A program made the position numbers and the translations under genes. This document shows positions 1 through 64,000 of a stretch of DNA of 64,000 nucleotides, one piece after another. Source of the stretch: Phoronis australis (taxonomy: Eukaryota > Animalia > Phoronida); contig NMRA01000270.1 in NCBI GenBank assembly GCA_002633005.1, positions 490,969 to 554,968 on the forward strand. Direction: 5' to 3'. The stretch's first letter is position 1. Each line of letters opens with the position of its first letter. Below the pieces are notes generated by a model, which did no database searches, was not told where the DNA came from, and worked only from the letters and a program-made list of their open reading frames with translations.

Positions 1-780
1 GGTGGTTGTTTTAGTGCCGAAACATGTCGCTACATTTTAGAAACGTTGTTGTCTTTATTCAAACTTTATTTCTAATGTAGCATAACCTCAGTTTCAAACA
101 CGTGGGTTCTGGTCCAGACTCCTGGTTCATGTGTACCTGTAACTGTACTTGTCAATTTGCTAAATGTTCACCAGCTCTTTGGAAATATAGGGAATTGGAA
201 GTCGTAAAGTATTTGGTATTCGTGAAGGTTCGACAGTAGATTTGATTGACAAAAGCGAAACTTGTAAAAAAAAATGGTTGCATTTTGCATGGGTGTAGCC
301 AGACTGTTTCATAAGGTACGCAACACGTTTTTGTAAGCTTGAATTATCTACAAGTACACGCAGAAAATCGACTGAACAGGCAATATGACATTAGCCTGAC
401 CAAGTCCATCTGGCAGAAACGCAAACAGACGTTATGCCACTGATAGCTCTAATTCTACCCCACGCTCCTTTATACACTTGGGCAATTAGGCATTTGGTAG
501 GTATGTTGAAAATAGATAGACATTTCAGCTCTTTCTTTGTCTTTATTAAGGATGGACTCCTGACCTACAAAGCTGTAGTTGATATGATTTACCTGCATAG
601 ATTGCAACAGTCATGTTCATTTCTCTAATTACAAGCATTTAACAGTCCCAGAGATACAGCTATGCTGCACATGAGGTTTACATGAAACGTCAAACCCAGA
701 AGCCATGCCCAACGCTTGCGTTGTGTCGTGTGCAAACAAAGAAGCATACAGAATAAGAAAATTGACAATCGGGGAATCTG

Positions 781-972
781 TTGGTAATCATTGTACGTGC
801 CATGTACATACCACATACCAAATATGACAGCTAATTGTTCACAATTGGTAATCATTGTACCTACCATGTACATACTACATGCCAAATATGACAGTTAATT
901 GTTCACAATTGGTAGTCACTGTACATACCATGTACGTACCACATACCAAATATGACAGCTAATTGTTCACAA
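781..972. repeat. Tandem repeat, 3 copies of a 64-bp unit
   Basis: Unit ttggtaatcattgtacgtgccatgtacataccacataccaaatatgacagctaattgttcacaa recurs at 781, 845 and 909 with few mismatches. Confidence 0.9.
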
Positions 973-3362
973 CCCAGAGTTTAAGAGCATGAGTTAACAA
1001 TCAAATCACCTTAAAATGACACGTTCCAACTGTATCAAACAGTAAAAATCATTCATGTTATGTGCAAAATACATACTATCAAAGTGCATTCAGACATTTC
1101 AGTCAAGTAACATATAACAAGTATCTATCAAAAGTCTATAAAATACCACAAAGATGGTGTTGCAATTAACAATAGTATAAATGTATAGGACCATAATACG
1201 CCCGATGGGTAAGGAAATGTGAAGCTGACAATTTGAAGACGTAATTTCTATTCGGCAAAACGTTTAAAAATAAAGCTGTAGCTGAAACACAAAGCAACGA
1301 TTGGCACAAATGTTATTCACAAAGACATGGTTTGTTGGTCATCAGTGCCCAGCGTTTGTTTTCTCATCCATGGAAAGCAATCGTATTCTTCAACAACATT
1401 TTACGTGGAAACAAGCGTGGTTACACTGGCCTTGTCTTAATTTAAAATCCCACACACAGATTGTGAATCACCATTGATGGTGTAATCAATAGCTCGACGA
1501 GTAGATTTTATGAATTGACTGCCTAAAGTTGACTTAGAACTGTAGAAGGCAAAGATCTCTACACACCAGATGAATAGTTTGGTAGACAGATAATTAGTCA
1601 AGAAATTAAACAAATATAACAAAGTTTCTAAAATAGATCGACTCAACAACTAAATGTTATATTTACAATGAGACTAGTCTACAGCTAAAATGCAAATAAC
1701 TTGGCATAAAATACTTTGGAAAACCAACGTACATATCTAACACTGAAAGTTGGTGCTGGAGTTCAACCCCAGGTGGCACTACTATTACAGATGAGCGATA
1801 AGTATCGCATCCAGCCTCTATTAACAATACAGTCCGGTGAAAATCTTGAAAAAGAGGCCTTATGGTTAAACCTTTACCACATCAAGCTATGACATGATTT
1901 GTATGGGTTTCCAGCATTTCAAATTTACTTCTGTTTCTGTAATTTCTCCCAAAACAATTCTGTGTTCAGTTGCTGCACAATGATTTCAACTGCACACTTT
2001 TCGTACAACCAAACCAGAAGCACAGCTCTACTGCAAACCAAAACAAAATGCTCTGCTCCAGTGAGGTAGTGAGCAGTGGGCATGGCGATCAAAACCCATA
2101 TTTATCATCCGGAGTATCACTTAAGTTTTTCCAGTTAAAAGTTGTAGCAGGGCACTTTATGTTCTGCTGATTTATATACACTGATTGCCTTCAATCAAGA
2201 ACCAGATGTTGGATATGTTCAGCAGACTCTCAATGATAATAAAGGCCGGATGTCAGACTAACGACCAATCTCGGCTAATTACAACATGTGATGAATTCAC
2301 AACAGGCTAGATGAAAAAGGCACCAGTTATTTGTTTAAAATTACAAAAATAATTTAGTTATACAATAATCAGCTTTGCTCTAATTAGAAGTTGATTTAGC
2401 CACAACAAGCTGGCAAACATGTGAATGTTTAACAATAACAACCTCAGACAGTGATGACAAAAGCATCTGTCCAAAATGGGAACATTTCTACTTCAAAGGA
2501 TCACCAGCTGCTTATCCTACCTAACTTTGCGTAAAGTCATGACCTAAAATATGCATTTGCAAATTCAAAGATAAATCTTCACCTAAAGATGGTTTATTTA
2601 TACATAAAATTGGAGTTTTAGCAAAGTTGCGTGTGCTGGTTCGTACATTAAAGAATTTCAATGTTTTCTGTTGGGATCTATGTCCCCACAAGGTGATGGT
2701 ATTAACTTAAAGCTTAATCCTGCAGACTGATCAGGTCTTTACTCTGCATAACCTCTAAGTCCTTCATCACGTCCCTTCCAATACAAATGAATGCACACCA
2801 AAACTCCCTAAAATTCTTTTCGTAAATCACTCATTTTCACCCCATTACTGCCCGTTACACAGGCACAGTGTCCTCCACAATATACACAGACACTATGATT
2901 CAGGATGAATGGCTCCAACGTGAACCTCAATCAGCCCACATGTCAGCTCACTTGAGATCAGTACTCGCACACAGTGTAAAACAGGTTCTCAACAAACTAC
3001 ACAGTGGACATTTGGCAAATTTTGGCAAAACTAAATACCACTTCAACGACAAGTTGAATCAGTGATGAAACTTATAAACAAGAACCGCAAACATATCAGC
3101 AGTTTCGTTATTACACGCTAAACAGTACTGTCTGACGGATATCACAGGTGTTACAAATACAGCGTGGAAGAACTCTTATTGTAGCTAGTTTGAAAGGAGA
3201 AGCAAATATTAACATAATGACATGCTGGGTAATTCCTGTCACTTTTGACATTGCATCTCTGTAAGCCAATTGTTGATGGTCCACAGAGATTGACCACGAC
3301 TGTCCAGTCGTATTATTGCGCTCCCAGTTCGTAGTCACCCCCTGCCCCACACCAAAACACCC

Positions 3363-3476
3363 CTAGTCCTTCACTAGCCGGTAGATGTGATGCTGGGCTC
3401 CATGTTCACTCGTCGACACTTCAAACACATAGGCGACGCACAACAGTGTCTCTTGCGTTTCCCTGTTACTCACCAC
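3363..3476 (-). CDS. TEAD: TEAD/scalloped, last coding exon ([37 protein letters not shown])
   Basis: Matches the canonical TEAD C-terminus ([12 protein letters not shown]). Acceptor tcag at 3477-3478, 114 nt, ends in TAG. Confidence 0.97.
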
Positions 3477-4315
3477 CTGAGGAGGTAAGAAAAGCACGTT
3501 AGCAGCAGACTTGGCAAAATAATGGAAAAGTTCACTGCATTTCCATTTATTCAACAACTATGGTCTCCAGCAATAACGAAATGTCAAATTCTTTGCAAGA
3601 CCCAAAATCACTTCTCTTCTGAGTAAGAAGGGAGTTGATACCAATTTGATACCGATAAGTGATCTAAATCAAATGTTATTACTTCGATGGAACACAGGTT
3701 TATAAACCACTTTTGTAAAGTCATAATGCCAATGCATGACCAAATCTCACAACTTGTACGACTACGATGGGGAGACATGCATGTATTTCAGAGGGGATTT
3801 GCTTTGATTTGCAACTGTGGAACAAGGTCAGTTTTCCATGACTGAACTGGGTCCAGGGTAGGGCTCCTCTTTGGTGCTTGGACCAGCTTACTTGGCTTTA
3901 AGTTAAGATTTTGAGCGTCTGAAACAACAGGCGACGCAGACATCACAGCTCACACACTCAGGAATAATTCCGCACCCATCAACACGACTTACTGGACTCA
4001 TGTGACTAGGAATCATGTGCATGACCCGAGGAAGAGTCCGTGAGCCGTGTTTACTGGTGTAGGAGCCGTCAAGGTAGTCCCTGAACAGTGCTTGTGGTAC
4101 AGAAGCCGTGTTTTGCGAGTCGGCAAACAGAGTTTACCATTAGCCGTTTTCATGAATTCAGACCCATGAGCACGAGTGTGTGAGTGTGTTTGGGTAACCT
4201 GAAAAAGCCCACAGCCTCACTTCAGCCCTAAAATCCCTTGTCCTATCCAACCTCCAAGTACCAAACAAAGCCACCAATATAGCAGTAAATCCCACGCACA
4301 CTCAGTCGTATTTAC

Positions 4316-4468
4316 CTGAAGTATAGTGAAGTTCTCCAGTACGCTGTTCATCATGTATTTTTCGGGCAGATGCTTCAGCTTGTGAATAAAGTTGATCATA
4401 TATTCGCACATGGGCGAGCGGTGGATTCGGTAGACCCAGTGGCCGTTCTCAAAGCGTGAGAACTCAGT
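4316..4468 (-). CDS. TEAD: TEAD exon ([51 protein letters not shown])
   Basis: YAP-binding domain including the conserved palmitoylated Cys (SPMCEY). AG/GT boundaries, 153 nt, phase 0-0. Confidence 0.97.
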
Positions 4469-5089
4469 CTAGAACAAGAAAATCGTCTAATGGGTTAAGA
4501 TTGCATTCAACAGTACTGTGCTATTATCAACGTGTTACTAAAAAGGACAAAAATTATGACACAATTTGAGTGTTAGCTTGACGTATGTTTCTGTAAGCTA
4601 AATAATATACCTAAGAAAGGCTCTCACAAATGAAATGACGGTCATGAGAGATCTGTTGACCAGTATGTAAAAAGCTGTACTTCACCTGTTTAGCTGGCTG
4701 AAAATCAAAAATCAAATTTGGTCTTTTATTACTGACATAACAAAGGTCTTTTAACATTCCTTAATGTGATGTGATTCAGTTTCTATTACCAAATCAAGTC
4801 ACAAACACCATTTTCAAATTCCCAATTTTAGTGATAACCGAAGAATTTTTTGAGTCCCAGATGGTTTTGATGTTTTAGTTGGCAATGAAAAAAGAATCCC
4901 ATCACGGTACGAAATACTGTAAAATCAGTTTTATGAGAGTAAAAGTCTGATTTGGTTGTTTTTAATCACCTAATCAGGACACAAGACAAAGCCCATACTA
5001 GTACAGAGTTTTAGGAGCTATGTTGTGGACTCCTCATTGGAAATGCCAGCTCAAAATTAGAAACAACTACTCTACAGGTAACACAGTAC

Positions 5090-5171
5090 CTCCACTTTTT
5101 CAACCACTTGTTTTCCAAAGGAGCACACTTTTGTTGAGCATTGTATCGTCACATTTTCCGAACTTTCATAG
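5090..5171 (-). CDS. TEAD: TEAD exon ([27 protein letters not shown])
   Basis: Conserved [16 protein letters not shown] motif. ttcag|...|gtactg, 82 nt, phase 2-0. Confidence 0.96.
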
Positions 5172-5272
5172 CTGAAATAAAGACAGGTTGAATGACAAAA
5201 ATTGAGTGGCAAAGCTGAAAATCACACATAAAGGCAGAAGTAAGTGAACACCAAAGAAACAAAAATATTGTG

Positions 5273-6660
5273 CCGTACTCGTCCGGGTTACGACCCATGC
5301 TCGGCTTACCGCCCACCCCAGAAAATTTCAATTTTTCATTTTTAAGCGCCCATGCTCGGCTTACTGCCCACCCCCAATTTTTCATGATCGAGACTTCCGT
5401 AAAAGTATCATTCCGTTCTTCTGTGAAAAAAATAAGATTCTAAAACATGCGCAACTCGCTTACCTTTCTGTGACAATCAATCAGTTTTAGCGGAACTGGG
5501 ACCTTGCCTTAGCATGGCAGTAAAATACCCGTATTCTCAGGCCCTTTACTGAAGGAGACACAATTGTTTCCTTTGGATTACGCGCGCAACTCATGTCAGC
5601 ATGTACTGATCACTGAGACAGCGCTTGTCGAATGTATTTCATTTGCTGTAGCACAACCAGTAAAGCAGTACTTGACAGGGATATCCCGTCTGTGACCAAT
5701 CTTTCTGTGATTCCCCGTGACAGTACACGTAACATAACCACCCTGAGCATTGAAATAAGAAAATACATGGTCCGTTGTAACAAGCCAACTTGTGTCGTAG
5801 TTCCCATCTTGGTTAAACGCATGTTTTTAATGACTTTCATTCCCGACACCAAAATGGAAGCACCCAACCAAAGGCAAGAGCCCAAAAATCAACATGTCAT
5901 TAGCGCAAGTCGAACATTCTATCCACGTTCTACGTGGTCAAAAACTTATTTTTTGAACGTTTGATTTGCCCGATGACTTTTTACAAGATGTGTTTTTGCT
6001 TCGTTATTTTGGCAGCTGACCCAGTACCCGTATTGCCTAATAGTAGTATTGTGGGATTGTTGAGCATGTGCTTTGAACGACTGCGGTGTTGGCTTTGAAC
6101 TCAAAAAGAAATATACAATGTATATAAAATGTTACATTGTTCAAAATATTCAATAAGAAGACCTGTCAATCATTAGCATATGCTGGGTTGCCTAACTAAG
6201 TTCAAAGTATTCAGTACTGAAGAAGACCTGCCAATCATTAGCACATGCTTGGTTGCCTAAGCGTCCAGGGGGAAGCAAATCTTTACACAATCAAGTGATT
6301 CACTTAAAAATACACCGCGAACTAGCAGAGTCTTATTTGATCGCTTTTCTCTCAAGAAATTTGGCCTACTGAAAGCATGCCTACCTGTAGGAATACCTTA
6401 GTTCTAAGAGATGACCAGCAGCGAACGAGGTATGTAAAAACCCAATCACGCTCAGGATCACTCCCCCGACCTATATTTTAACTGATATTTTTGAAGTCCG
6501 ACGTCAGTGTAGCTCCGTTCGGGTAAAATCAGTCCTCCGTGCAGTAAGCAACAACTCCCGACTTCAAAAGTTTCGCTTTTAACTGCCCATCCTCGGTTTA
6601 CCGCCCACCCCCCAAGATTCCCAATTTAAGCACCCTGGGTGGTAACGCCGACGAGTACGG
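5273..6660. mobile_element. Non-autonomous Tc1/mariner (pogo-like) DNA transposon, about 1.39 kb, in a TEAD intron
   Basis: TIRs ccgtactcgtccgggttacgaccca and tgggtggtaacgccgacgagtacgg. TA on the right flank (tg on the left). Subterminal direct repeats (catgctcggcttaccgcccacccc) near 5297, 5351 and 6588. No transposase ORF. Confidence 0.8.
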
Positions 6661-6782
6661 TACTATACACCATTGTAACAATGTCTCGTAGAAATCTGTT
6701 TTATAAACTTCTAAGCACTGATTATAACGGATTCATGTCGTTCATATTTGCGTCATATTTTTTGCTCAATATTTACACTTAC

Positions 6783-6841
6783 AGACTGGTCACACCATAA
6801 AACGTTCCACTTTCATCTTGCACATTTGTGTTTAGATCAGC
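6783..6841 (-). CDS. TEAD: TEAD exon (ADLNTNVQDESGTFYGVTS)
   Basis: Conserved (W)ADLN...FYGV motif. ttcag|...|gtaagt, 59 nt, phase 0-2. Confidence 0.95.
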
Positions 6842-7529
6842 CTGAAAAGCACATCAGCCTATGAATTACTCTGTGAAATAATTGAAGACAGTTCAAGGAC
6901 GGAGTGCTCTGAAAAGCGGCCAGATAATAAACTGGAGTGCATTAACAACATCAAACAGATGTGAACAAAGCAACCTGCGCCAGTTTACAGCGTTAGACAA
7001 GTTCCAAGACTTCTGTGGGCAGAAAGAGCAGCTTTTTAGTATTTCTCAAAAGCCGTCATAATCCATTTTTTTTTTTGAAATGTGCAGCAAATTTGGCACA
7101 TGATCTCCTACAATGTCACAAGAAACCAAAAATGAATAACCAAACTGGTTCTTAACAAATAAAAATGAAAAAATTTATCAATGGAATGACACTGCGTCTG
7201 GATCTCACGGCCTTAAGCCTGGCCACTGATTGACCTTTGGTCAAGCGGCTATCAAGAGACATGTTAAACCAGCAACGGATGTGTCCCATATGTGACTGAG
7301 TTGAAACCTCAGACACCCTGCTTGCTCAGAGACGGTTTTTCCATAAAAGTAGTTCCAGTATCAACTAATTTCTTTATTCATCTACTACTACTGGATGTTT
7401 GAAAACTTTAACGATTAATTGTTGATTTATTTATAGTGTACTTCCCATTATCATCATCGCATTAGTTGCTTACATTCACTACTCATAAACAGTGAACATA
7501 CACTAAAGTTGCGCTAGTTGAGAACTCAC

Positions 7530-7637
7530 CCAGAACTTGACCAGGAAGAACGCCGACTGCGGACCTTTGTCATACAACTCTTTCAAGCCGCCTTTCTTTT
7601 CAGGAAATTTATCATAAATCTGTCTCACGTCAACGGC
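7530..7637 (-). CDS. TEAD: TEAD exon ([36 protein letters not shown])
   Basis: Highly conserved TEAD motif [14 protein letters not shown]...AFFLVKFW. 108 nt, AG/GTGAGT. Confidence 0.97.
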
Positions 7638-7800
7638 CTGAAGGAATGAGGAAGTTATGTACACGGGAGTCATACACTGGGATTTTTATTTTTAGTCATT
7701 GACAAGTTAAACAAAACTGATAAAGTTCGTCATTTAGATAACACAAATATAAACAGATTATGTAGTCACTGTTACAAACTAAAGGAGTTTCAGAACGTAC

Positions 7801-7863
7801 CTCTAGGAGAGGGTCAGCATATGTGGGGGGTGTTCCAATATGAACAAATAAATGCTTGTTGTA
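7801..7863 (-). CDS. TEAD: TEAD exon (YNKHLFVHIGTPPTYADPLLE)
   Basis: Conserved YNKHLFVHIG motif. 63 nt, tttcag|...|gtacgt. Confidence 0.96.
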
Positions 7864-8318
7864 CTGAAAAACAAACAAACAGAAACATACTGATGCGGAA
7901 AATTAATTACATGCAGTTAGCAAATGATATGAAATAAGAGTCTGGTACAACAGCAAGAGAAGTACACTTAATGGCAGACTTCAAAAATAAGAATGCTTTA
8001 AAAAAAACAATTCTTAGTAAACCAACATAGACTGCTGGCTGTCTCTTGGCCAGCACACAAAAGATTTTATAAGCACTATATTTATCATTGAGCATTGGAT
8101 TAATTGGACATAAATGCCAACCTTTGATCAAAAGAGATCATACATAATAAAGCACCATTCACTGTTTATTGAAAATTTCTTTCTCTGTAACAGAAAGGTC
8201 AGTAAACCCGGACTTATTTCTGAATAAAAGGTTGTACATGAATATTCATCACTCACTAAGTGAGAACTCTATGAGAATGTTCACAATTCTATATGAGAAG
8301 AAAGATGAACAAACTAAC

Positions 8319-8478
8319 CGACTCTGGGTCCCGCTGCTGCTCAAGAAAGGCTGAAAATTCGACTAGACGTAGTTTGGGACCAGCGATCGACCTGCCCTGC
8401 CAGGCTGGTGCTGACAGCTCTCCCTGGGGGTTCGGTGGCTTGGTGTCCACACCATAGGTGGGGTAAGGTGGTTTCACA
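8319..8478 (-). CDS. TEAD: TEAD exon (VKPPYPTYG...WQGRSIAGPKLRLVEFSAFLEQQRDPES)
   Basis: Start of the YAP-binding domain (WQGRSI..KLRLVEFSAFLEQQRD). 160 nt, phase 2-0. Confidence 0.95.
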
Positions 8479-9211
8479 CTGCAAGGCACAGCCAATCACA
8501 TACTATACCGTTTCCACCACATAGATCACATAAAGAGTACTACTTGCTTAATCGCGGCAGTCTGTCGTGTAACATGACGTTCACAACACATGGCCAAGCT
8601 GAACAAAAACACTCTACAGACAAGACCAGCCTTATACTTGCCTAATGGCAATATACAAGAAAATTCTACACAAATATACCCAGGCCAAGTATTTTGAAAA
8701 GAACTTTGCATGGTTGAGCCCTAAAACTTTTCAGTTTCACAGAAAATGAACTTTGAACCTTCACGCGTTTAAACGCTACCTCTTTTTTACTATGCAATTA
8801 TTGAGTTTCAACGAGGTCAATAAGTTGGTTTTCAGACTCCAAAAATGTCATAATGACTGAGCCTAAGCTGGTTGTTCCTTTGCCCATTCCGCATAACTCC
8901 TGGAAATCTTTTCAAAATTTCCCAATATTTTGGGTAAAAAATGGTAACTGATCGAAAGAGTGATCATCATACGAGCAAAAGTAGAAACATTGCCTCCTAC
9001 CAGGAATTACCAGTAGCAGATGAAATCGGCTTAGCATCAGTCTGGGGTCTGAAAACCAACATATTGACCTAGATCAAAGTCAGTACCTGCATATTACTAA
9101 GTAAATCGTAAAATTGAACTTAATCCTTGATGAAAACAGGAACAGCAACAAAAGTAGAAAAAGTAGAAATGAGTAAAAGAAAAGTAAAATTATGTTTCGA
9201 AAACAACTTAC

Positions 9212-9240
9212 TCTCCTTGAGGTATCGCATGGGGCCAAAA
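9212..9240 (-). CDS. TEAD: TEAD 29-nt mini-exon (FWPHAIPQG-D)
   Basis: tttttttttag|TTTTGGCCC...GGAGA|gtaagt. It supplies the phase 0-to-2 shift needed between flanking exons and the FWP...DVKP motif known from TEAD1. Confidence 0.9.
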
Positions 9241-9596
9241 CTAAAAAAAAAAGAAAACAATGGCATCAATGAACCACAACACAAAATAATGATTACTAAA
9301 TGTAATGGACAAGTACAGAAAAACTATAAGTAAATCAAGTTCAATCCATGCAAACTTCACATCAGTTGTTTTCAGCGTTTTCCCTCACTATGTAAACCTG
9401 ATAAATACGATTTCTGAGGAAGACATAGAGTTAACCGCTTCACAAACTTACACCAGTATTTGTCAAGACTAAACACTATCTCCAGGTGGTTACGCCGAGT
9501 CAGTCAAAGAGACTGTATCGTCATACGCAATGAAAATATGTTCAGTAAATTGTTGATGAACCGAGACAGTTGGATATTACATGAAAGGCTACGTAC

Positions 9597-9770
9597 CGGT
9601 GGTGCCCCGGTGTAGGGTCCACCTGGCCTGACCCCGCCCGGTATGCCGGGGGGACCAAAGCCAGGCAGTGCAGCGCCCAGCGTCTTGTTGTGTATTGCAC
9701 TGGCTGAGACTATCTGGGCAGACGACATTGCGGCCATGCTTTGGAGGGCCTTGTCTTTAGACGCCTGATC
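9597..9770 (-). CDS. TEAD: TEAD exon (DQASKDKALQSMAAMSSAQIVSASA...GPYTGAPP)
   Basis: Conserved DQ..KDKALQ.MA.MSSAQIVSA followed by a Pro/Gly-rich region. 174 nt, phase 0-0. Confidence 0.96.
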
Positions 9771-10924
9771 CTGGTAAGACGAGAAAGTCTTGAGGTTATG
9801 AAAGAGAAGAGACAACGGCTTTACAGAAAGAGTGCGAGGCAGGGAGCTGAGTGATGCACAGAGACACAGCACGGCAGTCAATCACCCTCTCTCACCAACT
9901 GCAAGGCCATTCTTCCTAACGTTTCTACTCAAGAATGCAATTCATCTCTATTGGCGAAGCTAGGATCTCGCAACGATGAATGACCCAACCATGAGAATAA
10001 GCATTTGCAATAACCTTAAAGAGGCAGAGCACCACTTTTGTCATGGGGAAAAAGGAGTCCCGCCCCCCTTCCCCAAACCTGATTACTCTCCCCTTTTTAT
10101 GCATCGCAATTCTTTTCTTGCAAATATGTTTCTTTGCTCATGACCTAATTTTTCTGATTCGTGAAAAAAGAAATAAATTTGTACTAAAAGGATTATTCTG
10201 CAAGACAAAAAATGCACCATTGTGTTCATGAGAAAAGAACGTTGTTAATGAGAATGGCTACGCAGTTCAGAGGGAATATGAATGAGCCATCTAACACTAA
10301 TGCTCTTTAAAAGAAAAGACTTACAGAAAAATGACATAACTTTGGATGCCTTGGCAAATAAAAGAACAAAAAAATGACTTACAAGTTTAAATAACTGGTG
10401 ACTATTTTTTTTGGCAATACCTGGTCAGTTGAGAAACCCTAGTTTCATTTTCGAAACAGAAAAATGACATCACAGTTGCACACCTCCAATGATTGTGTTG
10501 AGACTTCATGTTATTTCCTCAAGAGAATTAAATTGTAGCTTGAATGTGTCTTGTGTTATTCTCATGGAATCATAATCTCAAAGTCTCAGTACCCATTGGA
10601 CAGCTCTGATCTATGGTGATGAGTCTACTTGTTTATAGCCCTGTTTACATAGTCTACAGACACACATACACTATAGTTACCTCAAGGGTTCATTAATCAA
10701 TGGCTTTTTAAAAATTGTTTTAAGAAAACAAATATGGTGTCCAGTTACTTAACAATACATTTTAAGTCTTGACATTTGCCAAATTATCCTACCACCCATT
10801 GTTCCAACATTTTCTTTTAGGAGACAATGTATTCCTATGTGAGTCGTGAATGGTATATACAGTCCCTGCTGAAGTGCAAGGGGGGAGAGCACCGTGTAAT
10901 CTGTGACTGGTGACTAATCAGGAT

Positions 10925-11075
10925 CAGGGGCAGATCCAAGAATTGGTGTTAAGGGCAGGGCAGAGTACTAGCCAGGATTTTGCATGTCAAACATTCGCAC
11001 CCCCGAACTACCAAAAGGAATCTGGGAGAATTTTGGGTGGGGCATGGCCCCCTTGCTCCCCTAAATCCATCACTG
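10925..11075. mobile_element. Decayed short hAT-like MITE
   Basis: Ends caggggcagatcca and taaatccatcactg are degenerate inverted repeats around a G/C-run-rich core. No TSD visible. Confidence 0.45.
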
Positions 11076-12833
11076 AGTATTAACCCACATCTTCACGTTT
11101 TAGCAAAAAACTGCATGAAAAGTAAGAAGACATACTACTATAGACAAAACAAGAGATTTACCATAATGTAACTACTAATTAACTCATGACTGTAAGCCAA
11201 GCCAAACAAATGCTCTTTTCAATTTCAGACAGCCAGTTGTGTCAACTTACTGCTCAAAGTTCATAGTGTGAATGATGAATGCCAAGTTAAATAGATGACT
11301 TATGATGTTTACAAACATGTAGTACACAAGGGTTACATTCTTAGAGCTTTTCTACAGTTTTTAATACCTCTCTTTTGTCACCAGGCTCAAAAATGTCAAA
11401 AGAGATCATGAACAGTGCATAAAGCATTTGATGAACTTTTTGTTTTACGGAACTGTTACACGAATAGCTGACCAACTTGGAACTGTTACAAGAATAGCTG
11501 ACCAACCGAGAAGGGTGAGATCAGGATACAGGAAGGAGGGAGGCAAACGGGTGAAGGAAGTGGTGGTGTAGTGTGGTACTGCCGGTCGATACCCAGACCT
11601 GGCGCTGTCATATCGACTTTGGACAGACTCTGACAAACTAAGCAATTTTAAGCAATTTTTGCAACACAACCTGGACACATTTCTGAGTACAGAAGGATTA
11701 CAAGAGAATACAAGTGTAGAGATTCTTCGATTAACAAAGCAATATGGCGGAAAGTCAAGAAGTTTTTCAAAAAATACAGGAAGTTTTTGTTTGCACTTTG
11801 CAACCAGCAGCGAAGACCATTTAGTCATTTGAGCAATTACGTTTGACCAAAACTAAAGTCTTGGTCATAACTCACAACTCACACACACACAATTCTTGCA
11901 AAGCGGGGACTGGGTATGAAGCATAGCCAGGATAATAGATTAGGTTAGGGAAAAACCGTCTAAAAACACCGAAAGACGAAACACAATACAATACAATAAA
12001 ATACAATGCAATAGAGGAGGTAAACTTAACACAGTGGTAATGCAATAGGCGAGAGAAGCGGTGTACTCTCACTAGCGAGAGATTTCTGTCCAAGCCTGGT
12101 GTACAGAGCACTAGCTCATGTGAATTGGACATGATCAGAAAAAGGAGATACATTCATGAAGCAATCTTGACTAGCCACATGGTAACAGGGATTTCCAACG
12201 CCACTTGGTGCTGTTCAAAGGCATTCTATTTCACAGCATGAGACATGGAGACACTATTTCACACAACTGATCAGCTGCTAAATGTCAATCTAAGTAGCGT
12301 TATAGACCAATCAGAGTGTGGAATATGGTCACGTGACGTAAAGAAACGTCTACCACATGCGCCTCTGACAGCTTCCTTGGCCATTTTTGAGTACAAGCAG
12401 TGCAAGTGTGGGTTCCATGGAAAATGGTGAAACGGTGTCAAAGGGGCTTGTATCAATCTAACAGTTGATATTGTGATCTATTAACTGGGGGAGTAGAGTT
12501 TATTTCATTTCCAAAACCTACAAAAGTCAAGGAATATTAAGGAAAAGTGCTTCTGATGGATTTAAGCATGCTGGAGGCTACATGACCAGTGTTGAACGTG
12601 AATACTGTTGCTAGGAAACTACCACTAGTATGCTTGCACAACGTAAATAAGCTCTTTACCAAAGATGAGAAATCTTGATCAAAATGTCGCCGATCTATCT
12701 ATTGTACGTAGAATAGCATGGGAATGTAGGCAACACTCCAGGCATACACCCTGCCCAGTGACTAGGTAATGACACTACTTGCACCATTCGTTATTTGGGA
12801 ATTTCACCTTTCACCTTTCTGTTGAAACTATTC

Positions 12834-12961
12834 AAAATTAAAAACCGGACGATCTCCGCAAAAATAAAAAAGTTCATGTTCAATTCAACGTTTCGTCTTT
12901 TCATTATTGAATTGAACATGAACTTTTTTATTTGTGAGGCGATTGTCCGGTTTTTGATCTT
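12834..12961. repeat. Long imperfect palindrome (about 55-bp arms)
   Basis: aaaaccggacgatctccgcaaaaataaaaaagttcatgttcaattcaa is followed after a short spacer by ttgaattgaacatgaacttttttatttgtgaggcgattgtccggtttt. Confidence 0.9.
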
Positions 12962-13559
12962 ATTGTGGCCAAACACTGATTTAGTTAACTATTCAAAAAG
13001 CTCAAAGAGTCAAAACCACTTTGGGAAAAGTTCAAGTTAAAAGAATTATTAAAGAGTTTTCTATAGAAAACAACAATTTTTATTATAAATTAGTTTTGAG
13101 TGCACGTGGTGCAACTTTTCACAAAAATCTTACACTTTTGTCCCCAACCTTTGTCCCGTGACTAAAGTAAGTTCTTACCTCTCTGGCTTCGAAACACCAA
13201 ATTTTTACTCAAAACGGCTTTGACACAGAAATATAAAAGTTTAACAGAATTGACAAAATTCGCTGGTGTGCCTGTCGTCGTCCTTGAATTTGCAACGACG
13301 GCATACAGAGCAGAACATACATCCAAAATCACCTGGCATTTCCCTCAGACCCACTTGATTACGAGCACCCATTGACTGTTTGTCTAAGGCTGTGTCACGT
13401 GATTGAGTGGGTAGAAGGATAGTCAAATTAGCGACTTCCTATGGTGAATAAAGACATGCTCCCTCATCAGTAAGGCAGAACAGACATCATTGGTTCGATG
13501 CCGTCATTGTTTCTCAGAGTCTCCTTGGCAGGGCCTCTACATGACCAGCAGACACTCAC

Positions 13560-13687
13560 CTTAAACTGATTCTGAATCTCTTTACACTTGCGCCTGGACA
13601 GGACCTGGATGTGGCTGGACACCTGCTTGCGCGAGCGAGTTTTGCCCGTGCGCAGCTGAATGTAGCGCGCAATCAGCTCGTTACGAC
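13560..13687 (-). CDS. TEAD: TEAD TEA-domain exon, copy B ([43 protein letters not shown]), putative mutually exclusive exon
   Basis: gtttcag|GT...AAG|gtgagt, 128 nt, phase 1-0, encodes TEA helices 2-3. Confidence 0.9.
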
Positions 13688-13730
13688 CTGAAACAGTTAC
13701 AACAGCGAGGTTTACAACACGCAAACTAAC

Positions 13731-13858
13731 CTTGAACTGATTTTGTATATCTTTGCATTTCCGTCTGGACAGCACCTGCATGTGACTGGAGACCTGTTTG
13801 CGTGTCCTCGTTTTACCCGTCCGTAGTTTGATGTAGCGTGCTATAAGCTCATTGCGTC
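13731..13858 (-). CDS. TEAD: TEAD TEA-domain exon, copy A ([43 protein letters not shown]), putative mutually exclusive exon
   Basis: attacag|GA...AAG|gttagt, 128 nt, same phase as copy B. Confidence 0.9.
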
Positions 13859-15270
13859 CTGTAATTATGCAAAATGACAGTATGGACAAAGTGTTGCGGG
13901 CCACAGCCACACAACAAGTGACCTGAAAAACAGCCATAAGTAAATCAAACGCTCGCTAAAAGCACACCAAGCTCTGCAAAAGTGCACCATTAAACAAACG
14001 CGGGTGGGATTGCCCGGGATGACATTAAACAAATATGCATCGATCCCGAGCGTGGTATCAGTCATACGCAGCGAGGGGGAGGACCATATGACCAGCTATG
14101 CCCGAGGGAACCATTTACGTCAGTTTTATTACAAAGACCCTGATGCTCCTTCCCGTACATTTCTGTGTCTATTGATAGATCAAGATATGCAGCCATTGTC
14201 TGCTAGCTTTATTATCATGGACAGGGCTTTATGGTGTCTGAAGCCTGTAATTGGTCAGATCACGAATAGCGATATCTGATGGGAGGCATGAATGAAAAGT
14301 GATATTCCACAGCCAGCCATACAACATCTTTTAATGAAAGTTACAGTAATACACATCAGCCAATCAGAATACAGAAAAAATAGTGGACATGTAATATTAG
14401 ATGCAGTAATTTCTAGTGGTTGAGGGAATCTGACAAAAAAATATTCCAGAAAAAGGACATTCCCAAACATTTTTGTGAGCCCCACCAAAAATAAATGATC
14501 TTAATTCAGTGGTGACACCACAGATAACTTCTGTAAGTGTAATCTGAACTTCTTGTGTTTGAGTGGTGTGATTTATCTTTCATATTAATGACTTCCTAAT
14601 CTAAGTCTTTTTATTCAATGCTCTTAGGCAGGCTTTCAATCTTTCAATTTTCTATGAAGGTTGCTTTTCCATACTCGCAACACTGAAAGATCATGTTACA
14701 TTGGAACGATGTTTTCAATTCTGAAGTGTTATTTGCAGTCATATTGTTTACATGTTGTCAAATTATCTGTGATATCAACAATCCAACAATGCATCTGGAA
14801 AACGACAGCAGCGCTGTAGATGAAAAACCCAGAACTGCCAAGTCAAAGGTCCAACAATAATGTTCCAAACAGTCTCATAACTGCAAACACTTGCCAAGTT
14901 TTGGCATTCAAACTAAGAGTCAAGATATCTTTTAACTCATCAAATGTGTATTAGTTAATTTTGTTTGTTTTTTTTCACCTTCATGAGGTACCTCAACTTT
15001 GACTAGTCACTACTGAGTTTGACAAGGTGTTGCACACTTTCTCAGGATATCAGCATACATCTCCACGTAGACCATGTGACTGATTTCACTCCCGCACACT
15101 AGCTTCTAGTGAATGTGACTTTTCTCAACCAACAAGGATTTGTAATGACCACGACGAATATACCGCAAGAGGTAGGCAATGTAGCAGTCCAGCACTACAG
15201 GTTGCAGAAGCGCCCCCAGTTGCCAATTCACTGAACTGAGCACAGAGGTGCCCTCTGTTGATTGACTCAC

Positions 15271-15451
15271 CGTACATCTTGCCCTCATCAGATAAGATGA
15301 TCTTCCTGCGACCACACGGTGGGTATATGGCCAACGCCTCCTGGAAGCTCTGTTCAATGTCGGGACTCCAGACCCCCTCTGCATCATTACCCAGCTCATC
15401 ACCATTGTCTGTTGACTTATCCTCCTGTTCAGGGTTCCAAGGGGCTGACAT
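15271..15451 (-). CDS. TEAD: TEAD first coding exon ([11 protein letters not shown]...[40 protein letters not shown]). The whole exon spans 15271-15501.
   Basis: Invariant TEA N-terminus. Donor gtgagt at 15269-15270, acceptor gcacag at 15502-15503. ATG at 15451, in-frame TTG at 15472, upstream in-frame TGA. Confidence 0.95.
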
Positions 15452-17504
15452 GATGCTTGCTTCGATAGCCAAGCCAAAGAGTGTGTGTCAAGGGAGCAAA
15501 CCTGTGCAAGAAATAGAACTGTTAAATGTGGATAGTAAAAATTCGTTTAAAAACAGACCGTATTGTACTCCGATTCTCCGCAATAAGCCAAGATTTTGTT
15601 TTGACGATAATGGTGAAAATTATGAATCTAAATCAATGTATTTGACAAGGAGAGAATGGCTCACTTTCTAAGAGTTTGAAAAACAGTTCGAAGAGCTTTG
15701 AAACTCACATGATAAATTTGTTAAGCTCATGACGAAGACATTTGGCATCACTTCCATGAAGAGAGAATTCATTGATTTCCACTGTGTTGAGTATGAATTT
15801 TCTGATGTGGAGAACAGTTTATGAAAGCCACACGCATATTTTAAGCAAATTATAAGCTTAGATAGGCTAGCAGCAGTGCAGCACACAAACTGTAATGGTT
15901 TCCCCAGAAAAATACTGAATAGTGACTAGTCCACAACAGCTAATTGACATGCATATTAAGCCTGTTACATTTGATAGTTACGTCCTATTTAACCATTTTG
16001 ACACTTTTGCTAATCTTCAAAACAAAAGTTTAATTAAGTAAATTGAACTAAATGTCAACTTCACACTTATTAAAAATGGTTGATAAAGAATACTTTCCCA
16101 GAGTATAAGTACCATTACAAAACATAAGATCTCCCAACTGAGACACCAGGAACTATTTCTGCTCTGATCACTTAGGTATAGGTTTGCAAAAGAGATAAAG
16201 ATAAATAGCATCATATTACAGTAAGTATAGATCAAACAACACATTAACAAACAAGCATTACATAATAGCTCAGTAAAACCTCGAGCACATTTTGTGGTGC
16301 AGTTCAGTTAAGGGCTTTTCCCCCACCCCAATCCAGTACTAGCAAAATTGTTGAGGTTAACTGCCAAGGTAATTTGATCATTCACATTGGCACCAGCAGT
16401 TAACAGATATTGAAGTTATCACTAGGTGGCGCTATCGTCATCAAAGTTATCACAAGGTGGCGTAGTATGATCTTCAACACTGCCCCTGCCGATAACTTTG
16501 ATGGATACCAAAGTTGAGCATTTCCACTCTAGCGATGCGTCGATGCTTCCCAACTAAATCCACCAGTTTTCACCAAACAAAATTTGAGTGAACTTCGATC
16601 TAAAAGGCCTTTCCCACTGCCTGTGTTGCCGAAGCTTCGGTCAATGGGTACACTAACGGCTTTCTTGAATCAAAGTTAGCAAACAGCGCAAGTTAACTCC
16701 GAAGTAAAAAGGTGGATTTGACAACAAAACGTGAGAAAACTCAACTTCGATTACATCGGAGTTATCAGAAGGGGTCGCTGCCTGCGTTTGACAACAGCGG
16801 GCGGTGACCTTCAGACTACTGCTGATGGTGCAGGTAGAAATAACCCCAAAGGACTAAGACTGAGTGGTAGACATTTATTAGTACTATAAAATTTAGCTCT
16901 TCTGTGAATTACACAACTACAAGGCCTTTCATACTTAACCTCAACACAAGGATCTTTGTGAGTGTGATTCAGTTCCGGATCAAGGTTAAGAACGCAAATT
17001 AACTTTGCAATAGGTGGATTTAACAGTGGAGAGTGGATTCTTTGATGCAGTAAGGTTAACTTAAGGGACTACCAGCAGGTGTCACTGTCAATATCAGCAA
17101 GGGTTGTGGAATCATATGTTTTTTGTTTCAAATATTCATCATTCTGCTAACATTTCATTTCACTTATAAAGTATACAATAACAAATCTAAAATAATAATA
17201 ACGCCTGAACAACATTGTCATTTTGCAATCACTTCACTGACCCAGGCATTTAACTGCAATAACTTCAGTGTTGGTTAACTACCCTCACAGTTAATATGAA
17301 CGGTCCTCTAGCACGAGACCACAAGTTGGTACGAAAGGACTGAACAAAAGTTGGGCAAGACACACAGAAGTTTGAACAAGTACGAAACTAAGATGTGTTC
17401 AATAAACAACGCCATATCTAACTGTCACAGGTCTAGTTTATTGTAAAATGTAACATGATACAATTCCAATAGCTCCCAGGGCTTGGAATGACCAATGACA
17501 AAAA

Positions 17505-18093
17505 NNNNNNNNNNNNNNNNNNNNNNNNNNNNNNNNNNNNNNNNNNNNNNNNNNNNNNNNNNNNNNNNNNNNNNNNNNNNNNNNNNNNNNNNNNNNNNNN
17601 NNNNNNNNNNNNNNNNNNNNNNNNNNNNNNNNNNNNNNNNNNNNNNNNNNNNNNNNNNNNNNNNNNNNNNNNNNNNNNNNNNNNNNNNNNNNNNNNNNNN
17701 NNNNNNNNNNNNNNNNNNNNNNNNNNNNNNNNNNNNNNNNNNNNNNNNNNNNNNNNNNNNNNNNNNNNNNNNNNNNNNNNNNNNNNNNNNNNNNNNNNNN
17801 NNNNNNNNNNNNNNNNNNNNNNNNNNNNNNNNNNNNNNNNNNNNNNNNNNNNNNNNNNNNNNNNNNNNNNNNNNNNNNNNNNNNNNNNNNNNNNNNNNNN
17901 NNNNNNNNNNNNNNNNNNNNNNNNNNNNNNNNNNNNNNNNNNNNNNNNNNNNNNNNNNNNNNNNNNNNNNNNNNNNNNNNNNNNNNNNNNNNNNNNNNNN
18001 NNNNNNNNNNNNNNNNNNNNNNNNNNNNNNNNNNNNNNNNNNNNNNNNNNNNNNNNNNNNNNNNNNNNNNNNNNNNNNNNNNNNNNNNNNNNN
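17505..18093. other. Assembly gap (589 N)
   Basis: Run of n. Confidence 1.
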
Positions 18094-18864
18094 AAGAAAA
18101 CTAAAACAAGAACCATATGTTCTGATAAAAAAATTTTAATTTTAGGTCACTTCTGTTTTTGAAGAGAACCCAGAAATAATTCAATTTTAATACTGATACA
18201 GGTCGGAATTGAATATCAGTAGGAAACTATGACTTTCACAACCAATGGGAAGCAGGGTTGTGAAACACTAAACTGAATGTGAGACACTCCAAACAAAAAC
18301 AGATTAGCTCAGATATTTTGATCAAACAATTCTGCAGATTTAACAATACCCCTAGTGTGAAGGAGTGACATTGTGTTGCACAGCTTGCATTATGAAGATT
18401 GATATCAATACAGCAGGGTTATACCCAATTCTATATTAATGCCATGTTGTGAACCAGTATGCCCTGCCAGGGATGGGTCCACATAAAACTTCACTGATGC
18501 CAGGTGGAAACAGTCTTGTCTATTGCTAACAGGCACAGAATGGAAAGGGATGGAAACTTACCATATGCTCCGATAATAAATAATATTGTAGTTTGGTAAA
18601 CCAAGTTTTCTGTATTGTGATGGTAAAATTATGGAGTGCATACACATACCAACCTCATGCCAAGAACACATATTGAGAAAACTTTAATGAACTTGTACCA
18701 ATGTACTTACAGTCTGTCTGAAATAATATCGTAAAAATTCTTGTTTAGGACACTAAAAATCTGCTCAAATAAATGTTGGCAGCTGTTCTTGACAACACAC
18801 TTCAGGCTTTGACGATACAAAATGCAGCGTCCAATATTTGCGAAATACGATAACGCTAAAATTG

Positions 18865-18964
18865 CCCGTGTCCCAATCTTCTTCATGATCAAGAAAATTT
18901 AATTTTGGTTTGAATTTCAGTGCGCCAAATTTTAGAGACTGGCCCAAACTGGGAGGGGTTACTG
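18865..18964 (+). repeat. Dispersed repeat, MITE-end-like family
   Basis: gtcccaatctt...aagaaaatttaatt...ttgaatttcagtgcgccaaattttagagactggcccaaactgg has related copies at about 25325-25425, about 52995-53050 and, inverted, about 21890-21980. Confidence 0.65.
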
Positions 18965-21900
18965 TAGGTATAATGTAGACAACTTAATGCTTAACAGAAT
19001 CATCTGTACTATCCAAGACTTTAGTCTTGAGCGGTTACAATCAGTTTTTCCCAAGCACACAGTCACCTCTAAGTGGAGACCAGCTATATGGCGTCAGCAG
19101 GCAAGTGGTTGAAATCAAAAGTTTGGATTTTTGACAGAAGGCGTGTGCATGGGGATTTTAACCAGTGTGTTTCAGCTGACAGCAGGCTGTAACAAAGATC
19201 TCTTGTACTTTTGGATCTGGGACAGGGCTCTTAGGTCCAGTGGACTTACGACAACAACTAAGTTCACAGACATAGATGTCAACAGTTGGCAACAACTCAA
19301 CACTCCCCAGTGCAGGGCTGTCGATTAGCGATTACCTACCTAAGACAATCGATTGACTGATTGGTGAATGTTGTGATTTCCAATCAAGCGTCAAATTTGT
19401 TGCCACTCCATACAATGGAGCAGTGTAGGCGCACAAAGTTGGTTTAATGACTACACTCAACAACAATGCCTCCATATTGAAAACTAATAACAAGTGTTGT
19501 GTCATTAAATACAGGTGGCCATTTGAGACAATGAAAACAGTTAAACATCAGCAAGCCAAGACCAGCATATTACTGTCTACACCTGCTAACAACTTGGACC
19601 AGCTAAAAGCAACCTGTGTTCCATCCAAGGAGCCAACTTTTGACTTGGATCACTTCCATAAAATTGGTGGTGAGCCAGGCTTTATAAAAAAAACTGGCAG
19701 TTTGTTATTCCTTGTCACTAAACTCAGTCCATAAAATGATACACCGTGACAAACCAGCTGGTGGAATACATTCTCAAGCAATAACTGAACTGTCAGTTCT
19801 TTTGAACCCCTAAAATCATCTTTTATTTAGGTTATTAGTGAGACACTAGAAAAATGTATAATTAGGTAATTTCAAAACTGTAAACACTATATCTCAAAAA
19901 TGGCTGATACAACTGATAGGATTTGCATAAAATTTTCAGATATTACAATATTGCTTTATGCGCTGTTCTCTAAAATACGGTTAGTATTTAGGAATTTCTT
20001 CGAATGTTCCACATTTCCATGAAAGGATATCAAAAAATAGAATTTTCATGGATTTCAAGACAAATATCAAAAATTGCATGAAATGAAAAGATAATTCAGA
20101 AAAGTGTAACAGACTTTTTGAGATTTCATCATGAACATTTATATCAAGTGAAATTTGATCATGTTATTGATAAAACTGTTTTGTTGTCGATACACCTCTT
20201 TTGTTATCTCTTCTTTAGATATGGTCACGTGATTCTGTTCAAGGCAGATTCGTAAAATGTCAAAAATCAAATTCTCCAGGCTTTCTACAATCAGAAAGCG
20301 TGTATATATGATTTACTGAATAGAAATCTATAGATTTGTATTCATTTGGCTAAATACAGACTAGTCGACAAGGTCCGACATAACGAATTTGTGAACCATT
20401 TCATAGCAATAAGCGGTATACATAAAAAGTGTTATTTGTGAAGGAAGGAAAGTTCATACCCACTTCAACAGCTTCTCATTAAGATAAAAATGATTTTAAA
20501 ACAATATGCCCATTTCAAATGAAAAACTACAGTTGGACATGTTTTCTGGGGATTTGCCGCCAGATTTTAGGAGGCAACAATGCCAGATGCACCAATTATA
20601 TCTTAACATACTCCAGTATGGTTTTGCTCCAGAAGTGACCAGATTGTGTTGGAAATTTCCAGTCAATGGCCCAGCTAGAGCGTTTCTGAATGTCTGACTG
20701 TGTTTCGGTAACGCTCAAGGAAAGGAATCTAAGTGCGTCAAAGCTGAGTAAATTTTAAAACATCCTGATGAGTTATACCGGCAATTACTTTTCATGACTA
20801 AATGACTCACCTTATGGTGATGACGTGAGAAATAATTACATGGAGTGAGAACCTGTGTTTCAACAGGACCAAGAGAAAACCATGTCATCTTTTCCATATG
20901 ACATTTCAAAACACCACAATAACCAATCAGCTAAAAAGCAATTAGTCTTTACCATCAAAATGAAATGTTTACTCTGATTTCGATTTTGCATCATTTAATT
21001 ACTGCTAAAGTGTATAGGTTGCAAGATCTGTACAGCTTGCTATTGACCATCCTGAATGAACAAGCCACATACAGAAAGGAGATAAGTTGACATTAAAAGG
21101 TCATTTTGTAGGAAGAGATACATCTTTGGAGTAACCTTGGTATGAGACCAGCTATCAGTCAGACTACTGTATGATAAATCACCACCAACAGGTAACATGG
21201 CCATGCGGTCATGCCGTAACCAGGCATAACTGGCAACACAGCAACGCTATGTTAGAGTAACTGCTAAACAGCATCCCTTTAATAAAAAGAATTTGTCTTC
21301 TTTAAATTCCACTGGAATCGTCCGTATTTTGTCTGAACGATACACGTTTCCTTTTTCATATTGTACCATTTTGGGTGGTTGGAACCGTTAGTTGAACTTA
21401 AAGTGACCATAGGTGGCACTGGATGTCAGATTACCTAGGAACAATTTACACAAAACTGGCAAAATGACAAACACAGAAACTAGATCATGTTCAACACTTG
21501 AGCTACCACTAAATACTTAGTAAAAAAACTCAGCTAGAGTTTCAAGATGCTGATGTGGACAGACTTTTAACTTATAACACAATGGAGTACAAAATATGGT
21601 ATAAGGGTAGAGTACTAATATACTAACGATGGGGGTATTCGGTAATTAGAAGCATGTGTGACTATTGTTATTGGTAGGCTGAAGTTAAACATATTGTTCT
21701 TCAGAAATTAATACAGGCACCAGCATGCAGTGAATTAGATACGTAGAAATGAGAACTATTATAAGACAAGATCATAAGTACACATTACCATGATGTGGCA
21801 TTGCAACTTTCATTTTTCATTTTTAGACCTTTCTTTCAAATTTTGAATATTTCATATCGTCAACACGTCTGCTGCTGGTTACTACTGTAAAGGTTCTCCA

Positions 21901-24900
21901 ATTTGGGACATCTTCCAGGAAATGGGACACGGAAAACTCCCACAAAAATTGGAAGTATTCATTCCGTAATTTGGGACAAAGGCAATTTTGGCATTCACCA
22001 TGTTTCTTCAAATTTAAAATAGCATTTCAATCTACAGAATGGGTAAATTTGCTATCTTTCCAGTCATTTTTGAAATTGAGACAGCTAATTTCGACTGTTT
22101 TTAGAATTTAAGACAAGCTCCGACCTTGAAGAAAATAACTAATTTTCCACTTGGAGAATTTTCACCCTAATGTGATTCTTTTGCTAGTTAGCTCACAATG
22201 TGAGGTGAAAGGTGGAATGTTTCTGAATAATTCTTGGCAATTATTTTGAGAAAGGAAAACAAATGAAGAGTTAATGGTAAAGACAGACTATAGGAACCCT
22301 ACTGCTTGCCAGTCCAACTGTGGGGAGGAACTCTTAACTGCAAGTTAGAGTAGCTGGCAAGTCGCTAGTATTTTTTTTTAAGTTTGACAACTACAGAGAT
22401 ATAAGCCCAAATCTGGCATTTAAATGTTTTTAAACTTTCATTACTTGTTTTTGAAGTGTCATTCATCAGTTGCAGACAAGTTTATGCAAGGCTGGTGCTC
22501 ATAAATACACATACATTTCTAAGCTGTAACTGATGAGTCATTGTATATATTACTTGCATTCACCATGGTCCCTGGTGGAAGTCCGATCAGTTCCATGGCA
22601 GTCTGAAATCACTGAGCAACAGGTGTAGACAGATCAAAAGAGGCTGCAACCCAGCAGCTGACACAGGCAGACAGGTTGAAGACATTATAATGACCAGGGC
22701 CATGGTTGTGACCCACAGCTCAGTTGCATTGTTAGGCAAACATGTTGACATAATCAGTCATGACAGGCAAATTGTTCAAACTGCTGCCACATCAGCTTGA
22801 GTTGATCAAAACACTGGTCACAGCAGAGGGCTGAGAACAATGCCATGGATGATGGCCATAGATAATTATAGCTTATTGTTATAACTTTATTTTGGATGCT
22901 GAGGTTGAGAGATAGTGATAAGGCACAGCAGACAAGGATGTATCCTCTATATAACCTCGATGGACCCAATCTTCTGTTTTTGTTTTCTTTGATTTTGTTT
23001 TCCTGTATAGACAGGGAAAGCCATTTTATTAAAATTTGCTCAATTGTCTCTTTCTGTACATTTCCCTAAGTGTATATTTCTCAAAGTTGCATAGTTAAAA
23101 AAAACATTAAATCCCATGTTATGTATTAGAGATCAGTTCCTTGTCTGTGTTTCATCAACAAACTTTAATGTTCCTTCAAACAGTTTCAATTGGTCAAATC
23201 AAGCACATATCATCCACTTCACAAAACAGCAACATGAAAGTCTTGTAGGAACATACCACCAGAACTAGGGAAAGGTCAAAGGTCAGTGCATAGGGTGGAG
23301 GGATAGGATTACACAAAATAGATGATTCACAGCAGCCATAACTCATCCTGGCCCACTAGTGCCTGTCAAGTATTTACCCAGCTGGCAGGCACACGCCTGC
23401 ACAACTGCAAAACAGAGTCTATTGGCAAAAAGCACAACTGCCCTTGGTACACCAGCCATGTCTAGCAAGCTGGTCGTCCAATGCTCAGAGCCCAATGCAA
23501 GACCCAGAAACTGAACAACCAAGTATAAATCTGGACACCTCTTGCAAAATCGGTGCCATAATTCAATTGAAAGCTACAATATTTAAATATGTTGCCATAG
23601 TGAATTCTAACCATTCTAAATACATCAGCTTCCAAAACCCAATTTCCATTTGTAATCTAGTGGAATACCCTTATGGACGGTTTTGGAGCGCTGAGGCAAC
23701 TAGCCCATTTAGACCCAGAAATGGAACAACTCTTTTTAGCATCAATGGTGTTTTATTACCAGTCACTGTGCCAGTATATAATTGGTCCAATTACTTGACT
23801 AATCTATCTCTGTGAGGGATGTCTGCTGAACTGGGTGTGGACTAGGCAAATTACTGGGGGGTCGCAAAACTGAACCAAATGTTGTGGAGATTCTAGCTGG
23901 AGATTCTAGCTGGAGATTCTAGTTTCACAACTTTTATTTAAATCCACTCTAAAAAGGTATTGATGACAACGTGGGGGTTAAGAAAATAGTTCATGTTGTT
24001 TATGGAAAAAAATTTTGAACGCCTTTGAAATGCACTTGTGTGGTAAATTGAATATTTTACCAGGTAAAATCTCACCATTTTAAATTTCAACATGGAAGAC
24101 AAGGGGAGGTCTAACTTTTATGTTCAACACATAACACCAAATAAATACTTTATAATTTTAAATTTCCATAGCACTCTCAAAACCACCACCAGAAATTGTG
24201 GACACTCACGAAAATGCCCCATTCTTTAAATGAAAAAATCAGTTTAGACCAATATTTTTTCTGAACTCGGTGACATTTTTACGATATTGATGAAATGAAT
24301 ATGTGCATTCCTTAACATGGCACAAACCCACTGTTTATAAAGGATCAGTTTCTAGTTGTGCGGAAATGTGAACTCAATAAAACACTCCTTGTCTCTAAAC
24401 AGGTGAGCCATTTCCTGTCGCTACGACCAGGTCACGATTACCTGTGTCAGCCTCTATTTAATCTTGAATCTCATCTGAAGTCTGAAATGAATTTATCACA
24501 GGGTTTAACTGATTGGTATTTCATACTTTAACTTGAATATCAACTTATTTCAACATCTTTGCAGCCTAACTTCTGACAATAGAAGTATTAAGCTTTAATT
24601 TCATTCAGTTAAGAAGGCAATGCAATATGAATTATTACTAGTTGACATCATGAAACCTTGAGTTTACTAAGTCCCCGTTTACAGACTGGCTAAACCGCTA
24701 GCGGTTTCACTAGCACTTCCTCAAGAAGTAAAAAGATCAGTAATGTCATTAAGTTACAAGAATTGCTTTTACTGGCGCTTTGCTAGCAGTTTGATTTACA
24801 CCAAATCTGCTGGCCTTTTTGTTAAAACTTTTGTAGCCAGACCATTCACTTCAAAGGACACACATGGGCAGCGGTACCAGGCCTTTGTTTATTGTCGTAT

Positions 24901-25324
24901 TAATCAGTTTATGGCAGAGTGAAGGTGTTTTGACAACAATTCTTGATTAAAAGTGATTCAGGTGGTGAGAAAACAAACTAACTGCTGGCGTTTTTGCCAC
25001 TAATCTGAACATACCGGTAGTATATATGACTCTGTAATGGAACAGTAAAAATTCTATGGGTTGGGTCAGTGAAAAACTAATTATTTTACCCAAGGTCAGA
25101 GCTTGTACCATATTTTAGAAATAAGCAATATTGGTTAACCAAATTCTAGAATTAAAATACACTGACAAACGATCATTCACCTTCATGCCATGGGGATGCA
25201 TGAAAATGTTGCATCAGTCCTAATGTTCAACAATTTTAACAACTACCAAGTCTATTTTGAGACTGTTAATACAAAATGCAATGTCAAATATTTAAGAAAT
25301 ACGATGACTGCCGAAGTTGCTCAA

Positions 25325-25425
25325 GTCCCAATCTTCAGAATGAAGAAAATTCAATTTGCCTTGAATTTCAGTGTCCCAAAATTTGGAGACTGTCCCAAAT
25401 GAACTGGAGATTTTTTACCAGAGTA
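25325..25425 (+). repeat. Second copy of the same dispersed repeat family
   Basis: gtcccaatcttcagaatgaagaaaattcaatttgccttgaatttcagtgtcccaaaatttggagactgtccca aligns by eye with 18869-18950. Confidence 0.65.
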
Positions 25426-26819
25426 AAATTGCAATATTCACATCTACTGCAGTTTCAAGTGGTAGTCTCTGGTCAAAGTGATTAGCACCAACGATCAAAT
25501 ATCTCACTTCCATGAGTTATCAAGAGGTAACTACCTTCCTCTTTCTGAAGTACCTGGTAGATCACATTTCTAACACTGGTTTACAACCTGCCTGTGGTTT
25601 ACAAGGGCTATGTTTACAGTCTGTTACTCACTAGTCAAAAGCTTTTCCGAAAATGCATGAAGTTTCATAATAGTCCTGCAGTGTATACATTTAATGGTCT
25701 ATAACAATCCCTATAAACAACAAATGCATGTTGACATTCTCTGGCAAATAAGTCCAGTATTGAGGCCAGGACTAGGCTAAAGTCAACCTTATCTACTGCT
25801 AAGTGTCAAGTCAATAAAAACAACATGGTCCATGTCAGAGTGGAGTTTGTGTTTGTTTTTTCTTCAGGTTTAGGATAAGAAGGAGAGGCTTGGGTAAACA
25901 AGGTTGTTTATATAAAATAAGAATGTTTATTTACCCCTGAGAATTTATAGAACTTTCTAAGAATACAGATAAGGCAAACAAAATGTCTTGATAAAATAAT
26001 AATTATGGGAAGAAATCATGTTTTTGTTCTTTCGGCTGCTTTATGCTCCCAATTTCAGCAATAGAAAAATCTTCAAATTGCAGTTTAAGAACTATAGTTT
26101 TGTGTAGTTTAAGAACATTTCCAAAGGCGAGCTTTACATGAAATTCAGTTACATAAACAAAACAAAACGAAACAAAGGCATTTAAAAAGACTCAAAACGA
26201 AAAATTAAAATTGGAGCATACTTAAGTCTCCATAAAAGAGACATAAAGATCACATCTCACACATTCCAAATAGGAGGGCTGAGTGCCCTTAGTTACAACA
26301 TAACAACACCCAACAAACCAGTTACGGCTGCACCAAGACAACACATACTCAACTACAAAGTTGAAGACTAAATGTTACCTGAGAATATTTTACCAGCCCA
26401 TCACACTTATTCTGATATGAAACAATCATTGTTCTTCTCGTACAACCCTGCAGACGGATTCTTCTGAAGCCATGATAAACCATTCTCCGGGCAAAGCAAA
26501 CTTTTATCTTTGCACCAATGTGAATTATAAAAGGTGGTTAACGATATAAAAAGTCTGCGTGCACTTCAACAACTCGTATCAAAATTTGAAAATCAATCAA
26601 GGAGATACAAAGCAAAGTGTTATGTTAAACACCCTGCAAGTAATCTGCCTGAATTTGAATTAATTCTGCAGCCCACTGAATTAATAATGAAGTCTAAATG
26701 ACCCTATTCAAGACAGCCAAGTCCATGGTAACACGTGGGCATGATAATAGCATTGAACACTTACGGAGTTCAAAATTCTATAAGCTATAAGGATTTCGGA
26801 ACACTGTCAAAATGAATTA

Positions 26820-27079
26820 CAGTAAAAAAATTCGATTTGGGACAAAAATAGCCGACATATTTTTACTTTTCAGACGCTTGCCACACTGGTGCAAATACAA
26901 ATTTTGCAAATACAAATTTACCTTGAGTGTTGTTTGGCAATAGCTACGCCATACAATTGATATGAAGTATGCTGAAAACAAAGTAAATCTTCCATAAAAG
27001 TAATTTTTGTTGAGAAATTTAACAAATTGAAAATTCGCCTGTTCACCATATTGTGCCCCAAGCTGAAACATTTTTACTG
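26820..27079. mobile_element. 260-bp Tc1/mariner-type MITE
   Basis: Imperfect TIRs cagtaaaaaaattcgatttgggaca and tgccccaagctgaaacatttttactg, with TA on both flanks. Confidence 0.7.
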
Positions 27080-28381
27080 TAACTGTTTTTATGCTTCACA
27101 AAAGTCAATTTACAATAAGTTGTCTTCTTAAAATGTCCTTTTCTGATTTCATAATTTATCAAAAGCAAAGATAGTTTGTTTAGATTTGTACAAATGAAAA
27201 TGAACCGATTGCCAGTTTAACTAAAAAACAAATGAAATCGAATTGATGTGATGGAGTTCAGTCCAGCCCTACCTTTCATTCAAATAAATGAGTCATCTAA
27301 CAAGGAAATTCATTTGAGCCATCCAAGTAATTTTTACAACTCGGACTTTATTTTCTCTCTGGAGTGAAGAGGAAAGAGATCAAATTAGGCTGGGTATATT
27401 GGAGAATAAACAGGTAAAAGGTGTGGAGGACTGGTGAGTTGGACTGTTGTCCAATGCCCCAACAAAGGGGTCACAAGTTAGTTAGGTGCGACCACAACTT
27501 TACCCTCTTTTAATATTTCTACAATAACAAAGCAAACGGAACTGCAAGTCCTAATCCAAGCATTTTGCTCATTCATTACATTTCATGAATTATAAAGCCA
27601 AGTTTTATTGACTGGGGAATTAGTTCAGCTAAATCTGCAAAAATGACATAAAACTTATAATCCATACAACAAACTGCCCAAGTGATCCAGGTAATAATGT
27701 TGTCAACTATTCAATAGTAATAGACTTATCTTAATCCACATTTAAGGTGACACTTTGGAGCACTTTACAAATAGCCCACAGTGTTAAATGAATGAGTCAT
27801 TTAAAACTAACAATGAGACCCATTGAGTTAACCCAGTCAGGCAAACACATAAATTGTACCAATCAACTGGTGATCATAGTAAGATCCCCAAACATAGATT
27901 TTTATATTAAAAACACTTGCACACAGATTGAAACTACCTTTTAACAAGAGTTTTAGGATCAAGAACAAGATCAAGCGTACGGTTACAGATTGCGCGGCCT
28001 CTCTTACGTCTTGTTTAGTTAGGCCACATGCATGACTCATCACCTCCTCAGCTGGGACGACCATTCTCAAGCAACAGTGTTCTTGTCGATTCGCTTAACA
28101 CTTATCTAGACGAAGATCGCCGGACCAATGTTGAGAAGTGATCAATGATGATTGCAGTGCCGATTTTTTGCCCGGTGATACTTTCAAATAAATCCAATGC
28201 GATTAAATCGTGAAGTAAACAAGTCAATCCACGCGAATCAAGCCCGGAAGTTCGTCCATAACTATGCTAACTATGTCAGAGATTCGAAAATTGTCCGACA
28301 TTTCAATCATACCCGAGGCAAATTCCTTCCTCAAAAGCCTCCTTAGGAGTCGGATTTGAAATAAATGAACAATGCACTTAC

Positions 28382-28540
28382 CTAAATCAATGTTGAGATA
28401 CTTCTAACGGACTTAGGGGAAATTTAGTAAAGTTTTGAAGTGCGCTTGGAACCTATGATGGTATGTTTGGAATGACACAAAGAATCTAGACAACGTATTT
28501 TACCACTGCGCATTACCCACTGCGCAGGGGTGGAACTTAA
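28382..28540 (-). promoter_or_regulatory. Candidate TEAD non-coding first exon and promoter
   Basis: Perfect donor AG|GTAAGT at 28381 in a locally CpG-rich tract (about 28080-28680), with two ccactgcgca motifs at about 28503-28526. The first coding exon has a splice acceptor, so an upstream exon is required. Confidence 0.45.
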
Positions 28541-30539
28541 ATAATAATGAGAAATGAAAGTCTGATCACGCCGCGATGGCTCGTTTGGCAGGTGCGAGGC
28601 CAATTTGCGCCGATGTTATCAGACCTTGACGGCCGAAAAGGTTTAAATTACACGCTCGAAAGGAAAGTGGATTTTAATGCTTTGGCACAAAATGTTTTTG
28701 TGAGCAAATATATTGCACTATTGCCGATTGCTTATCTGTGCCCATCAAAACCATAGATATACACAACTGGCAAAGTAGTTAGTGGCATGTGTGAATATCT
28801 TCCTATTTGACAGTTTTGTGAGGGGTCGGCAACGTTGCTCTCCACTTATGTCCGGCCAGTCATGTCCAGTTAAAAAATTCTGTAAATATATCACCTGAAG
28901 TGTATACCTCCAAAAAGTGAAATATTCGCATTTGATTTATCATTGCCACCTTGTGCCGTACCGGCGATTGACGGAACAGGGAAGTGGTGCACAAATCTCG
29001 GAACTCCTTGGCAGTGTACTTTGTGATCTAAATTCTGGAGCGAATGAATTCTGTGTTTCAATGTCCTGTTTAATATTGGGGCTGAGGAAACAGCTATTTG
29101 GTGAAAATAATTATTTTTCGAAATATATACTTTTATTTTTTCATAACTTACAGATCAGAAAACGGGTATCGATTCCTTCGAAAAACAAAGAGATATCCTG
29201 AAGCGTTAAACTTAGGCAAATTGTTGAAAATTATCCGGATTAAGGTAATGTAATCTTATGTAGACAAGTCAAGTCCGTGCATTTTGTCGAATGTCTGCAA
29301 AACTAAATTTTAACTCAAGAAAAGTATATATGTTCCAGTCTAAATGTAGAAAGCCTGTATAATTTGATATTTCGATTTTTTACTAATCTGTCGTTAATTG
29401 GGTCGCGTAACCATGTCTTTATAGTAAAATTTGGCGAAAAAGGAAATCCCTCATACAACAGTGTTAAAAACAATTCCGTATATGTGTTAGAGAATAATGT
29501 ATACATAATAGTATCTAAAGGTTTTTTATGAATCCGGTAAGCTATTTCTGAGATATGATGTTCCGAATTTTAACATTTTCTAGACTCATAGATAACCCCA
29601 AAGTTCACTGAAGCCCAGTGCGCTGTGCGGCACCACGCCGTACCTGTTGTGATGTGGCTAAATTTAAACTTGTGCGAAAAACAAGTCCTTGCAGAAAATC
29701 ATGGCTTCACCTTAATTGAAACGACGATTGCCCTCTCACCCAAGGTTTTTGTAGCGTGCTATTGGTCGAAGCCGTTTTTCAGTTAATGCTTTTTGATGAG
29801 AGTATAAGGCCCAATTCGAGTTTCTTATTTTTAGAAAGCGACAGGGCAAAATGCACCTTACGCTTGACAACACACACGTACTAGTCTTTCACTGGACGCC
29901 GCCCAAAGCCCGCCCACTCATGTCCATCGTTTCTCGCAAAAAACTCTGCAGTGACGGATAAAACGCGAAACATTTGAGAGCATATAACTGTAAAGTCGGT
30001 TTGATTTATTAAGTTGAATTTCATATATGCAACACAACAACAAATGACGTATTTATTTTTCACTGAATTCAGAGGTCTGTTTGAAGAACGGGGGCTTCCG
30101 GAAACCCGTGTCAAACTCTAAGACCTGTCATCGGCACTGATAACTAAACACCGCCATTCACATTTTCACCTGAACTTGTCGTCTCCAAGAAGCAGAGACA
30201 TTTTTTACCCGGCAAGTGTAAGAGTAATCTGATAAGTCCACAACCCAATTCGCCATTCAGTAAGGTCACGAATGACGTCATTGACTCGAAATAGGCAAAC
30301 AAGAAAAATAGACCACGTTTGTGAGGACGCCTGTCTGTCAAATCCCACTTGAGGGTTTCTTGTAAGGGATTATAATATTCAGTAGCCCGTTCACTTTCAA
30401 AGATTGACTTTGTAGTAATTTTGTCCAAGTGCTTCATTTGTAATAGAATCTAGAAAGATATAATCCTGCCACCTGAGAATTTTACCAATCTCCTTCCTGG
30501 TCAGTCAGTCGTTTTTTTCTTTAACGTATATTCCATGGA

Positions 30540-30705
30540 TTATTATTTGTATCATTTACTTATTATTATTTACTAATTGTTTTATTCATATGTTTATGAA
30601 CAGGGACCTTCTTAATAGCGGCCAGAAACCTTATTAAGAAGGTCTCCTAATTGAACCGCAATTAGTAAGTGTTGTGTAAAACCTCAATGTAAATAAATAG
30701 TTATT
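30540..30705 (+). mobile_element. Probable 3' end of a CR1/L2-group LINE
   Basis: T-rich tract, then a perfect 13-bp stem (gaccttcttaata 30605-30617 / tattaagaaggtc 30632-30644), then an aaataaata tail. Confidence 0.45.
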
Positions 30706-32148
30706 TCCACTCCCTCCGAGAGCTACTATGCATTACGCTACGACTAGCGCCCGTGTGGAAATTGCCTGAAATAATACCAGAGTTTTTAAAGCAAATTTTT
30801 ATCAGGATTTTTTGTATTGGGACACAAATTTGCTGGGATTCTCGCAAGTATAAAACTGGGATAAATTATTCATCAGGAACTCGGATGTCAAGACATAAAG
30901 CTGTCGTTTGAAATCTTGGAATCAGCCTAAAACTGAGGGATCTGCATTTGGATTTGTAAGTCGTCCATTTCTTAGTTGATGACGCTTTTGATCAGGAGAA
31001 ACATTTGGACGTCTACGAGACAAGTGATATGTAACCCTCAAGCAAAATACGGTGCGTAACTGAAGTGTGCTGAAGGTTTTATTTACACTGTTGCAAAATC
31101 CATATTAGGTCGAAAAAGTACAACTATTGTCGGATCCATGGTTACAAGAGTCTCACTATCAAGATATCGCATAGATCTGCCTCTCTATAACTTTGAATGT
31201 AAGTCTTGCAGCTGAAACGAAGTACTTGACTTAAAACACAACTCTCACATGTTTCGAACCTTTCCACACACAATGATAACAATTATTTCCATACCTAAAC
31301 TTATCACTCAAGGTTTCAACAGGTAAACAGTGTCATTGCCATACGAACTAACCAGTCCAAAATTAGGTCTGTCCAAGTTAATGGCAAGAAACCCTTCAAT
31401 TCAATTTGACGATAGTAACTAATAGCTATCATGACAAGAGGAATTTTAAGACAATGTTTAAGTTGTAAAAAGAATGAAATGCTAAACCATCCGAAGCCTT
31501 GAACCATTCAAAATTAATCATCCATTTTGTGATTTCCTACTGAATACATACATCCATGAATTCTATTATTTTGCTCAATTTATTGAAAATCAGGAGCACA
31601 CTTAATTTTTTTATTAGTTTACAAAATATAGGCGCACATAACATGGCATTTGAGGTTTCTACAGGTTGCAAGATTTTTTCTATTTCACAACAAGGAAGTT
31701 TTAGGCGATTTCTGAAGCCATGTGCACAGATGATGGGGCGTGGCGGGTTGTGGCGGGCACCTGACCGAAAGACCATGGGAGGCAGTTTCCCACGGGGATT
31801 TTTGGGGGCCTCCTTCAGAGCTTATGTTATCTAACCTGAATTCTAGTCAATTCCAGTGCTATCTGCTACAGTTTAAGAGTTACACTTGTACTTAAAATGT
31901 GCAGGCTTTATTACGATAGACCACCTTCAGCTCAATGTGTAAAATTTACAGATTATGGGTTAGACTGACACGATCATCAAAATGTCTTTCCGACAATCTG
32001 ATTAACATGTCCACAGCGAGTGCCGCATAAACAACTCCTTCTCATAAATAATACTTTCCCAACGACCTTCAAAAGAAGTAAATGTACATGTACTCCATGA
32101 TAGCAAGTAGCAGTACATGTTGCTAAAAACAATGATGGCCACGTTTTT

Positions 32149-32192
32149 GCTTCTCAGGATGGTGTTTTAATAAACGCCGAAACATGTCAAGC
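32149..32192 (+). ncRNA. Degenerate minimal type I hammerhead ribozyme motif of Penelope-like-element type
   Basis: gctt-CTCAGGA-t-ggtgttt-taat-aaacgcc-GAAA-catg-TC-aagc. Stems I and II pair and stem III is palindromic, but the core reads CUCA instead of CUGA. Confidence 0.55.
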
Positions 32193-33902
32193 CAATTTAA
32201 ATCCATCGTTGTTTTTGTCCAAATGTATGTACTATTTTAAAATTCTTTGGACATAAGTATAGACATGAAACCCTTGAGAATAATATCCAACATTTCTATT
32301 CTGTTCAATTCCATTGTTTTTAAACACATTTTTATTTGGGGCGAGTGTTTTGATAATGCGGCACTTGAAAATGTTTTATGCTTTTTCTCGGCCAGCTGAA
32401 AAAATCTCTACTTCCCCGCGTGAACAGATGACAGAGCTTGATTTGTAAGTTAACAAAAGGGGTCTTTACCTCCACATCCAAAAGGGAACCCGCTCTGAGA
32501 AGATGTTAAATTATTTAAAAAAGAAAAGAGTGACATTTGACTTCATCAATGGAATACCCATCGAGAGCGACCCCTCAAGTTAAAATGAACTGACAGATAC
32601 AATTAAGAAATTGAAAAAGAGCGGCTATTGATGTTATCATTTCACCTCACTGGGGGCCGTAAATATAGAGCGATGAATTACCAAAATGTAAACCCGGTAC
32701 TGCTAGTTGACAAACGTTTTTTAAAATTTTATTCAAGTTCGACAACTCCTTGCAAACTATGCTATACCGGCAATCGTGACTTACACTTGACGCGAGTAAT
32801 AGAGGACAGTGGGGAGAGACTGCACATCTTGAACCACTAAATACCGGCATTTTGTGAAATAGCGAGGACATAATTTTACCTGAACAATGCTTTCATGACA
32901 TTTTCGGGGATATTCTAATTACTTAAAGCAGGTGACGGCTTCGGAATACTCGGTAAATCACCAAAACGTTGTGTAGTATCCGTTCATTTAGATGTCTTCG
33001 GTGTTATCATGTTTCTCCGGAATCTAGCCTCAAACACCTGCAAATAATTGAGTCGCAGGACACGTACTCCTGCATCTGTATAATAGACCTCTCTTAATAT
33101 TACCCCATAAATATTAAGAGGAAATCCAAATAATATTAAAGCCACTGCGAACCGAATTCTTGGAACTACGCTCCACACAACTAACTACGAGGAATAATTA
33201 AATCTCGCTTTATCAAATGTTCAAAGTCTCTGAGAATATACCCATAACTGATAATTACTATTTATTATAGTTATTATTTCTAGGCTGTGTCGTGCAAGCA
33301 ATTTCACGGCTAAACCTTTATTCAATAATCGTGAAATGGGAGGCCAAACTTTCGATCAATAAGTCTGACGTCACTCTTCACAAAACAGACCGTAGGTGTA
33401 AAAAGTAACAACTTATTTCACAGGCGTTTTCTTTTTTTCCCTAAGCAACGTCATTGCGTTCACGTCTTATATTTGAATTGAATCTGATCGCAACGAAACG
33501 CCTGAAATTCCCTTAACAGTCACAGTCGGCGTCGGCAACCAAAATTTGTACGAAACCGCCGTCATCAAATGACATACAATCGTTCAAGCAAAATAATCTT
33601 ATTTGTAAGTGACAATAGGAGGTTGATTTTACACCAGTTATGGCCTAATTCAATAGTCGTTTTACTGCAGCTTTGTGTGACCAAGGTGCCTATCTGTTTT
33701 ACCACCTCAGGTCATGACCTCGCGACTGTCATGGCGGTGGGCCCTCATAATTTTCCGTTCCGAAGTGAATAAATTATGAACTAAACATTTGCCTTGATTG
33801 ACAAGATGGTTGGAGCTCGACTTCTCAAAATGTCATAAAACAGTGAACACAAATACGTGAATGATTTCATTTTCCTTTAAAAAGTTTTGTTTTCTTTGGA
33901 AG

Positions 33903-34062
33903 CCCAGTGCTGTAGTGGTAAAACCAGAGGTAAGTAGCCGCCCAATGCCCACTGTATGACCTTGTGCACTGAACGTAACTAGCGGTGAGTAGGCGCTACG
34001 TTCGCATGCCAAAAGGTGGTTGGCTGCGCCTACGTGCGCTTACGCCCCACTACAGCACTGGG
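33903..34062. mobile_element. 160-bp MITE with perfect 16-bp TIRs and 3-bp TSD (CACTA/EnSpm-like termini)
   Basis: aag|cccagtgctgtagtgg...ccactacagcactggg|aag. Confidence 0.88.
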
Positions 34063-36179
34063 AAGCTCATGTATAGCAGATACATCTTCTATGCTTCTAT
34101 CTGATTAGATAGACTGAATATGCTGGAACTGGACCACGATTTCAGTAATACATAGGCGACACCTATTGTTCAAGACTCGCAAACGACGCGCGATGCACAG
34201 AACAGGCTGGGCTTGCTGAGCGTTACCAAAGATTACTTCCATGTTGAGCACACAACTTCAGTCAGTTACTTATATCAGAACAAGAGTTATGTTGAAAGAC
34301 AAATGTGACTTGACTGTGCAAACATTGACTTTTAACAGAACTGTTTTGACAACTTTCGATGAACCGACGTGATTCAGTCTAAACATGATCCGCTTCAGTA
34401 CCCAACTTTGCATCAATATGATTCCCTGAATTTAAAACTCCCTAAACGTTCCTCATTACGTTTCAAAGCTAAGCCATGTTTTTGAAGCCGTAAAGATGCT
34501 TAGGGAACGTCAGTTATTTTGTGACTAGTGTTTACTACATTGTCTTAAAACAATGTTCTTCCAGTCTATCGCGAACTTAAAGCTCACAAGCTATACACCA
34601 AAATTGTTTACTACTGAACACATGCAGATATCTAACACGTTCTTTTGTCGAATTTCTTGGAAGTGGGGCTAAAACAGAAGGTATATAACTCTTTGGGGTT
34701 GTCATGCGTGCCACGGCTCCACATGTCAATTGAAGACTTGTTTATAGTAACCTGCAAGGGTTCATCGGTTTCTGAGTGACTTTTCATGTAGGTATCTGCG
34801 AAAATCGACTAAAAAGTTTAGGTGCTTTTTTATAATTGTAGACTAGTTTTTTTAAAAATTGATGCAGCCCAGTGAAGTTTGAAGCAAGTTAAAATTTGAT
34901 GTCAATTTAAGGGATTTTACCCAGTGTCAATTTATCGTTGAAAATCATGTTTTGCATTTGCCTAATACAACTCTGTAAAAAATTGAGGTCACCGAATCAG
35001 CTGCCTCCACGGCAGAGACCAGCTCTGGCAAACATGTGAAATTTAAATTGGTTACTGAAAATTCACCTCTAACTAAATTAATTATTGACATCCTTCTGAA
35101 AACAGATTGATTTGATTGCACGATGTCAGATTTAATATTTTTTGAAAAATCATTAAACCGGAATACTGATTTTCTTTCGTCAGCGTACATAAACTTTAAA
35201 AATTTTTTTTTTTGTCAAAAGCTTTAGCGTTTTGGCTTCTACTCAAAAAGCTATACCATCACATTTTTTCTGCCATGTTTCATTTAGATTCCCATAGTGT
35301 TTTCCATGTATAAAAAATGCGCGGTCGCCGACTTAGTTTTTGACCTAGTTTAGCTCAAACCGAATTAGCATTTTGGCCTTCTTAAAAGCGCACCAATTTC
35401 AAGATCACAATTACACAGCTGCATGTCATGAGTTGGCGATTATGTTATAATACTGAGATTGTGAAATAAGTTTAGTTCATGCGCGCACTAAGGGGGGCTC
35501 GGGAGCTCGAACGAGCAGCCCCCCATTTGGCAAAGTGGGCAAAAAAGTCTGCCTCAGAGAAACAAAAACTCCGAAAACAGTAGAAAACGAGACAAAAGTC
35601 CACTAAAACGGAAGGAAATAACAAAATTCGGCGCATGCACAGTTCATAGCTCTCAACGTACCCCCTGAATCTTAGTAAAAGGTCCACATTGTCAAAAAGG
35701 TTTTAGGCTGGGTGCGCTCATGTAGTTAGAAAACGATTGCCTAAGATAATCATTATACTATCAGTAGCTACCATTTTTTAGGAGGTTCACCTTCGAATGA
35801 AGTCGTAAACAAGTTGTTGTTAATATTTTTTTTCATTAGAGTTACCATTTTTGTTTGACTTCAAAGTTGAAAATATATAACAGTTTAATCAAACCATCCT
35901 TACAGATTATTTAATCAATATTTATTATGACATTAGTTCACTGTTCATCTAAGAGGTGGCGATAGTGGATGCGTTGGCGTGATGGTGACAGTCAGTCGGG
36001 CCACATCAACTTTAATCGGTTTCCAGTCGTTCTCTAAACAGAGAACAAGGGGAAAATCTGTCTGAACACAATCTTCACCCCCACAAAATTGTATCACAAT
36101 TCCTATTAATCAACACTACCTTTTGAAACAATCACGTTCAAATTACTGAAATAAATGAAAGCAAAGTATTAGCTAGTAC

Positions 36180-36620
36180 CCCAGTCGCCATCTTAGTCGG
36201 CTTCTGGAGGAGCTAATTACTAATTGATAAATAATAAAATCACCGACTTTGGTTTCATCGAATCTTTGGTTGGCAGCAGCGAGGATAATCCCAAAAGTGC
36301 GATTTTGGGCAGTAAAACCTTAATATCCCTGTTGTGAGTGACATTCAGTGCCGGTTCTTCATTTGGATATGATTTCAAGAAAGTCGGTGACGCCCGGAGA
36401 GCTTCGGCATCACCACAATGAGACCGGCGGGGTGACTCTTCGTTTACGACGAGACCAGTGCTTCAGGTTGGCTTGTCACGGCGTGGCATTTTATTCGCTG
36501 AGTACTTTCAGTTCACTGCAACAGGCCAAAAAATCATCGGTGGGCTAAATGACGGACTCAGTCAGCCGACCTCACGCTTCAGTTTGTTGACACGGGTTAG
36601 GTCGCCATCAACTGGCCGGG
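36180..36620 (+). promoter_or_regulatory. CpG-rich tract, candidate promoter/first exon of USP6NL
   Basis: Elevated CpG content and a YY1-like cgccatctt at about 36186. The first coding exon at 44675 has a splice acceptor, so an upstream exon must exist. Location inferred only. Confidence 0.3.
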
Positions 36621-37845
36621 GCTATGCCATCTCTCAGTATATCTTTCTCCGTGAACACATTTGCTTATTTTTATCGGAACTAGCTTGTTTACCAATGTTT
36701 ATAGTTTAGAGCCCAATTCAGCCATCAAATCCACAAATATTTACGCCACTGACATTTCTAATATCTGATTTCCAAAACCCAGTTCCTCACCAACATTTCC
36801 GAAAAGAAGCAAAAACAATAAAGTAAGCCAACCCTTTCAAAATCCAATCGCAAGTCACCTCTTAACACTAACTAAACTTGTTGAAAACCGAGAGAAACTG
36901 ATAAGCTTATACTGAGCTTTAAATTTTCAGGCATTATGACGCCCGTAAGCAATAAAGGACAACAACAACATTATATGTCTGGCATGGGTAATCAATTATA
37001 CGCAAAATGTTTTATTCATATAATCTTGCATGACTGTTTTTTTCTGCGCAGGAGATATAAGATAGGCAACACCAATGAGATAAATTAAGCTCATGGTCAC
37101 CACACACTTTGTTTGTCCCAGAGACGACTGCTGTCCTAAGGGCCATACAAGTGCTGCCACCTTTCTGAGACAGTGCAGAATATAATTGCAGTTTCGTATT
37201 TTATGGCAAAGTCGCAAAGTTTCCCAAATTCAATCAACAATTTTTACTATTCTGTTTAAAAACAACCATCTGCTGAATTAGTTGACTTTATTTACTCAAA
37301 GCATTGTTACCGAAAACTATTTCAAGATGTAAGACCAGCTTTACTGGTAAAGGTCACGTGACAAGTAGGTGGGTTGGTAAATTTCCTTTTATTTACCTTC
37401 AAACTTTACCAGTGTTTCGCTTTCTTTATGTGCGGATTTTATTTGTATTGTGCCGTGAGATGTCCCTGTGAATGCCTGGCACAACTATGATAGACTGGTA
37501 TGTATAGATGACTGAGTTTATGTCACATTTGACTACCGAAATGTAATTGTCACGAGAATTCTCGTTGGATTTGACCACACACAAAACACACAGACAGACA
37601 CAGCTCCCTGAAAATGTACCACTCATAGCCATAGGGTGACTGTAGAGCTACTGCACGATGTTGGTTATTAATTGTACATGAGTACGGTGGATAATAATCC
37701 AGTTGATAGGTCCCAACATGACTGAAGTGGCAGATTCTCAAGTGAATTGTGAAGTAGTGACAACTGGCCCTGGGACTCCATGGCCGGTCATCGTTATACT
37801 TATACTACTTATAGACCTGCCTTTTTCGCTTGAAAATGGACAATT

Positions 37846-38030
37846 GCCCCGTGGCTGAATTTTTCAGATGCTTGCTTGCATGCCGGCAACCTGGGTTCAA
37901 GTCCCGGCACTGGTCGGTTAAGTGGTCCCTGATTTTGGGAACCAGTTTCATCCAATGAATAACGGGCGCGTTATTCAGTGATTGCTAAAGCGCTCAAAAT
38001 CAGGTACTGCTATAAACCCACCAGTGCCCA
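37846..38030 (+). mobile_element. tRNA-derived SINE (tRNA-Ala-like head)
   Basis: A-box-like tggctgaat, anticodon-like cttgcatg, B-box ggttcaagtcc. A decayed sibling (gcttgcatgccggcagcctag) lies at about 39075. Confidence 0.6.
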
Positions 38031-41000
38031 AATCCTGGCAGAAATTTCGAACAGTCACTTACACAGGGGTAATGCATTTTGAGAACCAGTTGGAGAAGAC
38101 TGGTTGTCACAATATGGGACCCCCATTACTAGCTACAATGGCTCCCACAAGGAGGCTTGACAAGGTGACAATCATGGTACACAGAGGCATGCACAAGACT
38201 CAGCAGGCGGAAGGATTGTTACACACTCCTCAAGCTCCCCTAAGGGCAGACACCCTTCTGAGGGGATTGTATTTTGTTCATGGCGTGATGTAAAATTCGA
38301 GTGAAGTCTCTGTAAATCATTTGCCAATTGATCATTCAGTTTGGATACTCAACTTGCCCAATTTCAAGTACTGGCATGCATCGAAAGTATGGATTTTTCT
38401 GCACAATGGCATACAACTAAGATGAGGACTTCCTAAAATGACTTCTGAGTTGGTGGTGCACTTACGCAATGTCCGAAATATAGGGGTCTGCTTGCACCAG
38501 CTTCTAACTTATAAAAGAAAGATCAAGGAAGTTGTATGCACATGAAGCTACACGGCTGATCTGTTACAAGTGTGTCCTGCTTCCTCTTGGCGTGGTTGGC
38601 AGGCAGGTGATTTCCCCATACCACTCAATATCTTTCTGTTTGATCTCGAGCAAATGGATTGTAATGGAGTTGGCATAATGAGGGATTATTTGTAAAGGGC
38701 TCAGATTTTGTTTGGCATCCTGGTAAAAGTCCCAGGTCGCTACGGAGGCACTATGCCACATCCGAACGTGCACTCAAAATGCCACAGGAATTAAACAGAT
38801 GGAGGCCAGAATGGTTTGGTAAAATCAGAAGAGCCCGTTCGTGATTGTCTACCTCAGGTAGGCTTGTGTGCGGTATTTTGGGTCTGTGTTCAGTCATCCT
38901 AGTACCTGGCTACACCTCTTTGGGCAACATGAAAACATAAGATAAATGATGATCTGATGGCTGTCAGCACCACTGCTTCACATCAAGATGAGTGTTGTGA
39001 ATTTATGTTGCGTACAGTTGATTTAAGGCTTTTCTAAATCGCTTGCAATTGCTCTGATCAGCTTGTAAGCTTGGCTTGCATGCCGGCAGCCTAGATTTGA
39101 CCCTGGCAGTGGATGTGAATTGCTAGTGGAGACTGGTGGAGAGCTGAAGCCAGCTAAACAAACAATGGTTTAGAGTCAAGAGAGAGAAAGAATTAGTAGA
39201 TGCCAGTTATCTGTCTTGCATCCAGTCACAGGTCATTATATGAGACTGTTACCCTAATCTTCACATTCCATCAACCAAGCAATGAAGCTACTCTGTTCAA
39301 ATTTCAGTGCGTTTTTGCTACATCTTGCAATATTTATAATGACAGGTGTAAATTTTAAAGTCCATGCACATCCCTCAGGTGCCCAAAAGCAGATTTAGTT
39401 CTTTACATCTCCCACCTGTTATGGTGTAGTTATTGAAAAACTAGCATTTGTCACCAGGTGAAAAATGCTGGTATTTTGAATTGTGTTTCTTTGTTTTCGA
39501 CTGATGCCAATCTTCCTACTTTACTTGAAGATTGCACATTTTACTTGAAGATTGCACATTTTACTTGAAACTTGCACGTTTTCCAGTCCTGTTAGGACTG
39601 TAGCTACATGGTTTTCTTAATGTGATCTCTTATAAACAAAAAGAAGTTATGAGGCCACGACTGAAATGTGACGTCCGTTTTACCTCGCTGCTCCTGTTGT
39701 GAACTATCTGATTGCTAGAACACTTGTACAGAAGAAAGTTGCATAACAAAGCTTCGATGTTTGTTGGCATTTTTTGTGGTCGTACAATGAATAATACCAG
39801 TGCAAAATACCACAGCAGTGTTAACCCGGAATTTTACAGCTCTCACTTCTACCGTCCACCTATGTAGTTATTGCTCTCTGTTGCAGTCCTAGTCAGTATT
39901 CAGATTACATCAGTAGTTATATAGCCTACCAGTCATTCGTCTACTGTTGCATTGGGAGTTGCTGTGCCACGACTATAAGAAAATTCACAAGCTAGACTGC
40001 CTGGTCATTTATCTGTTGGTATCATTCTTTGGTCTTCGTCACAACTCAGAAATGTCTGAGAAATGAGTAAATGATCATGAGTGATTGTGCTCAATCAGCA
40101 GTTAAATTAGCGGTGTTCCGATTTCTAGTTTTTTTTTGGACATTTTGCCTTAGAAAATTGTGCTCGGGTCCATCCTTTCAACATCTTGGATCCTGCTATC
40201 AGTGCATTGATTAGTGTGCCTGATGTGAACTTATATCTTCCCGCTGGTATTGACTTATCATAATCCTTGTCAACAGTGCAATTCTGTTCTTTGCCTTTGA
40301 TGTTTCCAATGGCAACCTAATTACAAATCTCTAATGTTACGTTACTGTAAAGTGATTCAATTGACGACAATTTTTTTTTTAGATCAGTCCCAAGATGACT
40401 TCTAACTCATAACCTCAATTTGCTAATGGAACTTAACTCCACCCGACAAAAAGTAGTCGTATTTTAAGCATGTTTAGAAGATGAACTAGCCTTAATTTCT
40501 GCTAATGACTGGGAGAAAACTGAAAATTACTGATAAATATTAAAATAACAAAAACAAGGGATATTATTGTTTCATAGCTCTATTCAAATCTAATAACTTC
40601 AAGAATTCTGTTAATTCAACTATAATCGTGAAAATACATTTTCTGTCGGTTTATGTCCATTTAAGGTGTAATGTATACATAATTCCTGTTCATCACGTGC
40701 CACTCTTATCAAGTGGTAGTGTTTTTGTTCACATTGTCCATTGTACTTCATTAAAGTTAAACTGCTGTTTACTTGTTTACAAGATCTGTTTAGGTGGGAG
40801 TTAAGAATTTTATTGGTGCTTGTGAACTGTAAAATTGATTCTTTGGTTTTTGGAGTAGGTATTCGCTGAAATGCATTAGCTTTGATGTATTTTGAATACT
40901 GGCACTGGGCTAAAATTTTTGGGCCAAAGGAAAGTATGTACCTGTTGGTCTCCAATCTACTCACCCTGAAGAATGGTTTTTGACTGAGTTGTAGATGTCT

Positions 41001-41921
41001 GTTTATTCGATTTGCAACGTGGGAAGCTAGGGTTAATATTTGACCTTAAAGTAAAGAGCAACTTGTGCCCTGTAACCAAACTAAGGATGGTGTGAGTCAA
41101 TGGATAATTTCTGTTTTTTGAGAAGAAACCCTTGTGCGTGCTCTTTGTTTCCCAGTAGAATTTTGTTAATGCAGTTCTGTACACACAAGCTTTGACCGTT
41201 TGCGTCTCTGTTCTGCAATATGGTTAATTGAGGTGAACAGGACTAAAGTTGAACCCCCTTTTCACTCTTCCTGTGTGACAACCCTCAAGAGAGTCACATA
41301 TTACCAGACTACATGGACAAGGTTTATAACATACATGTCTAGTTACTGTCAGTTATTCAATATATATTGTTTGCATTCACTATAAACGAATGATATTTGA
41401 AACAGGAAAACATCACTTAAGTCATTCTTTTCGTGTACAGTTACATGACACCAAGCCTGCTTGATCTTCCACAGTTGTACTGTGAAGTTATTAGTGAGAA
41501 TGAGTTTGATGTCTTCATGGCTATGGTGTTGGCCCCAAGCCAATTTGATCTTCCATATTTCAGTAATATTTCATGATGTTCAGACAAAAATAATTGCCTA
41601 AGTTGATCTTTTTTATTTTTTTGGGGCATTTAGCGTAGTTGTGAATACCCGCAATTTCTCACAACATTGCTTCTTATTGCCATGGCGTAGAGCTTGTAAA
41701 CATTGTGAAAACAACAATGATAAAGTATTTATTTGGGTGTTACTAATCCTTAATGTAAATCATGGATAAAATATATTTTCCCTTGTTCTTACTATTATTC
41801 TTTAGTGAATTTCTGTTTGATGTCTTCATGTGGCCATGTCTGTTGCGTGATCCCAAACCAGTTTGATTTTCTATATAGTGGTTGTATAGTGGGTGGTTGT
41901 GGGTGAAGATTGTTGCATGAC

Positions 41922-43275
41922 CCAACAACATCTTGATAGTTTGCCTTAAAGGAAGTTTACCTCACGTCATTGCTTCCTGCACACGCGGAAGGAAAGTGCT
42001 CACTGATCTGTAAATTACGTTCATAGTACACACCATCAATTTTGTACTCACAGATGCAGTGAGCCAGCTAGAGAAATTTGTTTTTGTCAGGTGATGCAAT
42101 TATCAATTTTGATTGGCCGCTGAAGGTAATTGGATCACTCATATACTGTGAGGATTTATGTTTGCCTCGACAACTTTTTAAAAAATCTTTTTTGTTTGGA
42201 TCGTTAGATTCTCGGTCTAAGGCTTGCAATTGTGGTTGTAAAATTTAATTCTGTGGTTCGGTTAAAAAATGAAGTTTGTAATCTCACTGCCACTTGCTTT
42301 TACTTAATTTGTGTTCTCTGACGTGTTTTTTTTTGATCTTTAGATGTATGAGATATTGATGTAAACATGCTTGCATTGTGGGGGGGGGGGGAATTGATGA
42401 AAGTTACCCAAATCTTTGGAAATTGATAAGTTCGATGTAACTAGAAATTAATGTATGGCTGTGTGTTGTTCATGCTCATTGTAAGGGTAACGATGATACA
42501 TTTACAAGGTGTTGGAATGAGCCGTTTAGAAGTGACAGTGCTTGACCTACAGCACAGAACAGACATGAGGATGGCTATTTTCTNCCAACAACATCTTGAT
42601 AGTTTGCCTTAAAGGAAGTTTACCTCACGTCATTGCTTCCTGCACACGCGGAAGGAAAGTGCTCACTGATCTGTAAATTACGTTCATAGTACACACCGTC
42701 AATTTTGTACTCACAGATGCAGTGAGCCAGCTAGAGAAATTTGTTTTTGTCAGGTGATGCAATTATCAATTTTGATTGGCCGCTGAAGGTAATTGGATCA
42801 CTCATATACTTTGAGGATTTATGTTTGCCATGTAAAAGAAACGGAAAGTGAGACATTTGCCTCGACAACTTTTTAAAAAATCTTTTTTGTTTGGATCGTT
42901 AGATTCTCGGTCTAAGGCTTGCAATTGTGGTTGTAAAATTTAATTCTGTGGTTCGGTTAAAAAATGAAGTTTGTAATCTCACTGCCACTTGCTTTTACTT
43001 AATTTCATGTTCTCTGACGTGTTGGTTTATGATCTTTAGATGTACGAGACATTGATGTAACTATGTTTGCATTGCGGTGGGGAAAAATTGATGAAAGTTA
43101 CCCAAATCTTTGGAAATTGATAAGTTTGATGTAACTAGAAATTAATGTATGGTTGTGTGTTGTTCATGCTCATTGTAAGGGTAACGATGATACATTTACA
43201 AGGTGTTGGAATGAGCCGTTTAGAAGTGACAGTGCTTGACCTACAGCACAGAACAGGCATGAGGATGGCTATTTT
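41922..43275. repeat. About 660-bp direct duplication across a single-N contig join (probable haplotype overlap artefact)
   Basis: 41922-42583 is repeated at 42585-43275 with scattered SNPs and one 32-nt indel. The n at 42584 is exactly at the junction. Confidence 0.9.
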
Positions 43276-43814
43276 CAATACATTGTTGAGAAGTTGCATC
43301 TATTTTCAAAATGCTATGAAGAAGTTGGCAAAATGTCAGCTCTGAGCATTAGCTGACAGCTCAGTTGGAGTGTGTAATTACTGTTTGGTGCTTCCTGGCC
43401 GGTGATGTGTCTGTTACCTTCAGAATGAGAAAGATGACCGGGCAAACGTTCAAAACTAGTTCAGAAGGAGAGAAGTTTAAATGTTCCTATGCTACTTACT
43501 TTGTTTTTAAAGATAATAAAATAAAACCTCCGGGATGAACATCACCCGTGGATAACATAGGGCTATGTTAATGAGAGTGGTTATGGCTTCAGTGTTCTGC
43601 TGGTCTTGTTTATGTTTACAAGTGTTATGTGGTATGTGAATATGCAAATAAGCTTCTGTTTACAATCTTCTAAAACCTGATTTATGTGGAGGTTAGTGAC
43701 TCCTAATTAAAGGTATGGATAATATCAAACAGGATGTGACATGGAAGTCTTTAAGTTTGTGTCCAGTCTTATGCAGAGAGTAGATACCTGATACCTCCAT
43801 GGCTCATATGTGGT

Positions 43815-43915
43815 CACATCATGTGGCCTAGTAATACCCCACAAGCGTGGAAAAATTTCTGTCCCTACGAGCTAGGGCTCGAACCCAGTACCTTCTGCAC
43901 TTTGTGCAGACGCTT
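43815..43915 (-). mobile_element. tRNA-derived SINE fragment
   Basis: Reverse strand reads gcgtctgcacaaagtgcagaaggtactgGGTTCGAGCCCtag (B box preceded by an anticodon-arm-like hairpin). Confidence 0.5.
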
Positions 43916-44717
43916 ATAGTTTAGTGGAATGTGCGACTCTGGAGGGTGCTTTATGAATACTGAGTGACGAGGGCGGTGATTATGATTCATATTATGAATT
44001 TCTCTAGAGTCTTTTGAGACGTTATGGATCATTGTCTGAATGATTTAAATGTCCCTTTGCACAAGAGTGGTAATTTGATGGGAAGATGATTGCAAAGAGT
44101 TTTTAAAGCCCTACAATAATAAATCTTCCAGACATGCATGACTTCGAGACATTGTTGAACATACCAAATATTCTATTGCTGTCACGTGACACAATTTAGC
44201 AAATGGCTGTTGCCTTGTTTTGGCTCAATGTTGCAAATGTCTGTTTACCAATTTGCAGACTCAAAAATGTGAAAATGTACGTAAAAGTACTTTGTCAATG
44301 TTTTTAGCCATAGGTGGCTTGTTTATCAACCTAAAGCTGTGCGTTTGCAAAATCGACTTGAAAAAGTTATGACCCTATACTTGAACCATACAACATAGTA
44401 AAAGCCTGAGCACAAGAGTCTGTTCACATGACCTTGAAAACAAGGAGGAATAATTGAACATATCCTTAAATGTGTCCATTAAAAGCAAAGTAAGGTGTGG
44501 AGTGAAGTCTCTGCTAGCTTCTATGGCTAACTGTCACCTGTAGCGAAGTGCACCCTATTGGATTGAAGTGCTTGTGAATTCCTGATTTGGACGCGTGCCT
44601 GATGTATTTTTTTGTCAAAGTTTGTACTAATTCTGTGGCTATTAACCAATTGCGAATGTATTGTACTATTTCAGGACATTTCGCTGAAGATGGTTGTGAC
44701 CAGGTGAAAATTGCAGT

Positions 44718-44730
44718 ATGACTGCTCGAG
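44718..44730 (+). CDS. USP6NL: USP6NL/RN-tre probable first coding exon (MTAR-E). The exon starts at 44675.
   Basis: tttcag| at 44674, ATGACTGCTCGAG|gtaagg. Phase 1 matches the next exon. Confidence 0.65.
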
Positions 44731-45845
44731 GTAAGGCCATAACAGCTGCAGCTGAGAGTTAACTAGACAACAATTTTATTGGATTTAAAATTAGTGATAA
44801 AGGAAGATATGATAGTTTACGATTCTATGTACAATCAGTTCTCTCCATCTGCAAGGTCATCAGTGTTACTACATTAGCGCTATACTCCTGTTTGTTCAAG
44901 AAAGGACCGCGTGTAATTTAAAGGTGTAATCAGGAACATGACTGTTCGTTATCGTGTTAACCTTTCCCACTAACTGAATCCTTGGTAAAAGCGAAGTTTT
45001 GCTTCTAATGGGAAAGGGACTTTAATGTAGCCTACTCTTGCTGACTATACATTTTTACATTTTAGAATAGTTTGTGTGTCTGTGGACACCTTCTAGATGT
45101 GATGTTCTTTTGTTGAAGTTCTCCGTTCTGCTGACCAATGTAATGCAGTAGGGCCCTTGTTTGTCCAAGGGAAAAGGTGCCTGTGCCTTTTGAGAGGGCA
45201 ATTTTTTGGGTGAGGGGAAAATTCTACCTCCCAATCACCGTCAGTAAAACCCTCCACCCTGTTGCAAGCCCTCATAGGCTCTGCCTTAAGTAGCCAAAAT
45301 AAATACTTTGTGCCCTTTCAAATTGTCACCTGCGTGGGTTACAAGGGATTCCACCTGTAGGAGAATTTTTCAATCACTGGAGGGGAATTTTTGGGTCTCA
45401 TGAGGAGAATTTCTGGTGATTTTTCAATATTTTTCAGAGGGGAATATGGCCGATAGTTGGCCCCATAACTGAGGGATTGAGGGCCCTGTATAGCAACCGT
45501 TTCCAGCATCATTTTGTATCATCACACTAGATCTACTTTAGAAACTGGGCTCAATTTGTGTCAACTCGTACTTTGTACAAGAACACTGAGCTAAATTTCT
45601 TTTGTGTTGAATAGAGCAATTACCATATTGGTAACTACTTCACTGCAAAATAGAACACTGGCAAAGTCCTTGAGGTGTGGTGGGTAATTGATGCGTTCAT
45701 CTTGATGCTAAACAAAAGGATGCTGGAATGCTTAACAATGAACTAAATCGATAAATCTGGATTGGGTAACTGCTGTCCTCGGGTAAATGAGAAATATTAG
45801 TAAAGTGTTTCTAGTTTGTAATAGGTGATTTACCTGTTCTTGCAG

Positions 45846-45910
45846 AGGACTATGAGCTCCTGTTACAAGCCAATCGGGAACGTGCCGAGATCGTCGCCAA
45901 ATATGACAGG
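45846..45910 (+). CDS. USP6NL: USP6NL exon (EDYELLLQANRERAEIVAKYDR)
   Basis: ERAEIVAKYDR is the USP6NL/RN-tre N-terminal motif. ttgcag|...|gtaagt, 65 nt. Confidence 0.93.
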
Positions 45911-46904
45911 GTAAGTGTCTCAAGGTCTCTGGCTGGCGTCCATTAGATATGACTAATGTGCTAGTATTTTATTTATTGTCAGATTTTCCTCATACTGATA
46001 TGTTGTGCATTATAATTATGAAATTGTCCCCTGAGTCTAGCACAACACACAGACAGTTGATTATGTTTCAACACTGAGTTATCGTTACTAAGTCCCGTTT
46101 TTGCTCTTCAGTAACATTTCTTACAAACCGGTAGTTTCTTATTTCAACATGAAAACGCAGAACAGCAAGATGAGATCCAATCTCAATGCTGTTTTTCTGA
46201 CGAGATTCAGGCTTATGCAACAATACCGACGGCTTAGAAAAAATCTTTTTTCATGAACAAAACTGTGCATGCAGGCCAATTATTCATGTTCAAGTGCAGT
46301 CTCACTTATGTATCAGCCTGTTTACGCCCGTGTCATATTCTGCTTAATCGAGAACACTTATATTGTCATATTACATGCAAACTCTTAATACAGCTCTCAT
46401 TTCTTTATCTTATCTGGTCAGTGCATGTCATTCTCCACACAGTTGCCTGGGTAGACTGTTAGTTCAGCCTCCTAATGGGATGGCTGATCTGATCCTAATT
46501 TACTTGGTGAAAGCTTTTAAGTAGAGTGCTGCTGCTCAGCCGCATAGCTAAAATGATGGCGTTGCGACTTTTCCACTGGTTACTAACTGAAAAACTTGAT
46601 GTTTTAGTAAATAGTAGGAAATAATGAAATGGTGACATTATGTTGACTTCACAAGTACTGCTATGGGGGAGATAACTCGGTTTATGAGTGATTGTTTTAC
46701 TGTAAAGTATCGCCAATTTTGTAAAAACTAATGGTCAAAATTGATTTTTTTTTCATTTTTCAAAATCTTCAGACATTTGTCACGTTGTCCTGAAAGCTGC
46801 AGTGACTTATATAAGGCGCAGTTGTAGTCATTACCATGGGCCTCACATGGATACATTGTCCTCAGAGCTGTAATGACCTGTGTTAGATGCAGTTGTGGTC
46901 ACGT

Positions 46905-47274
46905 CAGGGATACCATAGAATCATACACACGAGCACCTTATGCACTCATGACCTACGAACGTATGAATCATGAATACGAATGATAATCATGCATACGAAC
47001 CACAAAAATCACACATACAAACACATATCATCGTATGAGCGTCTGAATCATATGCACGAACCACCACACGACAAAGTGTTTGTGCGTGTGATTCAACGCT
47101 CGTGTGTATGATTTCGCGTTTGTGTGATTTTTGAGGTTCGTGTGCACGATTTTTGTTCATATGCGTGTTTTTTGGATCCCTATGCATGATTTATGGGTTC
47201 CTATGAATGATTCATAGGTTTGTATGTGGTTCGTGCGTAAGATGCGATGATTTTAAGATTCTGTAGTACCCCTG
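46905..47274. mobile_element. 370-bp foldback MITE-like element
   Basis: TIRs cagggataccatagaatc and gattctgtagtacccctg. Short internal motifs (acgaac/aatca) on the left are mirrored (gttcgt/tgatt) on the right. Confidence 0.7.
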
Positions 47275-47276
47275 TA

Positions 47277-47700
47277 AATTGTATTGTATTGTATTTATTT
47301 ATTATTGTGACAAGTACAATTAATTCAAACAGTTATAGGTATAACATTCATAAGAAAAATAAGTTCCCGGCCCAGTTGGGCTTATTAGTCATTTCAACCA
47401 CACAACTCAGATGTAGGCCTACCATAAATGCCACGGTTTCTAAGTTCAAAAGCAGACTCGATATGTTTGGCAAATTGCTTAGGGAAATACTGAAACAGAA
47501 GTTTTAATGTATCTAATCTTCTGAAATCTGCAAAGTTCGGGACTTGAAGTGATACATTATTAAATAGAATAGACCTCCGTGAGTTATAAACAGAACAATC
47601 AAACACAAAGTGTAGCTCATCCTCCACAGAACCAGAATCACAACACAGGCAAAGTCTCTCACCCACAGAAGTGTTTACATAAGGACCAGTTTCCATGTGC
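47277..47700 (-). mobile_element. 5'-truncated non-LTR retrotransposon (LINE) 3' end
   Basis: ORF remnant METGPY...ERLCLCCDSGSVEDELHFVFDCSVYNSRR is the C-terminal CCHC finger typical of LINE ORF2 (CR1/L2 or RTEX groups). The tail is aataaataaata(caata)n. Confidence 0.85.
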
Positions 47701-50700
47701 ACTGACTGTTGGTCCACTTTGACCTATTGGTGGTTTACACCTGATGTGACTTCAACATGCAATCATGTTCACTGTCAAGAAGGGCTATAATTATGACACC
47801 ACTGTCAAGATTAGACTGGTGACAGCTGATTCCTTTTAGGGGCTTTTCTATTATCACAGTATACCACACAGTATACCATATTACCAGTGTTCTCCACAAC
47901 AGAGCTCAATGGTATTTACAATCATCCTGATTACGTTCCGATGTACATGTCTATGGTGTGAGGGGTTTGTGTGTAGAACCTCGGAATCAGAATGTTGAAC
48001 TGGTGCCAAAATGTCCCGAAGAAATGACTCGTTTCCCTTGCATTATTTTTCGAACGCTACACAGGTGAGCCAAAATCATGGCAAAATTCAAACTCAGTAA
48101 GATCCAAAGTATTGGAAAACACCGAAGTTTTTGGCTTGCTACAGCAGCAGATGGTGTCGAATGTCATCACCATTTAGTTATATATGAGGATTCTGCAGTA
48201 CACTGTGTGTAATAATTTATTAAAGCTGCCAGTCAGATGTTACTTGCTCCATCTTGTGTGCGTTCATTTGACTGACAATTTCCAGACACTGCTTTCAACA
48301 CAAAAATGAGGAGCTTATAGTCTTCTACAGCAATTCATTTTTCAAACCCTGAAATAGCTTCTAATAGCTGATTTTCAAAATAGCTACGTCATATTGAAAT
48401 TCACTATGCCACCAGATGGCGATCAGGTTTTTTAATAAGAACGAAATGTTGGTTCATCCCAAGCCCAAAACCACTTATAATTTGAGATCAGAACAAGTTA
48501 CCAGTTTTGTGAGTATCTATGTTGACAGCAAGTGGCCTAAATGTTATGGAAATAGGTTTATGACTGGGGTTAAATGATGTTGAAAAGCTTGGTGGAGTGT
48601 ATTGTGCTATGCGTTTTGCCATGATTTATTCCCTCCGACCTCGCTGTGACCTCAACCTGATCTGGATGTTATAATGCAGGTGGATGGGAGTGCCCTAGTG
48701 ACCTTTCTCAGGCCAAGGGTCAATGTCACTAGTCATTGTTCAACTAGCAATCTTGTCAGGTTGTGTATGGATTGTACTCTATTGAACATCTTGTAATTAT
48801 AAGGTGTTTTGTTGAGTGATTTGAGGGTATAAATTTGATGAAAATGCTTGGCTTAAAATGGGACATTGTGTTGGAATTAGCAGGGTGAAATTTGTAACGT
48901 TTCAACAATGTACAAGTATTTACTCTAATATTTTACTGATAACAATAAGTGGGAACTCCTTTGCATCAGCTTGTTTCTTAATCATCAATATATTTATGTC
49001 CTGCATTGTACATTTACACTACATGGTACAGTAGAATGTTACAAAATCAGCCTTTACAAACTGACGTCTGTTCGAAAACAACTGTTCTAAAACGATTTCT
49101 GATGAGTGCAGCTACGATGCCATGTACTAGACTTGCGAGCTAGTGCAAGTAAACTTAGGTTTATTTAGGAGCCTTGAAAAATTGCCAAAATTGGCTTACT
49201 TTGTAAGATCATGTCTCAGAAATTGCTTATTGGAGTCCTATGAAACTTTCAGACTTCATGCATAATGCACTGTTTTAAGATATGTTTTTAAGGACCCATT
49301 GCTGGCAGTTGTTGAATATAATGATTGCCTCGTGTGCCAGGTTTCACCTGTTCAAATATGACTTGAAGACCTTTGTATCTCGAAGGGATATACTAGTTGA
49401 AACTCTTGAACTTATGTACCAATGTCATATGTAACATGTTATAATGTTGTCCTCTATTTGTTATCAAGCCTTTTTGAACACAGTTTTGTACCTCATCCAA
49501 AATCAGTTCCCAGTACATGAGTTCAGGAACGATTCCTGAGTGACGGCCATGCTGTTCTTGAAAATGTATTGATACCACCGAGCTAAAACCATTGTTATTT
49601 TGTTTCATTGGTTGTTTTTGATTCACATTTGGTTGTTATTTGGTTGCTTGTTGTTCAAATGTTTGGCCATTTGTTTGCATGTGAAGCTTAGAATTAAATA
49701 TAATTACAAGTTGAAATGGTGAATACGTCACACTTCCTACAGCCAACATGGAGTGCCCTATCTCATTGTGAAGGCATGGCACATTTAAGTTAAAGGACCC
49801 ATCCTGCTAATGAATTAGAGGAGAAAACCTTTCCAGATTTGTAACTGTATTTTCTTCATGTCCTTAACATGAAACGATTCTTCACCGCCAACTGAGGCGT
49901 CTTTGTTTTCAGCGGTGGAAATTTTATTTTCAATATTTTTGTCAGTTGTTTGATTATCATCAATGTTTAGCACTTTTGTATAAATATGTAATAGCAGTTT
50001 TACTTAATTATCCTGAGAATGCTCAATGTTATGAAAATGTTTACCCCAGTCTAGTGCGACACTCATTTGAACCTCAACGTAGTCAAGTCTGACACAAAAT
50101 AAGACTTGAAAGGGTTTATACCTTAGTCTTCCTTTGCTGTAGGAAGCATGGAATCTCACTAAACTGTGACTTCTGTTGTCATTTCTATCTCACTATTGAA
50201 CTTACAGTTAAGAAATATTGAAACACGCCTTTATTTTCTCAGTCTACCGGATGGCCTTCAGTGTAGGTTGTTTACATTGTGAGGCTGGCCTATAATTCAC
50301 TTCCTTGATGGGCAGCCCTAACAGCTGTTGACTGACAGGTCTACAAGTGCATCATGGCCATCGCTGGTCAATGTTATCAGTCAGTGATTGGTGTGTGAGT
50401 CAGGCTTGTGTAACAGGATGGGTTCTGGGCATGGCCCTCAAGTCAGCAGCAGTCCGCTTGGCTGTCTGTGTGCATTTGCTGTGTCCCCTTCAGACTAGAC
50501 CCAGCGGCCTGGTCTAATCTGTCACTAAAAATTGTTTTTGGTATTTTATATTCTACTTTGTGCAAACTCAAGTGTCTTATTCCGTGCTCAAATACATAAT
50601 GGCTTACAGGAACAACTGTTAAATCATTTTTTTTTGCTCTTGGCGATTCCAGCATTCAGGCTAAAAGTTCGAATCAGAACTCAACTTTTCAAGTTTTTGC

Positions 50701-51170
50701 TTGAATTTGTGCCTCGAATCTAGGACTCATCCAATGCGAGCTTCGTTTGGTAACTCATTTGCAAACAGCGTAATGTACTCAAGCATAGATTAATAGACAC
50801 AAATCTTGAGTTTGTACAAAAGCAGAATTGAAATGCCAAAACTAATTTTGAGTAAAAAGACTGTGTTGTATACAGGAAGGAAGTAGAGTCAGGCTAAATT
50901 CAGTTGTGACTAATTTTGGGAAACTGTGGGTGGCCCAGAGACACATTAGGGTTGACTAAATAGCTATGTTAACTATTTGTTAATATCGTAAATTAGAAAA
51001 TAATAGTTGGTGTTATTGAATGTCTTTTCCTTGTTTTTTATGAGGTATGTCAAAATGTTTATTGAATGTTCATGTTTGAAGTGCATTCCTTTCTGGCTTT
51101 TTATAAACTCAAATATCATATTAACATTATTAGTAGTTCAAAAAAGTGAGCAGAAACTCCAAGCTGAAGG

Positions 51171-52457
51171 TTTTTGTGCGCCCACATATTTGTGGACGCA
51201 TTATGCCGTCATATCCGTCCGGTGTCCGGCGTCCGCTGCTCTATCTCCAAAACCCTTTGACATACATTCATGAAATTTGGCACATATGTTCCATTCATGA
51301 ATGGGATGGCACGAGCGAACTTTCGGACAGATCCGACTACCGGTGTGCCCCCTAGTGGCAATTTTATTTGTTTACATTTACCTTTGTATCTTCAAACATC
51401 TTTAACGGATTTTCATGAAATTTAATATGTAGTCACCTATTAGTGGGTTGACGCTATCCTCCCATTTTCGGATGGATTCGACGTAGTTTACACCACCTAG
51501 TGGCCATTTTTACTGTTTTCGAGTTTTGCGTCCACCCCTCTATCAATCAAACCACTCAAAGGATGATTGTGAAAATTGGCATGTATGTGCTTACTATAAA
51601 GAGGACAGTTGATGATGATTTTTCGACGATTTCGACTACTGTGGCACATCCTAGTGGCAGTTTTGTTTTTGTTGCACCTATGGCTGTATCTCCTAAACCG
51701 TTCGTAGGATCTTTACTTAATTTAGCAAGTGTATTCATATGATGTTGACTACGGATGACGACGACTTTCGGACAGATATGACTACTGCTGTGTCCCCTAT
51801 TGGCAATTTTAGTTTTTTACGTTTAACTCGTTATCTTCAAAGGTCCTCAACAGATTTTCATAAAATTTTTTGACTATTACTGTCAACCTCTTGTATATCA
51901 GGTTCAAAACTAGCGCAGCATCTATTGGTGTATTGACGCTATCTTCCTGTTTTTGGATGTAATCGAGGTATTTTGCACCACCTAGTGGCCATTTTTTTGC
52001 TGTTCTCAAATCTTGTTTTTGGTGTCCACCCCTGTATCAACCAAATCATTTGAAAATTGGCATATATGTTCTCAGTGTGAAGACTACCTTTGATGATGGT
52101 GACTGACTACTGTGGCGCCTCCTAGTGGTAGTTTTATTTTACGCCCATAGTTGTATCTCCTAAACCCACTGCAGGATCTTTACTAAATTTAATATAGTAA
52201 GTGTATTTGCATGAAGATAACAACAGACAACAACTTTCAGGCACTGTACTAGTGGCAATTTCATTTTTCATTTTTTTCTGTTTTCCTTTGTTTCTCTGAA
52301 GTTCCTTATGAAATATGGCATGTTCCTGTTTTTCGGATGGATTGTTTGTTTTTGCGCATCTAGTGGTCATTTTTATGATACAAATAAATAACCCTAAAAG
52401 CACACCATTTGCAATGTATTCGTGGGTGCATTTCACCGCTCCGCGCGTTGCTCTTAT
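51171..52457 (+). mobile_element. Helentron-associated non-autonomous element (HINE/DINE-like) with an internal satellite-like array of about 150-bp monomers
   Basis: T-run start, short inverted pair tgcgcccac/gtggacgca, gtcc-type microsatellite, about 8 diverged monomers each ending in ctagtggc, 3' subterminal gtgggtgca followed by a GC-rich stem. Confidence 0.65.
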
Positions 52458-55400
52458 TGATGGTTTAAGCCAGTTCATTGAGAACTATGCTTCAGAGGGA
52501 ATCTGCTCATTTGATGTCTTCACTGTTGGGATTCCTCTGTTGCAACACAGTTTTAATATTATTTGGTGGTAATTAACACCAGCTGGTAGCATTTGTGTCT
52601 ACAATCAACTGCCTGTGAAATTTCTGGCCCACTTCTCTGCAGTATAGAACCTGGGATTAACACAGTTGGGATTCCCAGATGGAACTTAGCTGCTGCCCAA
52701 GACTGCATTGTGGGTATTATATCAGCCTTGGAACTAATTTGTACTTGGTGTGGTTCTCTGCTTACAAACCGTAGTCCTCTGGGTTCATGCCCAGGTATGT
52801 TTATGCGCCTAACCCCTTTTGTACAAACAGGATTTTCCTCTCAAGAACCTGCGGTAAAAGTTCTTGTTTGGGACAGGGAAAATAATTATTTTGATCAAGG
52901 CCAGAGCTAGTACCAAATTTTAGAAATAGTCAATATTGGCTATCTAAATTCAAGAATAATTATTAACGACTAAGGATCGTTCACCCCAGGTCACAATCTT
53001 CAGAATAAGAAAATTCAGATACTGTCCCAAACTGGAGAATTTTTACCACTCGTCTTTGGGAGCCTTTCACACCAACATCAACTCCTTGATGTTTTTTGGG
53101 GAGTGTTGGGGAAAAATTTACCTTGTCTTGGACTGAAGTTGAGCAAATTTACTTCTGTGTACGGTGATAAATGGTGCTTAGACTATAAAGCAATTCTTTT
53201 GTTCAATGCCCGGTGGCATAAAAGTGGAATTTCTGTTTAGTTGAAATTAGAATTTCTGTTTTGTTAAAATTAGATTTGTCAACAAAATAAAATCTTAAAT
53301 CAACAGCATTTCATTATTTGCTTGGTTCGTGTTGTTTTGCTGTGATCAAACAACTTGTAGTGAATTTTTGAATTCTGACCGCAGTGCAGGTGCAAGGTGC
53401 CCCTGTGTTTATAGATATGTATGACTAATCTGCACCTATTTAGCACGCAGTATGGCGGCAAATAAAAATATAATTTTATTTTTTGAAATTCCTCAATAAA
53501 AATAAAGATTAAGAAAATTCTATCCTGTTACAGTGTTGACCGTGTGCATAAAGCAATGTTCCTTGGAGCAAGGTAGACAAATTTTGAAAAACAGAAAATG
53601 ACAAGTTTTTCAATTATTTTTTAGCCAAATAAGTGAAGAATTGGTGTGTATACACAAGGTGTGGTCAAAGTGTGGATAGATGTCAATATACACACCTGTA
53701 TGTAGTATGTTACCAATGATGTGTGTCACTGATTTGGACATGTTGTTAGGGCTGTGTAATAATAAAAAAATAAAGTTATGATGTTAATTATGGGATGTAT
53801 TGGTGGATAGGGCATTATACCCATCAACAAGACATACCGGTATAAGTCAAAATTAGATCATAGGGCAAATAGTGGTTTGAAAATGAATCATGGTTTGAAA
53901 AGCACTCTCAAACATGAAGTTGCGCTTTGCATTTGTAGTATTCGGAATTCAGTTATCTTATCAATTTTAGTAAGTTGCTGTCAGAGATTTTGGTATCAGG
54001 TGTCTAATCTTCATCAGATTGTAGTAGTTTCAGTTTTCAGTCATGTACTCTGTGTTTTATGCTTTAAGATGTACTAAGCTATCACTATATGTTTTATATG
54101 TTACAATGTATAGTAACTGGAGGCTCAATACAGCCGTACTCCATGGCACTGTCTACCTGTTTATCGTACCCAAGGTTGACCTTGCTCAAATTAGTAACAG
54201 TCTTTCAGCTGTTACTATTCTGCATCAAATTTACCTTTGTAGTAAATTATACAGGTACCTTATTAATATTGTAAAGGTAGAGCATTCACTTTTCATGGTC
54301 AGTCATTAAACTTGAGATTTACATTAACATTCGTTGATAATAACAGGTGATCCAGGATCACTTCAATGAAAGATGTTTGTTCACTTGACAGGCTGTGGAA
54401 CTTCGTATGTTTGTCAGTTGTTCAGGTGTTGAGCCCGACCAAACGCGGCAGGTCAGGGGGATAATGGAAGGGTTGCTTGCTTTCTGTCACCACACTGATG
54501 ACTCTCTGTGGCTGTAACTTATTTTAGCACTGGGGTTCACATTGCATTGTTACACTTGCCGTTGGCATGAAACACATATGTCCAATGTTCATTCTTCCTA
54601 ATCATTCATTAGTGTGGCATAACTTGAGTAATTGGGGATTAAACGGAATTAAATGGAAATCGTCTTTAGTCTGCTGTCTTGCTCCGTTGTTTCTCAGTCG
54701 GTACAGCCAAATAGGTGGAACAATGATTTCGAAAAGGCGAAGGTCTTCTCGTTAAGAAATTAATAAAATCTTGGCTAATTTTTTAATAATTAACTATTAT
54801 TCCCATCGGATTTCCTTCCATTATAGACTAGTGAAGTCCGGTGTACACTTCCAGCACAATTGTTCCTTTAATTATTAAGTCAGGGTCAGAAAGTGTAAGG
54901 TCATTTTATTAGAAACAACAGTAGACTTCCTTACACCTTACCATAAGAGCTTCATTGTTAGCAGACAGCAGTAATAAGATGCACTTTAAACTACAAATCA
55001 TGCACATGGCTGTATGTTTGATGACATCATATTGTCATTTACGCTCTTATTTCGGTCCATGCACCTATATCCCAAACAGTGCATTACTAAACTTGTCTCA
55101 TGGACACAGGGCCCTAAACCTGGCATATGAGCATGTGTTACAGTGTGTGTGTGAATGTTTTTGTCAGTTCTTGTCACCTTCAATCAAAGTGGCTACAAAC
55201 CCACCTACCATCACCAAAACCAACTTTTGATTTTGAGCAATTACCATTATGAAATTGGTCTCAAAATGTTTCTTAGTTAAACTGAAAGATGTTTTAGTAG
55301 CTTGCAAATACTGACAACTGTTTTTTGTTGAGCTCAGGCTATACAGGTTGTCTTGTCACGACGTGTCATTTTATGTGCCGAGCACATGGTCTCATCGAAT

Positions 55401-55739
55401 AATGACCTGTTACACCTCTGCAAGCCCAGAAATCACGTCTCATCTGAGTAGTGAACACGTTGAGACCAATTCTGTTGCAGTACAATGCCTAAGTCAAAAA
55501 GTTTGATTCTTTAATAGTTTGCCTAAATTGATTAGACATTAATGTTCACTATTCCATGGATAAGTCAAGCTTCACTCACATATTTATAGAAATTTGCTCC
55601 TCCGTTTTCCGTAAGTGTTTCACTTAAAGGCGCATGTTTTTATATGTATGCGTGTATGGTTAGCGTTAAAATGTTCTGTGCATGTTGCAGCCTTTCAGTA
55701 TTGGTTCTGCCTAACACTATACGTCTTCTTTTGATCCAG

Positions 55740-55816
55740 GGCTCAGAGAGTGCCGACCCTTGGGAGAACCCTGAGTTTGAAGTGTATCACATAACAGACA
55801 GATATGGCTTCTTACA
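55740..55816 (+). CDS. USP6NL: USP6NL exon (GSESADPWENPEFEVYHITDRYGFL-H)
   Basis: PWE...Y..TDRYGF motif. tccag|...|gtaagt, 77 nt, phase 0-2. Confidence 0.93.
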
Positions 55817-57080
55817 GTAAGTTGAGAGTTGGGAATAAAAATTAGAGTGTGGTGAAACAAACGACTGTTGGATGTAAAGTGTAATTCAATTGTTACAGGA
55901 AGTGAGTGTTAAGAAGAAGAAAAGTGCAAAGTTGTTATTGATATCTCAGTTTCATGTTATAATTAGCTCGGGATAGATTTATTTTTTGGTGCATTTCACG
56001 GTATTTTGTCGTGGACACATAATTTTATAACCTGATCAGATTTCTTTTTGTCCAAAATATGAGTTGGAACTTTAAAATCAGCGCATAGGTAAACAACCAC
56101 ATATTGATTGATTTATTTTCTATAAACCATTCTCAAGATAAAAGTTCACAATATCCCAATCAGGTGACGCAGGTGGAGAACAGACTATACAGGTACACAT
56201 CAAAATGCATTGTTATTGGAGAGACCAGAAATAAAAACAGTTGGAGCTCAAATGAAACAATTGTATTGAGATAAAGCTCAGCTTGAGACTGGTTTATAGA
56301 CGATAAACTGAAACGTCAATGAATGTGTCGTTTAAATATGCGCTGATTTTAAAACTACTATTTTAGAAGCTACTATATAATGATGAAAGTGACTTTTACA
56401 GAGATAAAAGATCAAATTTTATGAAATCATATCAGTTCATTCGATATATTATGCTTTTAGGGATTTTATTGTCATATTTGTGCAAGAAGGTTGCATTGTG
56501 ACATTTTGTTTTCTTAAATTCTTTGAAATATCAGTCGACTTTTATTCATAAAAAACAACATAATAACTTGTGTGTGTTTAAGTAATAAATGACAAGGAAA
56601 TGCAAAGAAAGTAATTAGTTTTTATAATTAGTCAGAATGATTAGCTTTTGTCGCATTTGGAACAGATTTTAGAAAAAGTACATCTGCAATTTTTTTCAAT
56701 ATTCATTTTCTCCTACCTCTTCCCGAAGTTGTTAAAATGAGTACTTGTTGTCAATGTATTTGTCAACATGTAGTAATTAAAGAAAAATAAAATCTATCAT
56801 GTTCCGCTGCAAAACATAAAAAAGAGACAAGTGCAAGTGGTCTGATGTCATTTGCGGGGCGTCAGAGATGTGCAGGCCTCATGGTTGGTCTCATTGGACT
56901 AAACATTTGAGCTAAAAACATGAGAACTCCGTTATAGATCAATAGGTTATCTATGAGAGAAGCTTGCAAGTCTGCCAGTCTCCTTTAAGAAAACGGACAG
57001 ATTTCTCCATTTGTTGCCATGCGTAAACCTGTGTCAGTAATTTGTTACTTTCTCACATCGCAGCTTGTTTTATATTTCAG

Positions 57081-57120
57081 CGATAAAGAATTGCCATCCA
57101 GGACTGCAGCGGAGGCAAAG
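57081..57120 (+). CDS. USP6NL: USP6NL exon (H-DKELPSRTAAEAK)
   Basis: tttcag|...|gtacgt, 40 nt, phase 2-0, completes the FLHxxELP motif. Confidence 0.9.
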
Positions 57121-57554
57121 GTACGTGCGCACTGAACTTGCAGTAAAATATCTTCAGTCTGGGTCACTATATTGCGGACAAGTGAAATTTCATTTTCTCA
57201 AATTTCTTATCAAAAACAACTGGAGAATCAACGTACTTTGCATTTAGGATTGTTGGTATGAGGTGGCTATTACCAAACAACATTTAGTAAAATTTCGATC
57301 ATTTGCAAAAAATGTGGTAAGCCACTGAAAAATAGAAATATGGCAAGTTTTGCAATTATATTTGTCCCAAATTTGACAATTTTTACGGTATGTTGTGTTT
57401 TCCTTGTGCGAGTACACAGTATTTTTCTGAACAATGTTATAGAGAGGTTATGTGAGACCATAGAGGCATTTTGAGGCTTGCCATATCCACATATAAATGA
57501 GCAAGGGATCTCATGATGAAGAATTTGGTATGAACAGGAAGCATTCAACATAAA

Positions 57555-57850
57555 GGATAATATGGTTGCTTATTTAGGATAACATGGTTGCTTATTTAGG
57601 ATAATATGGTTGCTTATTTACGATAATATGGTTGCTTATTTACGATAATATGGTTGCTTATTTAGGATAATATGGTTGCTTATTTAGCATAATATGGTTG
57701 CTTATTTAGGATAATATGGTTGCTTATTTATGATAATATGGTTGTTTATTTATGATAATATGGCTGTTTATTTATGATAATATGGTTGTTTATTTATGAT
57801 AATTTAGTTGCTTATTTAGAATAATATATTTGCTTATTTAGAATAACATG
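57555..57850. repeat. 22-bp minisatellite, about 13 copies
   Basis: (ggataatatggttgcttattta)n with variants. Confidence 0.95.
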
Positions 57851-57920
57851 TCATTTGTTGTTTGTATTTTGTTATGCTGTGTTGTGGTTGTGATTTAGTT
57901 TTGTTTTCTATTTCTTGTAG

Positions 57921-58109
57921 CAACTCCAAGTGGAGATAGACCGGACGCAGAAATGGGTGAAGATGACGAAGAAATGGGACAAGTACTTCCCCAGCGAAAA
58001 GTTGTCCCTACGTGTGTACAAGGGGATACCCAACTCAATGAGAGGGCAGGTCTGGCATAAACTACTGAAAATTGATGACATGAAGGCGAAACAGAAAGGA
58101 GTTTTTAAG
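57921..58109 (+). CDS. USP6NL: USP6NL exon (QLQVEIDRTQKWVKMTKKWDKY...RVYKGIPNSMRGQVW...KGVFK)
   Basis: Start of the TBC domain (KGIP..MRG.VW). 189 nt, phase 0-0. Confidence 0.95.
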
Positions 58110-58759
58110 GTGAGGTGACTGAGGTTAGGGGCTGTGTTGTGATGTTTTTTGGCCGTTGGTTGGTGAGGTGGATAGCTGTCTGCAGTCAGTATAAACTGTT
58201 GTTGGTGGCTTGATTCATAGCTACTGAGAGTCGTGGACCTTCAAATGTTGAAGGGCTGAACTAATAACATGAAGTAGTATAGGATTGAGCCGGAACACAA
58301 GTCACTTTGGATACATGACAGCGTGTATTGATGCAGCACATTCATACCTGTCCATAAAACTTACTGATGCTATAAGACCCAGGTACTGATTATAAAGGCA
58401 TGCATCATTTACTAACATCAGTCACAGTAGAGATTGTTCAGACTAGGCTTGGTTACAAGTGACTTGAGTGCTCACACGCATGTCTAATGCACATTAACTA
58501 GCAAGTGAAAACGTAAAAAGGACCACTGCATTGTGGCGCATTATGGCCTCTTACAGCTGCAGTTGTTGTGATGATCCTGAATCACATTCATTAAGAAGGT
58601 ATTTGCTGTTAGTTGACAAAAAATTAAGTTTTTACCACATTGTCGTGTTTAAAAAGGTATCATTATCAGGAAATTATCTGAAAGTGATAAAACACGTAGA
58701 GCACAAATTCTATGTTGTTGCTACAAGATGGTTTCTTGAAGTTGAAAGAATCTTTAGGC

Positions 58760-59058
58760 AGCTCACTATCGCCATCTGTTGGTACCTGGATTAAGAAGTG
58801 ACTGACTGTTCCTACTCACACACCTCACTATCGCCATCTCTTGGTACCTGAATAAAGAAGTGATTGATTGCCCACTAACACAGCTCAATATTGCCATTTG
58901 TTGGTACTTGGACAAAGAAGTGATTGTCTACTAACACAGCTTGTTATCGCCATCTGTTGGCACCGGTATAAAAAGAAACTGACTGTTTCACACAGCTCGC
59001 TATTGCCATCTGTTGGTACATTGGCAAACAAGTGATTGACTGTGCCCACTCACACAGG
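58760..59058. repeat. Tandem repeat, 5 diverged copies of about 60 bp
   Basis: Unit ctcactatcgccatctgttggtacctggattaagaagtgactgactg...cacag. Confidence 0.9.
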
Positions 59059-59128
59059 CCCACTTAATTCTGGACCTCCTAAGGATATCTATTGCAATTG
59101 TTGTAATCCTGTTTTCTCTTCCTTTTAG

Positions 59129-59238
59129 AAAATGAAGGACCGTGCGCGGCGGACATCTCCCGACATCCGACAGATTGATTTGGATGTGAACAGGACGTAT
59201 AGGAATCACATTATGTTTCGTGAACGATACGGCGTAAA
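59129..59238 (+). CDS. USP6NL: USP6NL exon ([37 protein letters not shown])
   Basis: Contains the TBC arginine-finger motif IxxDxxR (IDLDVNRT). 110 nt. Confidence 0.96.
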
Positions 59239-59921
59239 GTAAGCGTTCACTGTTTTGACAAAATGGTTGAAAGTAACACTTATATAGAAAAATTCTAAAG
59301 TCACACATCTCTATAGCAATTGTGACAGGAAAGCAATATGTCAAAATATCAAAAGCTGTAGGCTACGATCCTTTATGCCCCCCGGACTGATCTGTTTTTA
59401 AAGTTAGTGAGGTTTGGCTAAGCATGATCTTATCGGCGGTAATCAACTTGAGCCTAATTTACAAACTCTTTAAACCGTGAATTTAGAGAAAATAACCTTC
59501 ATAATGTATTTCAGTCAGAAAAATTAACACAGTTTGGTCTTGGGTTTTAAAAATCGGTGAAGTTTTTACTGAAACCACACAGCATCTGAAAGAATTGACT
59601 TGGGGATTGCTGGTTTCATTTCCACTTCGTTAGTAAACTATCTGCATACAATAGACAGGCCCCTTCAATAGGCAATGTAAACATGTTTGGTTTTTCATAA
59701 GGCCTTGGGGATAATGGGCTGTATCTGTAGTCAATCTTGTAATGAGCATCCACATGCTTGATGCTTTGACGATATGGCATAAAATAAGCCCCTGCGCACA
59801 CCCTGTTTCAACGATATGGGTTGAAGTAAACACCCGCATGCGCGCCAGTTTGACGATACGGTGTGGTCTTTTCATTTTATTGCCTGCTACGATGGTGATA
59901 GATTATGGTGCTCTTTTACAG

Positions 59922-59991
59922 GCAACAAGACCTGTTCCACGTGTTGGCAGCCTACTCTATGTATAACACAGAGGTGGGCTACTGTCAAGGC
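59922..59991 (+). CDS. USP6NL: USP6NL exon, apparently interrupted ([23 protein letters not shown]...)
   Basis: TBC glutamine-finger motif YxQ (GYCQG). Homology stops right after it and no GT donor follows. Confidence 0.9.
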
Positions 59992-60431
59992 AAAGCCAGC
60001 AACCCGACAAATGGCGGCTCAGCACTGTGGGGGAGAGGCGCTCCAGAAAGTGGCAGGTCCGGCGAGGTGGAAGCTGTCTCGTCTTCAGAATCGGAGGGAG
60101 CGAAGTGCGCATAGTCCTCCATGGGGACGGGTTGCGGCCAGTAATGGTAACCGCCCATGTGTGGGGGTGGTGGCGCGTAGAAGGGTGGCCAAGACGGCAT
60201 CAGCGTCGGGGGATTGAAGAAACTCCGGTCCGTAGTGGGTTCCGGAGTCTGGGCGGCGGTGGCTGAAGCGGCGGTGGTTCACGGTTCGCTCGGCGGCGGC
60301 TGATGGTCAGGCGACGAAGCCCGCGTCAGAGAATCGATGGACGGCAGGTTAACTGAACTTGAAGATGTCTTCTTCGGGGGCTTCTCGATCGAAGTTGAAC
60401 CAGATTTTCTATCGGCGGAGTCCTTCGGCAT
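59990..60431 (-). pseudogene. Decayed, 3'-truncated Pro/Ser-rich ORF of about 147 codons (MPKDSADRKSG...PSEP*TTAASA...LMPSWPPFYAPPPPHMGG...), possibly retroelement ORF1
   Basis: ATG at 60431 is in frame with ORF 59985-60200, with one internal TGA. GC/CpG content is far above the flanks. The ORF runs directly into the USP6NL exon. Confidence 0.5.
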
Positions 60432-60469
60432 GATGAAGTGCTGTCTGATACGCTATGAACAGGCGAAAA

Positions 60470-60565
60470 CTGCGATATGCCTAAATACCCGAGGGTGGAA
60501 ACTGATTGGTGGAAACGAACCACCTCCGCACGTGACCTCACAAGTGCGCCGGGATTGGCTGTAAA
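60470..60565 (-). promoter_or_regulatory. Compact Pol II promoter upstream of the Pro/Ser-rich ORF
   Basis: Minus strand order: agCCAATccc, gGTCACGTG E-box, aCCAATcag, TATA-like gTATTTAgg, then ATG about 50 nt later. Confidence 0.5.
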
Positions 60566-61790
60566 AACCCGCGCTGCATAATGTGTGAATGACAGACGCG
60601 TTCCCAGGGATTAGAGCGGGCAGGGAGTGCAACTCGAAAAACCTGGGTGTAACCGGAAAGCGATGGCAACCGACGAACAAAAGAGTGTCAGGATCGCTGG
60701 CGTCGACAGTGCCGAGCACAAAGAGGGCACATTCGGTGCAAAGGTCAAAGGCGTGTACAAAGTGGTAAACAATGTACAGCTGTGCGTGGGTATGACGTAA
60801 CATGTCAGTACAGTGAGGCACACAAAGAAATACTTGACTGATGAGTCATGCGTGCATCATGTGCTGTGCCAAAGGCCCAAATGTGAGTGTTAAATACGCA
60901 AAGAGTTAAGCGTACGAGGATAGAACAACTATCAAACACNGCTCAGCGCCGGTAAAACCGGGCAAGGTGTGGCCCGTCGAGTCACACAGAGTCGGTGAGC
61001 TCGGTCGGCCAAAACTGCCAAGATGATGATATAGTTGATAAGAAGAAAATGCTCATTAGCAAAGAGTTATGCAATTGAGCGTGGTCGCGGTGTTAACTTG
61101 CGCGAAAAAAAACCTTCCAAAGGAAAAACACGTCTTCCTCTAGAAGATAAGTCCGTGTGAATGGTCCGCTTTGCGCATGTCCGTATCTCATGGTAGTACT
61201 CGGGGGAATTCTGGGAGGAATAAAATTATTGATCCGATCCGAAATCAATATTTTCATTGATACAATATTTTAAAGTTCCAAGCATCCCTAATTAAGTCTA
61301 GATGAAGTTGCAAACTTGAACCTCTAATAATAAATCTAGTTAGCGTTGGTGAATCATGCTCTGAAGCAATCAACGAACTCCATGAAGTTAACTGCCCTTG
61401 AAAAGTGAGAATAGGGCAATTTTGTTAGCTACTTTTCTCCGAAATTAGTGAGGTTTTACTGTACGCACGTTCCAATGGCCTCAACATTAATTGTGTGCGC
61501 ATGTTAGGCCAACAAAAGCAGAGTTGGTTCTGATCTGTTTTTTATTTATTGAAAATCGAGTCTGTGGCGTGGTTATTTTTTTCAAAAAAGAAAATCCATA
61601 TCGTATTTCAAACCTTGCCATTTCGAAAAACCTCAAACTAGCTAAAATTGATGCGGGCGGGTTTTTTCTAGTCGGCGATGGCAGGTCTCAAAAAGAGTCG
61701 AGGTAGAGACCAGGACCAACTATGCTTCTTTGGCCTTGATGCTTCAAAAATTGTTTCTACCATCGCTGCCATTTGTATTGAACAACTCAC

Positions 61791-61959
61791 CACAGCTGTG
61801 AGAGCAGTTGTATCCAGGAAGTGTTTCTGATAGTGGCTTAGCAACGCCGGCATGTTGGAGAAATACTGTTCGCCTATCCGGTACTTTGTCACTCCACCGC
61901 TGTTGATTTTGTTGATTATGTAGTGACTGACTAAAGTGCTGTGATCCTCACGGTCCTCT
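61791..61959 (-). CDS. Crk-like SH2-domain gene, SH2 C-terminal exon (R-EDREDHSTLVSHYIINKINSGGVTKYRIGEQYFSNMPALLSHYQKHFLDTTALTAV)
   Basis: VSHYIIN...RIG.Q.F...P.LL..Y..H.LDTT is Crk-family SH2. tttcag|...|gtgagt, 169 nt, phase 2-0. Confidence 0.88.
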
Positions 61960-63623
61960 CTGAAATGAGGGTGAAAACGGGCACCATGAGCAGACATACA
62001 GCTCAGTGGCAGTGTTTGCAGGGGAGACCAAAGTACTTGGAAACTTAGGAAAGCAGCATTCATCAATTCACATACAAATAATTAAATTTCATCCTGTTGT
62101 GAGGATAATTAGTTTGTCTCGTTGCATTTATGAGCTGAAAAGAACTGTTAACGGACTAAATGCATTTATTCATCAATCATGCTTGAAAATGACAAGTATC
62201 AACCTCTGCAAAAAGAAAGCTGAAAACTTATGAAAGACAATTAATCAAAACACAGCGATTCTCGACTTTGATTTTGTTATCACAGAACAGCTATGGATAT
62301 CATATTGTACTTGTCTGTCAAAGGAAATGTAATAGTACTTAGTTCCAGACCTTCATTAATTCACGTTTGATTGAACACAACTTTGTAGTTGAATCGTCCA
62401 CAGGAAAAGTATTAGAACAACCCCAATGTTAGCAAATTTATCAGTTTAATGAAAAATCCTGACAAAGGTTTCGTCATTTTTATTCGTTAAGATTTTCGCA
62501 AGGGATCATATCAATGTATAAAGAAATGTTTGTCAATGTACCTATGTAGTATTACTATTTTGTTAGACAACATTCCAAGGGTCTATGGCCTTGAAAACTT
62601 AGGGATTTCGAATTTAATTAACACATTTCAGTAACTTTTAATTACCAAAAATCAAGACTATAATACATCAATAAATTCAACACATTCTAGCCACAAATTT
62701 ATCACCAGTTGTTTTACAGCAGATGTGTTCAAGTAGCTGTTCAGTATTTCTGAAACTGGCGCTTGCCTTTGTCCTTTTTTCAAAAACAATCACGATGGCA
62801 AGAAAACTTCCCATTATTTAAAAGACTAACGCGATAAAAAAGAGTGTAATTGTAAGTTTGTTACAACGCATTTTTGTGTTTTCGAAAACAGAAAACTAGT
62901 AGGTCTCTACACTGAAAATACTCATGCATGAGATTAATTCCGAAATTTGCATTACATCTTCCACCTGCCTTCTTGTTAACACACTTTGCCAGTACCAGTC
63001 GCTTTGAACAGATCAAATCAATTAATATTTTATTAAAAAACTGGCTAGTTCAATTATGAAAGGGTTGTAGGTAAAGCAACATGTGTGACGTACTACTCCG
63101 CTAGTGTTCTTGTTTCATTTCACTCTTGGCATGATACATGTGTACAGACTTCCACGGAAGGTCTTGACTTATGATTAATAAAGATATGTGAAAGTAGTTG
63201 GTTTGCTTGTAGAACAAGCTCACATTTGAAAACAATAACAGTCTATAGGAGTATTCATGATAAACAATAACATCCTTAACCAATCTGTCAAAATGATAGG
63301 ATTTGCATGTCACTTGCAACAGAAAATGCTCACTAGAGTAAAATTTCATCAAATTAGGACACAGCACGACCGACAAGTTAAATTTTGATTTTAATTATCA
63401 CTTTTGCTAAAAAGATGTACCACAGCCTATAAGTGCTTTACCATGTTCCAGTTCTGTACCACAGCTATAATCACACTGAAAATGTCGCCATTCCCAACCA
63501 TGACAGAAGCCCTTGTCGAATGAAAAAGTGAGTAATTTTAGCAATACTTTTTTAACAAAATTGTCAAAACATTGTTTTCCCAGTGGACAGACATAATCAC
63601 CAAGTCTATTAGTATAACAAGGA

Positions 63624-63917
<294 letters not shown>

Positions 63918-64000
63918 TTATTCGTCTATTTAACACACAAAATGGCCATGTAGTGGACATTTATTTTGTCAATCTTCTGAACAAAATTGAAAGTTAGTGA

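Follow-up and report, generated by a model that had tools for sequence, protein, structure and literature searches.

Does one TEAD gene make two versions of its DNA-binding domain by choosing between two copies of a single exon? Within Hippo signalling, TEAD is the component that binds DNA, and its TEA domain has stayed almost unchanged across animals. The stretch of DNA analyzed here (64,000 nt; hereafter, the window) carries on its minus strand a single TEAD gene, in which the exon encoding TEA helices 2 and 3 is the sole exon found twice (tblastn with 12 homologs). Whether both copies are used, whether they exclude each other, and what the four residues that separate them may do to DNA binding are addressed in turn below.

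A TEAD gene with two copies of the helix 2-3 exon

The gene was assigned to TEAD/scalloped by its N-terminal TEA domain (PF01285 above the cut-off for exon 2 and for both helix 2-3 copies, A and B), by PDB matches of its protein to TEF-1/TEF-3, and by a C-terminal YAP-binding domain in the same frame as the TEA domain (tblastn exons, 416-residue predicted model). The first coding exon found (exon 2; 15271-15501, minus strand; ATG at 15451, AG before 15501, Pfam TEA match) encodes TEA helix 1 and the L1 loop and ends in phase 1. The common exon downstream of the copies (9597-9788, minus), with two acceptors at 9770 and 9788, was placed by tblastn and by the read joints 9769-13559 and 9788-13560. 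Eight further coding exons on the same strand (9212-9240, 8319-8478, 7801-7863, 7530-7637, 6783-6841, 5090-5171, 4316-4468, and 3363-3476), predicted from tblastn and AG/GT ends, encode the linker and the YAP-binding domain. The 11-coding-exon model yields 416 residues with either A or B and is 83% identical to its nearest homolog.

Exons A (13731-13858) and B (13560-13687), both minus strand and 128 nt long, are adjacent, have the same phase, and carry splice sites of their own (AG acceptors; donors GTTAGT in A and GTGAGT in B; the A acceptor is pyrimidine-poor). Both begin within the Gly codon that precedes R77 (GGA/GGT) and encode helix 2, the loop, and helix 3, and each peptide matches Pfam TEA at profile positions 37-66 of 68. 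The copies differ at 30 of 128 nucleotides and at 26 of 42 whole codons, 22 of them synonymous and four nonsynonymous: K86, T94, M102, and D112 in A (TEAD4 numbering) become Q86, S94, I102, and E112 in B. The initial annotation had described two 128-nt exons at these coordinates with identical phase, AG/GT sites, a 43-nt spacer, four residue differences, and about 23 synonymous codon differences, and the sequence agrees on every count, the split Gly codon being the 23rd. A tblastn search of the 64-kb window returned no third copy, and no inverted repeat of the docking/selector type stood out around A and B.

The spacer between the copies (13688-13730, minus; 43 nt, GT...AG) is likely too short for splicing. 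The other introns of this gene are at least 163 nt long. Splicing A to B was computed to bring a stop after 107 codons and skipping both copies a stop after 64, and transcripts of either kind would likely undergo nonsense-mediated decay. In the accessible text of PMC5740500, mutual exclusion is attributed to steric block at donor-to-branch distances below 50 nt and to frameshift with nonsense-mediated decay; the pair resembles those systems in its donor-to-branch distance below 50 nt and in an exon length not divisible by three, these thresholds being human ones that may not be those of this lineage. Short spacer and frameshift had been put forward earlier as two safeguards of exclusion. The frameshift upon joining was confirmed, but a third outcome had been overlooked: A, unspliced spacer, and B form a 299-nt segment, in frame and with no stop (473 residues, computed), so that a transcript retaining the spacer would get past both safeguards. 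Such an open spacer frame is not beyond chance, as 47% of 20,000 shuffled spacers were also stop-free.

Several features elsewhere in the window were recorded alongside the TEAD gene. An SH2-domain exon (Pfam SH2, E 1.7e-11) lies within 61671-63917 (minus) and likely continues at 61671-62081; it looks Crk-like. A short RabGAP-TBC match (E 2.6e-6; 59902-60111, plus) appears to stand alone on the opposite strand and is about the size of an exon. At 41922-43276, two tandem copies of 660 to 690 nt, 92% identical, meet at a single N (42584), possibly a haplotype duplication in the assembly. Short intronic repeats at 10219-10253, 10953-11057, and 12854-12984 attract large numbers of reads from other parts of the transcriptome and are dispersed repeat fragments.

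Both copies are spliced to the upstream exon

RNA evidence came from three raw-read runs of one study (X4, X5, and X6; about 19% of each read), from a contig set of a second study (X1), and, for a related organism (organism C), from contigs of a third. A narrow region over the exons gave 17, 7, and 14 reads in X4, X5, and X6, 38 in all; counts below follow this order. As set out in the accessible text of PMC5740500, a validated pair shows the upstream exon spliced to the second copy, the first copy spliced to the exon downstream, and either no reads joining the copies or a frameshift. Exon 2 was joined to A by 2, 5, and 2 reads (nine in three runs) and to B, bridging A, by 8, 0, and 3 reads (11 in two runs) and by an X1 contig; X1 contigs join the upstream exon to B only. 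B was joined to the downstream exon at 9770 by 4, 0, and 1 reads and at 9788 by 0, 0, and 3. The initial annotation had pointed to the competing junctions 15271 to 13858 and 15271 to 13687, and to 13560 to 9770, all of which occur in the reads; its proviso that only one copy might ever enter transcripts is not the case, A and B both being spliced to exon 2. A joint from A to the downstream exon (9770/9788), bridging B, was not listed in four runs at a threshold of three reads per run. In X4 and X6, coverage of A stops at its donor, and two X6 reads on A continue, by subtraction, beyond the narrow region, with six leftover bases that fit a splice to 9770, a match of arithmetic and not a displayed junction.

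No A-B joint was listed among the 38 reads of the three raw-read runs, and depth was 0 at 13703-13717, within the spacer, in all three; with 18.7 as the summed depth of the flanks, only joint or retained forms above about 15% are excluded. In each of X4 and X6, reads matched both copies at 95 to 100% identity and showed a splice junction for each, and the first mate lay on the plus strand for all exon reads, which fits minus-strand RNA in a usual stranded library. X5 had zero depth on B, and the A:B junction counts of 2:8, 5:0, and 2:3 gave a chi-square p of 0.013 in a post hoc test of the three runs. A and B constitute a genuine, expressed pair of exons that is most likely mutually exclusive, and the choice between them may be regulated by tissue or state.

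Unspliced reads ran from A into the upstream intron (13859-13942, minus) in three of three runs, at depths of 2, 2, and 1; together with the pyrimidine-poor acceptor, they suggest slow splicing or retention at A. Use of the acceptor at 9788, 18 nt upstream of 9770 (three reads, X6), adds six residues right after helix 3. Short optional inserts of a similar kind occur at this place in clams and other molluscs, and it is the site of the vertebrate TEAD1 exon-6 microexon in the accessible text of PMC9410899.

The duplication is old and points to an origin within this lineage

Divergence between A and B is concentrated at synonymous sites (pS 0.85, pN 0.05; Fisher p 5e-17): codons for the same residue differ in 22 of 38 cases, where 23.1 would be expected at full saturation given the codon use of the gene. 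Synonymous saturation alongside 5% nonsynonymous divergence upholds the earlier proposal of an old duplication with purifying selection on both copies. In the contigs of organism C, both copies are spliced to the upstream exon; A differs from the window at 5 positions in 111 nt and B at 8 in 129 nt, and the 5 of these 13 differences that are listed are all synonymous. Set beside the divergence between A and B, these small differences indicate that the duplication is several times older than the split from organism C.

A and B are identical at 38 of 42 residues, while either copy matches any of 110 distinct segments at 37 at most. They also have S106, C110, and N115 in common, and C110 occurs in 0 of 505 fetched proteins. 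This mutual closeness and the shared Cys point to a duplication within this lineage, from which protein searches and a profile-free HMMER search found no protein. In a single-gene tree of 35 proteins (quick search without bootstrap; SH-aLRT values), the gene falls outside the deuterostome (99; 13 rows), Imparidentia (96), gastropod (98), and cephalopod (100) clades; its nearest rows by path are molluscan, with no supported sister. This placement indicates a protostome gene, likely a spiralian one.

Four residue changes leave the reported DNA contacts intact

Residue numbers of A and B were mapped by counting from the R64/K65/I66/L68 motif. The contacts in the TEAD4-DNA structure are R64/K65/I66/L68 and R95/K96/S100/Q103, as given in the accessible text of 10.1101/2022.08.01.502314, which cites the structure. 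The L1 loop lies in the constitutive exon and is common to both forms, and R95/K96/S100/Q103 are identical in both copies, which are set apart by K86Q, T94S, M/I102, and D/E112. In the AlphaFold2 model of homolog P0400 (helix 2, 74-86; helix 3, 92-119; pLDDT above 90 over 71-110), position 86 falls within helix 2, 94 comes immediately ahead of helix 3, and 102 and 112 both lie inside helix 3; from helix geometry, residue 102 would face the core. Among the 110 distinct segments, position 94 is T in 91 and S in 19 and nothing else, D112 is found in 13, and a residue other than Ile occupies 102 in 14; Q86 is found in 0 of 505 fetched TEAD proteins.

Identity at R95/K96/S100/Q103 makes a switch of specificity unlikely and tuning more likely. 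A change in DNA recognition, as implied by the initial annotation, is not borne out: the copies do not differ at the reported contacts, and three of the four swaps are present in other TEADs. Judged by sequence, both predicted proteins likely bind the same MCAT motif, and a real effect on binding is possible, as Q86 has no counterpart among the fetched TEADs and T94 and I102 flank contact residues.

TEAD exon pairs in other animals

Duplication of a TEAD recognition-helix exon has precedents. A tandem duplicated exon substitution in human TEAD3 is event 210 in the supplement of PMC8373072 and is also marked in Lam et al. and in Kondrashov and Koonin; the accessible part of that supplement describes 21-residue helix-3 exons dated to Vertebrata, and the pair has no mention in the main text of PMC8373072. 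Like A and B, the TEAD3 exons are tandem, homologous, and alternative over helix 3, with a toggle at position 102 (I/L in TEAD3, M/I here). They are 63 nt long, encode helix 3 and a C-terminal tail, preserve the frame, and lie 189 nt apart, whereas the protostome pair described here spans helix 2, loop, and helix 3 in 128 nt, is locked by frameshift, and lies 43 nt apart. Database models with helix-3 pairs include bat TEAD1, shark and fish TEAD3, lamprey, amphioxus, sea urchin, sea cucumber, acorn worm, and sea star. They resemble A and B in offering two alternative helix-3 segments, in separate isoforms or joined, and shark TEAD3 and sea star have the I/M102 toggle; unlike A and B, they share helix 2, differ mostly at 107-117, and stay in frame when both segments are included. 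A and B thus do not match the deuterostome type, a 63-nt exon starting at V98 with a constitutive helix 2. The hemichordate, echinoderm, and amphioxus pairs (P0014/P0235, P0186/P0187, P0062, and P0162) suggest that the human TEAD3 event is deuterostome-wide.

Clams offer a parallel in the segment itself. In Mercenaria mercenaria and Mya arenaria (a venerid and a myid), the RefSeq isoforms X1/X2 swap the whole helix 2-3 segment from the same residue as A and B, with the same T94/S94 toggle; the S copy comes first in the Mya model and the T copy first in the window, and the clam pairs were seen here as protein models. Record P0001, a read-through ORF, has three tandem helix 2-3 copies (S94; T94 with L102; S94), the first of which resembles P0213, grouped with an annelid in the tree. 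A and B differ by 4 residues, A differs from the clam T copies by 8 or 9, B from the clam S copies by 6 or 7, and both differ from the P0001 copies by 7 to 11. As 42-residue peptides, the copies group by lineage and not by T/S class, and A and B do not pair one to one with the clam copies as orthologs would. The clam and P0001 duplications apparently arose independently of the window pair. A toggle between copies at position 102 is seen in TEAD3 of human, fish, and shark, in sea star and P0001, and in the window pair; it is absent from TEAD1 and from lamprey, amphioxus, sea urchin, sea cucumber, acorn worm, and the clams.

Among the listed cluster members, compared over their first 33 residues, no alternative helix 2-3 segment was found in Haliotis (11 members), Mytilus (14 of 15 listed, cluster of 32), Octopus (5 of 6), unionids (3), Lineus (4), Patella (6 of 7), Biomphalaria (4), or Dreissena (4), and copies could be concealed by gaps in annotation. 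The doubled segments of P0003 and P0004 are long identical repeats and were set aside as model artifacts, and the distant P0038, P0049, P0052, and P0054 were left out of the comparison. The exon homologous to 9597-9770, single in the window, is doubled in P0121 (Lamellibrachia), the P0137 cluster (Patella), and P0144 (Nucella), which suggests a second duplicated TEAD exon in some spiralians.

Discussion

The most probable reading is a single TEAD/scalloped gene whose helix 2-3 exon was anciently duplicated, with one copy used per transcript and the same motif bound, in tuned fashion, by both forms. RNA splices either copy to the upstream exon, and each transcript would likely carry one. The products would be two predicted 416-residue proteins, four residues apart; both likely recognize one and the same MCAT motif, and what is tuned between them would be affinity, stability, or the choice of partners. 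Splicing of A to B would be blocked sterically by the 43-nt spacer, and the duplication would have arisen in this lineage, as an event separate from those behind the clam pair and the helix-3 pair of deuterostomes.

Several other explanations were weighed against this one. The proteins might be interchangeable, with both exons kept for recognition by the spliceosome in different cells (subfunctionalized splicing) and the four changes due to neutral drift at tolerant positions. We consider this unlikely, even though merely four residues differ after synonymous saturation, deuterostome pairs differ more (4 to 9 residues within 21 aa), and the counts of S94, D112, and non-Ile102 given above are compatible with it. 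Against drift speak the five listed organism C differences, all synonymous (eight others unlisted), and the same T/S and I/M-L toggles, which recur between the copies of other lineages; positions 94 and 102 are both tolerant, so this recurrence may itself reflect relaxed constraint. That the two TEA domains read different motifs or spacings, and so drive different target sets, seems distinctly improbable. T94 adjoins R95, I102 adjoins Q103, and Q86 is unique among the fetched proteins; in addition, Jiang et al. reportedly described, in 2000, human TEF-1 isoforms with altered DNA binding, which are said to relate to the helix 2-3 region. Although exon pairs of such a kind often alter functional surfaces (accessible text of PMC7954323), the swaps seen here are conservative, and the four reported helix-3 contacts and the whole L1 loop are the same in both forms.

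Retention of the spacer, which would turn A, spacer, and B into one 299-nt exon and give a TEAD with two recognition helices, is very hard to reconcile with zero mid-spacer depth in every raw-read run. The read-through keeps the frame and meets no stop, both helix-3 exons are joined in frame in vertebrate database models, and a full-length mouse Tead1 containing both exon 4 and exon 5 has been cloned (accessible part of 10.64898/2026.04.17.719138); yet the open frame is not beyond chance, and we rejected this form for now. The assembly does contain N gaps, but an assembly or allelic artifact, or a dead relic in one of the copies, is scarcely credible. As the initial annotation had already argued, the duplication is genuine: the copies have their own junctions at 95 to 100% identity in X4 and X6, both are present in organism C, and their synonymous divergence is saturated.

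Returning to a tuned, mutually exclusive pair, its novelty needs to be stated narrowly. The initial annotation had presented such a splicing switch as perhaps undescribed; the kind is already known from the human TEAD3 catalogue entry and the clam RefSeq isoforms, whereas no paper on an invertebrate TEAD helix 2-3 exon pair, or on its convergence, was found in the full-text literature, with subscription papers mostly outside the search. TEAD was also not found in the supplements of PMC5740500 (10 files) or PMC9741552 (one small file, whose tables may be incomplete). What distinguishes the window pair from those of deuterostomes is that it is lineage-specific, lies in a protostome, duplicates the whole helix 2-3 exon, and is locked by frameshift; its origin is likely independent. 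Convergent exon duplication in orthologous genes is well described, according to the accessible text of PMC9741552.

It is the repeated convergence that makes the case interesting. The recognition-helix exon may have given rise to an either-or pair on at least four separate occasions (in deuterostomes, clams, the P0001 lineage, and the lineage of the window), with convergent toggles at T/S94 and I versus M/L102, and these might act as a selected dial on TEAD DNA affinity, overlooked in human TEAD1/TEAD3 too; we offer this as a tentative and rather doubtful extension. If the copies are interchangeable, the locus would be a tidy but ordinary exon duplication. That one exon has been duplicated again and again, apparently independently, suggests a benefit from having two slightly different DNA-binding domains. 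With either-or use and merely four residue changes, the pair offers a clean test case in which each change can be assayed singly, and such assays of A and B would tell what the little-studied helix-3 pair of human TEAD1/TEAD3 may do.
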